From positions 109,064-173,063 of the IMG/VR virus record IMGVR_UViG_3300031998_000001: 64,000 nt of DNA; one strand, written 5' to 3'. Shown in pieces: positions 1-64,000 of this stretch (position 1 is the first letter of the stretch; each line of letters begins with the position of its first letter). Made by a program: the position numbers and the translations under genes. Below the pieces are notes generated by a model that saw nothing but the letters and a program-made list of their open reading frames with translations, was not told the origin of the DNA and made no database searches. The stretch is from a virus. Taxonomy: Duplodnaviria > Heunggongvirae > Uroviricota > Caudoviricetes.

Positions 1-330
1 GAACTTGCATACTGGGAGAAGTGGCTTGAACTGACGGGGCATAAGGTAGGCGATGAGGTGAAGTGCGCGTTCAGGCACGATATGGGCGATATGCTCCATT
101 CATACACGACGGTTACTATCGGCAAGGGTGTCATAGTCAGGCGGGACGAGGGCTTGTTCGTGGAGAGCGTGCAGAAGTACCGCAAGAGCCACGAGGTAAG
201 GGTGAACCCGAAGAGCAAGGTCGATTACAGCGTACAGTGGAAGTACAGGTACGAGCACATACTTGCGCGGATTGACGAGATAGAGGACGAGTATGCGGAG
301 GAAAGGAACGACAGGATAGTGGAGAAATAA
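1..330 (+). CDS. hypothetical protein, C-terminal part (reading frame open to window edge)
   Basis: Frame 1 has no stop from position 1 to the stop at 328-330. It is co-directional with the downstream genes. Confidence 0.45.
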   Translation, partial: ELAYWEKWLELTGHKVGDEVKCAFRHDMGDMLHSYTTVTIGKGVIVRRDEGLFVESVQKYRKSHEVRVNPKSKVDYSVQWKYRYEHILARIDEIEDEYAEERNDRIVEK

Positions 331-354
331 ACAATAAACAAAAAAAAATAAAAG

Positions 355-1254
355 ATGTACATTCAGTATTCGGAACAGATAAGCAATGACGCGAAGACGG
401 TCAAGGAGAAGTTGTCCGAAGCGGACTTGGCACTTGTGATAAAGGACATAACCAAGCGTGTTGTGTTCGGGTGCGTGTGCCTTGTTTCGGAAAGGGAACT
501 CGACGGTGTTGCGGGCGACAGCCTGTGGCGCAATTCGGCAAGGGAACTCATCTCGTACGACAACATAGGCGACTATCTGGGCTACTTTGCGAAGGGCAAA
601 ATCCGTATGCTTCCGTACCTCCGCCCTATGGAGAGTATGACGGAGGACGAGAGGGCGGAAATCCGCGTACTCATTCAGGAGAACTACAAGGAGCCGTACG
701 GGGAAGTGAAGATGTCGGGGGCGGACAATTTGTTGCTTTCGGTTTCGCTTTCGACGGAGGTCGTTTCCGACTACCTCGACTCACGGCAGTTCGACTGGCG
801 CGGGCTTATACCGAAGGGGCTTGCGGTTAAAATGGACGATGAGGTCTATGACAACTACAAGAGGCTATTCAAGGCATCGTACGCAGTCGGCTCGGAGTTC
901 CTGAAGAACGGTGGTAAGGAAACGGAAGCCGACAGCAAATACACGGACACCGTGCTTCTTTTCGGGGGAATCAATCCCGATGGCAAGCCCGACTACGAGT
1001 GGGGCTGTGTGCGAGGCTGGAGGGAGGCTGGCGCAATCTGCGTGACCATTCCCGCTTGCATTGCGGAATATGCGTTCGCGAACAGGGAACGGAAGGATTT
1101 TGCGAAATTCGTTGCCGACCTGAAGGAGCATATTGATTGTGCGTACAAGTCGTTCCCTTTGGACTTGCAGACAGTACACGACATAGATGCGAGCGTAAAT
1201 GCGTATTGCAAGGTGTTCAAGGACACGGACAAGTATTTGATTGTTAAGAAATAA
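355..1254 (+). CDS. hypothetical protein (299 aa)
   Basis: ATG-initiated ORF, packed tightly against its neighbours. No motif recognised. Confidence 0.6.
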   Translation: MYIQYSEQISNDAKTVKEKLSEADLALVIKDITKRVVFGCVCLVSERELDGVAGDSLWRNSARELISYDNIGDYLGYFAKGKIRMLPYLRPMESMTEDERAEIRVLIQENYKEPYGEVKMSGADNLLLSVSLSTEVVSDYLDSRQFDWRGLIPKGLAVKMDDEVYDNYKRLFKASYAVGSEFLKNGGKETEADSKYTDTVLLFGGINPDGKPDYEWGCVRGWREAGAICVTIPACIAEYAFANRERKDFAKFVADLKEHIDCAYKSFPLDLQTVHDIDASVNAYCKVFKDTDKYLIVKK

Positions 1255-1269
1255 AAATTTATAAGATAT

Positions 1270-2679
1270 ATGAGCGATACATTTAGCAAATCAAGTGAGA
1301 TGAGTGCGGAATATTGCTGCACTATTGTAAAGATAGGGGCGTTGAAGCCGATAGAGGGTTCGGATTTCCTCGCAACTACGGAGATAAACGGGCGCACGAT
1401 AGTAGTGCGCAAAGACCAAGTGAACGAGGGCGATGTTATGTTCTATGCGTCCAACGAGTCCCAGATTGACGCGGAGTTCCTCCGTGCCAACTCATTGTTC
1501 GAGGACAGGACTATGAACGCAGACCAAGAGCACAAGGGCTACTTCAACAAGTACGGGCGTGTCCGTATGGTCAAGTTGCGCGGAGTGCTTTCGATGGGGT
1601 ACATATTCTCCCTTGAGGAACTCGAAAGGTACGACCACATCGACATTACCCAGAGTGAACTCGAACACTTTGTCGGGGTGGACTTCGACGAGGTGAACGG
1701 CAAGTTGTTCATCAAGGCTTTCGTACCGCCTATGGCGTGCAACGGACACGGGAGCAGGGGTGCTGGCGGAAAGCCGATTAAGAGGGTGAACAGGCTTATT
1801 GCTGGCGAGTTGAGGTTTCATTATGACACGAACCAGTTGGAGCGCAACCCAGAGAAGTTGCAACCGTTCGATAGTGTGGCTATTTCGGTAAAAATGCACG
1901 GAACTTCGGGAATCTTTGCTAACATACCAGTCAAAGTTCCGTTGTTCGGAGGGTGGTATGCACGCAAGTTCAACCGACTCCCGAAGTGGCTTCGCTTTAT
2001 GAAGAAGGGCTATGACACGATATATTCTTCGAGGAAGATTATCCAGAACCCGTTTGTTGACTATGACACCGAGTTCAAGGTCAAGTCGGAGTATGACGAG
2101 TGGTACTCGATACTCAACGGGTGCATACCCCGCAACATTACAATCTACGGCGAGATAGTCGGCTACAAGCCGAGCGGGAAGGCTATACAGAAGAACTTCG
2201 ACTACGGTTGCAGGCAGGGAGAATCTGCCCTTATGATATACAGGGTGAAGTACCGCGACAAGCATACATCGCGCGAGTTCAGCGTGAACGAGGTCGTTGA
2301 CTTTACCCTTGACCTCCGCGACAGGCTCGAAGCGACGAAGAGTGCGGAGGTCGCATCAAGGCTCATTGCCTTGCCAGTGCTTTTCCACGGCTCGCTCGCG
2401 GACTTCTATCCCGACATACCGAAGGACGGGAACTGGGGGGCGAATGTCCTCGAAAGGCTCAAGACGGAAAAGAAGTTCGGTATGGAGCAGAACGAGCCTC
2501 TGTGCAGGAACAAAGTTCCGCGCGAGGGCATAGTCGTCCGCATAGACGGGGACTGCATTGCCGAAGCCTTCAAGTTGAAATGCCTGAAGTTCTTGGGCAA
2601 GGAGGCGGAGATGATTGACAAGGGTGAGATAGATGATGACGAGATGCTCTCCCGCTACGGCGATGGCGGTGAAATCTGA
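1270..2679 (+). CDS. ATP-dependent RNA ligase, Rnl2/Rnl5-like nucleotidyltransferase
   Basis: Covalent nucleotidyltransferase motifs are all present and in order. Motif I is KMHGTSG (compare T4 Rnl2 KIHGTN). Motif III is IYGEIVG. Motif IV is EGIVVR. Motif V is FKLKCLK. About 200 aa of N-terminal extension precede motif I. Confidence 0.7.
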   Translation: MSDTFSKSSEMSAEYCCTIVKIGALKPIEGSDFLATTEINGRTIVVRKDQVNEGDVMFYASNESQIDAEFLRANSLFEDRTMNADQEHKGYFNKYGRVRMVKLRGVLSMGYIFSLEELERYDHIDITQSELEHFVGVDFDEVNGKLFIKAFVPPMACNGHGSRGAGGKPIKRVNRLIAGELRFHYDTNQLERNPEKLQPFDSVAISVKMHGTSGIFANIPVKVPLFGGWYARKFNRLPKWLRFMKKGYDTIYSSRKIIQNPFVDYDTEFKVKSEYDEWYSILNGCIPRNITIYGEIVGYKPSGKAIQKNFDYGCRQGESALMIYRVKYRDKHTSREFSVNEVVDFTLDLRDRLEATKSAEVASRLIALPVLFHGSLADFYPDIPKDGNWGANVLERLKTEKKFGMEQNEPLCRNKVPREGIVVRIDGDCIAEAFKLKCLKFLGKEAEMIDKGEIDDDEMLSRYGDGGEI

Positions 2680-2708
2680 CATATCTTTTATTGCTTGTTG
2701 TTATTTTT

Positions 2709-2742
2709 CGGCGGGGCTGCCTTCTGGTTGCCCCGCCTTTCG
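2709..2742 (+). terminator. rho-independent terminator
   Basis: GC stem GGCGGGGC...GCCCCGCC followed by TTTCGC, right after the ligase stop. Confidence 0.55.
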
Positions 2743-2784
2743 CTATATATAAATAATTTATAATAGCATATTTCTAACGGCATT

Positions 2785-3495
2785 ATGAAGGTACTTGTTC
2801 TACTTGACAACGGACACGGGATAGACACTGCGGGGAAGAGAAGCCCGAAGTTGCCAGACGGCAGGCAGTTGCTCGAATACAAGTGGTGTCGGGAAACCGT
2901 AGCCCTTATAGCGAAACGGCTCGAAGTACTCGGCATAGAGTATAGGCTCGTAGCACCAGAGGAAAAGGACACCCCCCTCTCGACAAGGGTTTCGAGGGCG
3001 AACAAGTATTATGCCGATGCGAAGAAGGATGGCAAACTCGTTATGTTCATTTCAGTCCACGTGAACGCGAAGGGAATGGGGAACTGGGAGAATGCGCGGG
3101 GCTGGTCAACTTGGACTTCAAAGGGGGTTACGAAGGGCGATGCCCTTGCCCAGTGCCTCTGCGACGAGGCGAAGGAAATACTCCCGAAGCACAACCTCCG
3201 CTTCCGTAGCGACCGCTCGGACGGTGACGATGACTACGAGGCTAACTACTATGTCCTCGTCAATACGAATATGCCAGCCACATTGAGCGAGAACTTCTTT
3301 ATGGACAACAGGGAGGACTGCGAGTTCCTGCTCGACAGGAAGAGCAACGAACTCTGCGCCGACATACACACGGGGGGCATAGTCAGGTACATAAGGAAGT
3401 GCGGTTACTGGCAGGAGGGGGCGACAGAGGCGAGCGGGAGCACCCTTGTTATGAACACCCTCGAAGGCATATTCCACAAGTGCAGGCTCGTGTAG
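2785..3495 (+). CDS. N-acetylmuramoyl-L-alanine amidase (Amidase_3 family, endolysin-type)
   Basis: Amidase_3 signatures: LDNGHGIDTAG, FISVHVNA, ENFFMDNREDCEF. Confidence 0.75.
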   Translation: MKVLVLLDNGHGIDTAGKRSPKLPDGRQLLEYKWCRETVALIAKRLEVLGIEYRLVAPEEKDTPLSTRVSRANKYYADAKKDGKLVMFISVHVNAKGMGNWENARGWSTWTSKGVTKGDALAQCLCDEAKEILPKHNLRFRSDRSDGDDDYEANYYVLVNTNMPATLSENFFMDNREDCEFLLDRKSNELCADIHTGGIVRYIRKCGYWQEGATEASGSTLVMNTLEGIFHKCRLV

Positions 3496-3566
3496 GGGGC
3501 TGAAGCCCCAGAGAGAAGGCTATCGGGGGACACTCCGAAACGCCATCATAATATATCGTTATTGCT

Positions 3567-3740
3567 ATGGCGACATTCCAAGAAGTGTTTGACGAGATGC
3601 TCGCACGGCTTGAAAAGGCTGACGCGGAGATAAAGGAGAAAGACCTGATAATACACGACCTCGAATGCCGTGTAGCCGACTTGGAGAAACGGCTTGGGCG
3701 CATAACGAAGAAGAAACCGAAGAAGAAATCCGAAATTTAG
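3567..3740 (+). CDS. small coiled-coil protein with basic tail (57 aa)
   Basis: ATG ORF verified codon by codon. It is below the 60-aa track cutoff and sits in an otherwise empty 280-bp gap. Heptad-like pattern (LEKADAEIKEKDL...LEKRL) followed by KKKPKKK. Confidence 0.35.
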   Translation: MATFQEVFDEMLARLEKADAEIKEKDLIIHDLECRVADLEKRLGRITKKKPKKKSEI

Positions 3741-3778
3741 GATACGGACTTGCCCTTCGGTCTTGTGTTAGGCACACA

Positions 3779-5038
3779 TTAAAAGATTTTCTCGATTTCC
3801 TCTATGTATTTTCTACCGAACAGCGTATCGACAATCTTCCTTGCGAACGCCTCCTGCCTCTTGTCAACATCTGGTCTGTCGAGTTCTTTGTCTGAAATGT
3901 AATAGTTGATGCAAACTTCGACATCCCCGTCCAGATGCTTCCAATTTTCTTCGTCCATATATTGAACTGCAAACTCCACATTGCCTGCTCTGGTTCTTTC
4001 TTTTGAATACGGCTCAAACCTGCCCCTCTTCCAAACCGTGCCCCACGAGCATTCGTATCCGTTGCGCTTGAAATCCTCTTCATATGTATCTTCCATATCA
4101 TCTTGCCCTATTACCTCTACATCAAAATACTCACTCATAATTTTTCCAACGTAGATGCACATATCGTAAGGGTGTACACAAAACGGATAGCATACACCGT
4201 TGTCTTTGTATTCGTCATATAGGGGGGAACGCCCTCTATCTAAATTTGGTAGTGCGCGATACCCAAATTGCTTCAAAGCATTGTTAAATTTTCTTATGGT
4301 ATTTTCACCTGAAAATGATTTGTATTTTTCAACACCGTCCCAGTCGGTATTGTAGAAGTCAAAGTGCTTTTCCCACAACGGATAGAGGAAAGCGTCGATG
4401 TCTATGTGTATTGTTATTTTGTTTTCCTTTTCGGAGTGCGGGTCATACACCCGTTCAACATCCCAGTCGTTGACGATGCCTTGCTTGCGGTATTTGTCTG
4501 GCGCATTTGTAATGCCCCGTTCCAGTTTGTCCGACATAATCTTCCTGACATACCTGCTTCCGTCCCCATTGTAGAGTTTACCGTCCTTGCCGAGCAGGAG
4601 TTTGCTCCCGTCAACAACCACGCTTGCTATGATTGTGACACTCGACCTTGTGTCTGGTGTCTTGATTAGGTACGGGGTGAGGGGTGTCAAGTCAACCACC
4701 TCTACGCCTTTCGGCAATATAGCACCGTCAAGCATATCGCTCTGTACTTTGGCGCACGCCTCAAAGTCCTTTACACCAGAATATGTTACTGTGTGCTCGT
4801 GGTCTTTTCTGTCTTTCGATACAGCCTTTATACCAGCGTTCTTGTCCTTTGTGATTTCCTCGAACCAGATGTCGCTTATCAGGTTTCCGTTCCTGTCGGT
4901 CAGGTTGTAAAGCCCGTTCCTGTTCTTCACAATAAAATATGTCGAATCAAATATGTCGAACTCTTCATAGTCCTTGAACATATTTGGTCTCACCGCCATT
5001 TCATTGATAAATTCTTCAACTTTCAATATGCGTATCAT
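3779..5038 (-). CDS. hypothetical protein (about 419 aa), opposite orientation to flanking genes
   Basis: Long minus-strand ORF. The track start at 5044 is TTG; the first ATG is at 5038. No motif recognised. Confidence 0.55.
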   Translation of the reverse strand: MIRILKVEEFINEMAVRPNMFKDYEEFDIFDSTYFIVKNRNGLYNLTDRNGNLISDIWFEEITKDKNAGIKAVSKDRKDHEHTVTYSGVKDFEACAKVQSDMLDGAILPKGVEVVDLTPLTPYLIKTPDTRSSVTIIASVVVDGSKLLLGKDGKLYNGDGSRYVRKIMSDKLERGITNAPDKYRKQGIVNDWDVERVYDPHSEKENKITIHIDIDAFLYPLWEKHFDFYNTDWDGVEKYKSFSGENTIRKFNNALKQFGYRALPNLDRGRSPLYDEYKDNGVCYPFCVHPYDMCIYVGKIMSEYFDVEVIGQDDMEDTYEEDFKRNGYECSWGTVWKRGRFEPYSKERTRAGNVEFAVQYMDEENWKHLDGDVEVCINYYISDKELDRPDVDKRQEAFARKIVDTLFGRKYIEEIEKIF

Positions 5039-5126
5039 AATCAATATAGTTTATATGCTATCTTATTTATATTCTATGCTGGGCTTAAATATATAAATAA
5101 GTTGATTACAAATTATTTACATTCTT

Positions 5127-7508
5127 ATGGGAGAGAAAGAACAGGCTAACACGACCGTCTGGTCGTCGAAGTCGGTGGCGAAATATACCGATGACATAGA
5201 CTCTGGCGTTGAGCGCAAGGGAGAGTCCCCGTTCTTTATGGGCAACAAGAAGTATCGCAAGGCAAATCTATTGTTTGAATATACGCAGGAGGAGGTTGCC
5301 GAACTGCTCAAGTGCAAGAATGATGTCCGTTACTTCGCCAACCACTATGCGTGGGTCAAGAACGCTGCCGAGGGTGGTGCCGTCGCGCAGATAACATTGA
5401 GGGACTATCAGGAGGATGTCCTCAATGTCATTGATGAAAACAGGTTCTCAATTATTCTCGCAAGTAGGCAGTCGGGGAAATGCTCGATACATTCGACTAT
5501 AATTGATACGGAGAACGGCGAGAAACGGGCGATTGGCGAATTGTTCGATGACGGTGATACATTCCTGTCAAGGGTTAAACGCTTCTTATATAAGTTGCAC
5601 GGCATACGCTTCATCAAAAATATCACAGGGCATTTGATACAGTTCATTGAACACATCGAGAACAGGGGCAAGGCGGTTTATGACGGCAAGTTCATTGATG
5701 AGCAGGACATATCGCTTATGGTGAAAAGTGATACGGGGTTCGTGCCCGCCACGAAGGTATATAAGACAAAGCCGTACAATGTGTACGAGGTCTTTTTTAC
5801 GGACGGCACTAAAATAGAGTGTGCGGACACCCATATATTCTTTACAGGTGAACTTGCGGAGGTATTCTGCAAGGACTTGAAGTCAGGCGACCGCTTGTTC
5901 GGGGACGGGTGCATAAAGACCGTAAAGAGTGTCAGACGACATAACTACAAGTTCTGTATGTACGATGTGTCAGTTGACGATGACACGCACAGGTACTATA
6001 CCAACGGGGTGCTGTCCCATAACACTATCAGTTCTTCGATATACTTGGCTTGGTATCTCCTGTTCAACTATGACAAGAATGTCTTTCTTACCGCGAACAA
6101 GGAGCGCACCGCCCGCGATGTGCTGTCGAAAGTTCAGGAGATAATAGAGAATGTGCCGTTCTTTATGAAACCGGGCATATTGAAGTGGGGTGCGCTCGAC
6201 CTGAAGTTCGACAACGGTTGCAAGTGCATTGCCGAATCGACAACGCCCCGCTCTGGTATCGGCTTCACAATCAACCTGCTCTACTTGGACGAGTTCGCCC
6301 ACGTCGAGAAAGGCATCATAGACGAGTTCTACTCCAACATTATGCCTACCGTAACATCACTCCCAGACAGCAAGATTATCATCACTTCGACACCGAACGG
6401 AATGAACCTGTTTTATGAAATCTACTCGGCTGCGGAGAAGGGGCTTAACGGCTTCAAGCCGTACAGGATAGACTGGTGGCAAGTTCCCGACTGGGACAAG
6501 AACCAGCGCAAGTGGGTGAAGCGAGACGAGGAGTGGATGGAAAGGACGATAGCGATACTCGGAGGCGAGGACAGGGAACTCGGTCTTGAACGCTTCGGTG
6601 CGCAGTACGGCAACTCGTTCTTGGCTACGGGCAACCTGCTCATATCCCCGAACGGCTTGAAGCGTATGGAGGAGAGCAAGGTGCAGTTCGTTCAGGACGA
6701 GAGCGACATATTCGACAGGTACGAGATAGAGGAGGCGAAGTACCTGCGGTGGCATCCAGATATTGATGTGCCGTCGCTGAAAACCAACACGAAGGACTTT
6801 TTCCTCATAAGCGTTGACCTCTCGGAAGGCAACGGGGGCGACTTCCTCGTGTCGGACATTTTCCGCGCTGGGGTTATGTCCCGCGAGGATGTTGAGGCAT
6901 TGCACACCCCGAACAAGATTTCCGACTATGTGTGCTTGGAGCAGGTCGGGGTATGGGCGCACAACTATATGTCCCTGAAGAACTTTGCGAAGTTCCTCTA
7001 TGTGCTGACGCACAAGTTGATGAACCCAGAGAATTTGAAGATAATCCTCGAATGGAACGCATTTGGCGGGGAGGTTATGTCGGAACTCGGATATGTGTTC
7101 GGGGACAGGAACGACTTCTCGAAGGATGTCATACTCAAATTCAAGCACAGCATAGACAGCGACATATACAAGTACGGCTTGAAGGTCAATGCCGAGAACA
7201 AGAAGATACACTGCCAGATGATGCGCACCAACACGGCTTGCGGGCGTATGATAGTCCACGACATACCGACCATAAAGGAGTTCAACCTGTTCGGGCTACG
7301 GAAGAACAGTTATGCCGCCATAACGGGGCACGACGACTTGGCGATGACCTGCGTGAACGCAAACGCCTTCTTCGAGACGAGGGCTTTCGGGTGGATTTCC
7401 GACAATGTGATTGCGGAGAGCGGGCGTATGCAGGAACTGCTCGATGCGATGAAGGTCAACGGTGACCCCGATGTCGAGTACGGGAGCATATATTCGGCGG
7501 CATTCTGA
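5127..7508 (+). CDS. terL: terminase large subunit, intein-containing
   Basis: Walker A ASRQSGK|T is interrupted by an intein. Walker B-like LLYLDEFAHV is present. The C-terminal nuclease-like half is present. The size fits once the intein is removed. Confidence 0.85.
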   Translation: MGEKEQANTTVWSSKSVAKYTDDIDSGVERKGESPFFMGNKKYRKANLLFEYTQEEVAELLKCKNDVRYFANHYAWVKNAAEGGAVAQITLRDYQEDVLNVIDENRFSIILASRQSGKCSIHSTIIDTENGEKRAIGELFDDGDTFLSRVKRFLYKLHGIRFIKNITGHLIQFIEHIENRGKAVYDGKFIDEQDISLMVKSDTGFVPATKVYKTKPYNVYEVFFTDGTKIECADTHIFFTGELAEVFCKDLKSGDRLFGDGCIKTVKSVRRHNYKFCMYDVSVDDDTHRYYTNGVLSHNTISSSIYLAWYLLFNYDKNVFLTANKERTARDVLSKVQEIIENVPFFMKPGILKWGALDLKFDNGCKCIAESTTPRSGIGFTINLLYLDEFAHVEKGIIDEFYSNIMPTVTSLPDSKIIITSTPNGMNLFYEIYSAAEKGLNGFKPYRIDWWQVPDWDKNQRKWVKRDEEWMERTIAILGGEDRELGLERFGAQYGNSFLATGNLLISPNGLKRMEESKVQFVQDESDIFDRYEIEEAKYLRWHPDIDVPSLKTNTKDFFLISVDLSEGNGGDFLVSDIFRAGVMSREDVEALHTPNKISDYVCLEQVGVWAHNYMSLKNFAKFLYVLTHKLMNPENLKIILEWNAFGGEVMSELGYVFGDRNDFSKDVILKFKHSIDSDIYKYGLKVNAENKKIHCQMMRTNTACGRMIVHDIPTIKEFNLFGLRKNSYAAITGHDDLAMTCVNANAFFETRAFGWISDNVIAESGRMQELLDAMKVNGDPDVEYGSIYSAAF
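5481..6023 (+). other. mini-intein (181 aa, Hint domain, no homing-endonuclease domain) inside terL P-loop
   Basis: Starts with Cys immediately after the Walker A lysine (CSIHSTIIDT, block A). Block B is ECADTHIFFT. Blocks F/G are MYDVSVDDDTHRYYTNGVLSHN followed by the extein Thr. Confidence 0.8.
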
Positions 7509-7702
7509 CAGGCATTATAAATAGGTTATATATAGCATATTTGTTGCGGAACAAACTCTTAAAAACAACTTGGCAACGGGGCATACGAACCAAAGAAGAT
7601 GTCGAAGGACAGGGTGAAGGAAGTTCTGTTGTCGTATCGTACAGACAACCAAACGGTTGGAGAGAATGTATGAAAATAGTTCACTTTCTTCTAAATAATA
7701 AA

Positions 7703-7740
7703 TCCCGCCATAATGACGGGCTTTGCTTTTTCATATTTTT
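7703..7740 (+). terminator. weak terminator candidate
   Basis: Short stem CCCG...CGGG followed by a T-rich run (CTTTGCTTTTTCATATTTTT). Confidence 0.3.
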
Positions 7741-7796
7741 TCTGAAATCATTATTTATTAACTATATATTAGTTATGGAAAGAAAAACATAACACT
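7735..7796 (+). promoter_or_regulatory. conserved promoter/5'-UTR cassette, copy a
   Basis: TTTTCTGAAAT-N-CTATATATTAG...GGAAAG..ACA ending at the ATG of 7797. See the cassette finding for consensus. Confidence 0.55.
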
Positions 7797-8207
7797 ATGG
7801 ATAACAACAGCAACAGCAGAGAGAGATTTGGGGTGGCACTTGTAAAGTACGCCTGCCCGATTTGCGGAAAGGTCAACGAGGACGCAACCGCAGTAGCAGT
7901 GAACAGAAGGTTGACGAAGCCCTGCGCGGACAAGGTTCGTGAACTCAACGGACAATGCGTGGGCTTTTCGGAGAAGCCCTGCAAGGAGTGCCAGTCCTAT
8001 ATAGACAAGGGCGCATTCTTCATCATAGGCGTTGACGGGGAGAAGTCAACCGATATGCGCAACCCGTACCGTTCGGGACACCTTGTGGGCATAAGCAAGA
8101 AGTCCGACTTCTATGCCAGCCTGCCAGAAGAATACAAGAGGAAGCCAGCGGTGTTTATGGACTACCGCGAGATGATGGCTTTGAAAATGATAGCCGAAAA
8201 CAAGTAA
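7797..8207 (+). CDS. hypothetical Cys-rich protein (CPICG...CKEC)
   Basis: ORF directly after the cassette. Zinc-ribbon-like Cys pairs. Confidence 0.55.
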   Translation: MDNNSNSRERFGVALVKYACPICGKVNEDATAVAVNRRLTKPCADKVRELNGQCVGFSEKPCKECQSYIDKGAFFIIGVDGEKSTDMRNPYRSGHLVGISKKSDFYASLPEEYKRKPAVFMDYREMMALKMIAENK

Positions 8208-8211
8208 GCAT

Positions 8212-9090
8212 ATGGAGAAGCAACAGAGACCAGTCAGGCACTTCGAGTGGAACGACCTGATACTTACCGCAAAGGGCTGGTATGAATCGACTGACAGCCT
8301 TGCGCTCGACTTTGCATACGGCATTTCCGCCAACACGAACCGAAGCATTGTCACTTGGGACAGCGACGAGAGGATAGCGGGGATACTTATGAACTGCGTT
8401 ATGCCGACGATATGGAAACTTCTCACGGAGAATGAGTTGAAAAGTCCGTGCTGGCTCTACCGTGCAGACGACTTCTATCGGATTGTCGCGGACAATATGA
8501 GACTCTACAAGTGCGACTTCAACCACGCGGTGCTGCTCGCAGTCCACAATGTCCTGTGCAACTGCATAACGAGGGAGCATATCATACTCGACAAGCCTGT
8601 TTACAAGAGGGGTGGCAGAAGGCTGGGAAGCATTTTCCACAAGTACCCGAAGTCAATGACATACAAGCAGATGAACAGGATTGCGGAAAAGCATTTCGGA
8701 CGCGGGGACGAAGCCGAAGGCACGGAAAGGAAGGTGCGCTTCTTTACCCGTGACGGGAGGTGGTATGCCGATGTGAATGGCAGGACGCTTGAGGAGAACG
8801 AAATGGTTATGGGTGCGGACACGCTTCTCGGCTGTATTGCGGACGGGCGAAGCGAAATCACGCTTACTCTCGAAACGGAAGAGCCGAAACGCCACCTGCT
8901 TCACCTGCATATGGCATCGCACGATGGTGAGGGGGCGACATACGCCCCGACTGGAAGCCTGTATAACTCGCTTGCCGACAAGATGGCTGGCGGGGAGATA
9001 CAGCCGTTCTCGGAAGTCTGGCTGTGCAATGTGGTTCACGACATATTCGGAGACCACCCGAAGGACATATATGTAACGAAGATAGAATAG
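8212..9090 (+). CDS. hypothetical protein (292 aa)
   Basis: Tightly packed ORF. Confidence 0.55.
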   Translation: MEKQQRPVRHFEWNDLILTAKGWYESTDSLALDFAYGISANTNRSIVTWDSDERIAGILMNCVMPTIWKLLTENELKSPCWLYRADDFYRIVADNMRLYKCDFNHAVLLAVHNVLCNCITREHIILDKPVYKRGGRRLGSIFHKYPKSMTYKQMNRIAEKHFGRGDEAEGTERKVRFFTRDGRWYADVNGRTLEENEMVMGADTLLGCIADGRSEITLTLETEEPKRHLLHLHMASHDGEGATYAPTGSLYNSLADKMAGGEIQPFSEVWLCNVVHDIFGDHPKDIYVTKIE

Positions 9091-9097
9091 AGGAACT

Positions 9098-9523
9098 ATG
9101 ATAACGATAGAATACAACGAGAGGAAATCCACCGTGAAGGTGGTCGGGGAAGCGGGCGAGATGTACTCGTTCTCCAGAGTGAAGGTAAGCGATGAGACGC
9201 ACTATTACAGGCTCTACTACATCGGGAAGGACGGCAACCTTATGAGGTGCATAGCCAGATACCCGAAGGACGCGACCGCAGTCGTGTACTGCGATGTCGA
9301 TGTTACGGTGGAAGTTTCCCCGAACGGAGGCGGGACGGCAACTGGCGGAGGCTTCTACCCCTGCGGTGCGGGCGTGGTGCTCTCGGCAAAGGCTCGCGAG
9401 AACTATGCGTTCAGGAGGTGGGCGGACAGGGACGGCAAGACCATAGGCACTGTGCCGAATATGACGCTGGTCGCCGACACCGACACCTATGCCTGTGCGG
9501 AGTTTGTTTCTGAAAAGCAGTAG
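9098..9523 (+). CDS. InlB B-repeat-like (Bacteroidetes Ig-like repeat) domain protein
   Basis: The C-terminal half is NGGGTATGGGFYPCGAGVVLSAKARENYAFRRWADRDG...MTLVADTDTYACAEF. This fits the GGxVxGxGxY...VxLxAxP..GYxFxxW...TAxF repeat signature. Confidence 0.5.
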   Translation: MITIEYNERKSTVKVVGEAGEMYSFSRVKVSDETHYYRLYYIGKDGNLMRCIARYPKDATAVVYCDVDVTVEVSPNGGGTATGGGFYPCGAGVVLSAKARENYAFRRWADRDGKTIGTVPNMTLVADTDTYACAEFVSEKQ

Positions 9524-9528
9524 GCGGT

Positions 9529-9849
9529 ATGGGAAAGTTTGTTGTCATAGAGAGAGTGCCGAACAGGGAGGCTGAACTCCGTTTCGGGGGCGTGGACTTC
9601 CACAATGAACTCGTGCAGAGCGGGGAGAAGTGCCTCGGCGGTGGGTTGTTCGAGATAAGGGACACCGACAGGGCTGTGGTTATGTGGGACACCTCCTTCG
9701 AGTTCGGAGCACCGAGGTTCTGCGAGGTCAACATAGTCGATTCGTTCGCCTGCGAGGAGTGGGAGGACTACAGGTTCTACTATGTCGGCGACCCGCTTAT
9801 GCCAATTCGGGATGAGTATGAGGTCAATGTGCAACTTGAAGAATTGTAG
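9529..9849 (+). CDS. hypothetical protein
   Basis: Packed ORF. Confidence 0.5.
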   Translation: MGKFVVIERVPNREAELRFGGVDFHNELVQSGEKCLGGGLFEIRDTDRAVVMWDTSFEFGAPRFCEVNIVDSFACEEWEDYRFYYVGDPLMPIRDEYEVNVQLEEL

Positions 9850-9851
9850 GA

Positions 9852-10367
9852 ATGGACGGTGACAAGAAGAAATATGTCCTTCTTTCCCCAGTCGAATGGT
9901 GCGAGGACAATGAGGGCAACCTCGCTGAAACTCCCGCCTGCGCGGTGGTGGACGAGCAGCCCAGAGTCGTATATTCTAACCTATGGGACGAATATGTCGC
10001 GGAGATTGACGGGAGCAGGCACTTGTCCTTATGCACGGACACGGAGTTCAGGATTGCATACAAGCCCCTTCTGCAAGATGATGACGACTACTTCCCGTTG
10101 CCACAACTGTCCGCTCCAGACAACCCAGTGCGAAAGGAGCAGGGGATATACGAGGTCGATGAGGAGACTGCGGAACTGCTCGAAGGCATATATTCGGAGG
10201 GGAAGGAAACCCTCACTGGCATAGAGGATGAAATCAAGTTGCTCTTGGAGAAGCACCTGAAGGTCGCCCTTATGACGAACAAGTCGGTGGCTGGACTCGT
10301 GAAGGCGAAAGGACGGAAACTCACCGACGAGGAACTGATGGCGAGCATTGACGAACGATTTTTCTGA
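9852..10367 (+). CDS. hypothetical acidic protein
   Basis: Packed ORF. Confidence 0.5.
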   Translation: MDGDKKKYVLLSPVEWCEDNEGNLAETPACAVVDEQPRVVYSNLWDEYVAEIDGSRHLSLCTDTEFRIAYKPLLQDDDDYFPLPQLSAPDNPVRKEQGIYEVDEETAELLEGIYSEGKETLTGIEDEIKLLLEKHLKVALMTNKSVAGLVKAKGRKLTDEELMASIDERFF

Positions 10368-10416
10368 AATTACAATAGATAGACTATATATTAGTGTTGG
10401 AAAGGAGATAAATGTT
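10358..10416 (+). promoter_or_regulatory. conserved promoter/5'-UTR cassette, copy b
   Basis: TTTTTCTGAAATTACAATAGATAGACTATATATTAGTGTTGGAAAGGAGATAAATGTT, then ATG. Confidence 0.55.
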
Positions 10417-10932
10417 ATGGCAGAGAGAAGATATATGAACGGACACGCTTGGTCGGACGAATACTGCCCGTACAAGTTGAGTATGCAACTCAAGCGCAGG
10501 GGCTACGACGAGCCGAGCCACTCTATGTACTACACTGCGGTCACGCACGACGGCGAAAGCATATCGTATGACGAGGAACTTGACCTGAAGGGCGAGGGCA
10601 GGGGCAAGGAGATAGTCTATGTCGATGGCGGTGCGGTATGGGACACATACAACTACAACTCGGAGCACCGCTCCGCGAAGGTATGCTCCCGTCCGACGAT
10701 GTACGAGGCGGCGAGGTGGCTTCGCGAGGAGCACGGCATACTCATATCGGTTGACTACGACAGCCTTGAAACGAGGACATACATATACTGCATCACAATG
10801 GTCAACGACAGGGGCGTGAAGATAATCGCTTCGAGACCGAAGTGCTACGCCACATACGAGGAGGCGTTCCTTTCATCAGTGGAGAGGGCGGTCAAACTGG
10901 TAAGGACTGTAAAGAAACAGAAGAAACAATAA
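10417..10932 (+). CDS. hypothetical protein
   Basis: Start placed at the in-frame ATG right after the cassette. The track start at 10348 lies inside the cassette. Confidence 0.55.
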   Translation: MAERRYMNGHAWSDEYCPYKLSMQLKRRGYDEPSHSMYYTAVTHDGESISYDEELDLKGEGRGKEIVYVDGGAVWDTYNYNSEHRSAKVCSRPTMYEAARWLREEHGILISVDYDSLETRTYIYCITMVNDRGVKIIASRPKCYATYEEAFLSSVERAVKLVRTVKKQKKQ

Positions 10933-10937
10933 CGCTT

Positions 10938-11207
10938 ATGAGAAAGATATTTTTGGTACTAATGGTGTTTATGGGACTCATAGCCTGCGTATCCTGCTCC
11001 GACTGCGATTGCGCGGGCTGTGGCAAGTCCGACTACAAGGCAATCAAGGCGCACGGTACAATGAAACTTATTGATGATAGTTTCCGCCACGAGGTATGGA
11101 GGGACACGGAAACGGGTTGTGAATATTTTGTACGCAACACATCGCAAGGCGTAGCCGTGATACAGTTGACCGACAGGGAAGGCAGACCAAAGGTTACGGA
11201 GGAATAG
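10938..11207 (+). CDS. putative lipoprotein
   Basis: MRKIFLVLMVFMGLIAC: signal peptide with an L-I-A-C lipobox. The in-frame upstream track start is discarded. Confidence 0.5.
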   Translation: MRKIFLVLMVFMGLIACVSCSDCDCAGCGKSDYKAIKAHGTMKLIDDSFRHEVWRDTETGCEYFVRNTSQGVAVIQLTDREGRPKVTEE

Positions 11208-11209
11208 TT

Positions 11210-11506
11210 ATGGAACGGGGAATACTTAAATATCACCTGCTTGCGTTCATTACGGTATGCGTGCTTGTGTGGGGAGGCTGTCAGGAGATGAGCGACAGCG
11301 AGGTGCAGAAGGAGTTCAATATGTCGAGGACGGACAGGCTTGAACTCACGGGCTACGGTAAACTCGTTGACACGCTCCACATCGGGGAGACTTTCTATTC
11401 ATACGCCATAATGCACGACAAGGAGAGCGACCGCGAGTTCGCGGTGATATGGTTCAGAGGTGGCAATCCAGAGATAGTGTATCTCGGAAAGGACGAGGGG
11501 GAATAG
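11210..11506 (+). CDS. putative secreted/lipoprotein
   Basis: N-terminal hydrophobic signal ending VWGGC. Confidence 0.5.
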   Translation: MERGILKYHLLAFITVCVLVWGGCQEMSDSEVQKEFNMSRTDRLELTGYGKLVDTLHIGETFYSYAIMHDKESDREFAVIWFRGGNPEIVYLGKDEGE

Positions 11507-11508
11507 TT

Positions 11509-11970
11509 ATGGGAAGGAAGTACACGAACTTATTGCAGGAAACACTGGAGGCGGCTGGCTACAAGAGCGTCACCGAGTTCGCCCGAAAGATAATGTTCGC
11601 CCGCGTGGGTATTGACACGACAGTACCGCAGGAAAGGGCATACCTGAAGGAGAATGCGGTTGACGAGTACGGGCATACGAGGTTGTTCCTCACGCTTCCG
11701 CCATATCATATGGAGGAGGATGCCCACCTGTTCGCCAATATGCTTGATGTCCTCTACTACAACGGATTCGGGACGCAGGAAGTGTTCGGGGAGATTGCAC
11801 TTGCGGACGGGCAGTGGCTCTCCCGCAAGGAGTATGACGGAAGCGAGGAGTGGGAGTTGTGCTATTATCCGTCTTGGAACGATATGTGCAACGCCAACTG
11901 GAACGACGAGTTCAGGGACTGCAAGTTAAAAATAAATGAAAGCGATGAAAGCGAAGAAGAACATAGTTGA
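11509..11970 (+). CDS. hypothetical protein
   Basis: ATG MGRKYTNLL after an RBS-like GGGGGAATAG. In-frame with track ORF 11449. Confidence 0.5.
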   Translation: MGRKYTNLLQETLEAAGYKSVTEFARKIMFARVGIDTTVPQERAYLKENAVDEYGHTRLFLTLPPYHMEEDAHLFANMLDVLYYNGFGTQEVFGEIALADGQWLSRKEYDGSEEWELCYYPSWNDMCNANWNDEFRDCKLKINESDESEEEHS

Positions 11971-12472
11971 GAGGGGCAAGGAGTTGTCCTTCCTGTTGAG
12001 GCACGACAAGGAATATGCCTTTGACGAGCACGGCTGGCGCGAGGTCGCCGACCTGATTGAAAGGCACGGTTACACGATGGATGAACTCGAAGAGATAGTT
12101 GCGACCAACGACAAGAAGCGGTACGAGTTCTCGGATGACAGAAAGCGCATACGCGCCCGTCAGGGGCATAGCGTCGATGTCGATGTGGAATTGAAGGAGT
12201 GCGTACCGCCCGATACATTGTATCACGGGACTGCCGCAAGGTTCGTTGACCAGATACTCCGCGAGGGCATTACGAAGCAGTCGAGGCTTTATGTGCATTT
12301 GTCTGCGGATGTTTCGACAGCGTTCAAGGTCGGAAAGCGTCACGGGACACCATCGGTGCTTGCGGTGGATGCTATGGAAATGGTGGCGGACGGGCATAAG
12401 TTCTATTTGAGCAACAACGGTGTCTGGCTCACGGAGTATGTGCCGACCAGATACCTCAATGTCGTGATGTGA
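11936..12472 (+). CDS. RNA 2'-phosphotransferase Tpt1/KptA family
   Basis: Family motifs present: LSFLLRH (Arg-His), IRARQGHS, LYHGT, LYVHLS, VGKRHG, NNGVWLTEYVP. Confidence 0.75.
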   Translation: MKAMKAKKNIVERGKELSFLLRHDKEYAFDEHGWREVADLIERHGYTMDELEEIVATNDKKRYEFSDDRKRIRARQGHSVDVDVELKECVPPDTLYHGTAARFVDQILREGITKQSRLYVHLSADVSTAFKVGKRHGTPSVLAVDAMEMVADGHKFYLSNNGVWLTEYVPTRYLNVVM

Positions 12473-12474
12473 GA

Positions 12475-12536
12475 TTTTTCTGAAATTCCTATTTATTCAC
12501 TATATATTAGTGATGAAAGGAAAAACATCAGGAACA
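12475..12536 (+). promoter_or_regulatory. conserved promoter/5'-UTR cassette, copy c
   Basis: TTTTTCTGAAATTCCTATTTATTCACTATATATTAGTGATGAAAGGAAAAACATCAGGAACA, then ATG. Confidence 0.55.
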
Positions 12537-13163
12537 ATGGAAAGCAACAGGACATACAAGTTCGTAAGGATACACAGGAAGAACAGCGGCGAGTACGGCA
12601 CTTGGTATTTCAAGCCCCGCACCCGCGAGGATATGGAACTCCACTGGAAGGAGATTTGCGGTGCGCAGATGCGCCAGCACTGTCGGGAGCGTTTCGGTGG
12701 AATGACGGTTGCGGAAGGCAGGGACGGTAAAGCCTCCGTCCATTTCCCTCACCCCACGACAGAGTTCGGTATGGGCGTTGACGCTTTCGTTTCCGCCACG
12801 AACGCTATGTATGTGGAGGGTATGCTCAATGTGGAGAACGAGGCTTACAATTCCCGTATGCGTTCTTTTGACAGGGGCGAGGAAATCTACCTTGCCGAAG
12901 GTATGGTGGTGTTCAGCCTTGACGAGCGTTTCTGCGAGATTGCGGAGGAGGTCGAGAGCGAGAAGTTCGCATATCCGACAAAGAAGGCTTGGGACTTGGG
13001 TGATGTCCGCTATATGCAGTGGAATATGCTCGGCAATGTCGGTACGCACTGGTACGCAAAGGTGGGCAACCGAGACATTGTTGACAGGGACGGCAATATG
13101 AAGTGGAACACCCGCGTGGAGGCGGAGAGCGCAGCGAAGTATTTTCTGGAAACACTTGCATAA
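12537..13163 (+). CDS. hypothetical protein
   Basis: First ATG after the cassette, in-frame with track ORF 12510. Confidence 0.55.
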   Translation: MESNRTYKFVRIHRKNSGEYGTWYFKPRTREDMELHWKEICGAQMRQHCRERFGGMTVAEGRDGKASVHFPHPTTEFGMGVDAFVSATNAMYVEGMLNVENEAYNSRMRSFDRGEEIYLAEGMVVFSLDERFCEIAEEVESEKFAYPTKKAWDLGDVRYMQWNMLGNVGTHWYAKVGNRDIVDRDGNMKWNTRVEAESAAKYFLETLA

Positions 13164-13167
13164 GAGT

Positions 13168-13389
13168 ATGATAGTAAAAAGTACAAATCCATATCATTAT
13201 ATATTCGGAGAAATCAACGAGAATGAAGGCGTTGTTCATATCTTCGGCAACCGCCCTTTGAGTGAAAATGAAATCGAGAAGATTGAAAACGACATACAGA
13301 AGGCGATTGATGTGGAAGTGGAAGGGATGACCAATGAAATAAACAGTAGAATATTAAAACGAATGCTTAATGGAAAAGAAAGTATCTGA
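13168..13389 (+). CDS. hypothetical small protein
   Basis: The track start 13156 is TTG; the first ATG is 13168. Confidence 0.4.
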   Translation: MIVKSTNPYHYIFGEINENEGVVHIFGNRPLSENEIEKIENDIQKAIDVEVEGMTNEINSRILKRMLNGKESI

Positions 13390-13753
13390 AGCGAAGATTG
13401 CAGACAAGATAATGGAAGATGCCAAGCGCATTATGCGTAATTCGGCTGAATTGAGGCGTATGTGCGAACCGTATCTATATTCGGTATCCAGTGAGGCAAG
13501 CGACAGAATCGGAAGGACAATATTCGAGTTCAACCGCAAGTTGAGGAACAATTCTTCAAGGGACGAAGCATACGCTTGGCTTGAAAGGCAGAAAGATGAA
13601 ATTCTGTCAAAGTACGGGCAGGCACATTCGTATTCGTTTCTGTATCCCGAATTGCTGGGGGATATTCCAGAGACATACGAGGAGTGGAGGAATCAAATCA
13701 AAGGGCATTGCATTGACGGTGCGACAGTTTCGGAAGTACCGACTGGTGAATAA
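13370..13753 (+). CDS. hypothetical protein
   Basis: Packed ORF. Confidence 0.5.
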   Translation: MEKKVSEAKIADKIMEDAKRIMRNSAELRRMCEPYLYSVSSEASDRIGRTIFEFNRKLRNNSSRDEAYAWLERQKDEILSKYGQAHSYSFLYPELLGDIPETYEEWRNQIKGHCIDGATVSEVPTGE

Positions 13754-13772
13754 TTAAAAAAACAGAACAACA

Positions 13773-13922
13773 ATGGAAAGGAACAATCAAAAACTGATGG
13801 AAGAGATGTACCAGAGTATGCAAAGAAGGTACAATGTGCAAATCGCAGTGAATATCATTGGTGCGATAATCGGCGTGGCGTTTGTGGTCGGCGCGGTTAT
13901 AGCGTTGGTTAAACTCATTTAG
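13773..13922 (+). CDS. small C-terminal transmembrane protein (49 aa)
   Basis: ORF below the track cutoff. C-terminal hydrophobic helix IAVNIIGAIIGVAFVVGAVIALV. Confidence 0.35.
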   Translation: MERNNQKLMEEMYQSMQRRYNVQIAVNIIGAIIGVAFVVGAVIALVKLI

Positions 13923-13936
13923 ACGGAGGAAGCGCA

Positions 13937-14377
13937 ATGGACGACAGGATTAAGGCGTACATAGAAAGGGTGAAACTGGAAACCAAATGGGATATGGATG
14001 TTTACCGTGCCGTTATGGACAAGTGTTCGGGAAACAAGTACATAGACGAATGGCTTGGACATTATCTCCGCAAGAACGAACTTGTGGAGGAAAACTATGA
14101 TTTCGAGCACGCGGAAGTGTACGAGGAGAATGTGGACGGGCATACCCGTATAGAAATCCAAGCGCACAACGACGCGGAGTGCGGTACTATGTATTTCCGC
14201 ATTGCCGACCTTGAAAGGAGCGAGGCGGAATACAAGAAGCGCAAGGTCGCGCTCGTAGGCAAGATGTTTATGGACTTGTATAAGAAAAATCTTGATGCGA
14301 TTGATGCGTGTACGGAAAGGAACAATGTCTTGCTTCTGGCGAACAATGCGTTGTATCATACCGAAGGATTAAAATAG
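13937..14377 (+). CDS. hypothetical protein
   Basis: Packed ORF. Confidence 0.55.
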   Translation: MDDRIKAYIERVKLETKWDMDVYRAVMDKCSGNKYIDEWLGHYLRKNELVEENYDFEHAEVYEENVDGHTRIEIQAHNDAECGTMYFRIADLERSEAEYKKRKVALVGKMFMDLYKKNLDAIDACTERNNVLLLANNALYHTEGLK

Positions 14378-14404
14378 AATGACAGCGGAAAGGGGAGCAA
14401 TACT

Positions 14405-14701
14405 ATGGCATACTATAAGTTTAAAATAAAGAAAGTAACTTGGGAGAACGGAGATGTCCGCTATTTCGGGGTTGTGCGCAGCGGCTTGCTCGGACGGCTT
14501 GGCGTATGGCGTTACATCGAGGAGGGCGTGGAGGTTCTTTTGAACAACTACAACGGAAGGCACACGAAAGATGGCGCACTTGCCGACATTCGTGAGTACA
14601 AGCAGTTTCACGGCTTGATGCCGAGCGACGGGATGATTGACACGCACCACTTGTTCGAGAAGCCCGTCGAAGTCGAATACATAGACATTGAAGATGATTA
14701 A
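14405..14701 (+). CDS. GLLGRLGVWRY-motif family protein, member 1
   Basis: RYFGVVRSGLLGRLGVWRYIE. Shares the motif with 15897 and 34751. Confidence 0.55.
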   Translation: MAYYKFKIKKVTWENGDVRYFGVVRSGLLGRLGVWRYIEEGVEVLLNNYNGRHTKDGALADIREYKQFHGLMPSDGMIDTHHLFEKPVEVEYIDIEDD

Positions 14702-15095
14702 GGAAGTTATCAAATATTACACGGACATAGATTGCGCATACACCTTTGACAAGAGGGAGGACGCGGAGAAGTTTGAAAGGACATTCAAGCCGTTCTATGA
14801 CCTCAATGAAGAGGCGGAGCAGGTCTATGACAATGTTGTCGCCAACAGGGACAAGACCGACTGTGGCAGGATGAAACTGGCGGAGGAACTGTTTAACAAG
14901 GCAAAGCCGTTGCTCATAGCCTATGTCAAGGAAAGCGGAATGTTCAGGGACAAAACGGAGAAGGAACTTTGCAACCTTACATTCTGCAAGAGGGATGTGG
15001 GGCGCGTGGTTGACATATTCTTCCACGAGGACTTGGAGGACTGCATAATAGGACAGTTGTTCGATACGATTTACACGATAGTAATTGGCTGGTAG
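14694..15095 (+). CDS. tandem paralogue family B, member 1
   Basis: MIKEVIKYYTDID...AEKFERTFKPFYDLN. The track start 14688 is TTG. Confidence 0.55.
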   Translation: MIKEVIKYYTDIDCAYTFDKREDAEKFERTFKPFYDLNEEAEQVYDNVVANRDKTDCGRMKLAEELFNKAKPLLIAYVKESGMFRDKTEKELCNLTFCKRDVGRVVDIFFHEDLEDCIIGQLFDTIYTIVIGW

Positions 15096-15097
15096 TT

Positions 15098-15478
15098 ATG
15101 ATAGAGGAAATTAAAAAATACCGCACGGACATTGACCGCTCGTACATCTTTGAGACGAAGGATGAGGCGGAGAAGTTTGAAAGGACATTCAAGCCGTTCT
15201 ACGACCTTAACAGAGAGGCGGAGGATGAGCGGGTTCGTTGTGGCGATGACAGAATGGAGAAGGCGCAGGACTTGTTCGACAGGGCAAAGCCACTGCTTGC
15301 CGCCTATGTGAATGAAAACAGAATGTTCGATGACAATACCAAGAAGGAACTTTGTGGCATTGCCTTTTGTAGAACCGACATTGCGCGTGTGATTGGCATA
15401 TTCTTCCACGAGGATAAGAAGGATTGCATCATAGGGAGGTTGTTTGATACGATTTTTGCAATAATAGTTGGATGGTAG
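15098..15478 (+). CDS. tandem paralogue family B, member 2
   Basis: MIEEIKKYRTDID...AEKFERTFKPFYDLN. Confidence 0.6.
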   Translation: MIEEIKKYRTDIDRSYIFETKDEAEKFERTFKPFYDLNREAEDERVRCGDDRMEKAQDLFDRAKPLLAAYVNENRMFDDNTKKELCGIAFCRTDIARVIGIFFHEDKKDCIIGRLFDTIFAIIVGW

Positions 15479-15480
15479 TT

Positions 15481-15918
15481 ATGATAGAGGAAATTAAGAA
15501 AACGGTTTACCGCTCGGACATTGACGGGCAGTTTGAGTTCGATACTCTGGAGAAGGCGGAGAAGTTCGAGAGGACATTCAAGCCGTTCTACGACCTTCTC
15601 AAAGTAGCCAGACAGGAGTACGACTACATAAGCACATATTCGGAGGACAGTTCGATAGACAATGTGAAGATTGCCCGCGACTTGTTCAACAAGGCTATGC
15701 CGTTGCTTGCCGACTATGTGGCAAAAGTCGAGCCAGACCACTGTATGCCAGAAGATGTGGAGCACCACGGCAAGTTCTGCCCCGACAATGTGATGTGGCT
15801 TTCCAACGCCTTTGCCAATGTTGGCTTTGACGACAATGTAATCGGCGAACTCTTCAACGAGATATATGACATAATGAAATTTAGAAACTTCGGGATATGG
15901 ATATACAAAAAGGAATAA
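15481..15918 (+). CDS. tandem paralogue family B, member 3
   Basis: MIEEIKKTVYRSDID...AEKFERTFKPFYDL. Confidence 0.6.
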   Translation: MIEEIKKTVYRSDIDGQFEFDTLEKAEKFERTFKPFYDLLKVARQEYDYISTYSEDSSIDNVKIARDLFNKAMPLLADYVAKVEPDHCMPEDVEHHGKFCPDNVMWLSNAFANVGFDDNVIGELFNEIYDIMKFRNFGIWIYKKE

Positions 15919-16220
15919 GGTTCAAGATAGTCACCAAGACATACGATGACGGCAGGGTGCGGTATGTGCCGATGGCGAAGTGCGGGCTGTTGGGCTTGCT
16001 TGGTGTGTGGCGCAACATAATCTATGATACTCCGTACTTGGGCAACGATTACGGCTATCCGATAAAGGCGGACGCGGAAGAGGCTATACGGAGGTGCTGG
16101 AGGGAACTCAATCCAGCCCCAGAGCCGAAGTGCATATCGACGGAGGAAGAGGAAGTGATGTTAAGGTGCTGGAGGGAACTCAATCCAGCCCCAGAGTCGA
16201 AGCGCATATCAGCGGAATAA
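15897..16220 (+). CDS. GLLG-motif family protein, member 2, with internal 24-aa tandem repeat
   Basis: RYVPMAKCGLLGLLGVWRNI. The C-terminus has RCWRELNPAPEPK twice. Confidence 0.55.
   Translation: MDIQKGIRFKIVTKTYDDGRVRYVPMAKCGLLGLLGVWRNIIYDTPYLGNDYGYPIKADAEEAIRRCWRELNPAPEPKCISTEEEEVMLRCWRELNPAPESKRISAE
16094..16213 (+). repeat. in-frame direct repeat (2 copies, period 72 nt)
   Basis: GGTGCTGGAGGGAACTCAATCCAGCCCCAGAG occurs at 16094 and again at 16166. Confidence 0.7.
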
Positions 16221-16250
16221 ACAGAAGTGCTTGTTTCATAGGATTGGGGA

Positions 16251-16745
16251 ATGGAGACGGAGATTCACACATATTACAGGATTGAGAACGGCAGGTCGAG
16301 GATTTTCGGGCAACTCGCGGAGCAACTCAAGGACGAGTTCCTGAAACAGCCGACGGGCAACCCGTACAGCACGCCCGAAGGGTGCAGGTTTCTGCACACC
16401 GTCCGTTCGAGCGACCTCATCGGCTGGTCACCGCAGGGCATAAGGTGCGAAGGCGAACTCACTCCCGCCGAGAGCAGTATGGTGGAGAAAGTCCTGTATA
16501 TGAGGGGCACTCGCCACACTTCGTTTTCCGATGCGGTCAATATGCTCAAGAGGATTGCCACGAAGGGGGCGAGGGGCTGTCTGAACGGCAAGCGCAAGTA
16601 TCCCGAAAGGCGCGAGGGTGAAACCGCACAGGACTTCATCCGCAGGTCAACGGGACACTTCTACCACAACTTCAAGGTCTGGAAACTGACCGAGCAGGAT
16701 GTGGCGAGCATAAGGAATGTGCTGGTGAAAAACAATTTGCTTTAA
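16251..16745 (+). CDS. hypothetical protein
   Basis: Packed ORF. Confidence 0.55.
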   Translation: METEIHTYYRIENGRSRIFGQLAEQLKDEFLKQPTGNPYSTPEGCRFLHTVRSSDLIGWSPQGIRCEGELTPAESSMVEKVLYMRGTRHTSFSDAVNMLKRIATKGARGCLNGKRKYPERREGETAQDFIRRSTGHFYHNFKVWKLTEQDVASIRNVLVKNNLL

Positions 16746-16766
16746 ATATAGGCTATATATTATATT

Positions 16767-17531
16767 ATGGAAAACATATACGACATACTGAAAGGCGCAC
16801 CGAGAGGACTTGAACTCTGGTCATCGCTCTGCGGGGAGTGCAAACTGGTAAGCGTGTACGACAATGCCGAGAGGACGAATATGCGTACACCGAAAGGAAT
16901 CATAGTTCGAGGCAAGTATGCCGACATTACGGACTACGACTTTACATTCGACGAGTTCGGCAGGTTCAGTGAGCGTGGCGCGTGTCTGCTCTATCCGAGC
17001 AAGACGACAAGCACTTGGGAGTTCTGGCAGAATAGGCTTCTCCGCAGGGGCGACATAGTTACGGACGGGGACACGCTTTATCTTATAAAGGCTGAACCCA
17101 ATGAACTTATATGCGCTGACGGAAATCTTGGCGCATCGACACCTTACCGAGACCTTTCGTATGCAACAAGGGAGCAGGCGGAGAACTTCTGGAGGGAGTT
17201 CCGCGCCAACGGCTTCGAGTTCGATGAAGGCACTGGCGAAGTCCGCAGGAAGAAGAAGCCGAGCCTCCGTATGTTCTCGTTGAGCGAAAGCGAGTATCCC
17301 GAAAACAGGATGCGCATACTCGTATGGGACAGGGTTCGCGGAAGATGGGAGATAAGGCGTTACCTTGACGGAAGGCTGTGGGAGGACGACCGCTCGCGCG
17401 GAAGCGAGGATATGAGGGAACTCATACACCCAGACCGCACGGGCTTGCCGATATTCCGATTCCCGTACTGGATGCCGATGAGGGAAATCCCGATACCAAG
17501 TGGCGAGGAGAAATACTTTGGAGAATATTAA
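16767..17531 (+). CDS. tandem paralogue family C, member 1
   Basis: N-terminal APRGLELWSSLCGECKL and GACLLYP...WEFWQ are shared with the next two large ORFs. Confidence 0.6.
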   Translation: MENIYDILKGAPRGLELWSSLCGECKLVSVYDNAERTNMRTPKGIIVRGKYADITDYDFTFDEFGRFSERGACLLYPSKTTSTWEFWQNRLLRRGDIVTDGDTLYLIKAEPNELICADGNLGASTPYRDLSYATREQAENFWREFRANGFEFDEGTGEVRRKKKPSLRMFSLSESEYPENRMRILVWDRVRGRWEIRRYLDGRLWEDDRSRGSEDMRELIHPDRTGLPIFRFPYWMPMREIPIPSGEEKYFGEY

Positions 17532-17543
17532 ACAGGTTATGTG

Positions 17544-18533
17544 ATGAGAGATATAGTCGAGATATTGAGATACGCACCAGAGGGAACTACACTTTATTCC
17601 CCGCTGTGCGGAAAGGTGAAACTCGTGAAGGTAACGCCGAACATTGATGACAAGTTCGGCAAGATTGACGGGAGCATAAGGATACGCACGATAAAGGACC
17701 CGCACCCGTCCGAGCATACATTCGACCGCTACGGGCGGTATATGCTTTCGGACAATGTGGCGAGCGAGGAGTGTATGCTCTTCCCGCAGATACTTCACCG
17801 CACTTGGGACAACTGGCAGGATATACTCATACCGAAGGCTGTCGGGTGCGTGGTAAAGGACAACGATGCGGGCGAGTGCTATTTCGTGCCGAAGGTGAAG
17901 CGCATAGTCAATGTGAAGGGGGCGGAGGTCAAGTTCCCAGACGGATTCGGTTCATTGTGCTACGCATCGCCCGAAGATACAATCGCCTTTATTACCGCGC
18001 TCAACTGCAACCATATCAAGTGGTGCAAGGAGACTGGGGAGATGGTTGCGGATGTGAAGGGCTATGTGGAGGAAGTCGAAAGAAAGGCTTGCGCAGTCGA
18101 GTGCCTTTCACAGCACAGGTACAGTCGTGGTGACAAGGTGGTATGTATGGCGAAAGGTGACGGCAAGTGGCTCGATACCATACAGGAAGTTGATACTGCT
18201 TCCCGCGTGTACAGACTCGAAAGCGGTTTCGTCGTCCCGTTCGATACGCTCGACGACGAGGACGGAAACTTCCGCCCAGCCGAACTTGACAACAGAAAGC
18301 CGTTCACGGAGGACGACTTGCACCCGTTCGATGAGGTTCTTGTAAGGAAGGACAAATGGGACAGGTGGGTGGCAAGGCACTATTCCCACTTGGGTTGTAC
18401 GGAATATGTATGCACGGACGGGGAGCAGTACGAACAGTGCGTGCCGTACAACGAGGAGACGAAGCACTTGTTCCTCACCACCGACAACTATGCTGGCAGG
18501 TACAAGACTTGGTATGACGATGTTGAATATTAA
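17544..18533 (+). CDS. tandem paralogue family C, member 2
   Basis: APEGTTLYSPLCGKVKL, ECMLFP...WDNWQ, and C-terminal CVPYNEET. The track start 17541 is GTG. Confidence 0.6.
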   Translation: MRDIVEILRYAPEGTTLYSPLCGKVKLVKVTPNIDDKFGKIDGSIRIRTIKDPHPSEHTFDRYGRYMLSDNVASEECMLFPQILHRTWDNWQDILIPKAVGCVVKDNDAGECYFVPKVKRIVNVKGAEVKFPDGFGSLCYASPEDTIAFITALNCNHIKWCKETGEMVADVKGYVEEVERKACAVECLSQHRYSRGDKVVCMAKGDGKWLDTIQEVDTASRVYRLESGFVVPFDTLDDEDGNFRPAELDNRKPFTEDDLHPFDEVLVRKDKWDRWVARHYSHLGCTEYVCTDGEQYEQCVPYNEETKHLFLTTDNYAGRYKTWYDDVEY

Positions 18534-18543
18534 GCCGTGCGAT

Positions 18544-18735
18544 ATGAAGTTCAGGATAAGCAAGGAATCAAAGGAAAGGCTCGAAAGCATTATGAGCAAT
18601 GCGATGTGCGATTTCGTCAACGGCGAGGAGGACGACATTATGGTTGGCAGGATACGCAGGGCGACCGTCGAACTTACTGTCGAGTACGAGGGTAACAACC
18701 AGTGGATAACGGCAAAGTTGGTTAAATATGAATAA
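18544..18735 (+). CDS. hypothetical small protein (63 aa)
   Basis: ATG MKFRISKESKERLE, in-frame with the tail of track ORF 18406. Confidence 0.4.
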   Translation: MKFRISKESKERLESIMSNAMCDFVNGEEDDIMVGRIRRATVELTVEYEGNNQWITAKLVKYE

Positions 18736-18756
18736 TAACATAAAAAATATAATAGT

Positions 18757-19884
18757 ATGAATTACGATGTAAATATTGCAAGGGACTTGGTGAACGCTCC
18801 GAAGGGACTTCGCCTCTGGTCGCCCCTTTTCGGTCAGTGCCGACTTGAAGAGTTGGTAATACCCGCGCAGGGTGGGTATAATGTAAAGGTGTCAACGGTA
18901 AGGGACAACGGGGAGGTGATAGAGCACTTCTTCGAGAATGACGGAAGGTATTTTAACGGCTACACGAAAGGCGAGTGTATGTTGTTCCCAGACGAATACA
19001 AGCGTTGGGAGGAGTGGCAGTATTCGTGCTTCCGCAGGAGCATAGGGTATGTGATAGTTCCGATTGAGGGGAGCGCGGTAAACCACACTTTCCTTATCAC
19101 GAGCCAAGACTCGTGCGTAAGGTCGAAGAACCCGACATTCAACTTTGAACTCGAATACAAGTGCAAGGGATACCGCTACGCCACGCCCGCAGAGACGGAG
19201 GATTTCTTCCGAGAACTTGTGCAGGCTGGCTACGAGTGGGACACCAACGCTATGAAACTCGTGAAACTCCCGTCAAGGGAAAAGGCTGACTTCGAGAAAA
19301 TTATGGAGCGCAGGGGGACTTGCAACTCGATGTTGAGCCGTGATGTTGTTTCTGACCGTAGCAACGGTGGTGTTGACAATGACGAATCCAGCAAGGGCGT
19401 TGATGTATCAGACCGCAAATACGGCAACTCGGTCTATACGAAGGTGCTTCACCCGAAGTACAATGTGGGCGAGTACATAGTTGCCGAGCACTGTGGGGAA
19501 ATCCTCGTCGGACCCGAAATGATAACGGAAGTGCTTGCCGACAAGTATGTGCTTGGCGACGACATATACCCGATACTCCTCGTTGACAGCGACAGCGACT
19601 TCCGCCTTGCTACCGACAGGGAGATTGCCGAAGTTACCGACAACGCAGGCGAGGGCTTCGGGCTTCCGCCCTTCAAGCCCTTCCTCAAGGTTCTCGTAAG
19701 GGACACGGACGGCGACCCTTGGGACATAGCGATATTCAAGTATTACAATAATCGAGAGAAGAACCACTACAAGTACGCCTGTATGGACGACGACTGGGCG
19801 CAGTGCATACCCTACAACGAGGAGACGGAGAAACTGCTCCGCACCACCGACAAGCCAGACGAGAAATATGTAACTTGGAGATAA
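18757..19884 (+). CDS. tandem paralogue family C, member 3
   Basis: APKGLRLWSPLFGQCRL, ECMLFP...WEEWQ, and C-terminal CIPYNEET. Confidence 0.6.
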   Translation: MNYDVNIARDLVNAPKGLRLWSPLFGQCRLEELVIPAQGGYNVKVSTVRDNGEVIEHFFENDGRYFNGYTKGECMLFPDEYKRWEEWQYSCFRRSIGYVIVPIEGSAVNHTFLITSQDSCVRSKNPTFNFELEYKCKGYRYATPAETEDFFRELVQAGYEWDTNAMKLVKLPSREKADFEKIMERRGTCNSMLSRDVVSDRSNGGVDNDESSKGVDVSDRKYGNSVYTKVLHPKYNVGEYIVAEHCGEILVGPEMITEVLADKYVLGDDIYPILLVDSDSDFRLATDREIAEVTDNAGEGFGLPPFKPFLKVLVRDTDGDPWDIAIFKYYNNREKNHYKYACMDDDWAQCIPYNEETEKLLRTTDKPDEKYVTWR

Positions 19885-19889
19885 AGACG

Positions 19890-20306
19890 ATGGAGGCGAA
19901 GGGCGAAGTCAACAGCATAATACCGACGCTTATGGTCGGGGACATTGTTTCCGTGCCAGAGCAAGGCGTAGTGAGAGTGGATGAGATTGCAATGGACGAA
20001 AACAGGCAATGGTACATTTCATTCGCCTGCTCCGCCACACTGTTCCGTTCGTACAATCCAAGCGAAATACCTGTAACCCCGCAGTTGCTTGACCTGAACT
20101 TTGTTCGGGGCTGGGGCAGGGAGACTTGGGTGCTTCCGGAAGGTGCGATACTGAAGCGGATGGAACACGCAAACGGCAATACGGACTACCTGTACGAAGG
20201 CACTCCGATATTCCTCTGCGCGGTGGACGAACTCCAGCACCTGCTCCGTATGTTTGGTCAGGACGGAATAGAGAAGGCTAACAATATTAAACTTTCGGAA
20301 AAATAA
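19890..20306 (+). CDS. hypothetical protein
   Basis: ATG MEAKGEVNS, in-frame with track ORF 19803. Confidence 0.5.
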   Translation: MEAKGEVNSIIPTLMVGDIVSVPEQGVVRVDEIAMDENRQWYISFACSATLFRSYNPSEIPVTPQLLDLNFVRGWGRETWVLPEGAILKRMEHANGNTDYLYEGTPIFLCAVDELQHLLRMFGQDGIEKANNIKLSEK

Positions 20307-20315
20307 CATTAGGCT

Positions 20316-20696
20316 ATGGAAGAAAAAGTAAACACAAAGGAAGCGTTCTGGTGGGACGGGAAGAAGTTCGAGCAGTTCGACGATTTGTTCCGCCGTTGCA
20401 CCGACCTTGCGAAGAAAAGGCGCACGGAAAAGAAGGCTGTCGAGATGTTCAACGGCTACGCCAAGTACATAGGCGAGGTCAACGGCTTGTCGGATGAAAA
20501 GGCTATGGAGTGCGCGAAGCACAACTTCGGCTACCACGCTGGTCGGTACGACAGGGAGACGGAGGATGCGGTCAATAGGGTGCTCGGTGCTTTCCACCCG
20601 TACTTCGGGGGGAGGAACTCCCACGATGTAACGCCAGAGGAGGCGATGAACGCTGGAATGAGGTATTTCACGGAATTGCATAACGAAAACAAATAG
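20316..20696 (+). CDS. hypothetical protein
   Basis: Packed ORF. Confidence 0.5.
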   Translation: MEEKVNTKEAFWWDGKKFEQFDDLFRRCTDLAKKRRTEKKAVEMFNGYAKYIGEVNGLSDEKAMECAKHNFGYHAGRYDRETEDAVNRVLGAFHPYFGGRNSHDVTPEEAMNAGMRYFTELHNENK

Positions 20697-20701
20697 GAAC
20701 T

Positions 20702-21502
20702 ATGAAGGACGCATTAGGCGACAGGATGAAAAGGTACGAGGCGAACGCGGACATAAGGCTTGTCCGCAGGACACCCGTGATAATAAGGATTGACGGCAAG
20801 GCTTTCCACACATTCACAAAGAAGTTCGACAAGCCGTTCGACCAAGTTTTTATGAAGGCTATGTTCGGGACGGCTCTGACATTGTGCGAGAACATACAGG
20901 GCTGTCGGCTCGGCTATACCCAGAGCGACGAGATTTCGCTCCTGCTGACCGACTACGAGAAACTGAACACAGACCCGTGGTTCGACAACCGCATACAGAA
21001 GATGTGCTCGATAGCCGCCTCGATAGCGACGCTCGCATTCAATCGGGCTTTCGAGCGTGCGGTAAGGGAGATTTCGGGGGAATATCCAGCCGAAAAGGTT
21101 GCGACATACAAGAGGAGCATTGCAATGGGCGGGATTTTCGATGCACGCGCATACAATGTCCCGAAGGACGATGTTACCAACTACTTCCTGTGGAGGCAGA
21201 ACGATGCCACCCGCAACTCGATACTTGGGGTAGGTCAGAGCGAGTTTACGCGCAAGAGGCTGATGAACAAGTCGTGCGACGAGATACAGGAGATGCTCTT
21301 TTTGGAGAAGGGCATAAACTGGAACGACTACGACACACCTCTCAAGAGGGGCGTGTGCATAAGGAAGGTCGGCAAGGAGGTCAACGGCACAGTGAGGAAC
21401 TTCTGGGAGATAGACTACGATATTCCGATATTCAGGGGCGAAGGTCGGGAGTATGTCGAGCAACTTGTGTTTCCAAACATTGACGAAAATGGAAGGGAAT
21501 AA
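20702..21502 (+). CDS. Thg1-like protein (tRNA-His guanylyltransferase family; 3'-5' nucleotide addition enzyme)
   Basis: MKRYEAN...RTPVIIRIDGKAFHTFTKKFDKPFDQ...GYTQSDEISLLL. This matches the Thg1/TLP core VVRIDGRAFHKF..KP.D...AYGQSDEISF. Confidence 0.7.
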   Translation: MKDALGDRMKRYEANADIRLVRRTPVIIRIDGKAFHTFTKKFDKPFDQVFMKAMFGTALTLCENIQGCRLGYTQSDEISLLLTDYEKLNTDPWFDNRIQKMCSIAASIATLAFNRAFERAVREISGEYPAEKVATYKRSIAMGGIFDARAYNVPKDDVTNYFLWRQNDATRNSILGVGQSEFTRKRLMNKSCDEIQEMLFLEKGINWNDYDTPLKRGVCIRKVGKEVNGTVRNFWEIDYDIPIFRGEGREYVEQLVFPNIDENGRE

Positions 21503-21710
21503 CTACTTGGACGAAAAGAGGAAGTTGTCGAAGGACACATACCGATGCGAGTGGAAACCCGCCTGTCGGGAGTGTGCCTTCTTCAACCACTCGATACTGA
21601 TATGCAGGCTGAACGAAATGCCCGTCAGGGCTGACATCGGTATCTGCGACGCATTCGAGCAGAATACCCGTATGGACGGTATTCCGTTTTCGGACGGGCG
21701 AAGTTTGTGA
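21489..21710 (+). CDS. hypothetical small Cys-rich protein
   Basis: ATG MEGNNYLDEKRK; four CxxC-like cysteines. Confidence 0.35.
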   Translation: MEGNNYLDEKRKLSKDTYRCEWKPACRECAFFNHSILICRLNEMPVRADIGICDAFEQNTRMDGIPFSDGRSL

Positions 21711-21742
21711 TTTTTCTGAAATTATAATAAATAGCCTATATA
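21710..21742 (+). promoter_or_regulatory. conserved promoter cassette, short copy d
   Basis: TTTTTCTGAAATTATAATAAATAGCCTATATATTGGTC. Confidence 0.45.
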
Positions 21743-22399
21743 TTGGTCTTGATGAAGAAGTCGGAGGACAGGATAATGTTTCGGAGCGGTGACAGGTACG
21801 GGATAGCGGACGGCTATGACATTGACGGAAGGTACATATACCCGAAGTCGGCGCAGGTTACAATGGACACCAACGGCAATACGGGCGTGTACTTCACCGA
21901 CAAGTTGTGGACACCGCCGAGCGCAACGGCAGTCCTTTCGGATGATGAGTATGTTGCTTTGAATCGGGAGTTTATGAAGTTGAGGAAACTTACGGATATA
22001 CAGCGAAGCACGCTTGACGCTATGGTAACTGCGAAACTGCGCAGGTCGGAGTCGAAGGAAGGTGACGGCATCGTGTTCGGCAGGAAGGTGCTTGTCCGCG
22101 ACATAGGCGGGGACAGGAACACACGTTACGGGATAGCGGAAAGTTGCACGGTGTCGGAGAACGGACGCACACTCAATCCGAAGTCACCGAAGACAGTGAT
22201 GGAAAGTCTCGGTATTACGGGCACATTCTTCGACAGCAGGTACTGGATTGTGCCAGAAACAATGTTTGTTCTTACGGATAGTGAATACGATATGCTTGAA
22301 GCAGGCTTCACGGAGATAAGGGAGATTATGGGCGCACAGCGCAATGCGCTTGTCGCGCTCGGAGAATTAAAGTTAAGGGGTGAAACGAATGAAAACTAA
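21743..22399 (+). CDS. hypothetical protein with twofold internal duplication
   Basis: DRYGIADGYDIDG...YFTDKLW...LSDDEY...L is repeated later as TRYGIAESCTVSENG...FFDSRYW...LTDSEYDML. Confidence 0.55.
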   Translation: MVLMKKSEDRIMFRSGDRYGIADGYDIDGRYIYPKSAQVTMDTNGNTGVYFTDKLWTPPSATAVLSDDEYVALNREFMKLRKLTDIQRSTLDAMVTAKLRRSESKEGDGIVFGRKVLVRDIGGDRNTRYGIAESCTVSENGRTLNPKSPKTVMESLGITGTFFDSRYWIVPETMFVLTDSEYDMLEAGFTEIREIMGAQRNALVALGELKLRGETNEN

Positions 22400-23291
22400 A
22401 ACGAACAATAACGGACTGAAGATGGTCATATTGCAGGGTGTTCCCGCAAGTGGCAAGACGACTTGGGCGAAGGAGTTCACCAAGAAGAAAAAGAACTGGG
22501 TGATTGTTTCCCGCGATGCCCTCGAAGAAGCGTCTGGCGGTTGCAAGGGCGTAAACCAGAACGGCTATGTGAACCAACTCGTGAAGTTCTCGATTATGAG
22601 TGCTTTCGAGAGGGGGCTTAATGTCGTGGTTGACGGTATGAACCTTGCCACAGACGAGGTGCAGGTGCTTCAGGACATCGCAAGGGACTACGGCGCGGAG
22701 GCGGAGCGCAGGGAGTTCCGCATAAGCCTGCCCGATGCGCTCGAACGGAACGCCAAGCGCACGGACAAGCACATATCGCCCGACAAAATAAAGGAGTTGT
22801 ATCGGGAGTACATCCCAGAGGAGTACAGGTATTACAACACCGACCACCGCAGGATAATGAATGCCAACCCAGACCTCCCGCCAGCCGTGATATGCGACAT
22901 AGACGGGACTGTGGCGTTGAGGAACGGGCGTTATGTGTTCGACAACCAGAAGGCGATAGAGGATACTTTCGACCCGCGTATGAAAAGACTGCTCTCGTTG
23001 CTCGAAAAGTCGGGCGTTGAAATCATATTCCTTTCTGGTCGGGAGGGGACGGATGAGTGCAGGGATGTAACGGAACGCTGGCTTGCGCTTCACGGCTTCG
23101 GGCATTGCAAACTCCTTATGCGCCCGAAGGGTGACAGCAGAGGCGACGAGGATGTCAAGTACAGCCTGTGGCATACGCTCGTAGCACCCAACTATGATGT
23201 GGTTGCGGTGTTCGACGACAGGGACTGCGTGGTGAAGATGTGGAGAAGTCTTGGGCTTCTGTGCAATCAGGTCTATTACGGAAACTTTTAG
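22389..23291 (+). CDS. pnk: polynucleotide 5'-kinase / 3'-phosphatase (T4 Pnk-like, Pnkp)
   Basis: N-terminal P-loop VILQGVPASGKTTW. C-terminal HAD-type phosphatase DIDGT (DxDxT) with SGREG and FDDRD. The track start 22380 is GTG; ATGs are at 22389 and 22422. Confidence 0.75.
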   Translation: MKTKTNNNGLKMVILQGVPASGKTTWAKEFTKKKKNWVIVSRDALEEASGGCKGVNQNGYVNQLVKFSIMSAFERGLNVVVDGMNLATDEVQVLQDIARDYGAEAERREFRISLPDALERNAKRTDKHISPDKIKELYREYIPEEYRYYNTDHRRIMNANPDLPPAVICDIDGTVALRNGRYVFDNQKAIEDTFDPRMKRLLSLLEKSGVEIIFLSGREGTDECRDVTERWLALHGFGHCKLLMRPKGDSRGDEDVKYSLWHTLVAPNYDVVAVFDDRDCVVKMWRSLGLLCNQVYYGNF

Positions 23292-23302
23292 CATTGATAA
23301 AT

Positions 23303-23587
23303 ATGAATGATAATAACAGCATCGCAAGGAAGATTGTGAAGGACGGCGCGAAGAAAAGGTGCTGTCCCGAACTCTCGGACGGTGATATGTTCGACGGGGC
23401 GTTGAGGATGGCGCAGTGGAAGGACAGGAGAGCCAAGACGGTGATAATGGACATCGTGTCGAACATACTCATAGACACCGAATATACGGAGGGCAAGGTT
23501 GATGCCTGCTCCGAAATCTACGAGAGGCTGTTCGGGGAGAAACTCATAATAAGGGGCGGCGCAATGGACAATAGCAAGGAGGAATAG
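23303..23587 (+). CDS. hypothetical protein
   Basis: ATG MNDNNSIARK, in-frame with track ORF 23240. Confidence 0.45.
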   Translation: MNDNNSIARKIVKDGAKKRCCPELSDGDMFDGALRMAQWKDRRAKTVIMDIVSNILIDTEYTEGKVDACSEIYERLFGEKLIIRGGAMDNSKEE

Positions 23588-23589
23588 TT

Positions 23590-24036
23590 ATGGCAAGGGA
23601 ATTATCGGCGGGAATAATAATAAAGTGCAAGAGTGGCTACCTTATGTGCCACCCGACAGGAAGGAAGTACGAGCGCGGGAACTACGACATACCGAAAGGT
23701 CACGTGGAGGGCGATGACAATACATACCTCGATGCCTGCCTGCGCGAACTCGAAGAGGAGACTGGCATAGTGCTCTCGGAGAACGATGCAAGGCAAATCA
23801 GGACGATAGGTCGCACGGACTACAACCCGAAGAAAGACCTCTACCTGTTCTACCTGTGGCTTCCGTACGACATAGACACGAGGAAACTCACCTGCAAGTC
23901 TATGTTCACCGCGAAGGACGGGCGGGAAGTCCCAGAGATGAACGGGTATATGCTCTCTATGGACATTGGCTGGCTCTATCCGAATATGAAGAAGGTGTTT
24001 GACCGGCTGCTCGACATTGACGGCAACCTGATTTAG
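23590..24036 (+). CDS. Nudix hydrolase
   Basis: Nudix box GHVEGDDNTYLDACLRELEEETGI (Gx5Ex7REUxEExGU). Confidence 0.75.
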   Translation: MARELSAGIIIKCKSGYLMCHPTGRKYERGNYDIPKGHVEGDDNTYLDACLRELEEETGIVLSENDARQIRTIGRTDYNPKKDLYLFYLWLPYDIDTRKLTCKSMFTAKDGREVPEMNGYMLSMDIGWLYPNMKKVFDRLLDIDGNLI

Positions 24037-24046
24037 AAAATCCGAT

Positions 24047-24112
24047 ATTTTCTGAAATCGCTATATATTTCCAATATATTAGTGATGGAAAGAAATAAAA
24101 GAATATAAGGAT
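24047..24112 (+). promoter_or_regulatory. conserved promoter/5'-UTR cassette, copy e (variant)
   Basis: TTTTCTGAAATCGCTATATATTTCCAATATATTAGTGATGGAAAGAAATAAAAG. Confidence 0.5.
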
Positions 24113-24703
24113 ATGGATAAGAAGAAAAGACAAAGCAAGTGCAAGTTCAGTGTTGATTATGAAATCTTGTACACCCCCGAAACCAACAACTACAACATCG
24201 TGAACCCATTGCTGGTGTTGCACAAGGCAAACGATTCGAGTTGCTACTTCATAAGTTTCGACACTTTAGAGAAGTGGGGCTTCCCGCGTGAAAGGGCAGA
24301 GAAATACGACAAGTTGCCGTTCACTTTTGTATGTGATGGCATTATAGTTTGCGCTCTTACCTTTGTCAAGTGCGTGGACGGCTTCAAGTACATACCGCAG
24401 GGCGACTACAAGAAGGGCTTGGCGAAGGCGCACATAACTTTGGAAAACTGCGACAAGTGGTGCAACAAGGACTGGAAGTTGTACGCGCTTGATGTCGAAC
24501 TTGACACGGAGGTCAAGAACCCGCTTGTCGGCAAGACATCGATTGCCTGTTACAGCAGTGGCAACGGAATCTGGCATACGGCAAAGACCGCGAACCGCCC
24601 GAACACCGCCCAACTGACGCTTGTGAACAGGCACTTCCTCTCGATGGACTGCAAGCAGCCTATGGCTGGCGGAAAGCGCATTAAAGATGTAATTGTATTA
24701 TAA
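24113..24703 (+). CDS. hypothetical protein
   Basis: ORF after the cassette. Confidence 0.55.
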   Translation: MDKKKRQSKCKFSVDYEILYTPETNNYNIVNPLLVLHKANDSSCYFISFDTLEKWGFPRERAEKYDKLPFTFVCDGIIVCALTFVKCVDGFKYIPQGDYKKGLAKAHITLENCDKWCNKDWKLYALDVELDTEVKNPLVGKTSIACYSSGNGIWHTAKTANRPNTAQLTLVNRHFLSMDCKQPMAGGKRIKDVIVL

Positions 24704-24718
24704 GCAAAAGCAACTGAA

Positions 24719-26050
24719 ATGAAAACAACTGAAAACAGCAAGAGTATCGATGCCACAGGCAACGAACTTGCAAGGAAATACAATCTGACGCTCAACCCGA
24801 CCACAGGTCTGTACGACTGCGACGGGGATGTTAAGGTCGGAAAGGATTTGGTTAAGGACGGAAGACTGGTCATTAGGTTCGGAACGGTTGATGGGGGATT
24901 TGATTGTAGCAAGAACAAACTGACATCTCTTGAAGGTTGCCCGCAGAAGGTTGATGGATTTTTTGATTGTAGTGTCAACAACCTGACTTCACTTGAAGGT
25001 GCGCCACAGAAGGTCGGCAAGGATTTCTATTGCGACCATAACTACTTGACATCACTCAAGGGTTGTCCGCAGGAGGTCGGCTGCGATTTCTACTGCGAGC
25101 AGAACATCCTGTCTTCACTTGAAGGCGCACCCCAGCGCATCGGCGGGTGGTTCTATTGCGCTAATAATCAACTGACATCTCTTGAAGGCGCACCACGGAA
25201 GGTTGGCGGGCAATTCTATTGCTGGGAAAACAAACTATCTTCCCTTGAAGGAGCACCGCAGAGCGTCGGTGGGGATTTCGATTGTAGCAACAATAACCTG
25301 ACCACCCTCGAAGGAGCACCGCAGGAAGTCGGCAGGAGTTTCGAGTGTAGCGGAAACAGCCTGACATCGCTTGAAGGCGCACCGCAGGAAGTCAGTGGAA
25401 GTTTTGATTGCAGTCATAACAACCTAACATCGCTCAAGGGAGCACCACGGAAGGTTGATAGTAATTTTAATTGCAGTAACAACAAGTTGACTTCCCTCGA
25501 AGGCGCACCAAAGGAAATCATCGGCTGGTTCGATTGCAGTTTTAACAACCTCCCCTCACTCGAAGGCGCACCGCAGGAAGTTGGTGAAGATTTTTATTGC
25601 GTCGGGAACAACCTCGCCACCCTCGAAGGAGCACCAAAGGAAGTCGGCGGGGATTTTTATTGCCAAGGAGATGTATTGGACGGCAAGGGCACGGCTACGG
25701 CTGGAAGCGATAAGGACGACAATGTGGCGTGTAATGCACCCAGCACTACGAAAACGAAAATCAATGTCATAGTCCGCACGGACGAAGGCTTCACGGTGGA
25801 AACCCACCACCCGCTTGTCGAGGCAAGACTCGCAAAGGAGTTCTGCGACAAGGTGGCGAAGGAAGGCGGGGAGCACAATGTCAATACCGTTTCCACGGAT
25901 GCGACGGATGTGTATTACACATACGCCACCGAAGTATTGGGCATTGAAGTCCACATTTATCTTGACGGGAAGGAAGTTACGATGCCTGAACTTTTTACAG
26001 ATTACAACAAGTCGATAGACTATTGCGCTGAAATTCTGGGGAGGGAATAA
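24719..26050 (+). CDS. tandem-repeat protein: about 14 copies of a 20-residue FxCSxNxLTSLEGAPQxVGG unit, plus a unique C-terminal domain
   Basis: Perfect 20-aa periodicity from residue 56 to about 315. LRR-like Leu/Asn spacing. Confidence 0.65.
   Translation: MKTTENSKSIDATGNELARKYNLTLNPTTGLYDCDGDVKVGKDLVKDGRLVIRFGTVDGGFDCSKNKLTSLEGCPQKVDGFFDCSVNNLTSLEGAPQKVGKDFYCDHNYLTSLKGCPQEVGCDFYCEQNILSSLEGAPQRIGGWFYCANNQLTSLEGAPRKVGGQFYCWENKLSSLEGAPQSVGGDFDCSNNNLTTLEGAPQEVGRSFECSGNSLTSLEGAPQEVSGSFDCSHNNLTSLKGAPRKVDSNFNCSNNKLTSLEGAPKEIIGWFDCSFNNLPSLEGAPQEVGEDFYCVGNNLATLEGAPKEVGGDFYCQGDVLDGKGTATAGSDKDDNVACNAPSTTKTKINVIVRTDEGFTVETHHPLVEARLAKEFCDKVAKEGGEHNVNTVSTDATDVYYTYATEVLGIEVHIYLDGKEVTMPELFTDYNKSIDYCAEILGRE
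24884..25663 (+). repeat. 60-nt-period coding tandem repeat array
   Basis: Repeated ...TTGATTGTAGCAACAACAACCTGAC..CTCGAAGGAGCACCGCAGGAAGTCGG... units. Confidence 0.7.
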
Positions 26051-26051
26051 T

Positions 26052-26432
26052 ATGGATGCAAACAAGGAATACGCACAAAGCCTAATGAAGTTTTGGGAGA
26101 AGAATTTTAACAAGTTGGACAGAACCCAGTTCGAGAAGGGCGATATGCCCAAATCACTCGGAAAGTGGCTGTATGAAATTGAGCATTACAAGGATGTAAG
26201 GCATTGGTCTGTAATGGAGGCTGCTTGGCTCGGTCTTGGGTGGTACAAGGGTGACAGGCAAAACCTTCCGTGCCGTTTCAATGAAGAGAACAAGAAAGTG
26301 CCAGAGGGCTATTTCCTATGGGACTATGACGGGGAGCAGTTCCTCGTTGATTGCGAGACGCACGATGCGTACCGCACGAGGAAAGTGGAGAAGGTGATAA
26401 GATACGAGGTGTATGAACCGATAAATGAATAA
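26052..26432 (+). CDS. tandem paralogue pair D, member 1
   Basis: KEYAQSLMKFWEKNF...GYFLWDYDGEQFLVD...YEVYEPI. Confidence 0.55.
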   Translation: MDANKEYAQSLMKFWEKNFNKLDRTQFEKGDMPKSLGKWLYEIEHYKDVRHWSVMEAAWLGLGWYKGDRQNLPCRFNEENKKVPEGYFLWDYDGEQFLVDCETHDAYRTRKVEKVIRYEVYEPINE

Positions 26433-26826
26433 GATTATGAAGAACGCTAATAAAGAGTATCTGGAGTGCCTTGTGAAGTTCTGGAAGGAGCACTTCGACG
26501 AGATTGACCAGACGAAATTCAGGGGCAACGAAATGCCGAGGACATACGAGGGGCTGTGCAAGTTTATGCGGGGCGACGAATACGCCTGCTACTGGCTTCT
26601 TTCGGAGGTCGCTTGGTGGGGAATGAAGGAGGAGTGTCCGAGAAACATAGCGCAACTCCTGTATAACGACGGAACGGACTTGTGCGCAGTCCCCGACGGC
26701 TACTGCCTGTGGGAGTATGACGGCAGGAAGTTCCTCATAGACTACGCGGGCGACTACGACGCATATCTCGTGAACGAGAGGGATGTGACCGTTACATATC
26801 ATATTTACGAACCGATTAAGGATTAG
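26425..26826 (+). CDS. tandem paralogue pair D, member 2
   Basis: KEYLECLVKFWKEHF...GYCLWEYDGRKFLID...YHIYEPI. Confidence 0.55.
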   Translation: MNKIMKNANKEYLECLVKFWKEHFDEIDQTKFRGNEMPRTYEGLCKFMRGDEYACYWLLSEVAWWGMKEECPRNIAQLLYNDGTDLCAVPDGYCLWEYDGRKFLIDYAGDYDAYLVNERDVTVTYHIYEPIKD

Positions 26827-26830
26827 AGTT

Positions 26831-27490
26831 ATGTTCATACCAGTACCTTTCATATATGGCAGCACATACCAGAAGTCGCCAGAGGAACTGAAGGCTGATG
26901 CCGAACTCCGTGCGTTCAACCAGCAGATGGAGAACGAGAAGTTCGAGAAAAAGAAAAGGGGCGAGTTCTGCGAGTTCCTGCGCACGAAGGGATTTACCCC
27001 GATATTGAAGTGCAACTACGGAGTACGCTTTATAAGCGACGAGTATCCGAACCTCTGGGGGGAGTACGACAACGGCGGGAATGTCAACCTCATCTGGTGG
27101 GCGCAGGGAGTAACATACAACTACAAGATATGGGAGGTGGAGTTCAGGCGATACGCCGACACTGCGGTCGAGGACATCATACGGGCTGTGTCGGCTGGCG
27201 GCATAGGCGGATGGGTGAAGCCGAATGTGCTGTATTTTCGGCTACCGAAGGAGAATATTGCCATAGATTTGGTGCGTGGCAATCCAGAGGATATGCACAG
27301 GGCATCGGAGATTATAGCGCACAACGGGAAGTGCGAGTGGTACACCACGGAGTACAAGACGAACGGCAGGCTCGAAGTCTATGCCCTCCCGAAGAAACAC
27401 AGGGTGATATTCGACAACGCGATGCTTATGCTTGCGCACGGCTTTGTCGGAAACCTGAAGAACATTGACCTTGAAAGTTATGACATTTAA
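26831..27490 (+). CDS. hypothetical protein
   Basis: Packed ORF. Confidence 0.55.
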   Translation: MFIPVPFIYGSTYQKSPEELKADAELRAFNQQMENEKFEKKKRGEFCEFLRTKGFTPILKCNYGVRFISDEYPNLWGEYDNGGNVNLIWWAQGVTYNYKIWEVEFRRYADTAVEDIIRAVSAGGIGGWVKPNVLYFRLPKENIAIDLVRGNPEDMHRASEIIAHNGKCEWYTTEYKTNGRLEVYALPKKHRVIFDNAMLMLAHGFVGNLKNIDLESYDI

Positions 27491-27520
27491 TATATGGACT
27501 ATAAATAATCAGAACGATAA

Positions 27521-28315
27521 ATGATGACGGCTATGGAAATTAAGAAAACGGAAGATTTTTTAACGGGACGGACGGAAGCCAGCGCAGTCGCGGGGCTTGC
27601 TGGAAGCCCTGTGTATGAAAGTTCAATCAACAGGATAACGCACTGGATTGAAAATCACGAAATTGCCCTGATTACAGCATTCAGGGGTAAAAAGGAGAAC
27701 ATAGAGAATGCCGATGCCGTAAAGGATGACGGCAAGCCGATGGGCTACAGGTACACGCATAAGGAGAACAGGGAAAGAAACCGTGAACTTGGGGCGGCAC
27801 TGCTCGGTCTTGGGTACGGCATAACGAAGGTGGGCGGCGTTTATGTCGAGAACTTCGGTATGGACAACGCACGCCTTTCCGACGAGGAGACACTGCTTGT
27901 CGTCAACAAGGACGGCAGGGACGGGTTCTACGACAATATATTCAGGCTGTCCGAATACTACGACCAAGACTGCTTCTGCTACAAGCCGAAGGACGATAAT
28001 GTCGGATATAACATCGGGACGAACTCGTCGGACTATCCCGGCTATGGAAACCGTGTACGCAACGGCAAGTTTACGGTCGGTGTCAAGAATATGTTTATGA
28101 CAAGGCTTGGAAACAAGGGGTTTGCTTTCACGGATGCCGAAGACCTTGGCAGTTTCTCGACGACACACAAAACGAGAAAGGCGGAGCGTATTTCAAAGCG
28201 GACGGAGAGCGCGATTAACGAAGTGTTCGATTATTTTTCCGACTACGGTCTCGGAGGAAAGCAGTCTATCTGGAACATAGCGAACCCGATTATGAAAATC
28301 TTGGAGAAGAAGTAG
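27521..28315 (+). CDS. hypothetical protein
   Basis: Packed ORF. Confidence 0.55.
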   Translation: MMTAMEIKKTEDFLTGRTEASAVAGLAGSPVYESSINRITHWIENHEIALITAFRGKKENIENADAVKDDGKPMGYRYTHKENRERNRELGAALLGLGYGITKVGGVYVENFGMDNARLSDEETLLVVNKDGRDGFYDNIFRLSEYYDQDCFCYKPKDDNVGYNIGTNSSDYPGYGNRVRNGKFTVGVKNMFMTRLGNKGFAFTDAEDLGSFSTTHKTRKAERISKRTESAINEVFDYFSDYGLGGKQSIWNIANPIMKILEKK

Positions 28316-28370
28316 GGGGGCAACCGCTTGTAATGCGTAAGATAAAATATTCATTTAAAACATATCGAAA

Positions 28371-28673
28371 ATGATGACGAACGGACAGAAAATGGACAAG
28401 AAGAGAAATGTACTTGCGGACGAGGATATGCTCCGTATGGAACTGTTCCTCCGTGCGAGGGAGGAAGGAAGAATAGTGTGGCTCGCGAAGGACGGAAGGG
28501 TGATTGACATCCGCGATATGAGCACGAACTATGTGGCTAATGCGCTCAATATGCTACGCAGGAAGGCTGGCACGAAGCGTTATGCGGAGGTGTGTACTCT
28601 CGGTGGCATAGGGAGAATCGAGGAGCAACCGCCAGTTGCGGAATGTGATGCGACCGAAGCCGACATATACTGA
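28371..28673 (+). CDS. hypothetical protein
   Basis: ORF. Confidence 0.5.
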   Translation: MMTNGQKMDKKRNVLADEDMLRMELFLRAREEGRIVWLAKDGRVIDIRDMSTNYVANALNMLRRKAGTKRYAEVCTLGGIGRIEEQPPVAECDATEADIY

Positions 28674-28717
28674 CATAATAGTTATCCATAATTATATTGT
28701 TTTTGATTTTTTCTTTT

Positions 28718-28751
28718 CCGCCCCGACGCTCGCCGCGCTGGGGCGGTTTTG
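28718..28751 (+). terminator. rho-independent terminator
   Basis: CCGCCCCGACGCTCGCCGCGCTGGGGCGG followed by TTTTGCTT. Confidence 0.6.
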
Positions 28752-28800
28752 CTTCGATAGGCGGCAAGATATAAATAATGAATAATATAATGTTTTTGTT

Positions 28801-29589
28801 ATGAGAAGAATTTGCAAGCAGGAACTGCTCGAAATGGCGAAAGCGAAGGGGGGGGGTGATTGGACTGAACAGTACAACAAAGTATTGGTTGAGTCGATAA
28901 GCGATTTGAACCGCATCCGCGACTACCTTATCAATGATTGCGGTGTTGACAGCGAGTGCATAAATGAGATTCTCGCGAAGTCAGACGTGGGAGGCTATCC
29001 GACATTATCGTATAAAGAATGTCAAGTCCCAGTGAATACCCTCGCTAACATATCATATTCATATTATCTTGTCTATGGTTTCCAGAGGGGAGAATTAAAA
29101 GACTTATACAATATGATAGTCGATGCAGTCGGGTGCGAGAATATCCACGAACCGTATGACGATTATATGTTTTATCTCCATACGCCACAGGACATATTCA
29201 ATGAATCATATTCGGGTTCACAATATTGGAACAACTGCGATAATGTTTTCACGGAGATATTCCGCCACTCGTTCGGAATAGAGGAAGTGTACCTTGCCTT
29301 CCTTCTGTGTGATGAAGATTTGGAAACATTCTACGAATTTGTGGGCTACGGTGCAGAGCCAGAGCCGTCGCCCGAACCAGAGCCAGAGCCAGAGCCATCA
29401 GACCTTCCAGCCGACAGGCAGGTGCTCATAGGCGACCTGTACGGCACAACCAACCCGATAGGCAGAATGTATGAAATCCTTAAATCAGACGAGCCGATTG
29501 ACAAGGCTGAATTGAGGAAGTGTATAACCCAGTTGGATATGAGGTGCAAGGCGTTGTCTGCGGACTTCGAGAACATACTCAATATGTAG
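28801..29589 (+). CDS. hypothetical acidic protein with (PE)n linker
   Basis: GAEPEPSPEPEPEPEPSD linker. Confidence 0.55.
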   Translation: MRRICKQELLEMAKAKGGGDWTEQYNKVLVESISDLNRIRDYLINDCGVDSECINEILAKSDVGGYPTLSYKECQVPVNTLANISYSYYLVYGFQRGELKDLYNMIVDAVGCENIHEPYDDYMFYLHTPQDIFNESYSGSQYWNNCDNVFTEIFRHSFGIEEVYLAFLLCDEDLETFYEFVGYGAEPEPSPEPEPEPEPSDLPADRQVLIGDLYGTTNPIGRMYEILKSDEPIDKAELRKCITQLDMRCKALSADFENILNM

Positions 29590-29612
29590 TGCCATATTCA
29601 AGTCAATATGTG

Positions 29613-29647
29613 GAAGCCCGAAAAACATTCGGGCTTTTTTATTTTTT
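29613..29647 (+). terminator. rho-independent terminator
   Basis: GAAGCCCGAAAAACATTCGGGCTTTTTTATTTTTT. Confidence 0.65.
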
Positions 29648-29709
29648 CTGAAATTATTATTTATTGACTATATATTAGTGTTGGAAAGGAAACATTAAAC
29701 TTAAAGACT
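29641..29709 (+). promoter_or_regulatory. conserved promoter/5'-UTR cassette, copy f
   Basis: TTTTTTCTGAAATTATTATTTATTGACTATATATTAGTGTTGGAAAGGAAACATTAAACTTAAAGACT, then ATG. Confidence 0.6.
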
Positions 29710-30006
29710 ATGAATACTACAGAAAAGAGAAACAGGGACGAGGTTATCAGGCTTATCCAGAGGGAGGAAAGCACAATAAAGGAATACAAGAGGCATCTCA
29801 AGGCTACGCACAAGTCGCACGACGAGTACGAGAAGATGCTGGTGGAAGTTCCGAAGGAGGTGTTCGGCGACAAGTATGACGAGATTGCCAGACTTGTGAA
29901 GGAGGACGCGGATTTGGTCAGCCAGATGGACACTAAACTCTCGGAGATGGAGAAGGCACTGGACGAGTTGAAGGCTTCAGTCGGGGACGAGGGCAACTGC
30001 AATTAA
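29710..30006 (+). CDS. coiled-coil protein
   Basis: ORF after the cassette. Confidence 0.5.
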   Translation: MNTTEKRNRDEVIRLIQREESTIKEYKRHLKATHKSHDEYEKMLVEVPKEVFGDKYDEIARLVKEDADLVSQMDTKLSEMEKALDELKASVGDEGNCN

Positions 30007-30024
30007 AATCAGGAGGGACTGGTT

Positions 30025-30822
30025 ATGGATAACAACAGCACGATATTCCCAGAGAGACTCTACAAGCACCGCTACTGCGCGGGCGATGCCGAGTATGTCC
30101 ACATCGAGGGCGACATATACGAGGACACGACCTGCTCACACTACGGGGGCAAGTGCCGTATCCGCGTGAAGAAGGTTGACGACCATTTCGAGTTTGTTGA
30201 GACGGCTAATAAAATTGCGAATGAGTATGTGTACTTCCACAGGTACGCGAAGGGGGACACCCACTACTTGACAAGCAAGACCCGCGTTTCGTTGCTTACC
30301 AACGAAAGCACAATAGAATCATACCGCAAGGAAGTAGAGAGTGCGAAAGCCGAACTCGCGAGCGCAGAGAAGTGCCTCGCCGTCTGCACGAAGCCAGAGA
30401 AACTCAACAACCAGAGCCTTGACGGGCTTGACTTCGGAAGCACGGTCTATGTGGTTGACGAGAACAAGAAGGTGTGCCAGCAGAAGGTCGAGTACAAGCG
30501 GTTCAGCAAGAACGGCATAGAGGACATCGAGACACCCGCGTACTATATCAGCAGGGACAAGGACAACAAGAAACGCCTCCGTGCGATATGCAAGTTCAAC
30601 AATGGGTATGACGAGGAGGGGTATGATGAGACGGAGTATGATGCTTTCACCTCATTGGATGACGCAAACAACTACCTCCTCGACACGAGTTACGAATATT
30701 TCAAGAAGAAGGTTGACGAGTGGAAGAATAAACTGGCGAAGGTCGAGACCTCGCTCGCCAATGCGCTTGCACGCAAGGCAGACCTCGAAAGGATTTTGAA
30801 GGAGGAGGAAGCAAATTCATAA
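30025..30822 (+). CDS. hypothetical protein
   Basis: ORF. Confidence 0.55.
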   Translation: MDNNSTIFPERLYKHRYCAGDAEYVHIEGDIYEDTTCSHYGGKCRIRVKKVDDHFEFVETANKIANEYVYFHRYAKGDTHYLTSKTRVSLLTNESTIESYRKEVESAKAELASAEKCLAVCTKPEKLNNQSLDGLDFGSTVYVVDENKKVCQQKVEYKRFSKNGIEDIETPAYYISRDKDNKKRLRAICKFNNGYDEEGYDETEYDAFTSLDDANNYLLDTSYEYFKKKVDEWKNKLAKVETSLANALARKADLERILKEEEANS

Positions 30823-30826
30823 CGCT

Positions 30827-31180
30827 ATGGAAACGATAGACGGCAAGACATACTATACGACCGATGAGGTTGCCGAGATGATGAGGCGGCACATTGCGGA
30901 GGAGTCGGAACGCAAGGACTGGTATATGTCCTTTCCAGAAGGCTCGGAGCAGAGGAACTTGATGGAAAGGCGCAACAAGGCACTCAACGACTACTTCTAT
31001 GTTCAGGCTCGGACTTCGGAGGTCGCCCTGCTCTATGAAACGGGGCTTGTTACAAGGGAACTTACCCCGCAGGAGCAGAAGGAGTATGAACGCTATATGT
31101 CTATGAAGGAGGCATACTACAAACTCAATGCGGAGTATGAGGAGATGCACCGCAGGGCAACACAAATTGACGAAAAATAA
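30827..31180 (+). CDS. hypothetical protein
   Basis: ORF. Confidence 0.5.
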   Translation: METIDGKTYYTTDEVAEMMRRHIAEESERKDWYMSFPEGSEQRNLMERRNKALNDYFYVQARTSEVALLYETGLVTRELTPQEQKEYERYMSMKEAYYKLNAEYEEMHRRATQIDEK

Positions 31181-31207
31181 TTGTATAACATATAAAATAT
31201 CAGGAAG

Positions 31208-31543
31208 ATGAAAGAGTTGATAGAAGCATTGCAGTATTTGCTCAAGTTTATAAAGAACCCAGAGGAGAACCTTGTGGCTTGCGAGCACGACATTATGCGT
31301 ATCTGGGATGTCGATGTGAAGTCGATGACGCTCGAAGATGTGAAGAAACTTTATGCTTTCGGCTTCTATGTCGGGGACATCGAGTATGACGACTATCACT
31401 TCTGGGACAAGGACGGCAAGCGCACCGACAGGGAGTTCGATGTTTCCCCCTATGCCGATGATGAGATGACCGAAGCCGACTGGGAGGCGATAAAAGACGA
31501 ACTTTCCGAATGCGTGTCGAGTTACCGCTACGGGAGTTGCTGA
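31208..31543 (+). CDS. hypothetical acidic protein
   Basis: ORF. Confidence 0.5.
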   Translation: MKELIEALQYLLKFIKNPEENLVACEHDIMRIWDVDVKSMTLEDVKKLYAFGFYVGDIEYDDYHFWDKDGKRTDREFDVSPYADDEMTEADWEAIKDELSECVSSYRYGSC

Positions 31544-31598
31544 CCGAATGTGAAAATTTAACGAATAAATAATAGTCAAACTTAAAATTCAAATTAGT

Positions 31599-32435
31599 AT
31601 GGAAAAAAGAACAAAAGTAATCGTAGGCGTAATAATCGCCGCATTGTTTATGTTAGTTATGTGCTTTGTAACCCGCTGCTCGAAGGTCGATACGGCGGAG
31701 GTCGGCATCAAGTTCAACAAGTTGAGCCTCACCGAGCAGGGGACGCTCGACGCGACAATAGTTTCGGGCTACACTTGGTACTGCCCGATAACGACAGACC
31801 TGCACACATACCCGACATTCGTGCAGAGAAAGAACTACCCGCCGTTTACCGTAAATACGAAGGATGCTGCCGAGTTCACTATGGACCCGAACATCGCATA
31901 CCAGATTAACCGAGACCGAGCGATAGACATATTCCAGAAATACCGCAAGGCACTTGAGGAGATAGAGGACGGGTATATGCTCACGGTCATAAAGGATGCG
32001 TACAGGATAACGGCAAACAGATATACATCCGACAGCATAATGGGAAACCGAGCAAGATTCGAGAGCGAGGTGCGGACAATGCTTGACACGGCACTCTCCA
32101 ACGAAGGCTTTATGGTGACGGAATTTACCTCCCAGATTACACCGCCAGCGTCCCTGCGTGCAATGATAGACTCGAAGAATGCAGCGATACAGTCGGCACT
32201 CAAAGCCGAAAATCAGGTGAAGGAGGCGGAAGCCAACGCCAAGATAGCCGTTGCAAAGGCGCAGGGGGAAGCGGAAGCCCTGAAGATAAAGGCTGACGGT
32301 GAGGCTTACTACAACCGAACCGTTGCTGCCTCGTTGAACCAGATACTCGTCCAGCAGTATGCGATAGAGAAGTGGAACGGCGTGATGCCACAGGTCACTG
32401 GCACTGGCTCTATGCCAATGATTGACCTCAAATAG
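31599..32435 (+). CDS. SPFH/band-7 (HflK/C- or prohibitin-like) membrane protein
   Basis: N-terminal TM helix VIVGVIIAALFMLVMCFV. SPFH-like core. C-terminal AENQVKEAEANAKIAVAKAQGEAEALKIKADGEA helix typical of HflK/C. Confidence 0.6.
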   Translation: MEKRTKVIVGVIIAALFMLVMCFVTRCSKVDTAEVGIKFNKLSLTEQGTLDATIVSGYTWYCPITTDLHTYPTFVQRKNYPPFTVNTKDAAEFTMDPNIAYQINRDRAIDIFQKYRKALEEIEDGYMLTVIKDAYRITANRYTSDSIMGNRARFESEVRTMLDTALSNEGFMVTEFTSQITPPASLRAMIDSKNAAIQSALKAENQVKEAEANAKIAVAKAQGEAEALKIKADGEAYYNRTVAASLNQILVQQYAIEKWNGVMPQVTGTGSMPMIDLK

Positions 32436-32484
32436 TTTCTTACGCAATCTGTAAATCTCATATTTAATTTTATTCATTGATTTG

Positions 32485-32520
32485 TCCCCTGCGTATTGTA
32501 CTGCGCGGGGGATTTTTTTT
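32485..32520 (+). terminator. rho-independent terminator
   Basis: TCCCCTGCGTATTGTACTGCGCGGGGGA followed by T8. Confidence 0.65.
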
Positions 32521-32582
32521 CTGAAATTCCTATTTATTAACTATATATTAGTGTTGGAAAGGAAACATTAAAACTTAAAGAT
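32513..32582 (+). promoter_or_regulatory. conserved promoter/5'-UTR cassette, copy g
   Basis: TTTTTTTTCTGAAATTCCTATTTATTAACTATATATTAGTGTTGGAAAGGAAACATTAAAACTTAAAGAT, then ATG. Confidence 0.6.
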
Positions 32583-33035
32583 ATGGCGAAACCGAACTGC
32601 ATAAAGATAGGCGACACGCTCGAATGCGACAGGGTGGTGGTGAAGCGCACGGACTGCAACGGCAGGGACTTGGGTGAAGTCAGGACGCTGGACGGGAGGG
32701 ACTTTATGTGCTACCCAGTGGAGCATCACCCGTTCACGGTAACATTCGTGGAGGACAAGAGATACGACTTGGAGAAGTGCGTGGAGATTGCCAAGAAAAC
32801 AAGGAAGGACAAGCGTGGCGAGAAGATACTCGCCGTAGGCGTAGCCACCGACTTTATGCCGAAGGAGGGCAGGTATGTGCGGGCGATGTGCGTGAGCGCG
32901 GAGGAGGTGCTCGACAGGGACTTGCTCGAAAGCCACATAAACGAGAAACCGCAGACTATGTGGTTTCGCACATACGGTATGTGCTCGGACACGGAGGACA
33001 TCCCCCGCTGCCCAGCACCAGCAAGCAACATTTAA
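32583..33035 (+). CDS. hypothetical protein
   Basis: ORF after the cassette. Confidence 0.5.
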   Translation: MAKPNCIKIGDTLECDRVVVKRTDCNGRDLGEVRTLDGRDFMCYPVEHHPFTVTFVEDKRYDLEKCVEIAKKTRKDKRGEKILAVGVATDFMPKEGRYVRAMCVSAEEVLDRDLLESHINEKPQTMWFRTYGMCSDTEDIPRCPAPASNI

Positions 33036-33046
33036 ACATAAAGGAT

Positions 33047-33472
33047 ATGAATGAAGAACTAAAATTCGATGAGGTGTTGAGGACGGTGTTCGGGGATATG
33101 GACGACCTGCTCCGCAACATAGACGGGCACGCATACAAGACTAACCTGTGGGTGCGCGAGTTCATAACTGACGGGGGCTGTGGCGTGTATGTCCTTGCGA
33201 ACTCATACGAAGCCTGCGGGCATACAATCATCTACAAGTATGTGTTCCCAGAGAACAGCGTGAAGGCTGTCCTTGACAGCACGGTTAAATGCGCGGACGA
33301 ACGCCATTTCAGCGACCTGCCGTATGAAACGGTCGGTGAGATGTATGTCAGTTCCATAAGGGACGGCTGGAAGGCGAAGGAAGCCGTGCTTAAAGTCCAC
33401 GAGGCTGAATTTGAACACCTGCTTCAGGACGCACAGGTGGAAATGTTAAGCAAGATGACATCCAAATTGTAA
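33047..33472 (+). CDS. hypothetical protein
   Basis: ATG MNEELKFDEV, in-frame with the tail of track ORF 32708. Confidence 0.5.
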   Translation: MNEELKFDEVLRTVFGDMDDLLRNIDGHAYKTNLWVREFITDGGCGVYVLANSYEACGHTIIYKYVFPENSVKAVLDSTVKCADERHFSDLPYETVGEMYVSSIRDGWKAKEAVLKVHEAEFEHLLQDAQVEMLSKMTSKL

Positions 33473-33477
33473 CGGCT

Positions 33478-33825
33478 ATGGACGAAAAGACAAAAAGGGA
33501 ATATATCGAAAGTTGCATAGACGACTTTCTCGAAGCGAAGAAGAAGAGTATGTGCGAACTTACCACGCAGGACATCGTTGAACTCTGCGGGGAGTTCCTC
33601 GATACGGTCATATTCAAGGATATGTCGCACATTGGCGTTGAGGGCGTATTCACTTGGAAACTGGGGTGCGTGCTTGACGCATTATCGAAGGCTGGTCAGC
33701 AGGGTGAGTATATGATAAGCAGGACGCACGAAGACCTTGACGACTTTCTGTTTTTCTCGGACAAGTTCTTCGGGCTTCATTTCGAGGACGGGCTTATGGT
33801 TGAATCAAAGGAAAAGGAGGAATAG
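33478..33825 (+). CDS. hypothetical protein
   Basis: ORF. Confidence 0.5.
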   Translation: MDEKTKREYIESCIDDFLEAKKKSMCELTTQDIVELCGEFLDTVIFKDMSHIGVEGVFTWKLGCVLDALSKAGQQGEYMISRTHEDLDDFLFFSDKFFGLHFEDGLMVESKEKEE

Positions 33826-33827
33826 GT

Positions 33828-34346
33828 ATGAAGTATAACGGGCACGACATCGCGGACAACGAGTTCCACTCCGAACTTGCATCCTCGCTGGTCGTTTCGG
33901 ACGGTTGCTGTATGGGAACGGAGGCGATTGAAAAGTTGTTCTCGGACGGCAGGGAGTATATCAGGCAGCACACGGAGGCTGGCAACAGGTATTCGGACAG
34001 GATGGACTTCCTGTGCAACATAAGGTCGGGCGATTCCGAATGGAGGGACGAGGGCGATATGGTCGAGATTTCGCTCATCGCCGAGAGGTACGAGACCGAA
34101 CTCGAAAGGGAAACCCGCATAGGCAGGGAGAAGGAATACTGGGACAGGGTTGATGCCAAGAAGCCCGACTACGAGGCGATGCGCAGGGCTGAAAGAAAGA
34201 TGATTGCGACAATGCGCAACGGGGACGAACTGTTCTGCCGATACGAGTACGAGCGCGAGATTATGAAGAAGAACGGGTGTACGAACATACCCTCGTTCAA
34301 CAAGTGGAAGAAGTGCAACGGGATAATTGAACAACCAAAAATTTAG
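33828..34346 (+). CDS. hypothetical protein
   Basis: ORF. Confidence 0.5.
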   Translation: MKYNGHDIADNEFHSELASSLVVSDGCCMGTEAIEKLFSDGREYIRQHTEAGNRYSDRMDFLCNIRSGDSEWRDEGDMVEISLIAERYETELERETRIGREKEYWDRVDAKKPDYEAMRRAERKMIATMRNGDELFCRYEYEREIMKKNGCTNIPSFNKWKKCNGIIEQPKI

Positions 34347-34351
34347 GAATT

Positions 34352-34735
34352 ATGAAGATATACAGCGGACAGGTTTGCTTGGGCGTATGCGGTACGCCGA
34401 CGAACCTTTATGACGACTATTGCAGTTACGAGGAAACGGACGGCGACGAAAACCTTGAGTTGAAGCCGATACCAAACCTGTTTGTCGGGGACATCGTGGT
34501 TGCGGTAACAACGGACACACTCACGAACAAGATTGAAAACATCAGCGGACTGTGCGTGGTCGTTGAAGATATGGACAGCGGAAAGCCGTTTGTGATGGGG
34601 CTGAAGTCGATAGACTTCTCGACGGAGAACGACGGGCGCAGCAAGTGGCTGATAAGAAAAGTCAAGGGCTGGGAGAATTGCATCCACGGCGAAATGGTAA
34701 CGGACAACGGACGAATGGTTTACAGGAACGAATAA
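34352..34735 (+). CDS. hypothetical protein
   Basis: ORF. Confidence 0.5.
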   Translation: MKIYSGQVCLGVCGTPTNLYDDYCSYEETDGDENLELKPIPNLFVGDIVVAVTTDTLTNKIENISGLCVVVEDMDSGKPFVMGLKSIDFSTENDGRSKWLIRKVKGWENCIHGEMVTDNGRMVYRNE

Positions 34736-34750
34736 TAAAGGCAGGGGATT

Positions 34751-35107
34751 ATGTTAGGCAGATTATTGAGATGGCTGCACTCCAATATGGAGTTCAGGAT
34801 ACGAGAGGAAAGACGGGGCAATTATGTGCTGTACTACCCGCAGGTCAGGGGCGGACTGCTCGGCAGGCTTGGCGTATGGAGATACTTCCACCCGATTGGA
34901 TTTAACAACAATAGATATACGATATGGGCGAAGAGCAGCATCGTAAAGGACTTTCCGTACAGGTCGGAGTTCAAGGACTTCGCGGAGGAGTCAATCGACA
35001 AGTTCGTCAAGTCATTGATACCGCTGGGGATGCCCAGATATGAGAAGAAGAGAGTTTCCTACAAGTACCGCACGGTCGGTTCGGACGGAACGGTAAGGTA
35101 CATTTAA
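34751..35107 (+). CDS. GLLG-motif family protein, member 3
   Basis: YYPQVRGGLLGRLGVWRYFH. Confidence 0.55.
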   Translation: MLGRLLRWLHSNMEFRIREERRGNYVLYYPQVRGGLLGRLGVWRYFHPIGFNNNRYTIWAKSSIVKDFPYRSEFKDFAEESIDKFVKSLIPLGMPRYEKKRVSYKYRTVGSDGTVRYI

Positions 35108-35120
35108 AGGCATAGCAGTT

Positions 35121-35999
35121 ATGGTGCATATCAAGAGAACGAACGAGATGGCTGGTTTCCAGCCAAGACACATAAAGGTTGATGACTTTTTTGACATCAG
35201 TTCAATATCCCGCAAGGACATCACATCAATATCGACGGACTTGCGCGTGTTTTTTCAAGTCAAATTATTTGACTCGAATATTGATTACTCCGACGGCGAG
35301 CATATCAACGAAAGCGTCGAAAGGACACTAACCATAAGCGAAATCAAAAGAGAGTTGAGGAAACTCAAGTTCAAGAGGTGGCAGATTTCATCAGAAATGG
35401 GTCAAAACGGAAACAGGATAGCCATCCTGTATGCGGACATAGCGATGAACACCGACATAATCAGCCAGAAGATGGAATCGTTCGGGTGGGAATGTGCGGA
35501 TATTTCCGATGCGATGGAAATATACGGCGTTATGTGCCGAGTTATGACATTCGACCCGTCGTATCCGCAGGAAATATCGGACTATGTGTTCGGATGCAGA
35601 TATATTTATCATTGGACACCGAAGGCAAGGGTTGCATCTATTCTTTCGGACGGCATAGAACCACGTAGCGAAAATGAATACTTGAAGTTCAAGCCCAAGG
35701 TGCATCTGATGAAAGAGAATGTCACGAAACGAGTTGCTTCAAATCTCGGATGGCAGTTATACAATAGGAAATCGGAATCGAATGAGGGTGAATACTGCCT
35801 GTTGAGAATAGCCGTGAACAAGATACCCAGCAATGTCAAGTTTTATGGAGATACGAGATGCGGTTGCGGAATTACCACGAAATGTACGATACCGCCCGAA
35901 GCGATAACGATATTCGGGAAGATAGAATACAGGGACAAGCAGAAATATCACAACGAGAAGATTATAGTGCTCGTGGATGACGATACAATGAACCAATAG
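35121..35999 (+). CDS. protein with divergent Tpt1/ADP-ribosyltransferase-fold C-terminal domain
   Basis: The C-terminal 100 aa align motif by motif with the window's Tpt1 gene (11936). IYHWTPKARVASILSDGI matches LYHGTAARFVDQILREGI. KVHLM matches YVHLS. KFYGD...ITT..IPPEAI matches KFYLSNNGVWLTEYVPTRYL. Confidence 0.4.
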   Translation: MVHIKRTNEMAGFQPRHIKVDDFFDISSISRKDITSISTDLRVFFQVKLFDSNIDYSDGEHINESVERTLTISEIKRELRKLKFKRWQISSEMGQNGNRIAILYADIAMNTDIISQKMESFGWECADISDAMEIYGVMCRVMTFDPSYPQEISDYVFGCRYIYHWTPKARVASILSDGIEPRSENEYLKFKPKVHLMKENVTKRVASNLGWQLYNRKSESNEGEYCLLRIAVNKIPSNVKFYGDTRCGCGITTKCTIPPEAITIFGKIEYRDKQKYHNEKIIVLVDDDTMNQ

Positions 36000-36017
36000 A
36001 ACATAAAATCATAAGTT

Positions 36018-36467
36018 ATGGACGACGAAAGAAAGTATATGGACGACGAGAAGTCGATGGCTAACACGCTCCCGTTTGATGCGGAGCAAGCCAAGCAGGG
36101 AAAGCCCGTGTGTACAAAGGACGGACGACCAGTAAGAATATTGTGCTACGACAGGGACAATGACCTTCCGATAGTTGCACTCATAAGGGAGTGGGACGGG
36201 GAACAGAGCGTGGCGACATACACAATGGAAGGCGTTGCGGGGACTGGTGATGCTATGGACAACCTCGCGATAATCGGGGTGGTGTGCAAGGGCTACACGG
36301 CAGTCCTGAAGGACGCACCGTACAACCCAGAAAAGTTGCCCTGCTATAATGACAGGTGCGTGAACGGCTTGATATTCGATAAGCCCGAAGATGTCATCGA
36401 AACTATGAAGAAGTTGGAACTCGCCGATTTGCTTGTGGGAGTTGCCGAAACCAAATGGATTGAATAA
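36018..36467 (+). CDS. hypothetical protein
   Basis: ORF. Confidence 0.5.
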   Translation: MDDERKYMDDEKSMANTLPFDAEQAKQGKPVCTKDGRPVRILCYDRDNDLPIVALIREWDGEQSVATYTMEGVAGTGDAMDNLAIIGVVCKGYTAVLKDAPYNPEKLPCYNDRCVNGLIFDKPEDVIETMKKLELADLLVGVAETKWIE

Positions 36468-36468
36468 A

Positions 36469-37320
36469 ATGCTGAAAGATATGGAAGGAAAGGAGTATAA
36501 AAACAGAGGCGTGGGTGTCGTAACGCTTGTTATGACATTCATAGGAGGCAAGGCTCACATACTTGCCAACCAGAGGGGCGACAAGACTTCCGAGCAGGGC
36601 TTGCTGTGGAACTTGCCGAGCGGATACCTCGACTGGAATGAAACTGCGGAGATGGCTGCGGCGAGGGAAATCAGGGAGGAGTGCGGTGTCGAAATTGCAC
36701 CGAGCGAACTCACGGAACTGGAACACTCGACAGACCCGGCGGAGAACAGGCAGAACATAATGTTCCGATACATTGCGGTCGTGGAAGCCGAACGCCTCCG
36801 CGACTTCAAGGCTATGGACGCGGACGAAGTTAGGGACATAAGGCTCATACCGCTTTCCGACATAGAGCAGTACAGGTGGGCTTGGGGGCAGAACCGCAAG
36901 ATATACCGCCTGATAAACAAGTACAACGAGTATGCGGAGAAGAAGGTTATGACATTCGGCAGGTTCAAGGGCTGTGTAATCGACGAAGCGTTTACAAGCC
37001 AGAATTGGGCATATCTCGAATGGGCTTATAAGAATGTCGGGGAAGTCGTAAAGTGGTTCAAGAACGGCTTGAAAAAGCCCCGTACGGCATATACGCCAAA
37101 GCCCGCTCCAAGCATCAGCCGATATTATGGCTCTGGACACGGCTACGGTGATGACGACGATGATGAGAACAGGCGTTGCGGGAACTGCCCGCACGGTGGC
37201 TACGACTCCTGTTCGGACTACTGCGATGCCTGTCGGCACGACCCAGACACGGGCTGGGGCGGGGAGACCGACCATAGCCTGTGCAGTGATAGCGAGGAGA
37301 CGGGCTGGGGTGGGGATTAG
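36469..37320 (+). CDS. Nudix hydrolase fused to DUF3820-like segment and Cys-rich acidic tail
   Basis: Nudix box GYLDWNETAEMAAAREIREECGV. Middle segment is FGRFKGCVIDE...YLEWAYKN. The tail is CGNCPHGGYDSCSDYCDACRHD plus two GWGG motifs. Confidence 0.65.
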   Translation: MLKDMEGKEYKNRGVGVVTLVMTFIGGKAHILANQRGDKTSEQGLLWNLPSGYLDWNETAEMAAAREIREECGVEIAPSELTELEHSTDPAENRQNIMFRYIAVVEAERLRDFKAMDADEVRDIRLIPLSDIEQYRWAWGQNRKIYRLINKYNEYAEKKVMTFGRFKGCVIDEAFTSQNWAYLEWAYKNVGEVVKWFKNGLKKPRTAYTPKPAPSISRYYGSGHGYGDDDDDENRRCGNCPHGGYDSCSDYCDACRHDPDTGWGGETDHSLCSDSEETGWGGD

Positions 37321-37323
37321 GAC

Positions 37324-37381
37324 TTTTTTCTGAAATCCCTATTTATTAACTATATATTAGTGTTGGAAAGGAAACAAAGAT
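37324..37381 (+). promoter_or_regulatory. conserved promoter/5'-UTR cassette, copy h
   Basis: TTTTTTCTGAAATCCCTATTTATTAACTATATATTAGTGTTGGAAAGGAAACAAAGAT, then ATG. Confidence 0.6.
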
Positions 37382-37624
37382 ATGATGACATTCAAGCAGA
37401 TAGAACAGAAGGGACGCTCGATGACACGCAAGGGCGAGTGCCAGCACATAGGCGATGCGGAACTCAACGGGCGCATATACCATTGCTACCTGTGCGACAA
37501 CTTCTGCCTCGCCAAGTACCGCTACAAGGTGATTTGCGAGGGTTGTGTGGTTTACACCTCGCACTTCGACATCGAACTTGTGGAGAAAGTTGAACAGAGA
37601 TTAAAGGAAAGGGATGCGGAATGA
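37382..37624 (+). CDS. small Cys-rich protein
   Basis: CQH...CYLC...C..C zinc-ribbon-like. Confidence 0.45.
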   Translation: MMTFKQIEQKGRSMTRKGECQHIGDAELNGRIYHCYLCDNFCLAKYRYKVICEGCVVYTSHFDIELVEKVEQRLKERDAE

Positions 37625-37875
37625 CTGGGAAAGAAATAGAAACGAACGGGCAGACTATGCGGGAGACGATAGCAGTCCTCGAAGCGCAGGTCAAGGCGAA
37701 GGACAAGGCAATCGCTCACCTTACCAATATGCTTCTCAAGGCGGAGGCTGCCCACAAGGAGCATTTCGGGGAAACGGAGAACTTCCGAGATGCCCTTTTC
37801 GAGTTCCTGTGGAAGCGCATAGAGCAACGGCTCTACGAGGTTGTCCCGAAGATTGTACAGGAAATGAACAAATAA
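37621..37875 (+). CDS. small coiled-coil protein
   Basis: ATGA start/stop overlap with the previous gene. Confidence 0.45.
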   Translation: MTGKEIETNGQTMRETIAVLEAQVKAKDKAIAHLTNMLLKAEAAHKEHFGETENFRDALFEFLWKRIEQRLYEVVPKIVQEMNK

Positions 37876-37895
37876 CATTTATAAGGACAAAGGAT

Positions 37896-38090
37896 ATGGC
37901 AAAGGTTGTATTAAGCGAAAAGATAAGCGATGCGGATAATTGCCCGTTTGCAAAGTTTGATTACCAGAAGGATGTGCATATGTGCCTCTTCGGGCTGTAC
38001 CAGCGCAGGTGTATGGCGGAGGACGCATACAGCGGCGGCTTCAACTTGGGAATGTGTGATTTTGTGGATAACGAAAATCAGGAGGATTGA
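37896..38090 (+). CDS. small Cys protein, tandem pair member 1
   Basis: MAKVVLSEK..CPFAKFDYQKD...MCDFVDNE. Paralogue of 38094. Confidence 0.4.
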   Translation: MAKVVLSEKISDADNCPFAKFDYQKDVHMCLFGLYQRRCMAEDAYSGGFNLGMCDFVDNENQED

Positions 38091-38093
38091 CAA

Positions 38094-38282
38094 ATGGCAA
38101 AACTTTTGTTGGACGGAAAACTGAAATGTGCGGTCGAGTGCCCGTTCGAGAACTATGACCGCACGCTCGACAGGACATTCTGCAAGTTGAGCACGAAGGA
38201 ATGTACTGCCGAATCTGCGCTCAACCATAGTTTCGATATAACTATGTGCGACTATGTTACTGACAATATAAAATATAAATGA
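38094..38282 (+). CDS. small Cys protein, tandem pair member 2
   Basis: MAKLLLDGK..CPFENYDRTLD...MCDYVTDN. Confidence 0.4.
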   Translation: MAKLLLDGKLKCAVECPFENYDRTLDRTFCKLSTKECTAESALNHSFDITMCDYVTDNIKYK

Positions 38283-38283
38283 T

Positions 38284-38562
38284 ATGGCACAGAAATTTTA
38301 TTTTACATTCGGGTGCGGGATTGACGCACCGCACCGCAACTGCTACACGGTGATAGAGGCTGGTAGTTTTATGGAGGCAAGGAACATAATGATTGAACGC
38401 TTCGGCAGGGAATGGGCTTTCCAGTACGACGAGAAGTCGTGGTACATCGACCCCAAGACGGACGAAAATTTTAAGTTCAAGGCGCGTATGCACGGCATCG
38501 ACGCAAATCGCACCGAGCCTATTTCGCAGGCGGAACTTTACGGTTTGAGGGAAATAAAATAG
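38284..38562 (+). CDS. hypothetical protein
   Basis: ORF. Confidence 0.45.
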   Translation: MAQKFYFTFGCGIDAPHRNCYTVIEAGSFMEARNIMIERFGREWAFQYDEKSWYIDPKTDENFKFKARMHGIDANRTEPISQAELYGLREIK

Positions 38563-38566
38563 GCGT

Positions 38567-38863
38567 ATGAGAAAGTATATCATAACATATTGGATTAGGA
38601 ATGTCGGTGAGAACTACTCGAAGTTCTACGAGGCGATAAAGGCGAACTTCCCCGACCATACGCATCCGCAGGAAAACCTGTGGGTTGTTCGGAGCGATGA
38701 CACGGCAAGGCGCATAGCGGACAAAATAAAGCCGTTTATGAAGGATAATGATTCGCTGTTCGTCTCGGAGATAACCGACGACCACGCTGGCTGGATGCCG
38801 AAGACTATGTGGGAATGGATGTTGGAATGTACAACAAAGGAAATAAAGGAACGCCGTGGATAA
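38567..38863 (+). CDS. hypothetical protein
   Basis: ORF. Confidence 0.45.
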   Translation: MRKYIITYWIRNVGENYSKFYEAIKANFPDHTHPQENLWVVRSDDTARRIADKIKPFMKDNDSLFVSEITDDHAGWMPKTMWEWMLECTTKEIKERRG

Positions 38864-39311
38864 CAAGTTTGAAATAAACAGGACGGACAACGGGCTTGAG
38901 TTCCTTACGAGGAAGGACGCGCCAGAGTACATATTGTGCGCAGCGATACACTATGACAACGGCATAGAGTACAAGTTCCAGAAGTTGTACGGCATAAGCA
39001 CTGGCTTCGTGCTGTGCGGTTTCCGACACCCGTACATAATAGATGTGCTTCCGACCAACCCGTACTTCCTGAAAAGGCTTTACGAGGACGAGGAGATAGA
39101 CGAGGCGGAGAGGCAGAAGTACGAGGAACTCAAATACAAGTACGGCTGGCAGGAAAAGGACTTGCTACGATGCGAGACCACGCAGGGCTTCCTCACGAGC
39201 AAGGGGCGTTTCGTCAACCGCGAGGAAGCGTTGGCTATCGCCCGCAAGGTCGGTCAGGTGAAGGACGACGCTGGCTACAAGGGCGAACTTTTTTCGGAGG
39301 ACTTGTACTGA
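38856..39311 (+). CDS. hypothetical protein (GTG start)
   Basis: There is no in-frame ATG in the whole ORF. GTG at 38856 overlaps the upstream stop. Confidence 0.4.
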   Translation: MDNKFEINRTDNGLEFLTRKDAPEYILCAAIHYDNGIEYKFQKLYGISTGFVLCGFRHPYIIDVLPTNPYFLKRLYEDEEIDEAERQKYEELKYKYGWQEKDLLRCETTQGFLTSKGRFVNREEALAIARKVGQVKDDAGYKGELFSEDLY

Positions 39312-39373
39312 AATCATCATATATTTCCAATATATTATGTACGGAAAGATATATGCAATAAACGGACAAGGAA
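39307..39373 (+). promoter_or_regulatory. promoter cassette variant, copy i
   Basis: ACTGAAATCATCATATATTTCCAATATATTATGTACGGAAAGATATATGCAA. Confidence 0.45.
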
Positions 39374-39904
39374 ATGCTTGATGTGATATACATACAATCG
39401 ACACCCGACACCCTTGAATTTGAAGAAATGTTCAGGGGGCTGGATGCCAGCATCCTCGTAAATCCGACTTATGGACGGATAAACGACTTTCTGGCATCGT
39501 CGAGCAACAGGCTGCTTATCTGCGGTCACGGGACGGAGTTCGGGCTGTTCAACCCGTCTATGGACGACTATTGCATAGACAGGAGCAATGTCCACCTTCT
39601 TTCGGGAAGGGAAGTAATCGGGATATGGTGCTTCGCTGGGAACTTCGCCGACAGGTACAACCTGCACGGGTTCTTTACCTCTATGTTCGTTTCCAATGTG
39701 AACGAGGCGTTGGACTTGGGCTTCACGGCGGACGCGGAAACAATATCGAGGGAAAACACATTCTTCTCGGCGCAGGTGCGGAGGCTCATAGAGGATAATG
39801 TCCCGCTGTCGCAATGGGCGGGGATACTTCGGGGCAACGCCCACGCGGACATACCTTTTGTGAGGTACAACTACGAGGCGTTGGCATACTATCCAGAACA
39901 ATGA
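39374..39904 (+). CDS. hypothetical protein (HGT...VHL motif pair)
   Basis: ORF after the cassette. See finding for the motif pair. Confidence 0.5.
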   Translation: MLDVIYIQSTPDTLEFEEMFRGLDASILVNPTYGRINDFLASSSNRLLICGHGTEFGLFNPSMDDYCIDRSNVHLLSGREVIGIWCFAGNFADRYNLHGFFTSMFVSNVNEALDLGFTADAETISRENTFFSAQVRRLIEDNVPLSQWAGILRGNAHADIPFVRYNYEALAYYPEQ

Positions 39905-39920
39905 CTTAAAGGCAAAAAAT

Positions 39921-40490
39921 ATGGAAAGGAAGAGAGTGGAATACTATATTAACGGAAAGTTCTTCAAGTCCTGCGCATACTCGAAGTGGGACAAACTTGA
40001 CACGCAAATCGACAACCTCATCGACAGGAAGGGCTATGTCTATGTTTACAGTGACCACTTCAAGGGGATAAGCCACAAGGCGAAGGTCTATGCCAACCCC
40101 TCGAAGGGAAGGTGCATAACGGTCGAGTACAAGATTTTCACGGGCTACACGGATGCACGCAAGAACAGGCTCTACGAGGGCGACTATGTGAAGAACATAG
40201 GTTTATGGAACTCAATGGAGGGCGAACTCAACCACAGGGCACTGGTGACCGGGGATTCGGGCGGCTACTATGTCAGGAACTATGAGTCTGGCTACGACTA
40301 CGACTTGGAGGATAGCGTGTTCGGGGACTTGGTTAAGGTGAAGGATGTCAACGGCACTCCGAAGAAATACTGGAAGAATCCGCAGGCGGAAAAGGACAAG
40401 CCCAAGAAGGCGGAGGAAACGGTCGTCGTGTATGGGGGCTTGGACGACATTGTGTTTTCAAAATGTTCAACTGAAAAATCCTTACTATGA
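39921..40490 (+). CDS. hypothetical protein
   Basis: ORF. Confidence 0.5.
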   Translation: MERKRVEYYINGKFFKSCAYSKWDKLDTQIDNLIDRKGYVYVYSDHFKGISHKAKVYANPSKGRCITVEYKIFTGYTDARKNRLYEGDYVKNIGLWNSMEGELNHRALVTGDSGGYYVRNYESGYDYDLEDSVFGDLVKVKDVNGTPKKYWKNPQAEKDKPKKAEETVVVYGGLDDIVFSKCSTEKSLL

Positions 40491-40954
40491 TAGACGAGAG
40501 TAAATTTAAGAAATTTGAGAAGAGCGAGCGCAGTTCGTTCGCGTACTGGTTCAACCACTGGCGGGCGTTCAACGCGGTCGCCCGCGACCTCGGTGCTTGG
40601 AGGTTCAAGTACCTGTTCCACGACTTCGGCAAGCCGTGGCTCAAACTCCTCTGGGGCGACTACTCCCGCGTGCAGAAGTGGCACAGGGAGCACAACGACC
40701 ACCACATAGAGTACAAGGGCGGAAAGATTGACTGGGAGGCACTCGTTATTGACTGGGAGTGTTCAAGGTACACGAAGAAGGCATCACCTCTCACCGCGAG
40801 GGAGGAGGCTTGGATGCAGTACACGCACGGGGAACTCTCACCAATGGACTACGAGATGATACTGGCTACTGCGGACAAACTCGGTCTTGACAAGAGTTAC
40901 AGGTCGCTGCCGTTGCACAAGGAGTTCTTGCACAAGCATCAAAATGTTGAATAG
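40487..40954 (+). CDS. hypothetical protein, possible HD-motif phosphohydrolase
   Basis: NHW...LFHDFGKP...HREHNDHH gives an H..HD..H..H pattern. Weak. Confidence 0.45.
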   Translation: MIDESKFKKFEKSERSSFAYWFNHWRAFNAVARDLGAWRFKYLFHDFGKPWLKLLWGDYSRVQKWHREHNDHHIEYKGGKIDWEALVIDWECSRYTKKASPLTAREEAWMQYTHGELSPMDYEMILATADKLGLDKSYRSLPLHKEFLHKHQNVE

Positions 40955-40956
40955 AT

Positions 40957-41337
40957 ATGGCTACGGAAATGGATGGCAGGATAGGCAGTCCGCTGGCGAA
41001 AGGGACGAAAGTCCGCAAGGTGTCGGGCAAGCCGTTCAAGTCGCATAAATGGGTGAACACCATAAGGGGGGTTGAAGAAATCACCAATCCCGCAGGCAAG
41101 ACGGTTACGGCGTATGTGTTCGACGAGGACGACAGTTTCGTGGCTTGCGACCTGTGCGTTGAAGATACAACGAAAGAGCAGGACATTACGCAACGGGAGA
41201 AAGAGATATGTCAGGCTGCCGACGACTTGGGACTTTGGCGAGCAGGCAAGGCGTTGTTCATACTTGGCGCAAAGTGGGCTGATGAACACCCGAAGTTCGC
41301 TTCTCCAGATATTGATAGCAATAATGAGAAAGGATAG
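40957..41337 (+). CDS. hypothetical protein
   Basis: ORF. Confidence 0.5.
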   Translation: MATEMDGRIGSPLAKGTKVRKVSGKPFKSHKWVNTIRGVEEITNPAGKTVTAYVFDEDDSFVACDLCVEDTTKEQDITQREKEICQAADDLGLWRAGKALFILGAKWADEHPKFASPDIDSNNEKG

Positions 41338-41339
41338 TT

Positions 41340-41849
41340 ATGGAAAAGGAAAGGAAAGAAACATTAAAGGATATGTTCGCCGACCGCAAGTGCATAGCGG
41401 TGGGGCAGGAAAACCCGAATGTGTGCATTGACTTCAGCGACCTGTGCAGGTGCATCGACGAGATATTCGAGAAGGCATCGGAGAACGAGCGGATGAAGAA
41501 GGACGGGCGGTTGCTCGCCGAAGTCCTCGCTGGGAAGAAGAAGGAGATGTTCGATATGTGCCTCGCCTTCGTGAAGAACTATGTCAGGGAACACGGGCTT
41601 AAAAGGAACAGGAACAATACGCTCTCGGTTGATGTGGGCAAGTGGGACATCCTGTACCGTTTCGGGTACAACGAGGACGGCTGGTGTACGCTCGACTATG
41701 TGGAGTATGTTCCCGACAAGGACGAACTCCGCTACCTGATAATCGACGAGGAGACTGGCAACCCGTTCAGGAACGAGAAGTTCGAGGTGGGCGACTACGC
41801 CTTGCTCGAACAGGTATTCGATATGATGGTTAGATTAAATAATGATTAG
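41340..41849 (+). CDS. hypothetical protein
   Basis: ORF. Confidence 0.5.
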   Translation: MEKERKETLKDMFADRKCIAVGQENPNVCIDFSDLCRCIDEIFEKASENERMKKDGRLLAEVLAGKKKEMFDMCLAFVKNYVREHGLKRNRNNTLSVDVGKWDILYRFGYNEDGWCTLDYVEYVPDKDELRYLIIDEETGNPFRNEKFEVGDYALLEQVFDMMVRLNND

Positions 41850-41852
41850 TAT

Positions 41853-42284
41853 ATGGACACACATATCAAGAAAGTAAATGAAATGGAGCAGTCGGAGTTC
41901 ATTGACGACTGCGAGATACGCGAGAAGGTGTGCCAGATGGCGGGGATAGACGACATCGGCGAGTTCTCGGACGGCTTCCATACATTCAATTCGCTCTATC
42001 GGCAGAGGTGCGTGCTTTTCGCCGCGCTCGTGAACTCGTACCCGCAGATAAGTTGGAAGTCGAAACGGCACGATGACGGCGAACTGTGCTTCGGCGGGGG
42101 CTGGTTCATAGTGGGCATAGACACGCCCGAAGGCTCGTACACATACCACTACGAGTTGAAGGACTGGGATATGTTCAGGTGCAAGGAACTTGAAAGGGGC
42201 AAGAAGTGGGACGGACACACGGATGCCGATGTGGAACGCCTGCTCTCGCTCGATGCGTATAACAAATATGCGAAGGTATGGTAA
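41853..42284 (+). CDS. hypothetical protein
   Basis: ORF. Confidence 0.5.
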   Translation: MDTHIKKVNEMEQSEFIDDCEIREKVCQMAGIDDIGEFSDGFHTFNSLYRQRCVLFAALVNSYPQISWKSKRHDDGELCFGGGWFIVGIDTPEGSYTYHYELKDWDMFRCKELERGKKWDGHTDADVERLLSLDAYNKYAKVW

Positions 42285-43078
42285 GGGAAAGGATAGTTGA
42301 CTACGAACTTGCGTCAATGCTGAAGGACGCTGGCTTTGATGCCCCTGTGGAAAGGGTGATATACCCAGACGGGACTGTTATGTTCATTGATGAGAACAGC
42401 GTGTCGAGGGACAAGCACATTGAACTCCCGAACTCGAAACTCAATATATGGGACTCCTGCGTCTCCGCGCCCACGCTCGATATGGCGTGCGAGTGGATGC
42501 TCTCGGAGAAGGGGCTGTTCGTCGCGGTGTTCTGCTCGACTGACGGGCGGTGGTTCTCGTACAGGCTCTACTCGGACAAGGGCGAGAGGTTCGTCCTGCT
42601 CGGCGACTACGGGGACGAGTACAAGGCGACAGACCCAGTTGCTGCGAGGGCAATGGGCTTGCGCAATGCGCTTATGCTCGAACTCCCGACGAGGGATAAC
42701 GGTGATGGATGTTTAACTGAAAATGGCAATACGATGAAAGACAACGAAAAGAACTTTGGCAAGTACGCTCTTGCCTTCAATACGGAGGGCAAGGAGGGTT
42801 CACCCGAAACCGTTGTGATGAAGAGGGAATTGCAGATGGATTGCAAGACCGTCGGCAACTGCACGGACGAGCGTCCGAGCGACGAGTGGATACGGAGGTT
42901 CATAACGGCTTCCTGTGGCTGGCTGAAGAAGAACTCCGTAGGCTTCGTGATGGAGGATGAGAAAGGCAACGAGGTGATGTTCAACGGCTGCCACCTTGTT
43001 GACGGGGATGCGCTCGCCAATGCGTATCGGGAATACTTCGAGAAGCACTGGCTCGGCAGACCGAAGTCGGAAAAATAA
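42278..43078 (+). CDS. hypothetical protein
   Basis: ORF. Confidence 0.5.
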   Translation: MVRERIVDYELASMLKDAGFDAPVERVIYPDGTVMFIDENSVSRDKHIELPNSKLNIWDSCVSAPTLDMACEWMLSEKGLFVAVFCSTDGRWFSYRLYSDKGERFVLLGDYGDEYKATDPVAARAMGLRNALMLELPTRDNGDGCLTENGNTMKDNEKNFGKYALAFNTEGKEGSPETVVMKRELQMDCKTVGNCTDERPSDEWIRRFITASCGWLKKNSVGFVMEDEKGNEVMFNGCHLVDGDALANAYREYFEKHWLGRPKSEK

Positions 43079-43107
43079 TATAAATAGGTTATATATAATG
43101 ATTTGCT

Positions 43108-43425
43108 ATGGACAATACCAACGGAAACACGGACAAGAGGATAGTGTGCAGGATTGATGTACGCAGGTACGGCTGGAATATTGATGCAGGGATGGAGTGC
43201 GAACTGTGCCTCCGCTCGCTTGGCTTCGACTATGTGTCGCTCGACAAGCGCAAAGGCTCCCACGGGGCTGAACTCTACATACCAGAAGAGGACAGGGAAC
43301 GCTTCGAGAAGGAGGTGGTCAACAGGACGCTCGTGGGCGAGTGGCGCACTTTCCACATCAGCCAGATGTCTGGCTTCGGTATGGCACGCTGGGGGTTGTA
43401 CTATGTGAGTTACGGACGCAAGTAA
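43108..43425 (+). CDS. hypothetical protein
   Basis: ORF. Confidence 0.45.
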   Translation: MDNTNGNTDKRIVCRIDVRRYGWNIDAGMECELCLRSLGFDYVSLDKRKGSHGAELYIPEEDRERFEKEVVNRTLVGEWRTFHISQMSGFGMARWGLYYVSYGRK

Positions 43426-43436
43426 ACCGAAACAAA

Positions 43437-43763
43437 ATGGCATACTATATTGCGAAGGAGGCTGGGCTGTACATTCTCTTCACGGGGAAATACAGGCGCA
43501 TCGATACCGTCCACCTGTTCGACAGGTACTACAACTATCGGGCGGAGATTGACGGCGACCGCTGGTACGGTGCTTTCGGGGAGCAGGAAATCAAGGGGAA
43601 GTGGCACTACTTCAGCGAAGCACCCGTGAGGGTCAAAAAGAAGGAGTGGGATGCGCTCTATGACAGCATAGTGAAGATAGGGAGGATGAAGGACTTGTAT
43701 ATGACAACAGCAAAAATATTGTATTCAAACCATAAAAGGAAAGGAAGTAAGAATGGCAAGTAG
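43437..43763 (+). CDS. hypothetical protein
   Basis: ATG MAYYIAKEAG, in-frame with track ORF 43341. Confidence 0.45.
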   Translation: MAYYIAKEAGLYILFTGKYRRIDTVHLFDRYYNYRAEIDGDRWYGAFGEQEIKGKWHYFSEAPVRVKKKEWDALYDSIVKIGRMKDLYMTTAKILYSNHKRKGSKNGK

Positions 43764-44019
43764 CAAGGAAGAGAAAGGAAAATACTCGGTGGTGCTTTTC
43801 TTCGAGAGAAACCAATGCAGGACATTCACCTGCACAGGGCATTCGCCGATATTCGAGGAATACTGGCAGGCACTGGAAACATACGCGAACACCCCGAACC
43901 CAGCCTCTCGGCTCATATCGGCTGACGATATGAAGACGCTCACATTGAGGATGAACGAGACGAAGGCGGAGATGAGTAACATTTTGTTCGTGAAGGAACA
44001 TATTGACCCGTATCTCTAA
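43753..44019 (+). CDS. hypothetical protein
   Basis: ORF. Confidence 0.4.
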   Translation: MASSKEEKGKYSVVLFFERNQCRTFTCTGHSPIFEEYWQALETYANTPNPASRLISADDMKTLTLRMNETKAEMSNILFVKEHIDPYL

Positions 44020-44031
44020 ACAGGCTGGACT

Positions 44032-44238
44032 ATGGACGGAAGGAAAGTTATGCGGGAGGTGGTGCTGTGCAGGGACTGCAAGCACCGCGCGAAGTATGCG
44101 GAGGGAAGGGAGGACGACTGCACGGGATTCGCCCTCGACTTTCCAGACAGCGTTTGCCCGTGCCAGTGCGAGGACGGGTGGTACTCGTGGCGACCAGCCG
44201 ACGACTGGTTCTGCCCGAAAGGTGAACTTGACGACTGA
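44032..44238 (+). CDS. small Cys-rich protein
   Basis: CRDCKH...CPCQCEDG...C. Confidence 0.4.
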   Translation: MDGRKVMREVVLCRDCKHRAKYAEGREDDCTGFALDFPDSVCPCQCEDGWYSWRPADDWFCPKGELDD

Positions 44239-44263
44239 TATAAATATTTTGTGAACTATACGA

Positions 44264-44316
44264 TTTTTCTGAAATCACAATAGATAAACTATATATTAGT
44301 GTTGGAAAGAAATTCA
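44264..44316 (+). promoter_or_regulatory. conserved promoter/5'-UTR cassette, copy j
   Basis: TTTTTCTGAAATCACAATAGATAAACTATATATTAGTGTTGGAAAGAAATTCA, then ATG. Confidence 0.6.
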
Positions 44317-44754
44317 ATGGCTATGTTTCTACAGAAGTGCGGATTGAGAAGATACACGGGGAAGTCGGTTGACGGGCTTCGTAAAATCGGGTATGAGACC
44401 GATGTGTTGCAGGGCGAACCCTGCCTTATGACGCTCTGCCTCCGACAGCCACAGCCGATGGCGGTTTCGTGCGAGAACGACAAACTCACGCTGGAGAGGG
44501 ACGCAATCGACTGCAACGGCAACGAGGACTTGTTCCTCGCTCTGGCTGCCCTCAACGACGAGACGGACTATATGCAGTGGTTCGTTTCGAGCGGTCAGTT
44601 GCCAGAGTGGATACGCCACGAAGAGAGGGGCAGGAGGTTCAAGGACTGCGCTGGATACTACCGCAACCTTGCGGGCATAGCCGACATAGCGAAGTTCCAC
44701 AAGGCTTCGGTTTCCGAACTTGTGGTTCACTTCGGAGGCACGCAGGACAAATGA
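44317..44754 (+). CDS. hypothetical protein
   Basis: ATG right after the cassette, in-frame with track ORF 44299. Confidence 0.5.
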   Translation: MAMFLQKCGLRRYTGKSVDGLRKIGYETDVLQGEPCLMTLCLRQPQPMAVSCENDKLTLERDAIDCNGNEDLFLALAALNDETDYMQWFVSSGQLPEWIRHEERGRRFKDCAGYYRNLAGIADIAKFHKASVSELVVHFGGTQDK

Positions 44755-44773
44755 TAATTAAACATTTACCGAT

Positions 44774-44995
44774 ATGAACAGTATGTATATTGCAAGGGAC
44801 GAAGACGGGTCGCTGAACCTATACAGGGGGAAGCCCGCAAGAAATGACAGCGAATGGTATCCAGTGGATGTTGACGGGAAGTTCTCGGAATGCTTCTTTG
44901 AACTCAACGAGAGCCTGTTCCCCGAAGTCAAGTGGACGGACAAAGAGCCGACAATGGTTGAACTTCACATAGTCGGGGATAAGATAGCGGAATAG
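44774..44995 (+). CDS. hypothetical small protein
   Basis: ORF. Confidence 0.4.
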   Translation: MNSMYIARDEDGSLNLYRGKPARNDSEWYPVDVDGKFSECFFELNESLFPEVKWTDKEPTMVELHIVGDKIAE

Positions 44996-44999
44996 CGAA

Positions 45000-45575
45000 A
45001 TGTCATTATTGAGCAGGATAATCGGGTTTTTTAACAAAAGCAAGGACAAGATGGAAGATTACAGGGAAGAATATCAGGCGGAGCATCCAGACATAGACTT
45101 GGAGGCGAAGCGTTTTGAGCAGGAGCACGCGGAGGAGATAGCGAATATGCCGATAAAGGTCGAGGTCGTCTCCCACACCGAGCCGAAGATTTACGAGAGC
45201 AACACTGGTCGGGATGTAACGCCAGACAGGAGTTCGGGAAGGAAGCCGAAGTCCTCGCAGGCGGTAGCAACACAGGACAACGGCTCGTTTGACGAGGGCT
45301 ACCAGCAGGGCTACGCAGCGGGGTTTGCGGACGGTCAGGAGAGCGTGCCGAAGCCGAAGGCTGTGTCGGGCGAAGTTCAGGAAAGGGACGAGGCGGTATG
45401 CACGAAGCCCGTGCCGAAGGACATAAAGGTCTTCCGCATAGAGTTCAAGGGCGGAAGAAAGTTGTCGTGCATAGCGGAGTCCATAGGGCAGGCAATCGCA
45501 CGCATAGGCAGGGACAGCGACATCAGCGAGGTGGTGTCGATAGGCGAGGACACGGAGATAATAAACGCACTGTAG
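45000..45575 (+). CDS. hypothetical protein
   Basis: ORF. Confidence 0.5.
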   Translation: MSLLSRIIGFFNKSKDKMEDYREEYQAEHPDIDLEAKRFEQEHAEEIANMPIKVEVVSHTEPKIYESNTGRDVTPDRSSGRKPKSSQAVATQDNGSFDEGYQQGYAAGFADGQESVPKPKAVSGEVQERDEAVCTKPVPKDIKVFRIEFKGGRKLSCIAESIGQAIARIGRDSDISEVVSIGEDTEIINAL

Positions 45576-45578
45576 GGT

Positions 45579-46421
45579 ATGAACACGGAGAATGAACTCG
45601 TATATGCAAGCAAGCACGACCTCGAAGGGAAGGTCGGGGAGGTCGTAGTCGAGAGGTACGGCGGGAAGAAGGCGTACATCGGCAACGACAAGGTGATATT
45701 CGTGGCGTATCGGAACAACATATACAAGGGGGTGTTCGGGAACGACCCGCTCTCGCTTGTAACGCCTATGACCACATTCACCCTCGACAGCCAAGAAGAG
45801 GTCGATATGTTCAACAAGTTGCAGGAGTATGTGAAGGCTAACGGCAAGCCGTACCACGAGACAATCATACTCGAAAGGGAGGACGAACGCTACAAGGACA
45901 ACAGGGGCGGGGTGCTCCTTGACGAGCAACTCGGATGGTCTTTCGGGGCTGACTTGGACGGGGAGGTATGCGAACTCTACTCCAACCTTCGGGCGATTGA
46001 GGAACTCGAAGCGAAGGGTGCGGTTGACACCCGCTTCGCGAGCAATTCGGAAGCAATAAACTTCTCGATAGGAAGTTCGGAAGCCGACCTGCGTGCAGAG
46101 TACAAGAGGCAGAGGCTCGAACGGGGCTTCGATGATACGGAGATTTGGAATCTCGACTACACATTCGCGAAATTCGTGCTTCCGAGGCTCAAACGCTTCA
46201 AGGAGGTAAATCAGGGATACCCCGCGACAATAACATACGATGTGTGGGACGAATACCTCGACAAGATGATATACGCATTCGAGAACATAGACTATGACGA
46301 CAAGTCGTACGATGGTGTCGAATGGTTCGATATGCCGCAGGAGGCGCGTGATGCGGTCGTGGAGAAGGTCAACGAAGGTCTTGACCTGTTCCGCAGGCAC
46401 TACTTCTCGCTGTGGTGGTGA
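45579..46421 (+). CDS. hypothetical protein
   Basis: ORF. Confidence 0.5.
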   Translation: MNTENELVYASKHDLEGKVGEVVVERYGGKKAYIGNDKVIFVAYRNNIYKGVFGNDPLSLVTPMTTFTLDSQEEVDMFNKLQEYVKANGKPYHETIILEREDERYKDNRGGVLLDEQLGWSFGADLDGEVCELYSNLRAIEELEAKGAVDTRFASNSEAINFSIGSSEADLRAEYKRQRLERGFDDTEIWNLDYTFAKFVLPRLKRFKEVNQGYPATITYDVWDEYLDKMIYAFENIDYDDKSYDGVEWFDMPQEARDAVVEKVNEGLDLFRRHYFSLWW

Positions 46422-46449
46422 TGCACACTTAATTCATTCCATATCTTTT

Positions 46450-46491
46450 GCCCGCCCGAAAGGAACTCAATCCGACTGGGCGGGCTTTTTG
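46450..46491 (+). terminator. rho-independent terminator
   Basis: GCCCGCCC..(20-nt loop)..GGGCGGGC followed by TTTTT. Confidence 0.55.
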
Positions 46492-46533
46492 CTGTCTTAT
46501 AAATAATCTATATATAACATAATTTAAGGAACT

Positions 46534-47733
46534 ATGTATATCGCACCGTCGGATGTATTCATATTCGAGAACTACGGGGACGACCTGTTGAGGCTCACCC
46601 CCGAAACAAAGGGCGCACTCCTCCGCTGTGACAGGCGTTTCCACAAGTTGATGGAGGAGTATGAGAGGGAACACGTGCATTTCGCAAATGTGAAGAATGT
46701 CCGTTCCGAGATAGACAAGTACCTTGAAGCGAGGAAGAAGGGCAAGAGCCACAGGTTGAGGCTCGAATACGAGGACAGCAAGTTCTCGGACGACAAGTGG
46801 TGCGACGGGATGATTGGGAAACTCGGAGAACTCAAGAACGATTTGATAACCGTTGACTGCTACCTCACGAAGTTCTACATATACAGGATTGACCGAACGA
46901 TAGACAGCATAATGTTCCTCAACGAATACTCGCACGATGAAAACGCCTTCCCGAAGAACATAAAGCGTCCTTCGGAGAAACTCTACCGCAAGGCACTCGA
47001 ATACCTCGTGAAGTACAAGTACCAGAGCGTACAGGAACTCGCGGACAAGGACGAGGACTACAGGAGGGTGTTCACCCCAGAGGAGAGCAGGAAGCGTTTA
47101 CAGAAAATCATCGACAAACTCGGCTACGGCTGGAAGGTCATCATAGACGACAATATGGTTCCGAGAATGAGCGTGAGACCGTATCGGGAGTTCAGGATAA
47201 ATGCGAAAAACAACTTCAGCGAGGTTGACCTCCGCTCCCTCGAAGTCCACGAGATAGAAGTCCACACGGCTCGCAAGGCGAATGCGTTGAAAACAGGGCT
47301 GTACCTGTTCCTATACGGGCTTGAGGGGGACAACATATATGACGAGGGGCTTGCAATCTACAACTCCCTCAACAAGGCGGAGAAGCCGAAGCCGAACATA
47401 ATCTTCTTCATAGCGATAAAGATTGCCATACTCTACAACCTCTACATTATGGACACGGACGCTCTGTACGAGATGCTACTCGGCTTGACCGAAGCACCAG
47501 AGGAGGTCGTGGTGTACGCAATCATAAGGGCGATGAGGGTGTTCTCGTTCACGACGACCGAGACGGCATACACGGACACCGACTACCTTGACGGGTACGA
47601 GAGGGTTAAGGAGATGGACTCGGCACTCAAGAAAGACCTCCTGCTCTACACGATAGGACCCGACCAGTTGTATGAACTCCCGATAATAAAGAAGTTTATG
47701 CAGGTAAACAAGTTCAAGCCTCTGGAGGTGTAG
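46534..47733 (+). CDS. DUF1704/QEGLA-motif (MATCAP-like) putative metallo-carboxypeptidase
   Basis: HEIEVH (HExxxH spacing), then DEGLA about 30 residues later. Size about 400 aa is typical of the family. Confidence 0.4.
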   Translation: MYIAPSDVFIFENYGDDLLRLTPETKGALLRCDRRFHKLMEEYEREHVHFANVKNVRSEIDKYLEARKKGKSHRLRLEYEDSKFSDDKWCDGMIGKLGELKNDLITVDCYLTKFYIYRIDRTIDSIMFLNEYSHDENAFPKNIKRPSEKLYRKALEYLVKYKYQSVQELADKDEDYRRVFTPEESRKRLQKIIDKLGYGWKVIIDDNMVPRMSVRPYREFRINAKNNFSEVDLRSLEVHEIEVHTARKANALKTGLYLFLYGLEGDNIYDEGLAIYNSLNKAEKPKPNIIFFIAIKIAILYNLYIMDTDALYEMLLGLTEAPEEVVVYAIIRAMRVFSFTTTETAYTDTDYLDGYERVKEMDSALKKDLLLYTIGPDQLYELPIIKKFMQVNKFKPLEV

Positions 47734-47752
47734 GAATATAAAAATCAATTTT

Positions 47753-47818
47753 AAACGGAATTATCCCTTTTAGTCTTGTAGTCGTCATCCCGATATAACG
47801 GCATACCGTCATAACGAA
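47753..47818 (+). repeat. left terminal inverted repeat
   Basis: AAACGGAATTATCCCTTTTAGTCTTGTAGTCGTCATCCCGATATAACGGCATACCGTCATAACGA. Confidence 0.65.
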
Positions 47819-47894
47819 TTTTCTGCTACTCGCAGAATTTACACCTGCATTATTATAGTCCCTACCTTTGCGATGTAACCAAAGGCAACGGACT

Positions 47895-48827
47895 ATGAAC
47901 CAGTTTGAATTTTTTGAGAAGTTTCCTACGGAGGACGACGCAATCGACTTCATCGTGGAAACGAAGTACAGGGACGGATATGTCTGCCCCAAGTGCGGAT
48001 GCGTGCATCACAAAATCTATCATCAGAAGTACAACCGCAGAAATCTTTATTGCAACAACTGCAAGAGCGAGTTCTCGGCATTGTCTGGAACTATCTTTGA
48101 ACACACCCATCTTGACCTGCGTATGTGGCTCTTTGCAATAAACTTGGTGCTTATTGCACGCAAGGGCATAAGCGGATTGCAGTTGCAAAGGGAACTCGGT
48201 ATGGTGTCCTACAAGGGTGCTTTCCGTATGCTCAAACTGATAAGGCAAGCGATGGGGACGGAAGCCCATAAAGATACATTCGAGGCAATCGTTGAAATAG
48301 ATGAAACCTATGTCGGTGGGAAGCCACGCAAGGAAAACAGACACAAGGGCAAGGTGTCCAAAAAGTCAAAGCGAGGACGAGGAACAAGCAAGACACCAGT
48401 CGTGGGCGTGGTCGAACGCAGTAGCGGGCGCATATACGCCAAAGTTGCACTGCCGAACAAGGAAGGCAAGAAGTTAAGCGGAAAGCAACTGCTGTCCATA
48501 CTGGACGAGGTGTGCAAGTCGAACACTACCGTTATGACCGACCAGTTGAGCAGTTACGGGATTCTGGACGGCAAGACCGACAGGAAGTACATACACATAA
48601 AGATTGACCATAGTATGACTTATTCGCTTGGGGACGGCAAGCATACGAACACCATCGAATCCTGCTGGGCGATATTGAAGCGCGGTGTATATGGTATCTA
48701 CCACCACATATCAACAAGGCACTTGCAGGAGTATGTGGACGAGTTCTGCTACCGCCTTAACCACCGCCAGCCCGATGATGCTTGGAAGCATCTGGTCGGG
48801 CTGGGGATAGGGTGTATGGCGGTGTGA
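47895..48827 (+). CDS. IS1595-family (ISXO2-like) DDE transposase
   Basis: N-terminal transposase zinc-ribbon (FPTEDDAIDFIVETKYRDGYVCPKCGC...CNNC). DDE_Tnp_IS1595-like core (IDETYVGG...MTDQLSSY...HTNTIESCW). Confidence 0.8.
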   Translation: MNQFEFFEKFPTEDDAIDFIVETKYRDGYVCPKCGCVHHKIYHQKYNRRNLYCNNCKSEFSALSGTIFEHTHLDLRMWLFAINLVLIARKGISGLQLQRELGMVSYKGAFRMLKLIRQAMGTEAHKDTFEAIVEIDETYVGGKPRKENRHKGKVSKKSKRGRGTSKTPVVGVVERSSGRIYAKVALPNKEGKKLSGKQLLSILDEVCKSNTTVMTDQLSSYGILDGKTDRKYIHIKIDHSMTYSLGDGKHTNTIESCWAILKRGVYGIYHHISTRHLQEYVDEFCYRLNHRQPDDAWKHLVGLGIGCMAV

Positions 48828-48830
48828 CTA

Positions 48831-49697
48831 TTATTTGCTGAAATCAACAAAGTTTCTTATTTCTTCCGCCCATTGCTTATATTGGGAATTGTCGAAGTGC
48901 TCGCCGTTCTTCATAGTGTAGAACACATTTCGATTCGTGTTTTTCAAAAACTTTCCACTTTCAACGATTTCGATGAACTGTTCAGCGTTTATCTTTTCTA
49001 AAATTTTGTCAATGAAAAACCATTTGACAAAATCGGTAGAACACGGTAACAATCCAGAAATATCAGTAAAGGCATAATCATAACATTCTTTAAAAAGAGT
49101 CGTGTCTGAATGATTTGGCAATGTTTCATATACGGCAACAAGTCCTTCTACTGTCATAGAATACTTGTTATAGTCATTATAAGAATCAAGTTGGTTTCTC
49201 AATATATCTTTTAACGAATATTTTTTATTAGGGTCTAAATCAAAATCCTCATATCCGTCATCATATTGACCATCTTCAATCGCTCCTTCTGCTTCATTGA
49301 TTGCCCTGAAGCCTCTGCGCGAAGCACGGCTTTCGATTGTGCGTCCCGACAATAACTGTCTGACATAACTCATAACGGGTGTCAAGTCAACTATCCAACT
49401 TCCCCAACTGCCTTCTTCCTCTTGTTTTATATCCATCATATAGTAAACACCGTCTTTTTCGTAAATTTCAGTATCACCATCGGAAAAATCGTAAATGTGC
49501 GTATAACCCTCGTTTTTCAAATAATTTAACACATCATTCCAAGTGTCACCCATAAGTTCCCAAAATGAATCGTCTGTATTTTTATGCAAACCATTAACAC
49601 CATCGGCATAATAAGTTTGAAGTTTATTTTCAGCGGGAGATGTATATACCTCGTTAACTTTCATTTCGTTTAATCTTCTAATATGTACCATATTCAA
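48831..49697 (-). CDS. cargo gene, hypothetical (288 aa), AT-rich
   Basis: Minus-strand ORF inside the IR-bounded unit. Confidence 0.5.
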   Translation of the reverse strand: MNMVHIRRLNEMKVNEVYTSPAENKLQTYYADGVNGLHKNTDDSFWELMGDTWNDVLNYLKNEGYTHIYDFSDGDTEIYEKDGVYYMMDIKQEEEGSWGSWIVDLTPVMSYVRQLLSGRTIESRASRRGFRAINEAEGAIEDGQYDDGYEDFDLDPNKKYSLKDILRNQLDSYNDYNKYSMTVEGLVAVYETLPNHSDTTLFKECYDYAFTDISGLLPCSTDFVKWFFIDKILEKINAEQFIEIVESGKFLKNTNRNVFYTMKNGEHFDNSQYKQWAEEIRNFVDFSK

Positions 49698-49812
49698 ATC
49701 AATTATATTATTCTACTATTATTTATATTTTGTGCTTCCGCTGGGATTTGTTACCTTTGCCGATGAAAAGATGGAAAGTTTCCAATATATTATATAGTAA
49801 ATAATTCCGACT

Positions 49813-50289
49813 ATGAAGTACAAGAATATGGAAGTTGAATACATAACGAAGGACAACTTGCCGAAAGTCGCGGAACTGCTTGGCGACGAATCGCTGCTTG
49901 CCTACGATGACATCTGCTTTGAGCATAGTATGTACAGTATGAATAAAAAAGGTGAAATAACATCGGTAGTCATATTACGCCGAAATTCGTTGTTTGACTA
50001 TTATGGCGGGGAGATTCCAGACGACATAAATTTCGATGAACACAAGGATGTTATCAGGCAGAGTTTGAATGATTTGTACCCAGATGGCAATGTCCATTAT
50101 GAAATGGTCTGTTGCTATATGAAAAGCAGAAATTATTTCATTCATATCCACGAACTCTATAATTTGATTGGCATTCTGCCAACGGGAATAGTCTGGTGTA
50201 AATATCAAATGGACAAAGAATTTCCGTTACATTGCGTATTTTATAACTTTAACAATGACATTTGGATTCATTTGAGTATCGAGGATTGA
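49813..50289 (+). CDS. cargo gene, hypothetical (158 aa)
   Basis: ORF inside the unit, preceded by a promoter-cassette-like variant. Confidence 0.45.
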   Translation: MKYKNMEVEYITKDNLPKVAELLGDESLLAYDDICFEHSMYSMNKKGEITSVVILRRNSLFDYYGGEIPDDINFDEHKDVIRQSLNDLYPDGNVHYEMVCCYMKSRNYFIHIHELYNLIGILPTGIVWCKYQMDKEFPLHCVFYNFNNDIWIHLSIED

Positions 50290-50333
50290 TACTATAATAT
50301 CCATATAAATATTACATAAGATATTTGTAATGG

Positions 50334-51023
50334 ATGAAACGACTTAATTTTTCAAAAGTAGAACCATACGCCGTTGCTGATTGGATAGAAAGCAATAAAA
50401 ACGGTAATCGACTTGACTATATCAAAGGGAAGGAAGATACAAAAGAGGTAATCAGAAGACTGGGAAGATTGCCGTATGGTATGTTTAATGATATTGAGAA
50501 ACTGAAGGGGTGGTTTCTAAAGAACTTGGAAATGAGAGCGGCACAAACCAATTCATTGTATCGTGCATTTCTTTCTATAAAGAATGACAAAATCATTAAC
50601 TTGAGGGTTGCCGACCATTTTTCGACAATGAACTCCGCTACAAAGGCATTTGGATTATATGGCAAATCGGATTACGAATACCACATTTCCCCAGAACAGT
50701 CGGGAAATGCAAATGGCGATAGCATTGATGACGATTGCATTATTAACTATAAAGGGAAACGCATTGAAATAATCGTTGCGACAATTTGGTTGGATGAATT
50801 TATTGTAGATGGAAACGAAAACTGCAAAAAGATAATAGACGACTTAATATTTCTGCTTCAAAAAGGTCGAAAGCGCAATAGTACACAAGAGAATTTTACA
50901 TTTGTGGTTTCAAATGGGGATGTTTTTGAAAATGCAAATGTATATAATATAGCCAAATTGAACACGAATCACATTTTAACCATTGACGAATTTCTTGCGG
51001 AAAGTAGTAATGATGGATTGTGA
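50334..51023 (+). CDS. cargo gene, hypothetical (229 aa)
   Basis: ORF inside the unit. Confidence 0.45.
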   Translation: MKRLNFSKVEPYAVADWIESNKNGNRLDYIKGKEDTKEVIRRLGRLPYGMFNDIEKLKGWFLKNLEMRAAQTNSLYRAFLSIKNDKIINLRVADHFSTMNSATKAFGLYGKSDYEYHISPEQSGNANGDSIDDDCIINYKGKRIEIIVATIWLDEFIVDGNENCKKIIDDLIFLLQKGRKRNSTQENFTFVVSNGDVFENANVYNIAKLNTNHILTIDEFLAESSNDGL

Positions 51024-51081
51024 TAATCCCAGCCTATGACATTCCGTCCTACCCCGATTTGCGGTGGGCGAGTACACCATA

Positions 51082-51148
51082 TCGTTATGACGGTATTCCG
51101 TTATGTCGGGATGTCGGCTACAAGACTAAAAGGGATAATTCCGATTTT
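51082..51148 (-). repeat. right terminal inverted repeat
   Basis: TCGTTATGACGGTATTCCGTTATGTCGGGATGTCGGCTACAAGACTAAAAGGGATAATTCCGATTTT is the reverse complement of the left IR. Confidence 0.65.
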
Positions 51149-51154
51149 AAATAT

Positions 51155-51183
51155 GAAAAAGCCCGATATGAAATCGGGCTTGC
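51155..51183 (-). terminator. terminator for minus-strand gene 51235-51768
   Basis: On the minus strand: CAAGCCCGATTTCATATCGGGCTTTTTCATATTT. Confidence 0.55.
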
Positions 51184-51234
51184 AAGTGTCGCCCTGACGA
51201 CACCGTAACTCCTTCTACATCTTGGTAGGCGAGC

Positions 51235-51768
51235 CTATTTCTTCACATTCTCCGTGTAGTTCCTGAAGAACTCCTGACGATAGACCTCCCCGTAGTAGCC
51301 CTCTTTCGCCATAACAGCGAGTGCCTTGCTGCCAGTCCACTCTCCGAGCACGGCATAGTTCCTGTCGGAGAGGTCGTCATTGAGGGCGAGTTCGAGGGTT
51401 ATATCGACATACACCCCGTCAACCTTGTTGAAGGCGTGCTCTATCGGAAGCCCGAACACCGTAACGAAGCCCTCGCAGTAGAGTATCTCCCTGCCGAGTT
51501 CACCGAGCCTTGACGAGAAGTGGAATGCGTTTTCATAGCAAGCCTTCTGCTTCGGGTGAACCGCACGCCTTATGCGCCCTATCTCGTCCTCCGTGAATAT
51601 TTCCCGCAGGGGGTGTACGACCACTGGCTTGATGTCCTTGAGCATCTGGGAGTAGTAGTCCTTGCCAGCCCCGCTCGATATGCTGGCTATCTCGGAGACA
51701 TACCTTACAATCGGGTTATCTCCGCCCGCGCTTTCAAGAAGCCTGTATTCGTTGTATTTCCTGACCAT
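51235..51768 (-). CDS. hypothetical protein
   Basis: First gene of the minus-strand block. Confidence 0.5.
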   Translation of the reverse strand: MVRKYNEYRLLESAGGDNPIVRYVSEIASISSGAGKDYYSQMLKDIKPVVVHPLREIFTEDEIGRIRRAVHPKQKACYENAFHFSSRLGELGREILYCEGFVTVFGLPIEHAFNKVDGVYVDITLELALNDDLSDRNYAVLGEWTGSKALAVMAKEGYYGEVYRQEFFRNYTENVKK

Positions 51769-51788
51769 ACCCGTCCTGTCCTATTATC

Positions 51789-52532
51789 CTACATTTCGTC
51801 CATATAGCAGTTGAGGGACGGATTCCATACCCTTGTTCCGCTCACCTTTCCCTTCGGTGCATTGTTCACCGCCACAGCCTTCTTCGTTTCGGGCTTGACC
51901 TCCTCCGCAGGTGTTTCTGGCTCTGGTTCGGGTGTCGCTTCGGGTGTCGGCTCTGGCAATGGCACTTCGGCTGGTGCTTCGGCTTCCACCTCCGCTTCGG
52001 GAACTGGCTCTGGCTCTGGTTCGGGCAGAGGCTCTGCAATCGGCTCTTCCGCCACCTTGTCCTTCTTCGGCTGTAACACATTGACCATAGTCCTTACGAA
52101 GCCGAGCGCGACAAGAGGAAGTATCGCGCCAGATATGCAGGCGAGCACCCGCTTCTGCGCAATCGGTTCGAGTTCCTCAAGCCCGAAGAGTTCTATCCAG
52201 CCCTGAAAGTTGTCGAGGGCGGAGTAGGCTGCGTATGTGTTGCCCATCATCTGGAAGAGGGTAAGCAACACGAACATAAGCCAGACGAGTGCCTGCTTCT
52301 CCTTCGGAAGTATGAGCGTGCTCAATAGGCAGCACATCGCACCGAGTTCAAAGCCTATGGCAAGCACCCAAGACATAGTTCCTGCGTGCGCAAGGCGGAA
52401 GAACTCCACCGAGCAGATAAGGCTTATGCACGCCACGAGGACATAGAGAAGCCCGAAAGCCGAGCAACTCACATACTTTATTATGTTATGCCTGTCAATC
52501 TTCATAGTTGTATTTGTTAAAGTTAGACACAT
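51789..52532 (-). CDS. polytopic membrane protein with Pro/Glu-rich tail
   Basis: Four or more hydrophobic helices, then PEPEPEPVPEAEVEAEAPAEVPLPEPTPEATPEPEPETPAEE. Confidence 0.55.
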   Translation of the reverse strand: MCLTLTNTTMKIDRHNIIKYVSCSAFGLLYVLVACISLICSVEFFRLAHAGTMSWVLAIGFELGAMCCLLSTLILPKEKQALVWLMFVLLTLFQMMGNTYAAYSALDNFQGWIELFGLEELEPIAQKRVLACISGAILPLVALGFVRTMVNVLQPKKDKVAEEPIAEPLPEPEPEPVPEAEVEAEAPAEVPLPEPTPEATPEPEPETPAEEVKPETKKAVAVNNAPKGKVSGTRVWNPSLNCYMDEM

Positions 52533-52609
52533 TATTTATATGAGTGCGGAAAGGCGGGCACGGGGACAATCCCCAGCCCGCCTTGCGAGTATCGGAAAAG
52601 AGTTGCACA

Positions 52610-53596
52610 TTAGTCGCACCCGTTCTCGCGGAGAGTATCGCCGAAACGCCTTATGATGCGTTCCATAGTAGCGACGCAATCGTGCAACGGACGGATTTTG
52701 TTCTCCATTAAGAGTGTTTCCATCTTATCAAATTGGAGCCCAATGTTTCGGTACATTTCCGAAACAGCAGTGTATATCGCCTTCTGTGTCGGTGTCAAGC
52801 CCTTCTCCCTGTCCTTCTCGGCTTCATCCCAGTCATATCGGGTTTCATAGTAAACGAGGTTGAACACTGGATTGTTTTCGGTGTTGTAGTCGGCATCTGT
52901 CGAATACTCCGTGAGGTCTCCGCTCCAGTCATCGTACACATCCTCATAATTTCTTCTTACCGCCGCTATCTTGTTGTACTTGCCAGATACGGACACTATG
53001 ACCTCCGTGGTGTACTTGTCTGGTATCACACGCCTTTCGACCTCCTGCGGCTCTATCGGGGTGTCGCCTCCGTTGTAGTCGTTGAACCTGCCCGCGATGT
53101 ACGCCACCGTCGGGTATGTCGGGTTGAAGTTTACGCTCTTCCAGACGTTGAAAGGCTCTTCTCCGTGGGCGGTTCTCCATTGGTTTATTGCATCTAACGA
53201 TTGTGCATCATCCCAGCCTTTGTATGTTCGGTTGCACTCCACATACGAGTACAACTGGTATTCATTGTCAAAATCCGAGATGTTTCCGTTGCTATACTTT
53301 TTCATAGTATCAGCATACTCCCTCCCTTCAATCTTCCAAGCACCGAACAGGTCGGTGGTCATTGTTTCCTGACTGAAACCGCAAAGGTAGGCGAGCATTA
53401 CGAACATTCTTGGGTCGTTACCGACTATTTCGGTCATCGTCAATATCCTCTCCCCGTCAATACCCTTGCTTGAAAGGTAAGCCTTTACTTCATCAAAGCC
53501 CCCCCCCTCTCCGAAAGGAGCAAGTTCATTGTCTATGAACCCATCAAACCTGCCGTTCAGTTCGGCAAGCAGTTCAGATAAACTGTTCATTCCCAT
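52610..53596 (-). CDS. paralogue family E, member 1
   Basis: C-terminus LTPTQKAIYTAV...LHDCVATMERIIRRFGDTLRENG is shared with 53631. Confidence 0.55.
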   Translation of the reverse strand: MGMNSLSELLAELNGRFDGFIDNELAPFGEGGGFDEVKAYLSSKGIDGERILTMTEIVGNDPRMFVMLAYLCGFSQETMTTDLFGAWKIEGREYADTMKKYSNGNISDFDNEYQLYSYVECNRTYKGWDDAQSLDAINQWRTAHGEEPFNVWKSVNFNPTYPTVAYIAGRFNDYNGGDTPIEPQEVERRVIPDKYTTEVIVSVSGKYNKIAAVRRNYEDVYDDWSGDLTEYSTDADYNTENNPVFNLVYYETRYDWDEAEKDREKGLTPTQKAIYTAVSEMYRNIGLQFDKMETLLMENKIRPLHDCVATMERIIRRFGDTLRENGCD

Positions 53597-53630
53597 AATT
53601 AAAAAATCTTATATTATATCAAATTAAATT

Positions 53631-54728
53631 CTAATATACTCCGTTTTCGCGCAATGCGGTTTCGAGCCTGTTCAACGCCATCTGCATAGCCGAGACAGAC
53701 CTGTGGAGCGTGCCGTAGTTCCCGCCAGATAATATGGTTCCCATACCTTTCTCGAACGGTACATTCAGGCTTTCCGCGAAAGAGTTGAACGCATAGTACA
53801 AAGCCTTGCCAGTGGGCGAGAGCCTGTCGAGAGCCTCTTCCTCATAGTCCTTGTAGTATTCCGCGCTCACCACGCATATATGGGGGTTATAATAAAAGGG
53901 AGTATTGAACTTGACATCAAAGGTGAATGTCTTGTCACCCTCTTCAACCCAGTAGTCCATACCCGGCAGTGCCTGATTGCCGTTGTAGTCGCACTCCACG
54001 CTCCGCAGGTAGCAATACTTGGGGGCTACTATGTTCACGGTAATCGGGTTCGGTTCGCTGTTGTCGAAGTACGGCACGAAGTCGGTAAGGAGCACGGAAG
54101 TTTCGGGCGGATAGTCTGGCTGACCGTCTCCGTCCTTGTCATCGATGTTTCCGTTGCTCAAAAGGACATAATCCCTTATCATCGCATCATACTCGTCGAG
54201 CAAGTGTATTCCATCCCTTCCGCAGGAATCCAGATAGTCGTTGACAAAATCAACGGCAGCCAAATTACCAGCCTGCCTGTGTGAAATCGCGTACATCTCG
54301 ACCACATATCTTGGGAACACATATTCCCTGCTTTCGTCGAATGCGAACGATTCGTCTTGGGAGATGCGGTCTGTTATCTCATACAGCCAACCCCAATATT
54401 GCGGCTCTGATTCTGCTGTCTGTGCAAGTCCGACACACAGGGCTTCGAGCATCTGTTCCCAGTTGCCACCGCAGAAAAAGTATAATGACGGGGAATAGTG
54501 GTTTATCATTTCACCGTTGTTCCCAGCGAATACGCTTATCACGGATGGCGGAAAATTCTGTGCGCCATAGAAACTTTGAAGAAACTCCTTTTTGGCTTCT
54601 TCACCGTCATTGTTAGACCAGCGTTCCTGTATGCCGTATTGCTTCGCAAGTTCATTCAGCCTGCGCTCGATGTAATTGTCGTGTGTGCTTTTCCATTGTC
54701 CCAAACAACCAAAGAAATCCATAATCAC
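53631..54728 (-). CDS. paralogue family E, member 2
   Basis: C-terminus LSPTGKALYYAF...LHRSVSAMQMALNRLETALRENG. Confidence 0.55.
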   Translation of the reverse strand: MIMDFFGCLGQWKSTHDNYIERRLNELAKQYGIQERWSNNDGEEAKKEFLQSFYGAQNFPPSVISVFAGNNGEMINHYSPSLYFFCGGNWEQMLEALCVGLAQTAESEPQYWGWLYEITDRISQDESFAFDESREYVFPRYVVEMYAISHRQAGNLAAVDFVNDYLDSCGRDGIHLLDEYDAMIRDYVLLSNGNIDDKDGDGQPDYPPETSVLLTDFVPYFDNSEPNPITVNIVAPKYCYLRSVECDYNGNQALPGMDYWVEEGDKTFTFDVKFNTPFYYNPHICVVSAEYYKDYEEEALDRLSPTGKALYYAFNSFAESLNVPFEKGMGTILSGGNYGTLHRSVSAMQMALNRLETALRENGVY

Positions 54729-54738
54729 AAATATTATA

Positions 54739-55128
54739 TTATATCATTTCATTTTTCCTTGCTTCGAGAAGCCGAAAGGCTGACTCGAAGGCTATGCCGT
54801 GCGCGAACACCCCGACCAGTGCGACCACCCAGCAGGACAGAGCCACACCGAGTGCCGACCAGAGAAGCGCAATCTTCACGGCTTTCATAAAGTGCCAGAA
54901 GTCCGTGAGCCAGACGAGGAATGTCGAACTCCCGAAGAAGCGTTCACCCTTGCCCGCGTCACCGTCCTTCCACTTGTTCCGCCAACTTATTGACGGGTCG
55001 AACCACTGCCTGCGCTTCACATTTCGGAACACGGATGTATCATAGTGGTAAGCCACCGTGTCCTGCATCGCGTCACAGACAACCCAAGCGAGCATAAGCG
55101 CGGATATTGAAACGAGCGTCCAGACCAT
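54739..55128 (-). CDS. small membrane protein (about 129 aa)
   Basis: Start moved to the internal Met MVWTLVSISALMLAWVV. This creates a TAATG overlap with the upstream gene. Confidence 0.4.
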   Translation of the reverse strand: MVWTLVSISALMLAWVVCDAMQDTVAYHYDTSVFRNVKRRQWFDPSISWRNKWKDGDAGKGERFFGSSTFLVWLTDFWHFMKAVKIALLWSALGVALSCWVVALVGVFAHGIAFESAFRLLEARKNEMI

Positions 55129-55418
55129 TACTCGACCTTCTCCCTTATCGAATTTACTATCCCGCTCACGAGCCACGGCACATAGACCGCACCCGTTATG
55201 CAGAGGCTCACCCAGAAGAATGTCGAGCAGTCCTCGCTGAAGTTCCAAGCGACTGCCGATGCAAGCAGAAGCGCAAGCGACAACGCCATAGGTATCCAGT
55301 TGACGAACATCACCCACCAGAGCAACTTCCCGAAGAAGCCGAGCGTCTCATACGAGTCGTAAAAATTCGCAATCTTTCCGACCTTGTTCCTATCCTTTAA
55401 CCAGTTGAATATTACCAT
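55128..55418 (-). CDS. small membrane protein (96 aa)
   Basis: Two hydrophobic helices. Confidence 0.45.
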   Translation of the reverse strand: MVIFNWLKDRNKVGKIANFYDSYETLGFFGKLLWWVMFVNWIPMALSLALLLASAVAWNFSEDCSTFFWVSLCITGAVYVPWLVSGIVNSIREKVE

Positions 55419-55430
55419 AATACTAATGTT

Positions 55431-55769
55431 TTAATATACATATACAGCCCCAGCGGTCGGGGTGTCGAACTTCACCGAGAGTGTGTTGCCGTCGATGTAC
55501 CTGACCGTGCAGCCCACCTTCTCGCCGTCCTTGTTCTCCACGAGGACATTCGGTTCTCCGCCAAGCCCGTGCCTTACAGTCCACTCCGCGCTCGGCTCTG
55601 CGAACGACTCCTCGTAGTGTCCTCCGCTTGTCGGGCATTCCGCCACCTTCTCCGCCATTATGTCGAGAGCGTCCTGATAGTTGTCCGCGACCTGCCCGTC
55701 CGAGAACACTATGTTGCAGGCGATGTCCTTTGCCGAAGCCCCGTCGCAGGGGTATATCTTCCTTGCCAT
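55431..55769 (-). CDS. hypothetical protein
   Basis: ORF. Confidence 0.45.
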   Translation of the reverse strand: MARKIYPCDGASAKDIACNIVFSDGQVADNYQDALDIMAEKVAECPTSGGHYEESFAEPSAEWTVRHGLGGEPNVLVENKDGEKVGCTVRYIDGNTLSVKFDTPTAGAVYVY

Positions 55770-55807
55770 ATTCCTATTGTGTTATATATAGATTATTTAT
55801 ATCTCGG

Positions 55808-55840
55808 CAAAAAAGGAAGGGCGGGACGGTAAGCCCGCCC
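55808..55840 (-). terminator. rho-independent terminator for gene 55875-56984
   Basis: On the minus strand: GGGCGGGCTTACCGTCCCGCCCTTCCTTTTTT. Confidence 0.6.
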
Positions 55841-55874
55841 AGCCCTTCGCGTGGGTGTATCGCACGGGGAACTC

Positions 55875-56984
55875 CTACTGGAGCATATCCCTTATCGAAT
55901 CAACCATAGACTTGTACGCGATGTCAATCGAGGAGAGAACCTTGCCAGCCTTGCGAAGCCCGTTCCTTTCCGTGAGGACTGCCGAGAGCCTCGACATCAT
56001 AGACGACATCCTGACCGAATACTCGTCAACCTTCTGGGCGACCAGTTCGGCTGGGGTGATGTCATTGCCAGAATATTCAATGGTGTAGTTGCCTCTTGTA
56101 ACACCAAACGCCAACGCGACATAGCCTACGCTAACCCACATACCATTTATGTATAAGAACATCTCGTCGGGATTGGTCGTGGTACGGCTCTTGAAGTAGC
56201 ACCTGCCGTCGTCTATCAAGCATACGGGTTCGCAGTATTCGCGAACCACCGTGTTCGGCAACGGATTTTCATTTTCCCTTTCGTATGTGCGCCACCCATA
56301 GTTCTCCGTTACATCCACAACATAGTAACTTACTCCGTCGATTACGGCTTTCTCTCCGCTGAAACCGCCCTTGAGGTGGAACTCATAGAAGTTCTGTTTG
56401 TCTCCGCTTATGGCAGTAGTCCCGTTTATCTCCACATACCTCCCGTATGTCTTCCCGCTGTTCCGTATGCGGTTGAATGTGTATTCCAACCCTGTCATAC
56501 CGCCCGCATACTCCCAGACCGTCATTATGTCCAAATGAGTGTACCCGTCCGACAGGAGTCCGTTTATATAGTCGGCGTTCAAATCGTCGCCCCTGCCCCA
56601 GAAATCATTTATGAACCATTCCGCGAAGTCGGGCGAGCCTGCTTCGATATAACTGTCATAATCAACAAGTGCCTTCTGGTAGATTTCATTGAAGTCGTCC
56701 CTTGCCGAGATGTACTCGACTATCGCTTCCGTACACTGCGTCTGGTCGCCATCGTTGCTTGGAGCGTCTGGTGTCGGTTCTTCTGGTTTCGGCGGGTCGC
56801 TCGGCTCTGATGGGTTTGACGGATTGTCATTTCCACCGTTGCCATTGTCTTCATCATACGGAGTGTTGGTGATTGTGATTGTCGGGTTATCGCCCAAAAC
56901 GGCTTCGTATTGAGCACCACCCAACGAAAGTTTTACATTGTTCGGTTTGTTGCTGTCTGGCTCTGAATAATAGTACGCATACAT
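55875..56984 (-). CDS. paralogue family E-related protein, member 3
   Basis: Large Asp/Tyr/Asn-rich protein with Pro-rich NPSEPSDPPKPEEPTPD N-terminus. The C-terminal helical segment resembles 52610 and 53631. Confidence 0.5.
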   Translation of the reverse strand: MYAYYYSEPDSNKPNNVKLSLGGAQYEAVLGDNPTITITNTPYDEDNGNGGNDNPSNPSEPSDPPKPEEPTPDAPSNDGDQTQCTEAIVEYISARDDFNEIYQKALVDYDSYIEAGSPDFAEWFINDFWGRGDDLNADYINGLLSDGYTHLDIMTVWEYAGGMTGLEYTFNRIRNSGKTYGRYVEINGTTAISGDKQNFYEFHLKGGFSGEKAVIDGVSYYVVDVTENYGWRTYERENENPLPNTVVREYCEPVCLIDDGRCYFKSRTTTNPDEMFLYINGMWVSVGYVALAFGVTRGNYTIEYSGNDITPAELVAQKVDEYSVRMSSMMSRLSAVLTERNGLRKAGKVLSSIDIAYKSMVDSIRDMLQ

Positions 56985-56990
56985 TTTATA

Positions 56991-57051
56991 TTTTTTCTGA
57001 AATCATTATTTATTAACTATATATTAGTGTTGAACACAAAACAAACTTACG
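56991..57051 (+). promoter_or_regulatory. conserved promoter/5'-UTR cassette, copy k
   Basis: TTTTTTCTGAAATCATTATTTATTAACTATATATTAGTGTTGAACACAAAACAAACTTACG, then ATG. Confidence 0.6.
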
Positions 57052-57726
57052 ATGAAAAGATTTATTATTATTGACGGACAGAACTATATGCAGAAGTTTG
57101 CAATATCAAAGGCACTGGCGATAGCAACGGCGATATTCGTCGTCCTTGTTGTCGCATCGGCTACTGGGGGAGTGGCGTTCGCGCTCCGCAAGGCGGAACA
57201 GGCACGCTACGAGAGGGCGATGGACGAACTCGACAGCCTGCGGGCGCAGAATGCGGAACTCGCGGGTGCGCTTTCAGCCTTCGAGGACTTGGAGAGGGAC
57301 TACAGCATAAACTCCCTCATTGGTGAACTCACCCTCCTGCACAGCACTGAAGTCCCGCAGAGGGACACCCTCGTAGCCTTCACAAAGTCGATAGGCTTGT
57401 GGTATCCCGACATCACCCTCGCCCAGTTCCGACAGGAGACGGGTATGGGCACGAACCCGCAGTCGATATACGGCAAGTCCAACAACCTTATGAATATGAA
57501 GCGGGTGTCGAAGCGTCCGACCACGCAGTGCGGGGAGTACAACGGCTACGGCACATACCACAACTGGAAACTCGCGGTCATTGATATGTACCTGTGGGAA
57601 CGCTTCGTGTTCGGCGGAGTGAAGCCGACAAAGGAGCAATACTTCGAGAAGTTGAAAGGCTTTGCGGAGGACGGGGAGTATATAAATAGGATTACAGTGT
57701 TTTCAAAGCAATATACCGATGAGTAA
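57052..57726 (+). CDS. peptidoglycan hydrolase, glucosaminidase/FlgJ-type muramidase domain with N-terminal signal-anchor
   Basis: TM helix AIATAIFVVLVVA. LAQFRQETGMGTNPQSIYGKSNNLMNMK matches the AQAxLESGWGxS...NNLFGIK glucosaminidase signature. Confidence 0.65.
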   Translation: MKRFIIIDGQNYMQKFAISKALAIATAIFVVLVVASATGGVAFALRKAEQARYERAMDELDSLRAQNAELAGALSAFEDLERDYSINSLIGELTLLHSTEVPQRDTLVAFTKSIGLWYPDITLAQFRQETGMGTNPQSIYGKSNNLMNMKRVSKRPTTQCGEYNGYGTYHNWKLAVIDMYLWERFVFGGVKPTKEQYFEKLKGFAEDGEYINRITVFSKQYTDE

Positions 57727-58414
57727 CATAATATCAAGCAACGAGCATATCCTCTTCAAGTATGTGCTCGAAAAGCCAGAATACTACGGGTACATAAAGA
57801 GGGGCTTCTTCAAGAGCAAGGAACTGGACGAACTTATGGGGCTTGCCGAAAGGCACTACGAAACCTACAAGAGCATACCGAGTTCGGCGCAGATGTGTGC
57901 GCTTGTCACGGAGAGCGAGTCGGACATACCCAGAGATGTGATAACCACGATATACTCGATTGACACGAGGGAGTATGACGGGGAGTGGATGGAGCGCACC
58001 GTTCAGGCGTGGATTCGGTGGAGGCAGTTGCAGACAGACCTCGTGAAGTCGGTGGAGATTTCAAAACTCGCGGAGGTCAACTTCGAGAATGTGGAGAGCG
58101 TCATAAACGACATAACGGGGCGCATAGCGACGGTCAACACGATAACATTCGACGAGGACGACGGGCTTGACTTCTTCGATGCGACCTCGCACAACCAGTT
58201 GCAGACCGAGAAGGTCAAGAGCGGATACTCGTATGTTGACCAGTGCCTCGGCGGTGGCTATGACAAGAAGGAACTCATATTCTATATGGGGCAGTCCAAC
58301 ATCGGAAAGTGCGTCTGCGGGGATATGAAGGTCACGGTGAGGAACAAGCGCACTGGCGAGGTCAGGACTATGCCGATAAGGGAGTTCTACGAAACGGTGT
58401 CGGCTGGAAGATAG
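57719..58414 (+). CDS. DnaB/gp4-like replicative helicase N-terminal fragment ending in a 34-aa intein N-fragment
   Basis: Helicase N-domain plus P-loop ELIFYMGQSNIGK, then CVCGDMKVTVRNKRTGEVRTMPIREFYETVSAGR, then stop. No continuation in any frame. Confidence 0.6.
   Translation: MSNIISSNEHILFKYVLEKPEYYGYIKRGFFKSKELDELMGLAERHYETYKSIPSSAQMCALVTESESDIPRDVITTIYSIDTREYDGEWMERTVQAWIRWRQLQTDLVKSVEISKLAEVNFENVESVINDITGRIATVNTITFDEDDGLDFFDATSHNQLQTEKVKSGYSYVDQCLGGGYDKKELIFYMGQSNIGKCVCGDMKVTVRNKRTGEVRTMPIREFYETVSAGR
58310..58411 (+). other. intein N-terminal fragment (candidate atypically split intein IntN)
   Basis: Cys after the Walker A lysine. Block A CVCGDMKV. The two beta strands GEVRTMPIREFY resemble the IntN of DnaB inteins (CISGDSLISLASTGKRVSIKDLL). 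Confidence 0.55.
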
Positions 58415-58638
58415 CGGGAAAGGGAAGCGTTATGAAGGTCGAGAGGATAACGGGCGGTATGATATTCGTAGGCAGGAAGAGATATGCCGAAGTCTCCGTC
58501 TCCCTGCGGGACACATCCGCAGTGCGCCTGCTTCCGAGCATAGAGGTCTGTCGCGGGCGTATCGTGCTCGCATTCGCCTGCTTCTGGCTCGCAATCGCTT
58601 TCGGCAGGAGGTATGATGCCCGAAAAAAATCCAGAAAA

Positions 58639-58698
58639 ATCTGAAATGTTCGGCAGACCACTATATATTAGTAATGTATTGGGAATAAAAACTAAAAT
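58639..58698 (+). promoter_or_regulatory. promoter cassette variant, copy l
   Basis: ATCTGAAATGTTCGGCAGACCACTATATATTAGTAATGTATTGGGAATAAAAACTAAAAT, then ATG. Confidence 0.5.
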
Positions 58699-58974
58699 AT
58701 GGCAACACTATACAAGACGGACGGGACGAAGGTTGAAGTAAGCCCCGTGAACGGAAAGGACTTCAAGTACGACGAGTTGAAGAATTTTGTCGGGGGCTAC
58801 ATCGAGATAGTCAACCTCGGCAAGAAGAAGGTGATGGTCGTGAACGAGGAGGGCAAACTTATGGGGCTTCCCGCCAACAACGAGGCGACAAGGATAATGG
58901 CTGAAATGCTCCCTATGGTACGCGACTATATTGTGGGCAACGCCCTCGTGTGCAAGACAAGTGAAATCAAATAG
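58699..58974 (+). CDS. hypothetical protein
   Basis: ORF after the cassette. Confidence 0.45.
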   Translation: MATLYKTDGTKVEVSPVNGKDFKYDELKNFVGGYIEIVNLGKKKVMVVNEEGKLMGLPANNEATRIMAEMLPMVRDYIVGNALVCKTSEIK

Positions 58975-58983
58975 GCTGGGGAT

Positions 58984-59613
58984 ATGAAAGGAACTATGCT
59001 TGACACTGGCTATCTTGGGACTTGGCTTGAGCACAAGTACCCCTGCACTATATTGCGCGACAGGTACTCTGGGACATATTCGGGCGGACTGTTCGTGGCG
59101 TTCCCGCTTTCCCCGAACGACATCCCTGCGGATGCCGACGGAAGCGATGCGGACTGCGCATCGTTCTACGGTCGGGAAGACATAATCTTCGGCAAGGGCG
59201 ACTCGCCAGACGGCGCATACTGGAATATGGTGGACAATGTTCGGAAAAGATATGTCGAACTCTCGAAGTCGGAAGAAAGCGAAAGGAACGGGACGAAACT
59301 CCTCACGATAAGGAAGCGTCCAGACTTCGTTGATTTTAACTTCAGCCCAGAGCACTCGTACACGATAGCGATGAATGTGTACCGCGACGGGGCGGAGATG
59401 GAGGTCGAGATATACCAAGAGCCTCTCGGTGATGTGAAATGGTGCGCGGGGGATACGCTCAATCGCCCGCTGGTATGTTCAGAGCCTGTTCTGGAACGCC
59501 TGAAACGGACATTCGGAAGCGTGTTCACTGGTTGCAGGCTTGCAACGGAGAATGGCGGGGAATATGTGCTGAAGTATGACAATGCGTTCCGCAAGGAGAA
59601 ACAGAACTATTAA
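58984..59613 (+). CDS. hypothetical protein
   Basis: ORF. Confidence 0.5.
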   Translation: MKGTMLDTGYLGTWLEHKYPCTILRDRYSGTYSGGLFVAFPLSPNDIPADADGSDADCASFYGREDIIFGKGDSPDGAYWNMVDNVRKRYVELSKSEESERNGTKLLTIRKRPDFVDFNFSPEHSYTIAMNVYRDGAEMEVEIYQEPLGDVKWCAGDTLNRPLVCSEPVLERLKRTFGSVFTGCRLATENGGEYVLKYDNAFRKEKQNY

Positions 59614-59630
59614 CAAAAAAGATACGGATT

Positions 59631-59888
59631 ATGGTAAAGCAGGGTGACAAGATACACTTCCGCGCATATCTCGCAAAGGACGACAACGGGTATGCGAAGG
59701 GCGACCTGACATTGTTCGGAAATCCGAAGCCGATACATATGGGCGAGGGCAAGGTGTGGTCTAACGGAGGGAACGGGCTTGTAGTCAACCGACTCGACGA
59801 TGTGTATATAACGGGTGTCGATTCGAGGAAACTCTACCGCGTGAATGTGGAAGTGACAATAGAGGAGGAGATGGAGTATGACAGGTAG
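59631..59888 (+). CDS. hypothetical protein
   Basis: ORF. Confidence 0.4.
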   Translation: MVKQGDKIHFRAYLAKDDNGYAKGDLTLFGNPKPIHMGEGKVWSNGGNGLVVNRLDDVYITGVDSRKLYRVNVEVTIEEEMEYDR

Positions 59889-60249
59889 CATCAATCCAGC
59901 GGAGAACTGGTACTTCGAGGACATAGTGAACAATGTAAATGCGCTCATACTGCGCGATATGTACTATAACGGTTGCTGGCACTCTGGCAATATGTCGGAG
60001 TGGAGGAAGTGGCGCAGGTACAAGCACTGGGAGAGAAAGGCTGAACGCTATCAGGAGAAACTCCGCCTGCCCAACACGATAGTACGCGGGCACGGGGACT
60101 TCCAGAACTACTTTGAGGAATATTCGTGGAAACCGTGCGACTGGTTGGACGACATAAGGCTCTTCGTAAGCCGATGCCTGTTCCGCTACGCCAAGCACCT
60201 CGAAGGCAATCTGAAGAACTTTAACGAATTTAAACAAAATAATTTTTAG
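59878..60249 (+). CDS. hypothetical protein
   Basis: ORF. Confidence 0.45.
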   Translation: MTGSINPAENWYFEDIVNNVNALILRDMYYNGCWHSGNMSEWRKWRRYKHWERKAERYQEKLRLPNTIVRGHGDFQNYFEEYSWKPCDWLDDIRLFVSRCLFRYAKHLEGNLKNFNEFKQNNF

Positions 60250-60250
60250 T

Positions 60251-61366
60251 ATGTGTAATTATATCGTAAGAAGTGCCGTCGTCGAGAACTCCGACGGCAA
60301 TGTGATTGGCGGGACGATAGAGCCTATGGGCGAGGTTTCCGTTGAAGAGGGAACAAAGAAAGTGTTTAACATCAAGGTGTCGAATCCGGGTGCGTATATG
60401 GTCGAGAAGGTCATAGTGGACGGTGTGATTGACAAGACAAAGGAGGCTATAGAAACAAACTCCGTTGAGTTGTTCGGAGATGCAGACCACACCATAAGCG
60501 TTTCTTTCAAGGAAAGGCAGAGCGTAGAGGTCATCACCCCAGAACTTGCAAAGATGTACCTTTCCAATATGGTGTCAAACCGCAAGCCGAACCAGAACAG
60601 GATACACGCATACGCAAAGATTATGGCAAGCGGAAAGTGGCGTGCGAACGATGAGAGCATAAAGTTCAACACCGACGGGCAGTTGTGTGATGGTCAGCAC
60701 AGGCTTCTTGCGGCGATAGTTGCCAATACAAGTGTCCCTATGTCTGTGATAAGGGGTTGCAACAAGTTAGATATGAAGACATACGACACTGGCAAGCCAA
60801 AGAGTGCAAGGGATGCGCTTTACGCAAACGGTGGGAACGGTGATTGTGCGACTGGCATAGTGTCGTATCTCGGCATTTCCACAGGTTATTCCGTAGATAA
60901 TACCAACCCAGTATCCATAAGGGTTTCAAATGAAACAATCTGCGATGTGTACAATTCGGACAGCGAATATTGGAATGACTTGTGCAAGTTTGCGAAGAAG
61001 TTAAGGAATCCAGACCAGCACGGGTCAATGATGATGCCCGACAAGAACCGTATGATAGGCGTGATAGCGTTCCTTGAAAGGACAAGGAAATACGAAAGCG
61101 ACTTCGTAAGGTGGTTCTTTGAGTCACTTGCCGATTTCAGGGACAGCAGCAACAAGGCAATCTCGGTGTTAAGGGAAAATATACGCAAGGAGTTCGAGAG
61201 GGGTGTGAAAAAGACCAATATTGAACGCTGGGCGGACATACTGTATGTGCTCAACAAGGTATATAGCGGGGTGAATAGGATAGCGGCTTCATCATTGCCC
61301 GTTGAAGAACCCACAGAGGTAAAGAGCATCAGAAAACCAAGCGTGTGCAAATGGCAAAGACAGTAA
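60251..61366 (+). CDS. ParB-like nuclease domain protein (DGQHR motif)
   Basis: IHAYAKIMASGKW...IKFNTDGQLCDGQHRLLAAI is ParB-N/DUF262-like. Confidence 0.5.
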   Translation: MCNYIVRSAVVENSDGNVIGGTIEPMGEVSVEEGTKKVFNIKVSNPGAYMVEKVIVDGVIDKTKEAIETNSVELFGDADHTISVSFKERQSVEVITPELAKMYLSNMVSNRKPNQNRIHAYAKIMASGKWRANDESIKFNTDGQLCDGQHRLLAAIVANTSVPMSVIRGCNKLDMKTYDTGKPKSARDALYANGGNGDCATGIVSYLGISTGYSVDNTNPVSIRVSNETICDVYNSDSEYWNDLCKFAKKLRNPDQHGSMMMPDKNRMIGVIAFLERTRKYESDFVRWFFESLADFRDSSNKAISVLRENIRKEFERGVKKTNIERWADILYVLNKVYSGVNRIAASSLPVEEPTEVKSIRKPSVCKWQRQ

Positions 61367-61611
61367 TTTTCATAATGACCGTCATAGTGGCTGTGGTGCT
61401 TATTACCGCAGTCACGCTTGTCGCGTCATACTTCGAGTACAAGGGCTGGAACGGTGGCGTGTGCCCGAAGTGCGGGAAGCCGTTGAGATACTTCGACACC
61501 GACTCGCAGGGAGGCGAGGGCTGGACTTGCGACGGGTGCGACTACACGGCTTGGGTTTCATATCACACGATGGTCTATCGTTTCTGGAACAGGAGAAAAA
61601 GAGCAAAGTAA
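61345..61611 (+). CDS. small membrane-anchored zinc-ribbon protein
   Basis: TM helix VIFIMTVIVAVVLITAVTLVA, then CPKCG...CDGC. Confidence 0.45.
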   Translation: MQMAKTVIFIMTVIVAVVLITAVTLVASYFEYKGWNGGVCPKCGKPLRYFDTDSQGGEGWTCDGCDYTAWVSYHTMVYRFWNRRKRAK

Positions 61612-61628
61612 CTTAATTAAAAATACAA

Positions 61629-62165
61629 ATGAAAAAACCAACATTCAAGATTATCAACAAGAGCAAGGAGGGTGCTACGGTCATTTCGCACGGACAGAAG
61701 GTCGTGATACCGTGGGACGAGTTCAACAGGCTTTACATTATGGCGGAGGACAAGGTGCATTGCACCCTGACGGACGAGGAGTTCGAGAAGTGGAAGAAGG
61801 CGGACGACATACTTTCGGCAATAGTCGTGGAGATGTTCGCGAGCAACGGGAACGATGCGGTATTGAAACTCTCGGCACTCTCGAAATTGCCAGCACTCGT
61901 GTCGAAACTTGCGGAGACAATGGGCATATCGGAAGGCGATGCGCTTGAACTTGCCCGCACCAGATACCAGTCGGCAAAGAACATATTTGCTGGGGACGGG
62001 GGGAAGCGTTCGTACAGGTCGAGCGTAAAGCCTTCGGGCGACAGGAAGCAAAAGCCGAGGTCGGAAAGCGTAACTTCGCACAGCGGGGAATGTCTTGGCG
62101 ACAACCCCCTGCTCCAGCAGTTGAAGAAAGAGATGCAGGCGACGGATAACAAGCAACCGAAATAA
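61629..62165 (+). CDS. hypothetical protein
   Basis: ORF. Confidence 0.5.
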   Translation: MKKPTFKIINKSKEGATVISHGQKVVIPWDEFNRLYIMAEDKVHCTLTDEEFEKWKKADDILSAIVVEMFASNGNDAVLKLSALSKLPALVSKLAETMGISEGDALELARTRYQSAKNIFAGDGGKRSYRSSVKPSGDRKQKPRSESVTSHSGECLGDNPLLQQLKKEMQATDNKQPK

Positions 62166-62176
62166 ATGCGCGAGTT

Positions 62177-62548
62177 ATGAAACCAGATGAAGCACAGGTG
62201 AATCCGTACATACGGAAGGACGAACTCGAAAGGGGCAAGATTGCGGAGATTATCGAAAGCAACGGCTTGGGCGGTGTCCCGCAGGACATCCGCGAGCGTG
62301 TGTTCAATGCGTGCCGAGAGGTCTTGAAGTGGAAGAACGAGCAGGTGCAAGGCTTCCTGTTCTCCGACACTATATACACCGCACCGACGGGGATGCTCGA
62401 AGGGCTGGGCGCACTGAACGACAAGGTGAACTCGCGGTGGATAGACTACCAAGCGGGCATCATAAAGGACTACAACGACTGCGACGGGCACATAATGGCG
62501 GTCAGGCGTGCGAACGCAACCATTTCTACGGACGGGAAATTCTTTTAG
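62177..62548 (+). CDS. hypothetical protein
   Basis: ORF. Confidence 0.45.
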   Translation: MKPDEAQVNPYIRKDELERGKIAEIIESNGLGGVPQDIRERVFNACREVLKWKNEQVQGFLFSDTIYTAPTGMLEGLGALNDKVNSRWIDYQAGIIKDYNDCDGHIMAVRRANATISTDGKFF

Positions 62549-62723
62549 CGATGCTCGAATGCAAGTGGTGCATATATTTTCAGCCAGCCGACCAGTACAA
62601 CTGGAACGGAAGGTGCGGTCTGCTCGGCAGGGAGAGGGAGGTCAACCCAAGCGGTGAGGCGTGCGCCTCGTTTGCAAATGCGATAGGTGGCTTCCCGTTT
62701 ACAAGCGGGATAGGAGGAAGCGT

Positions 62724-63194
62724 ATGATATATCTCTATGACTTGGACGGAAAGGCGGATGCGTACACTGCGGAGAGCGTGCCCATTGTGCTTATGTACGA
62801 TGTGATAGCCTATGTCGCGAGCGGAGGTCGGATAGACTTTCAGGAGGCGGAGTTTCCGAGCAGGGATGTGTACGCAAGACCGATTGGCGGGGAATACCAC
62901 TCCGACTACAAGCCGTATCACTTCGGTGCGTACATCGCCTGCCCCGACATCGGATATGCGGAGGAATGGGCGAGAAGGCACGAGTGGAAGGACGAGAAGG
63001 GCAGGACATTCGTTGACCTTATGTTCGAGGGACTGCTCGGCATAGCGCAATGCGTACCCGTGATGCCAGCGTTGCTCTACGGGCAGAGGATAATAACGAA
63101 GATAAATCCCAACAAGGACTATCACTTCTACGCGGACAGCCCGTTGGAAAGAAACCGAGTGGTCGGCAGAATAACCGATATTATTAACAGGTGA
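62724..63194 (+). CDS. hypothetical protein
   Basis: ATG after an AGGAGG RBS, in-frame with track ORF 62661. Confidence 0.45.
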   Translation: MIYLYDLDGKADAYTAESVPIVLMYDVIAYVASGGRIDFQEAEFPSRDVYARPIGGEYHSDYKPYHFGAYIACPDIGYAEEWARRHEWKDEKGRTFVDLMFEGLLGIAQCVPVMPALLYGQRIITKINPNKDYHFYADSPLERNRVVGRITDIINR

Positions 63195-63589
63195 AAGATA
63201 TGGAAGATAAATTCTTATTAAGGCATAGACTTAATGATGTTGCGACAATTTCACGCCCGACGGATAACATACCAAGAAACGCAAGGTTAATCGTATATGG
63301 TGAGAATGATGAGCAAGGTATGGAAACGCCTCATTTTCACATTCAAATAGTTGATGGTGACATTGAACTGGAGGTCAAGTTTGAGCACATCAAGGATATG
63401 GACATCTGGAGAACCAAGAACGATTATCCGAAAAACTGGAACGGCATCGCCGATGTCAGGGATAGAATCAAAGAATGGCTCGACGAAGCACCAAAGAAAA
63501 ATTTTGGAGTTAGCAACCTAAATAGAATGATAATGGCGTGGAATGATGGAAACCCCACAAATGAAATCGATGAACATTTTACTGAATAA
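63191..63589 (+). CDS. hypothetical protein (DUF4160-like HFHI motif)
   Basis: ETPHFHIQIVDGDIELEVKF. Confidence 0.45.
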   Translation: MKDMEDKFLLRHRLNDVATISRPTDNIPRNARLIVYGENDEQGMETPHFHIQIVDGDIELEVKFEHIKDMDIWRTKNDYPKNWNGIADVRDRIKEWLDEAPKKNFGVSNLNRMIMAWNDGNPTNEIDEHFTE

Positions 63590-63612
63590 TTTACGAAACT
63601 AAAATTATTGCA

Positions 63613-64000
63613 ATGAAAGGAATGGACGAGATTGTAAACGAGATAGACAGCCTTCACCCGTGCATACAGGGGAAGATTGTGTTCAAGTTCAACTGGAAGT
63701 TCGCTGATACGGCTACACCGCAGGAGAAGAAGGACGAAATTAACTTCCTGCGCTGGACAATCCACGAAGCCGTTATGAAGCACTTGGAGCATTTCGACAG
63801 GAAAAGGACGGAGGAATACTACATAGACCTTCCGTACGAGCCAGACGGGGAAGCCGAAGCAAAGCCCGACGGGACTGCGAATGATGAGATAATTGCGTGC
63901 GGTTCGGCGGAGGAACTTCGCGCGGAGTATGAAGCGGAGTGCAAAAGCGGTCGCTCGATACTTCCGTATTCCGAATGGCTTGTGGCAAGGGGACACGGCT
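63613..64000 (+). CDS. hypothetical protein, N-terminal part (runs off window)
   Basis: ORF open to the window end. Confidence 0.45.
   Translation, partial: MKGMDEIVNEIDSLHPCIQGKIVFKFNWKFADTATPQEKKDEINFLRWTIHEAVMKHLEHFDRKRTEEYYIDLPYEPDGEAEAKPDGTANDEIIACGSAEELRAEYEAECKSGRSILPYSEWLVARGHG

Follow-up and report, generated by a model that had tools for sequence, protein, structure and literature searches.

A predicted atypically split intein in the P-loop of a phage gp41/DnaB-like replicative helicase

Described split inteins and the present locus

Split inteins are regarded as atypical when the N-terminal fragment (IntN) is short, ∼15–37 aa, and the C-terminal fragment (IntC) is correspondingly long (PMC13014065); published sizes are 25–37 aa for IntN and ∼104 aa for IntC (PMC11766414, PMC13014065). 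Natural examples with a short IntN are scarce and in demand, since a fragment of that size is accessible to synthesis. The closest described systems are AceL-TerL and GOS-TerL, together with the consensus ‘Cat’ intein (CatN/CatC, PDB 6dsl), which are of the same sequence family as the intein that we describe here. The likeness to AceL-TerL and GOS-TerL extends to the combination of a short IntN with a long IntC, and to insertion between the Lys and the Ser/Thr of a phage ATPase P-loop; the split, too, may fall where theirs does, behind the first helix at the site called ‘S2’ in PMC13014065, although the present position comes from a low-confidence model. The present halves differ in that the host is a gp41/DnaB-like helicase rather than a terminase, the IntC is longer (132 aa), the halves are encoded 157 kb apart, the catalytic residues are Cys1 and Ser+1, and splicing is a prediction. 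The kind, an AceL/GOS-TerL-type atypically split intein, is already known, and the helicase-borne member is new. VidaL (PDB 6vgv), another natural split intein with a very short IntN, is the best solved-structure match to our IntC family, but its split comes earlier, at S1 following strand 2, with an IntN of 16 aa (PMC13014065).

Phage gp41-type helicases broken by split inteins have been described as the ‘fractured genes’ gp41-1 to gp41-9 (Dassa et al. 2009, PMC2677866), in which the halves are neighbours and a free-standing homing endonuclease gene usually lies between them. This arrangement is not that of the present phage, in which the halves are 157 kb apart, but adjacent halves are found in 48 related loci; no endonuclease gene was found beside the N-half or in the sequence read on either side of the C-half. 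The inteins also differ, since gp41-1 to gp41-7 occupy another site, position 356 of P-SSM2 gp41, and the structure of gp41-1 is that of a canonical split. Genomic uncoupling of the halves is step IV of the evolutionary model in PMC2677866, and the present phage fits this step. DnaB P-loop inteins (insertion point b, for example mycobacterial DnaBi1) are contiguous and cellular, whereas the present intein is split and phage-borne. The cyanobacterial DnaE split intein is similar in that trans-splicing unites the products of two distant genes into an essential replication protein (PMC2677866), a reaction that is predicted here, and it differs in its canonical split (IntN ∼100 aa, short IntC), its host protein and its cellular genome.

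A helicase gene that ends inside an intein

The N-half gene, at 57719..58414 (+ strand) of the window (by which we mean the whole 64-kb stretch of phage DNA that was analysed), encodes 231 aa and ends in TAG (58412..58414). Residues 1–197 (57719..58309, +) make up the N-extein, a helicase N-terminal domain followed by the first half of the Walker A motif. Residues 9–197 match the PHROG family phrog_19, ‘DnaB-like replicative helicase’ (E 4.5e-11, profile positions 164–366 of 621), and the start of Walker A, GQSNIGK, is found at residues 190–197; the Pfam search of this fragment by itself returned no significant match. The initial annotation had called the domain DnaB/gp4-like, of which the first part is right; the domain is T4 gp41/DnaB-like and not T7 gp4-like. 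Cys198 opens the IntN, CVCGDMKVTVRNKRTGEVRTMPIREFYETVSAGR (34 aa, C198 to R231; 58310..58411, +, delimited by homologue alignments), which holds the block A Cys1, two beta strands and the first helix and is followed directly by the stop codon. The gene halts after Cys198 and 33 further intein residues, as had first been noted. The end coordinate then assigned, 58698, takes in a spacer and also the cassette that precedes the following gene, both of which lie outside the split gene. The closest uninterrupted helicase, a 435-aa protein of huge phage LR756500.1 whose N-part is 37% identical to the N-extein, has the P-loop GQSGIGK-SIWL, and the break in the N-half therefore lies exactly between the P-loop Lys and Ser.

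We considered whether a contiguous gene is masked by a frameshift that arose in sequencing or assembly, or by a stop codon that is recoded or read through. The identical 231-aa protein recurs on 12 contigs that come from independent samples of JGI, ENA and Logan, and thus the truncation is not an assembly error; a megablast of the phage collection gave no match. A recoded stop has some basis in that related Lak megaphages recode TAG, a Lak helicase has in-frame TAGs, and the N-half itself ends in TAG. However, relatives of the N-half have TGA or TAA as the stop at this position, an in-frame TGA occurs 7 codons beyond the TAG (one 98%-identical variant reads through to TGA), no downstream frame holds intein or helicase sequence, and treating TAG as a sense codon brings no special gain in ORF coverage in the window. 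We regard a masked contiguous gene as scarcely credible.

The N-half belongs to what appears to be a two-gene unit, with a co-oriented 224-aa gene upstream (57052..57726, +, from the ORF list), an 8-nt overlap at the N-half start codon and probable co-transcription of the two; the same gene order is repeated in an 82%-identical relative (L385). The 224-aa gene has a sub-threshold match to Pfam Glucosaminidase (E 1e-4) and is context rather than part of the helicase. Upstream of the unit is a promoter-like cassette, TTTTTCTGAAAT-N13-ACTATATATTAGTGTTG (56991..57032, +). The core motif of this cassette occurs in 10 copies in the window, all on the + strand, compared with 0.06 expected, and both boxes are common to all the aligned copies. 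A second copy (58627..58676, +) serves the next gene, DUF3846 by Pfam (58699-58974), and lies outside the split gene.

Between the N-half and this second cassette is a spacer (58415..58626, +) that is not conserved and is likewise outside the split gene. The initial annotation had described 220 bp without helicase coding potential, then a cassette and an unrelated gene. The HMM search agrees on the lack of helicase coding, but the distance from the stop to the ATG (58699) is 284 nt and gene callers place a 70-aa ORF (58432-58644) within it, an ORF that is absent from the relatives L385 and L011-L015. The spacer (∼220 nt) gave no helicase or intein signal by HMM and no Pfam or Rfam match, and its folding z-score is −0.13. 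A decayed IntC, a small gene and a structured RNA were each considered for the spacer; HMM, Pfam, Rfam, folding and comparison with relatives support none of them.

The partner gene and the predicted joined helicase

No helicase C-domain was found anywhere in the window or closer than 10 kb to the N-half, either by tblastn with five C-domains or by HMM search of six-frame translations, which agrees with the early observation that the partner is missing from the window. It had been predicted that a separate gene would encode an IntC of ∼100 aa ending in HN, then Ser, Thr or Cys and a RecA core. A gene of this description is present in the same genome. The window is 100% identical, across the 16,282 nt (16.3 kb) compared, to positions 165,114-181,395 of ENA contig ena:ERZ27257204:k141_2358260 (387,452 bp), on which the N-half gene is at 175,114-175,809. 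The partner P0399 (442 aa) is at 332,827-334,155 of this contig, on the same strand and 157 kb downstream, so that an IntN-extein and an IntC-extein are encoded by two genes of a single genome. P0399 consists of a 132-residue IntC (...HRYYANGFVSHN, ending ...GFVSHN), Ser133 and the DnaB_C RecA core; the DnaB_C match (residues 140-352, profile positions 40-250 of 255) begins after the P-loop. The catalytic positions are CADTH66 (block B), MYD113 (block F), SH131-N132 and Ser133 at +1. The promoter-like cassette found upstream of the N-half unit is also present 23 nt upstream of the IntC-helicase start codon on k141_2358260 (L384 4934-4978, ATG 5001). About 82 kb of the contig sequence was read (the 64-kb window plus the flanking loci L003 and L384), and a second, intact replicative helicase may be encoded elsewhere on its 387 kb.

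Both halves are also present in related genomes. In two IMG/VR contigs, 3300028805_000062 and 3300031994_000001, ∼75 kb separates the N-half from an IntC-helicase gene on the same strand, and an N-half variant (P0401) and its partner (P0290) have the same longest contig (381,204 bp).

Joining the exteins in silico yields a 507-aa helicase with a gap-free junction, GQSNIGK/SIFLCND (the slash marks the junction). The product is colinear with three uninterrupted full-length helicases, at 42–45% identity, and GK/S, VLVIDYIN, ITATQ and KIRDG are conserved in the alignment with unsplit helicases. The two parts of a helicase of this family are divided between the halves, with the N-terminal domain (phrog_19) on the N-half and the RecA-type core (DnaB_C) on the C-half. 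The junction peptide of the ligated product is predicted to be ...GQSNIGKSIFLCNDA... (also written ...YMGQSNIGKSIFLCNDATTF...).

Conservation of the two halves is not that expected of a decayed pseudogene, that is, an intein-containing helicase gene that lost its 3′ part and left a functionless fragment. Such decay would account for a gene that ends inside an intein and for a window with no helicase-like sequence after it. Nevertheless, all 14 of 14 N-half homologues (44–98% identity) are 193-239 aa long with a stop 30-41 aa past GK/C, and an exhaustive profile search found dozens of 50%-identity clusters with the same truncation point (225-260 aa, profile positions 1-228). The N-extein has a dN/dS of 0.10 relative to L385, the intact partner is on the same contig and is present in related genomes as well, and its IntC has a dN/dS of 0.064 over 118 codons, below that of the helicase core (0.16). 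The spacer, moreover, holds no IntC remnant by HMM. The pseudogene and frameshift alternatives raised in the initial annotation thus both fail, and we consider decay very improbable.

The residues expected for intein chemistry are conserved in both halves. Across 15 homologues, with identities as low as 44%, the IntN positions C198, V199, C200 and N209 do not vary, and G201, T212, G213, I220 and F223 are nearly invariant; Cys1 is also invariant in 23 IntN sequences from diverse phages. In the alignment of 14 IntC sequences, H66, D113, H131 and N132 are invariant and the +1 residue is Ser or Thr in every row. Taken with sequence homology, Cys at position 1, the block B His, the block F Asp, His-Asn and the +1 Ser are features of a Class 1 intein, and the sizes (IntN 34 aa, IntC 132 aa) are those of an atypical split with a short IntN.

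Comparison of the IntC profile with PDB sequences gave VidaL (E 3.4e-11), gp41-1 (1.7e-9), CatC (2.7e-9) and NrdJ-1 (1.3e-6); judged by name or context, the seven best matches are all inteins, and several weaker matches have other molecule names. The CatC alignment spans CatC residues 11-112 of 118, with CatC residue 11 at profile position 11, and since CatC is the consensus of TerL atypical IntCs, the comparison with AceL-TerL made at the outset was apt. The IntN by itself has no significant database matches because it is too short; its profile found nothing significant in PDB, where CatN reached only E 0.35. Pfam Intein_splicing matched the joined sequence at a sub-threshold level only.

Contiguous inteins occupy the identical helicase site in other phages. 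In L026 (621 aa) and P0148 (615 aa), the N-terminal segment is the same and runs on into a complete mini-intein. An AlphaFold2 model of P0148 has a strand-strand-helix unit, a linker helix and a beta-rich domain, with a mean pLDDT by intein block of ∼36-90. The last IntN residue maps to the loop after a predicted P0148 helix (residues 223-231), in a low-confidence part of the model, and the model thus weakly supports a HINT fold and the position of the split. A contiguous member of the sequence family is also found in the P-loop of the phage’s own large terminase, the same P-loop site as in AceL-TerL and GOS-TerL. The terminase ORF (5127-7508; Pfam Terminase_6N and Intein_splicing) includes a 181-aa intein identified by HMM (5481..6023, +), with the boundaries ...SRQSGK/CSIHST...YYTNGVLSHN/TISS, and this intein is matched by the IntC-helicase HMM at E 3e-29.

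Considering both halves together, we hold that ORF 57719..58414 is very probably the N-terminal half of a naturally, atypically split intein-helicase, and we infer that the two halves are joined by trans-splicing. The short IntN (strands 1-2 and helix 1) would dock onto the incomplete HINT fold of the IntC, a thioester would form at Cys198 and be attacked by Ser+1 of the C-half, and the terminal Asn132 would cyclise. The N-half would thereby contribute the helicase N-domain and the gene 157 kb downstream the RecA-type ATPase core, giving a 507-aa gp41/DnaB-like replicative helicase with Walker A restored (GQSNIGK-S). With the P-loop divided between them, neither half by itself would be able to bind ATP. 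That the fragments associate, that they splice by this chemistry and that the product is the working replicative helicase of the phage are all predictions from the genes.

An unlikely alternative, though less remote than the two already discussed, is that the intein fragments associate without splicing to give a non-covalent helicase, or that the N-half acts independently (for instance as a primase or loader partner) with the IntN as a docking tag. Splicing of the present halves is a prediction from sequence, a divided P-loop could in principle be rebuilt non-covalently, and the dN/dS of the IntN relative to one relative (0.54), a noisy value from 28 codons only, is not clearly low. Against this, all the chemistry residues (Cys1, block B His, block F Asp, His-Asn and Ser/Thr at +1) are conserved, the solved relatives VidaL, Cat and gp41-1 are reported as splicing inteins (PMC13014065), and, with a 166-residue HINT domain inside it, a Walker A loop would be unlikely to bind ATP.

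Split helicases in other phages and what ligation would mean

The split helicases form a family of >2,700 IntC-helicase protein clusters; by comparison, four natural atypical split inteins are named in the recent literature consulted. The IntN aligns without gaps to the 31-38-aa IntN tails at 48 other phage loci, in which the halves are adjacent, either 1-150 nt apart or ∼0.6-2.5 kb apart (mostly ∼1.1 kb). In the two wider-gap loci, out of the 48, at which the intervening ORF was looked at, it encodes 363-376 aa with a weakly restriction-endonuclease-like C-terminus. A search of IMG/VR with the DNA pattern HN-S-x-W...G-x-N...E-M found 73 split helicase loci, none of which are relatives of the present phage; in those relatives, the C-extein begins with SIF rather than SxW and continues with NDAV or NDAT rather than NDAA. 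The best 80 matches in a helicase C-domain alignment search are all unsplit helicases.

A helicase-borne family of atypically split inteins was not found in the literature searched. One tentative reading is that the P-loops of phage gp41-like helicases harbour a very large natural family of atypically split inteins, undescribed as far as searched, whose halves in giant phages have come to lie 75-157 kb apart under the same promoter type. In this reading, the Cys-Val-Cys start, invariant in the clade, may render helicase assembly responsive to redox state or metal ions, a behaviour reported for the DnaB P-loop intein of mycobacteria. The sample names of the giant phages with uncoupled halves suggest a rumen origin.

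The clade and its thousands of relatives offer many Cys1/Ser+1 candidates with an IntN of 31-38 residues, some from what sample names suggest is a warm gut habitat. Such genes are currently annotated as hypothetical proteins or truncated helicases. If our reading is correct, a 387-kb phage would have its replicative helicase only once two products encoded 157 kb apart have been ligated. The locus would then be a clear example of genomic uncoupling, the last step of the published model of split-intein evolution, and the ligation may act as a post-translational checkpoint on phage DNA replication.

A helicase gene that ends inside an intein

The N-half gene occupies window 57719-58414 on the + strand and encodes 231 aa before a TAG stop; re-deriving the ORF gave the layout of the initial annotation, with a helicase N-domain running to the P-loop, an intein-like tail and a stop. 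Residues 9-197 match positions 164-366 of the 621 in the phrog_19 profile (PHROG, DnaB-like replicative helicases; E 4.5e-11), and Pfam gave no significant match for the fragment. By tblastn, the N-domain resembles huge-phage helicases: that of LR756500.1 is 37% identical to it, and those of Lak phages are 28-29% identical. The LR756500.1 helicase is an uninterrupted protein of 435 aa whose P-loop stretch reads ...YCGQSGIGK-SIWLCNDAANFV..., whereas the N-half reads ...YMGQSNIGK-CVCGDMKVTVRNKRTGEVRTMPIREFYETVSAGR-stop; thus, the break lies exactly between the Walker A Lys and Ser. As initially claimed, no helicase-like coding follows the stop in any frame, and neither tblastn nor HMM searches of six-frame translations detected a helicase C-domain either inside the window or up to 10 kb to each side.

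The 34-residue tail represents the first part of an intein (IntN), as had been proposed: complete mini-inteins with a matching start occupy the identical site in two phage helicases, L026 (621 aa; ...ESNIGK/CVCYDTHITIR...YYTNDILSHN/SIWL) and P0148 (615 aa; ...PKCGK/CVVGSEFIKIKNKNTGE...YYTSGILSHN/STWL), both contiguous. Among N-half homologues, C198, V199, C200 and N209 are invariant, G201, T212, G213, I220 and F223 are nearly so, and the final few residues vary in both length and sequence.

Two alternatives had been raised, a sequencing frameshift hiding a contiguous gene and a decayed intein-helicase pseudogene. We reject a sequencing artefact because independent samples from JGI, ENA and Logan yield the identical 231-aa protein on 12 contigs, of which ENA ERZ27257204 k141_2358260 (387,452 bp) is the longest listed. 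A pseudogene is contradicted by the conserved short architecture: 14 homologues (44-98% identity, 193-239 aa) turned up among 5.8 billion proteins searched by word index, all 14 of which stop 30-41 residues past GK/C, and running the N-half alignment exhaustively through HMMER against 1.84 billion cluster representatives gave 895 matches, dozens of which are 225-260-aa proteins spanning profile positions 1-228. Reading TAG as sense does not rescue the gene, as a TGA comes 7 codons later, and there is no sign of stop-codon reassignment within the window. A 98% identical variant, P0001, has a sense codon in place of the TAG (compared with window 58412-58435) and extends 7 residues to the next TGA (...GRRRERESL); family-wide, the tail beyond the first intein helix is free to vary in length, the proteins being 226-239 aa long. 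TAG recoding has been reported for Lak phages, and the in-frame TAG codons of a Lak helicase frame (L008, Prevotella phage Lak-B5, MK250024.1 177256-180882), which is without any intein, fit this.

The partner gene and the joined product

N-halves that share 44-48% identity with that of the window lie on five IMG/VR contigs (106-413 kb), and no helicase core lies within 10 kb of any of them. Three hand-designed sequence patterns missed the partners of these N-halves because the C-extein begins SIFLCNDAVNF. An IntC-helicase alignment search found matches on two of the five: on 3300028805_000062, the N-half lies near 104 kb and the IntC-helicase within the stretch at 26-31 kb, and on 3300031994_000001 (413 kb) they lie at ~375.0-375.7 kb and ~299-300 kb; the halves are ~75 kb apart and on the same strand in each. 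In these partners the IntC end and C-extein start read ...HRYYVNGFLCHN/SIFLCNDAVNF.

Searching with a profile specific to the clade brought up the P0286 and P0290 protein clusters. By cluster membership, P0399 (442 aa) and P0400, the exact window protein, have a common longest contig of 387,654 bp, and P0290 and the N-half variant P0401 have one of 381,204 bp. Exact look-up placed P0399 at 332,827-334,155 of k141_2358260, with the N-half at 175,114-175,809, both on the + strand. Of the 387 kb of this contig, we inspected ~82 kb as DNA, made up of the window and the flanking loci L003 and L384, and the rest may encode a second, intact helicase. Contig and window are identical across all 16,282 nt compared; thus, contig position is window position plus 117,395, and the partner lies ~151 kb past the window end. 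The separate IntC and helicase-core gene that had been predicted therefore exists, as P0399, on the same contig and strand.

P0399 begins MNFAYGIQPSLHQPERKFVGKADTDEWEIMTDNGW...RCADTHIVY...NMYDIEVDDVDHRYYANGFVSHN, continues as SIFLCNDATTFCRMGKNVIYITCEMS... and comprises a 132-aa IntC and a 310-aa C-extein. The expected order, an IntC ending in HN followed by Ser, Thr or Cys and a helicase core, is present as IntC, Ser and DnaB_C; the DnaB_C match (residues 140-352, profile positions 40-250 of 255) begins past the P-loop. N-extein residues 1-197 joined in silico to the C-extein give 507 aa; aligned with three uninterrupted helicases, this product shows no gap at the junction (GQSNIGK/SIFLCND versus GEQNIGKSIFLAND) and is 42-45% identical to them. 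Relative to an 84%-identical relative, dN/dS is 0.064 for the IntC (118 codons), 0.16 for the helicase core and 0.10 for the N-extein; the IntN value, 0.54, comes from just 28 codons and is uninformative. From these sequences, we infer that the two halves are joined by trans-splicing.

The IntC family profile matches the solved inteins VidaL (3.4e-11), gp41-1 (1.7e-9), CatC (2.7e-9; a consensus of the atypical AceL/GOS TerL inteins) and NrdJ-1 (1.3e-6), and in its alignment the block B His, block F Asp and terminal His-Asn are invariant, with Ser or Thr at +1. The IntN profile aligns colinearly with CatN, from the same consensus, but below significance (E 0.35). The IntN ends six residues past the IREFYE segment. 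The intein in an AlphaFold2 model of P0148 (low-to-moderate confidence) opens with strand, strand and helix (residues 223-231), then a linker helix, and the last window IntN residue maps to the loop behind the first helix, itself a region of low-to-moderate confidence. AceL and GOS TerL are split at the S2 site (PMC13014065), and the model hints that the window intein may be split there too.

Upstream of the IntC-helicase gene, L384 2619-4538 (k141_2358260, ~330-335 kb) encodes a 639-aa ClpB-like AAA+ ATPase, and directly downstream, L384 6333-6704 encodes a protein of 123 aa for which precomputed Pfam data list a Tad8 (PF25189) match; the same pair neighbours the IntC-helicase gene on three other contigs.

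Promoter-like cassettes and other window elements

A bipartite promoter-like cassette, TTTTTCTGAAAT-N13-ACTATATATTAG, occurs 10 times in the window, on the + strand only (0.06 expected by chance), with motif starts at 7761, 10383, 12499, 24071, 29667, 32540, 37349, 44288, 57016 and 58660, each copy directly upstream of a start codon; the cassette can also be given as TTTTTCTGAAAT-N13-ACTATATATTAGTGTTG, then gaaagga. The copy at 56991-57032 stands before ORF 57052-57726, an ORF overlapping the start codon of the N-half; of the two copies in L384, one is 23 nt ahead of the start codon of the IntC-helicase gene. Because the cassette precedes both, the two helicase halves may belong to the same temporal class.

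The spacer behind the N-half stop (58415-58626, 212 nt) is GC-rich; searches of Pfam and Rfam gave no match to it, and its folding energy is not unusual. A 70-aa gene-finder ORF there (58432-58644) is absent from an 82%-identical relative, where a hairpin and then a T-run occupy this position.

The large terminase gene (5127-7508) carries a contiguous 181-aa intein (5481-6023) of the helicase intein's sequence family, between the P-loop Lys and Thr (SRQSGK/CSIHST...YYTNGVLSHN/TISS), and its linker, roughly 45 residues long, falls near the split point of the helicase intein. The 319-aa ORF at 47868-48827 encodes a transposase of the IS1595 family, with matches to DDE_Tnp_IS1595 (E 5e-33) and to the zinc ribbon that goes with it, and this looks like an insertion sequence within the phage genome.

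Related split helicases and known split inteins

A DNA pattern search found 73 IMG/VR loci with an HN-S-x-W junction and helicase motifs, nearly all with a gene for a 115-150 aa intein C-part followed by ~240 aa of helicase core. At 48 of the 73, a matching N-half gene lies immediately upstream on the same strand and ends GK/C plus 31-38 residues, with a typical tail (...IKIRNKKTGEIxEIxIGDFYxxIKNK-stop) that aligns without gaps to that of the window. Dassa et al. 2009 (PMC2677866) described this layout as a ‘fractured gene’. The halves are separated by 1-150 nt at some loci and by roughly 0.6-2.5 kb at others (mostly ~1.1 kb). Two wider-gap loci examined have an intervening 363-376-aa ORF (L150 1290-2420; L164 10037-11128) ending ...IIEFNGDYWHCNP...VWESD, whose C-terminus weakly resembles a restriction-endonuclease-like domain (sub-threshold REase_MTES_1575 matches), a candidate free-standing homing endonuclease; one of the two additionally carries a C2H2 zinc finger at its N-terminus. 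The IntC-helicase family is large, since 2,792 proteins match its profile at E ≤1e-10; each of the top 120 has a DnaB_C domain and a length of 353-400 aa.

Inteins are known to insert into DnaB-family P-loops, at the site named point b (PMC4760082), and those found there include the redox-sensitive mycobacterial DnaBi1 (PMC6195587). Split-intein-broken gp41 helicases were described in 2009, but gp41-1 to gp41-7 occupy a site other than that of the window helicase, position 356 of P-SSM2 gp41 (PMC2677866). A 2026 paper (PMC13014065; also PMC10189870, PMC11766414) counts four known natural atypically split inteins, AceL TerL and GOS TerL (S2) and VidaL and PolB16 (S1), whose IntN has 15-37 aa. 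The full-text literature searched, with several key papers outside its coverage, held no description of one borne by a helicase. The window element is a homologue of the TerL-group inteins and probably S2-split as well, but it differs from them in its helicase host and its uncoupled halves.
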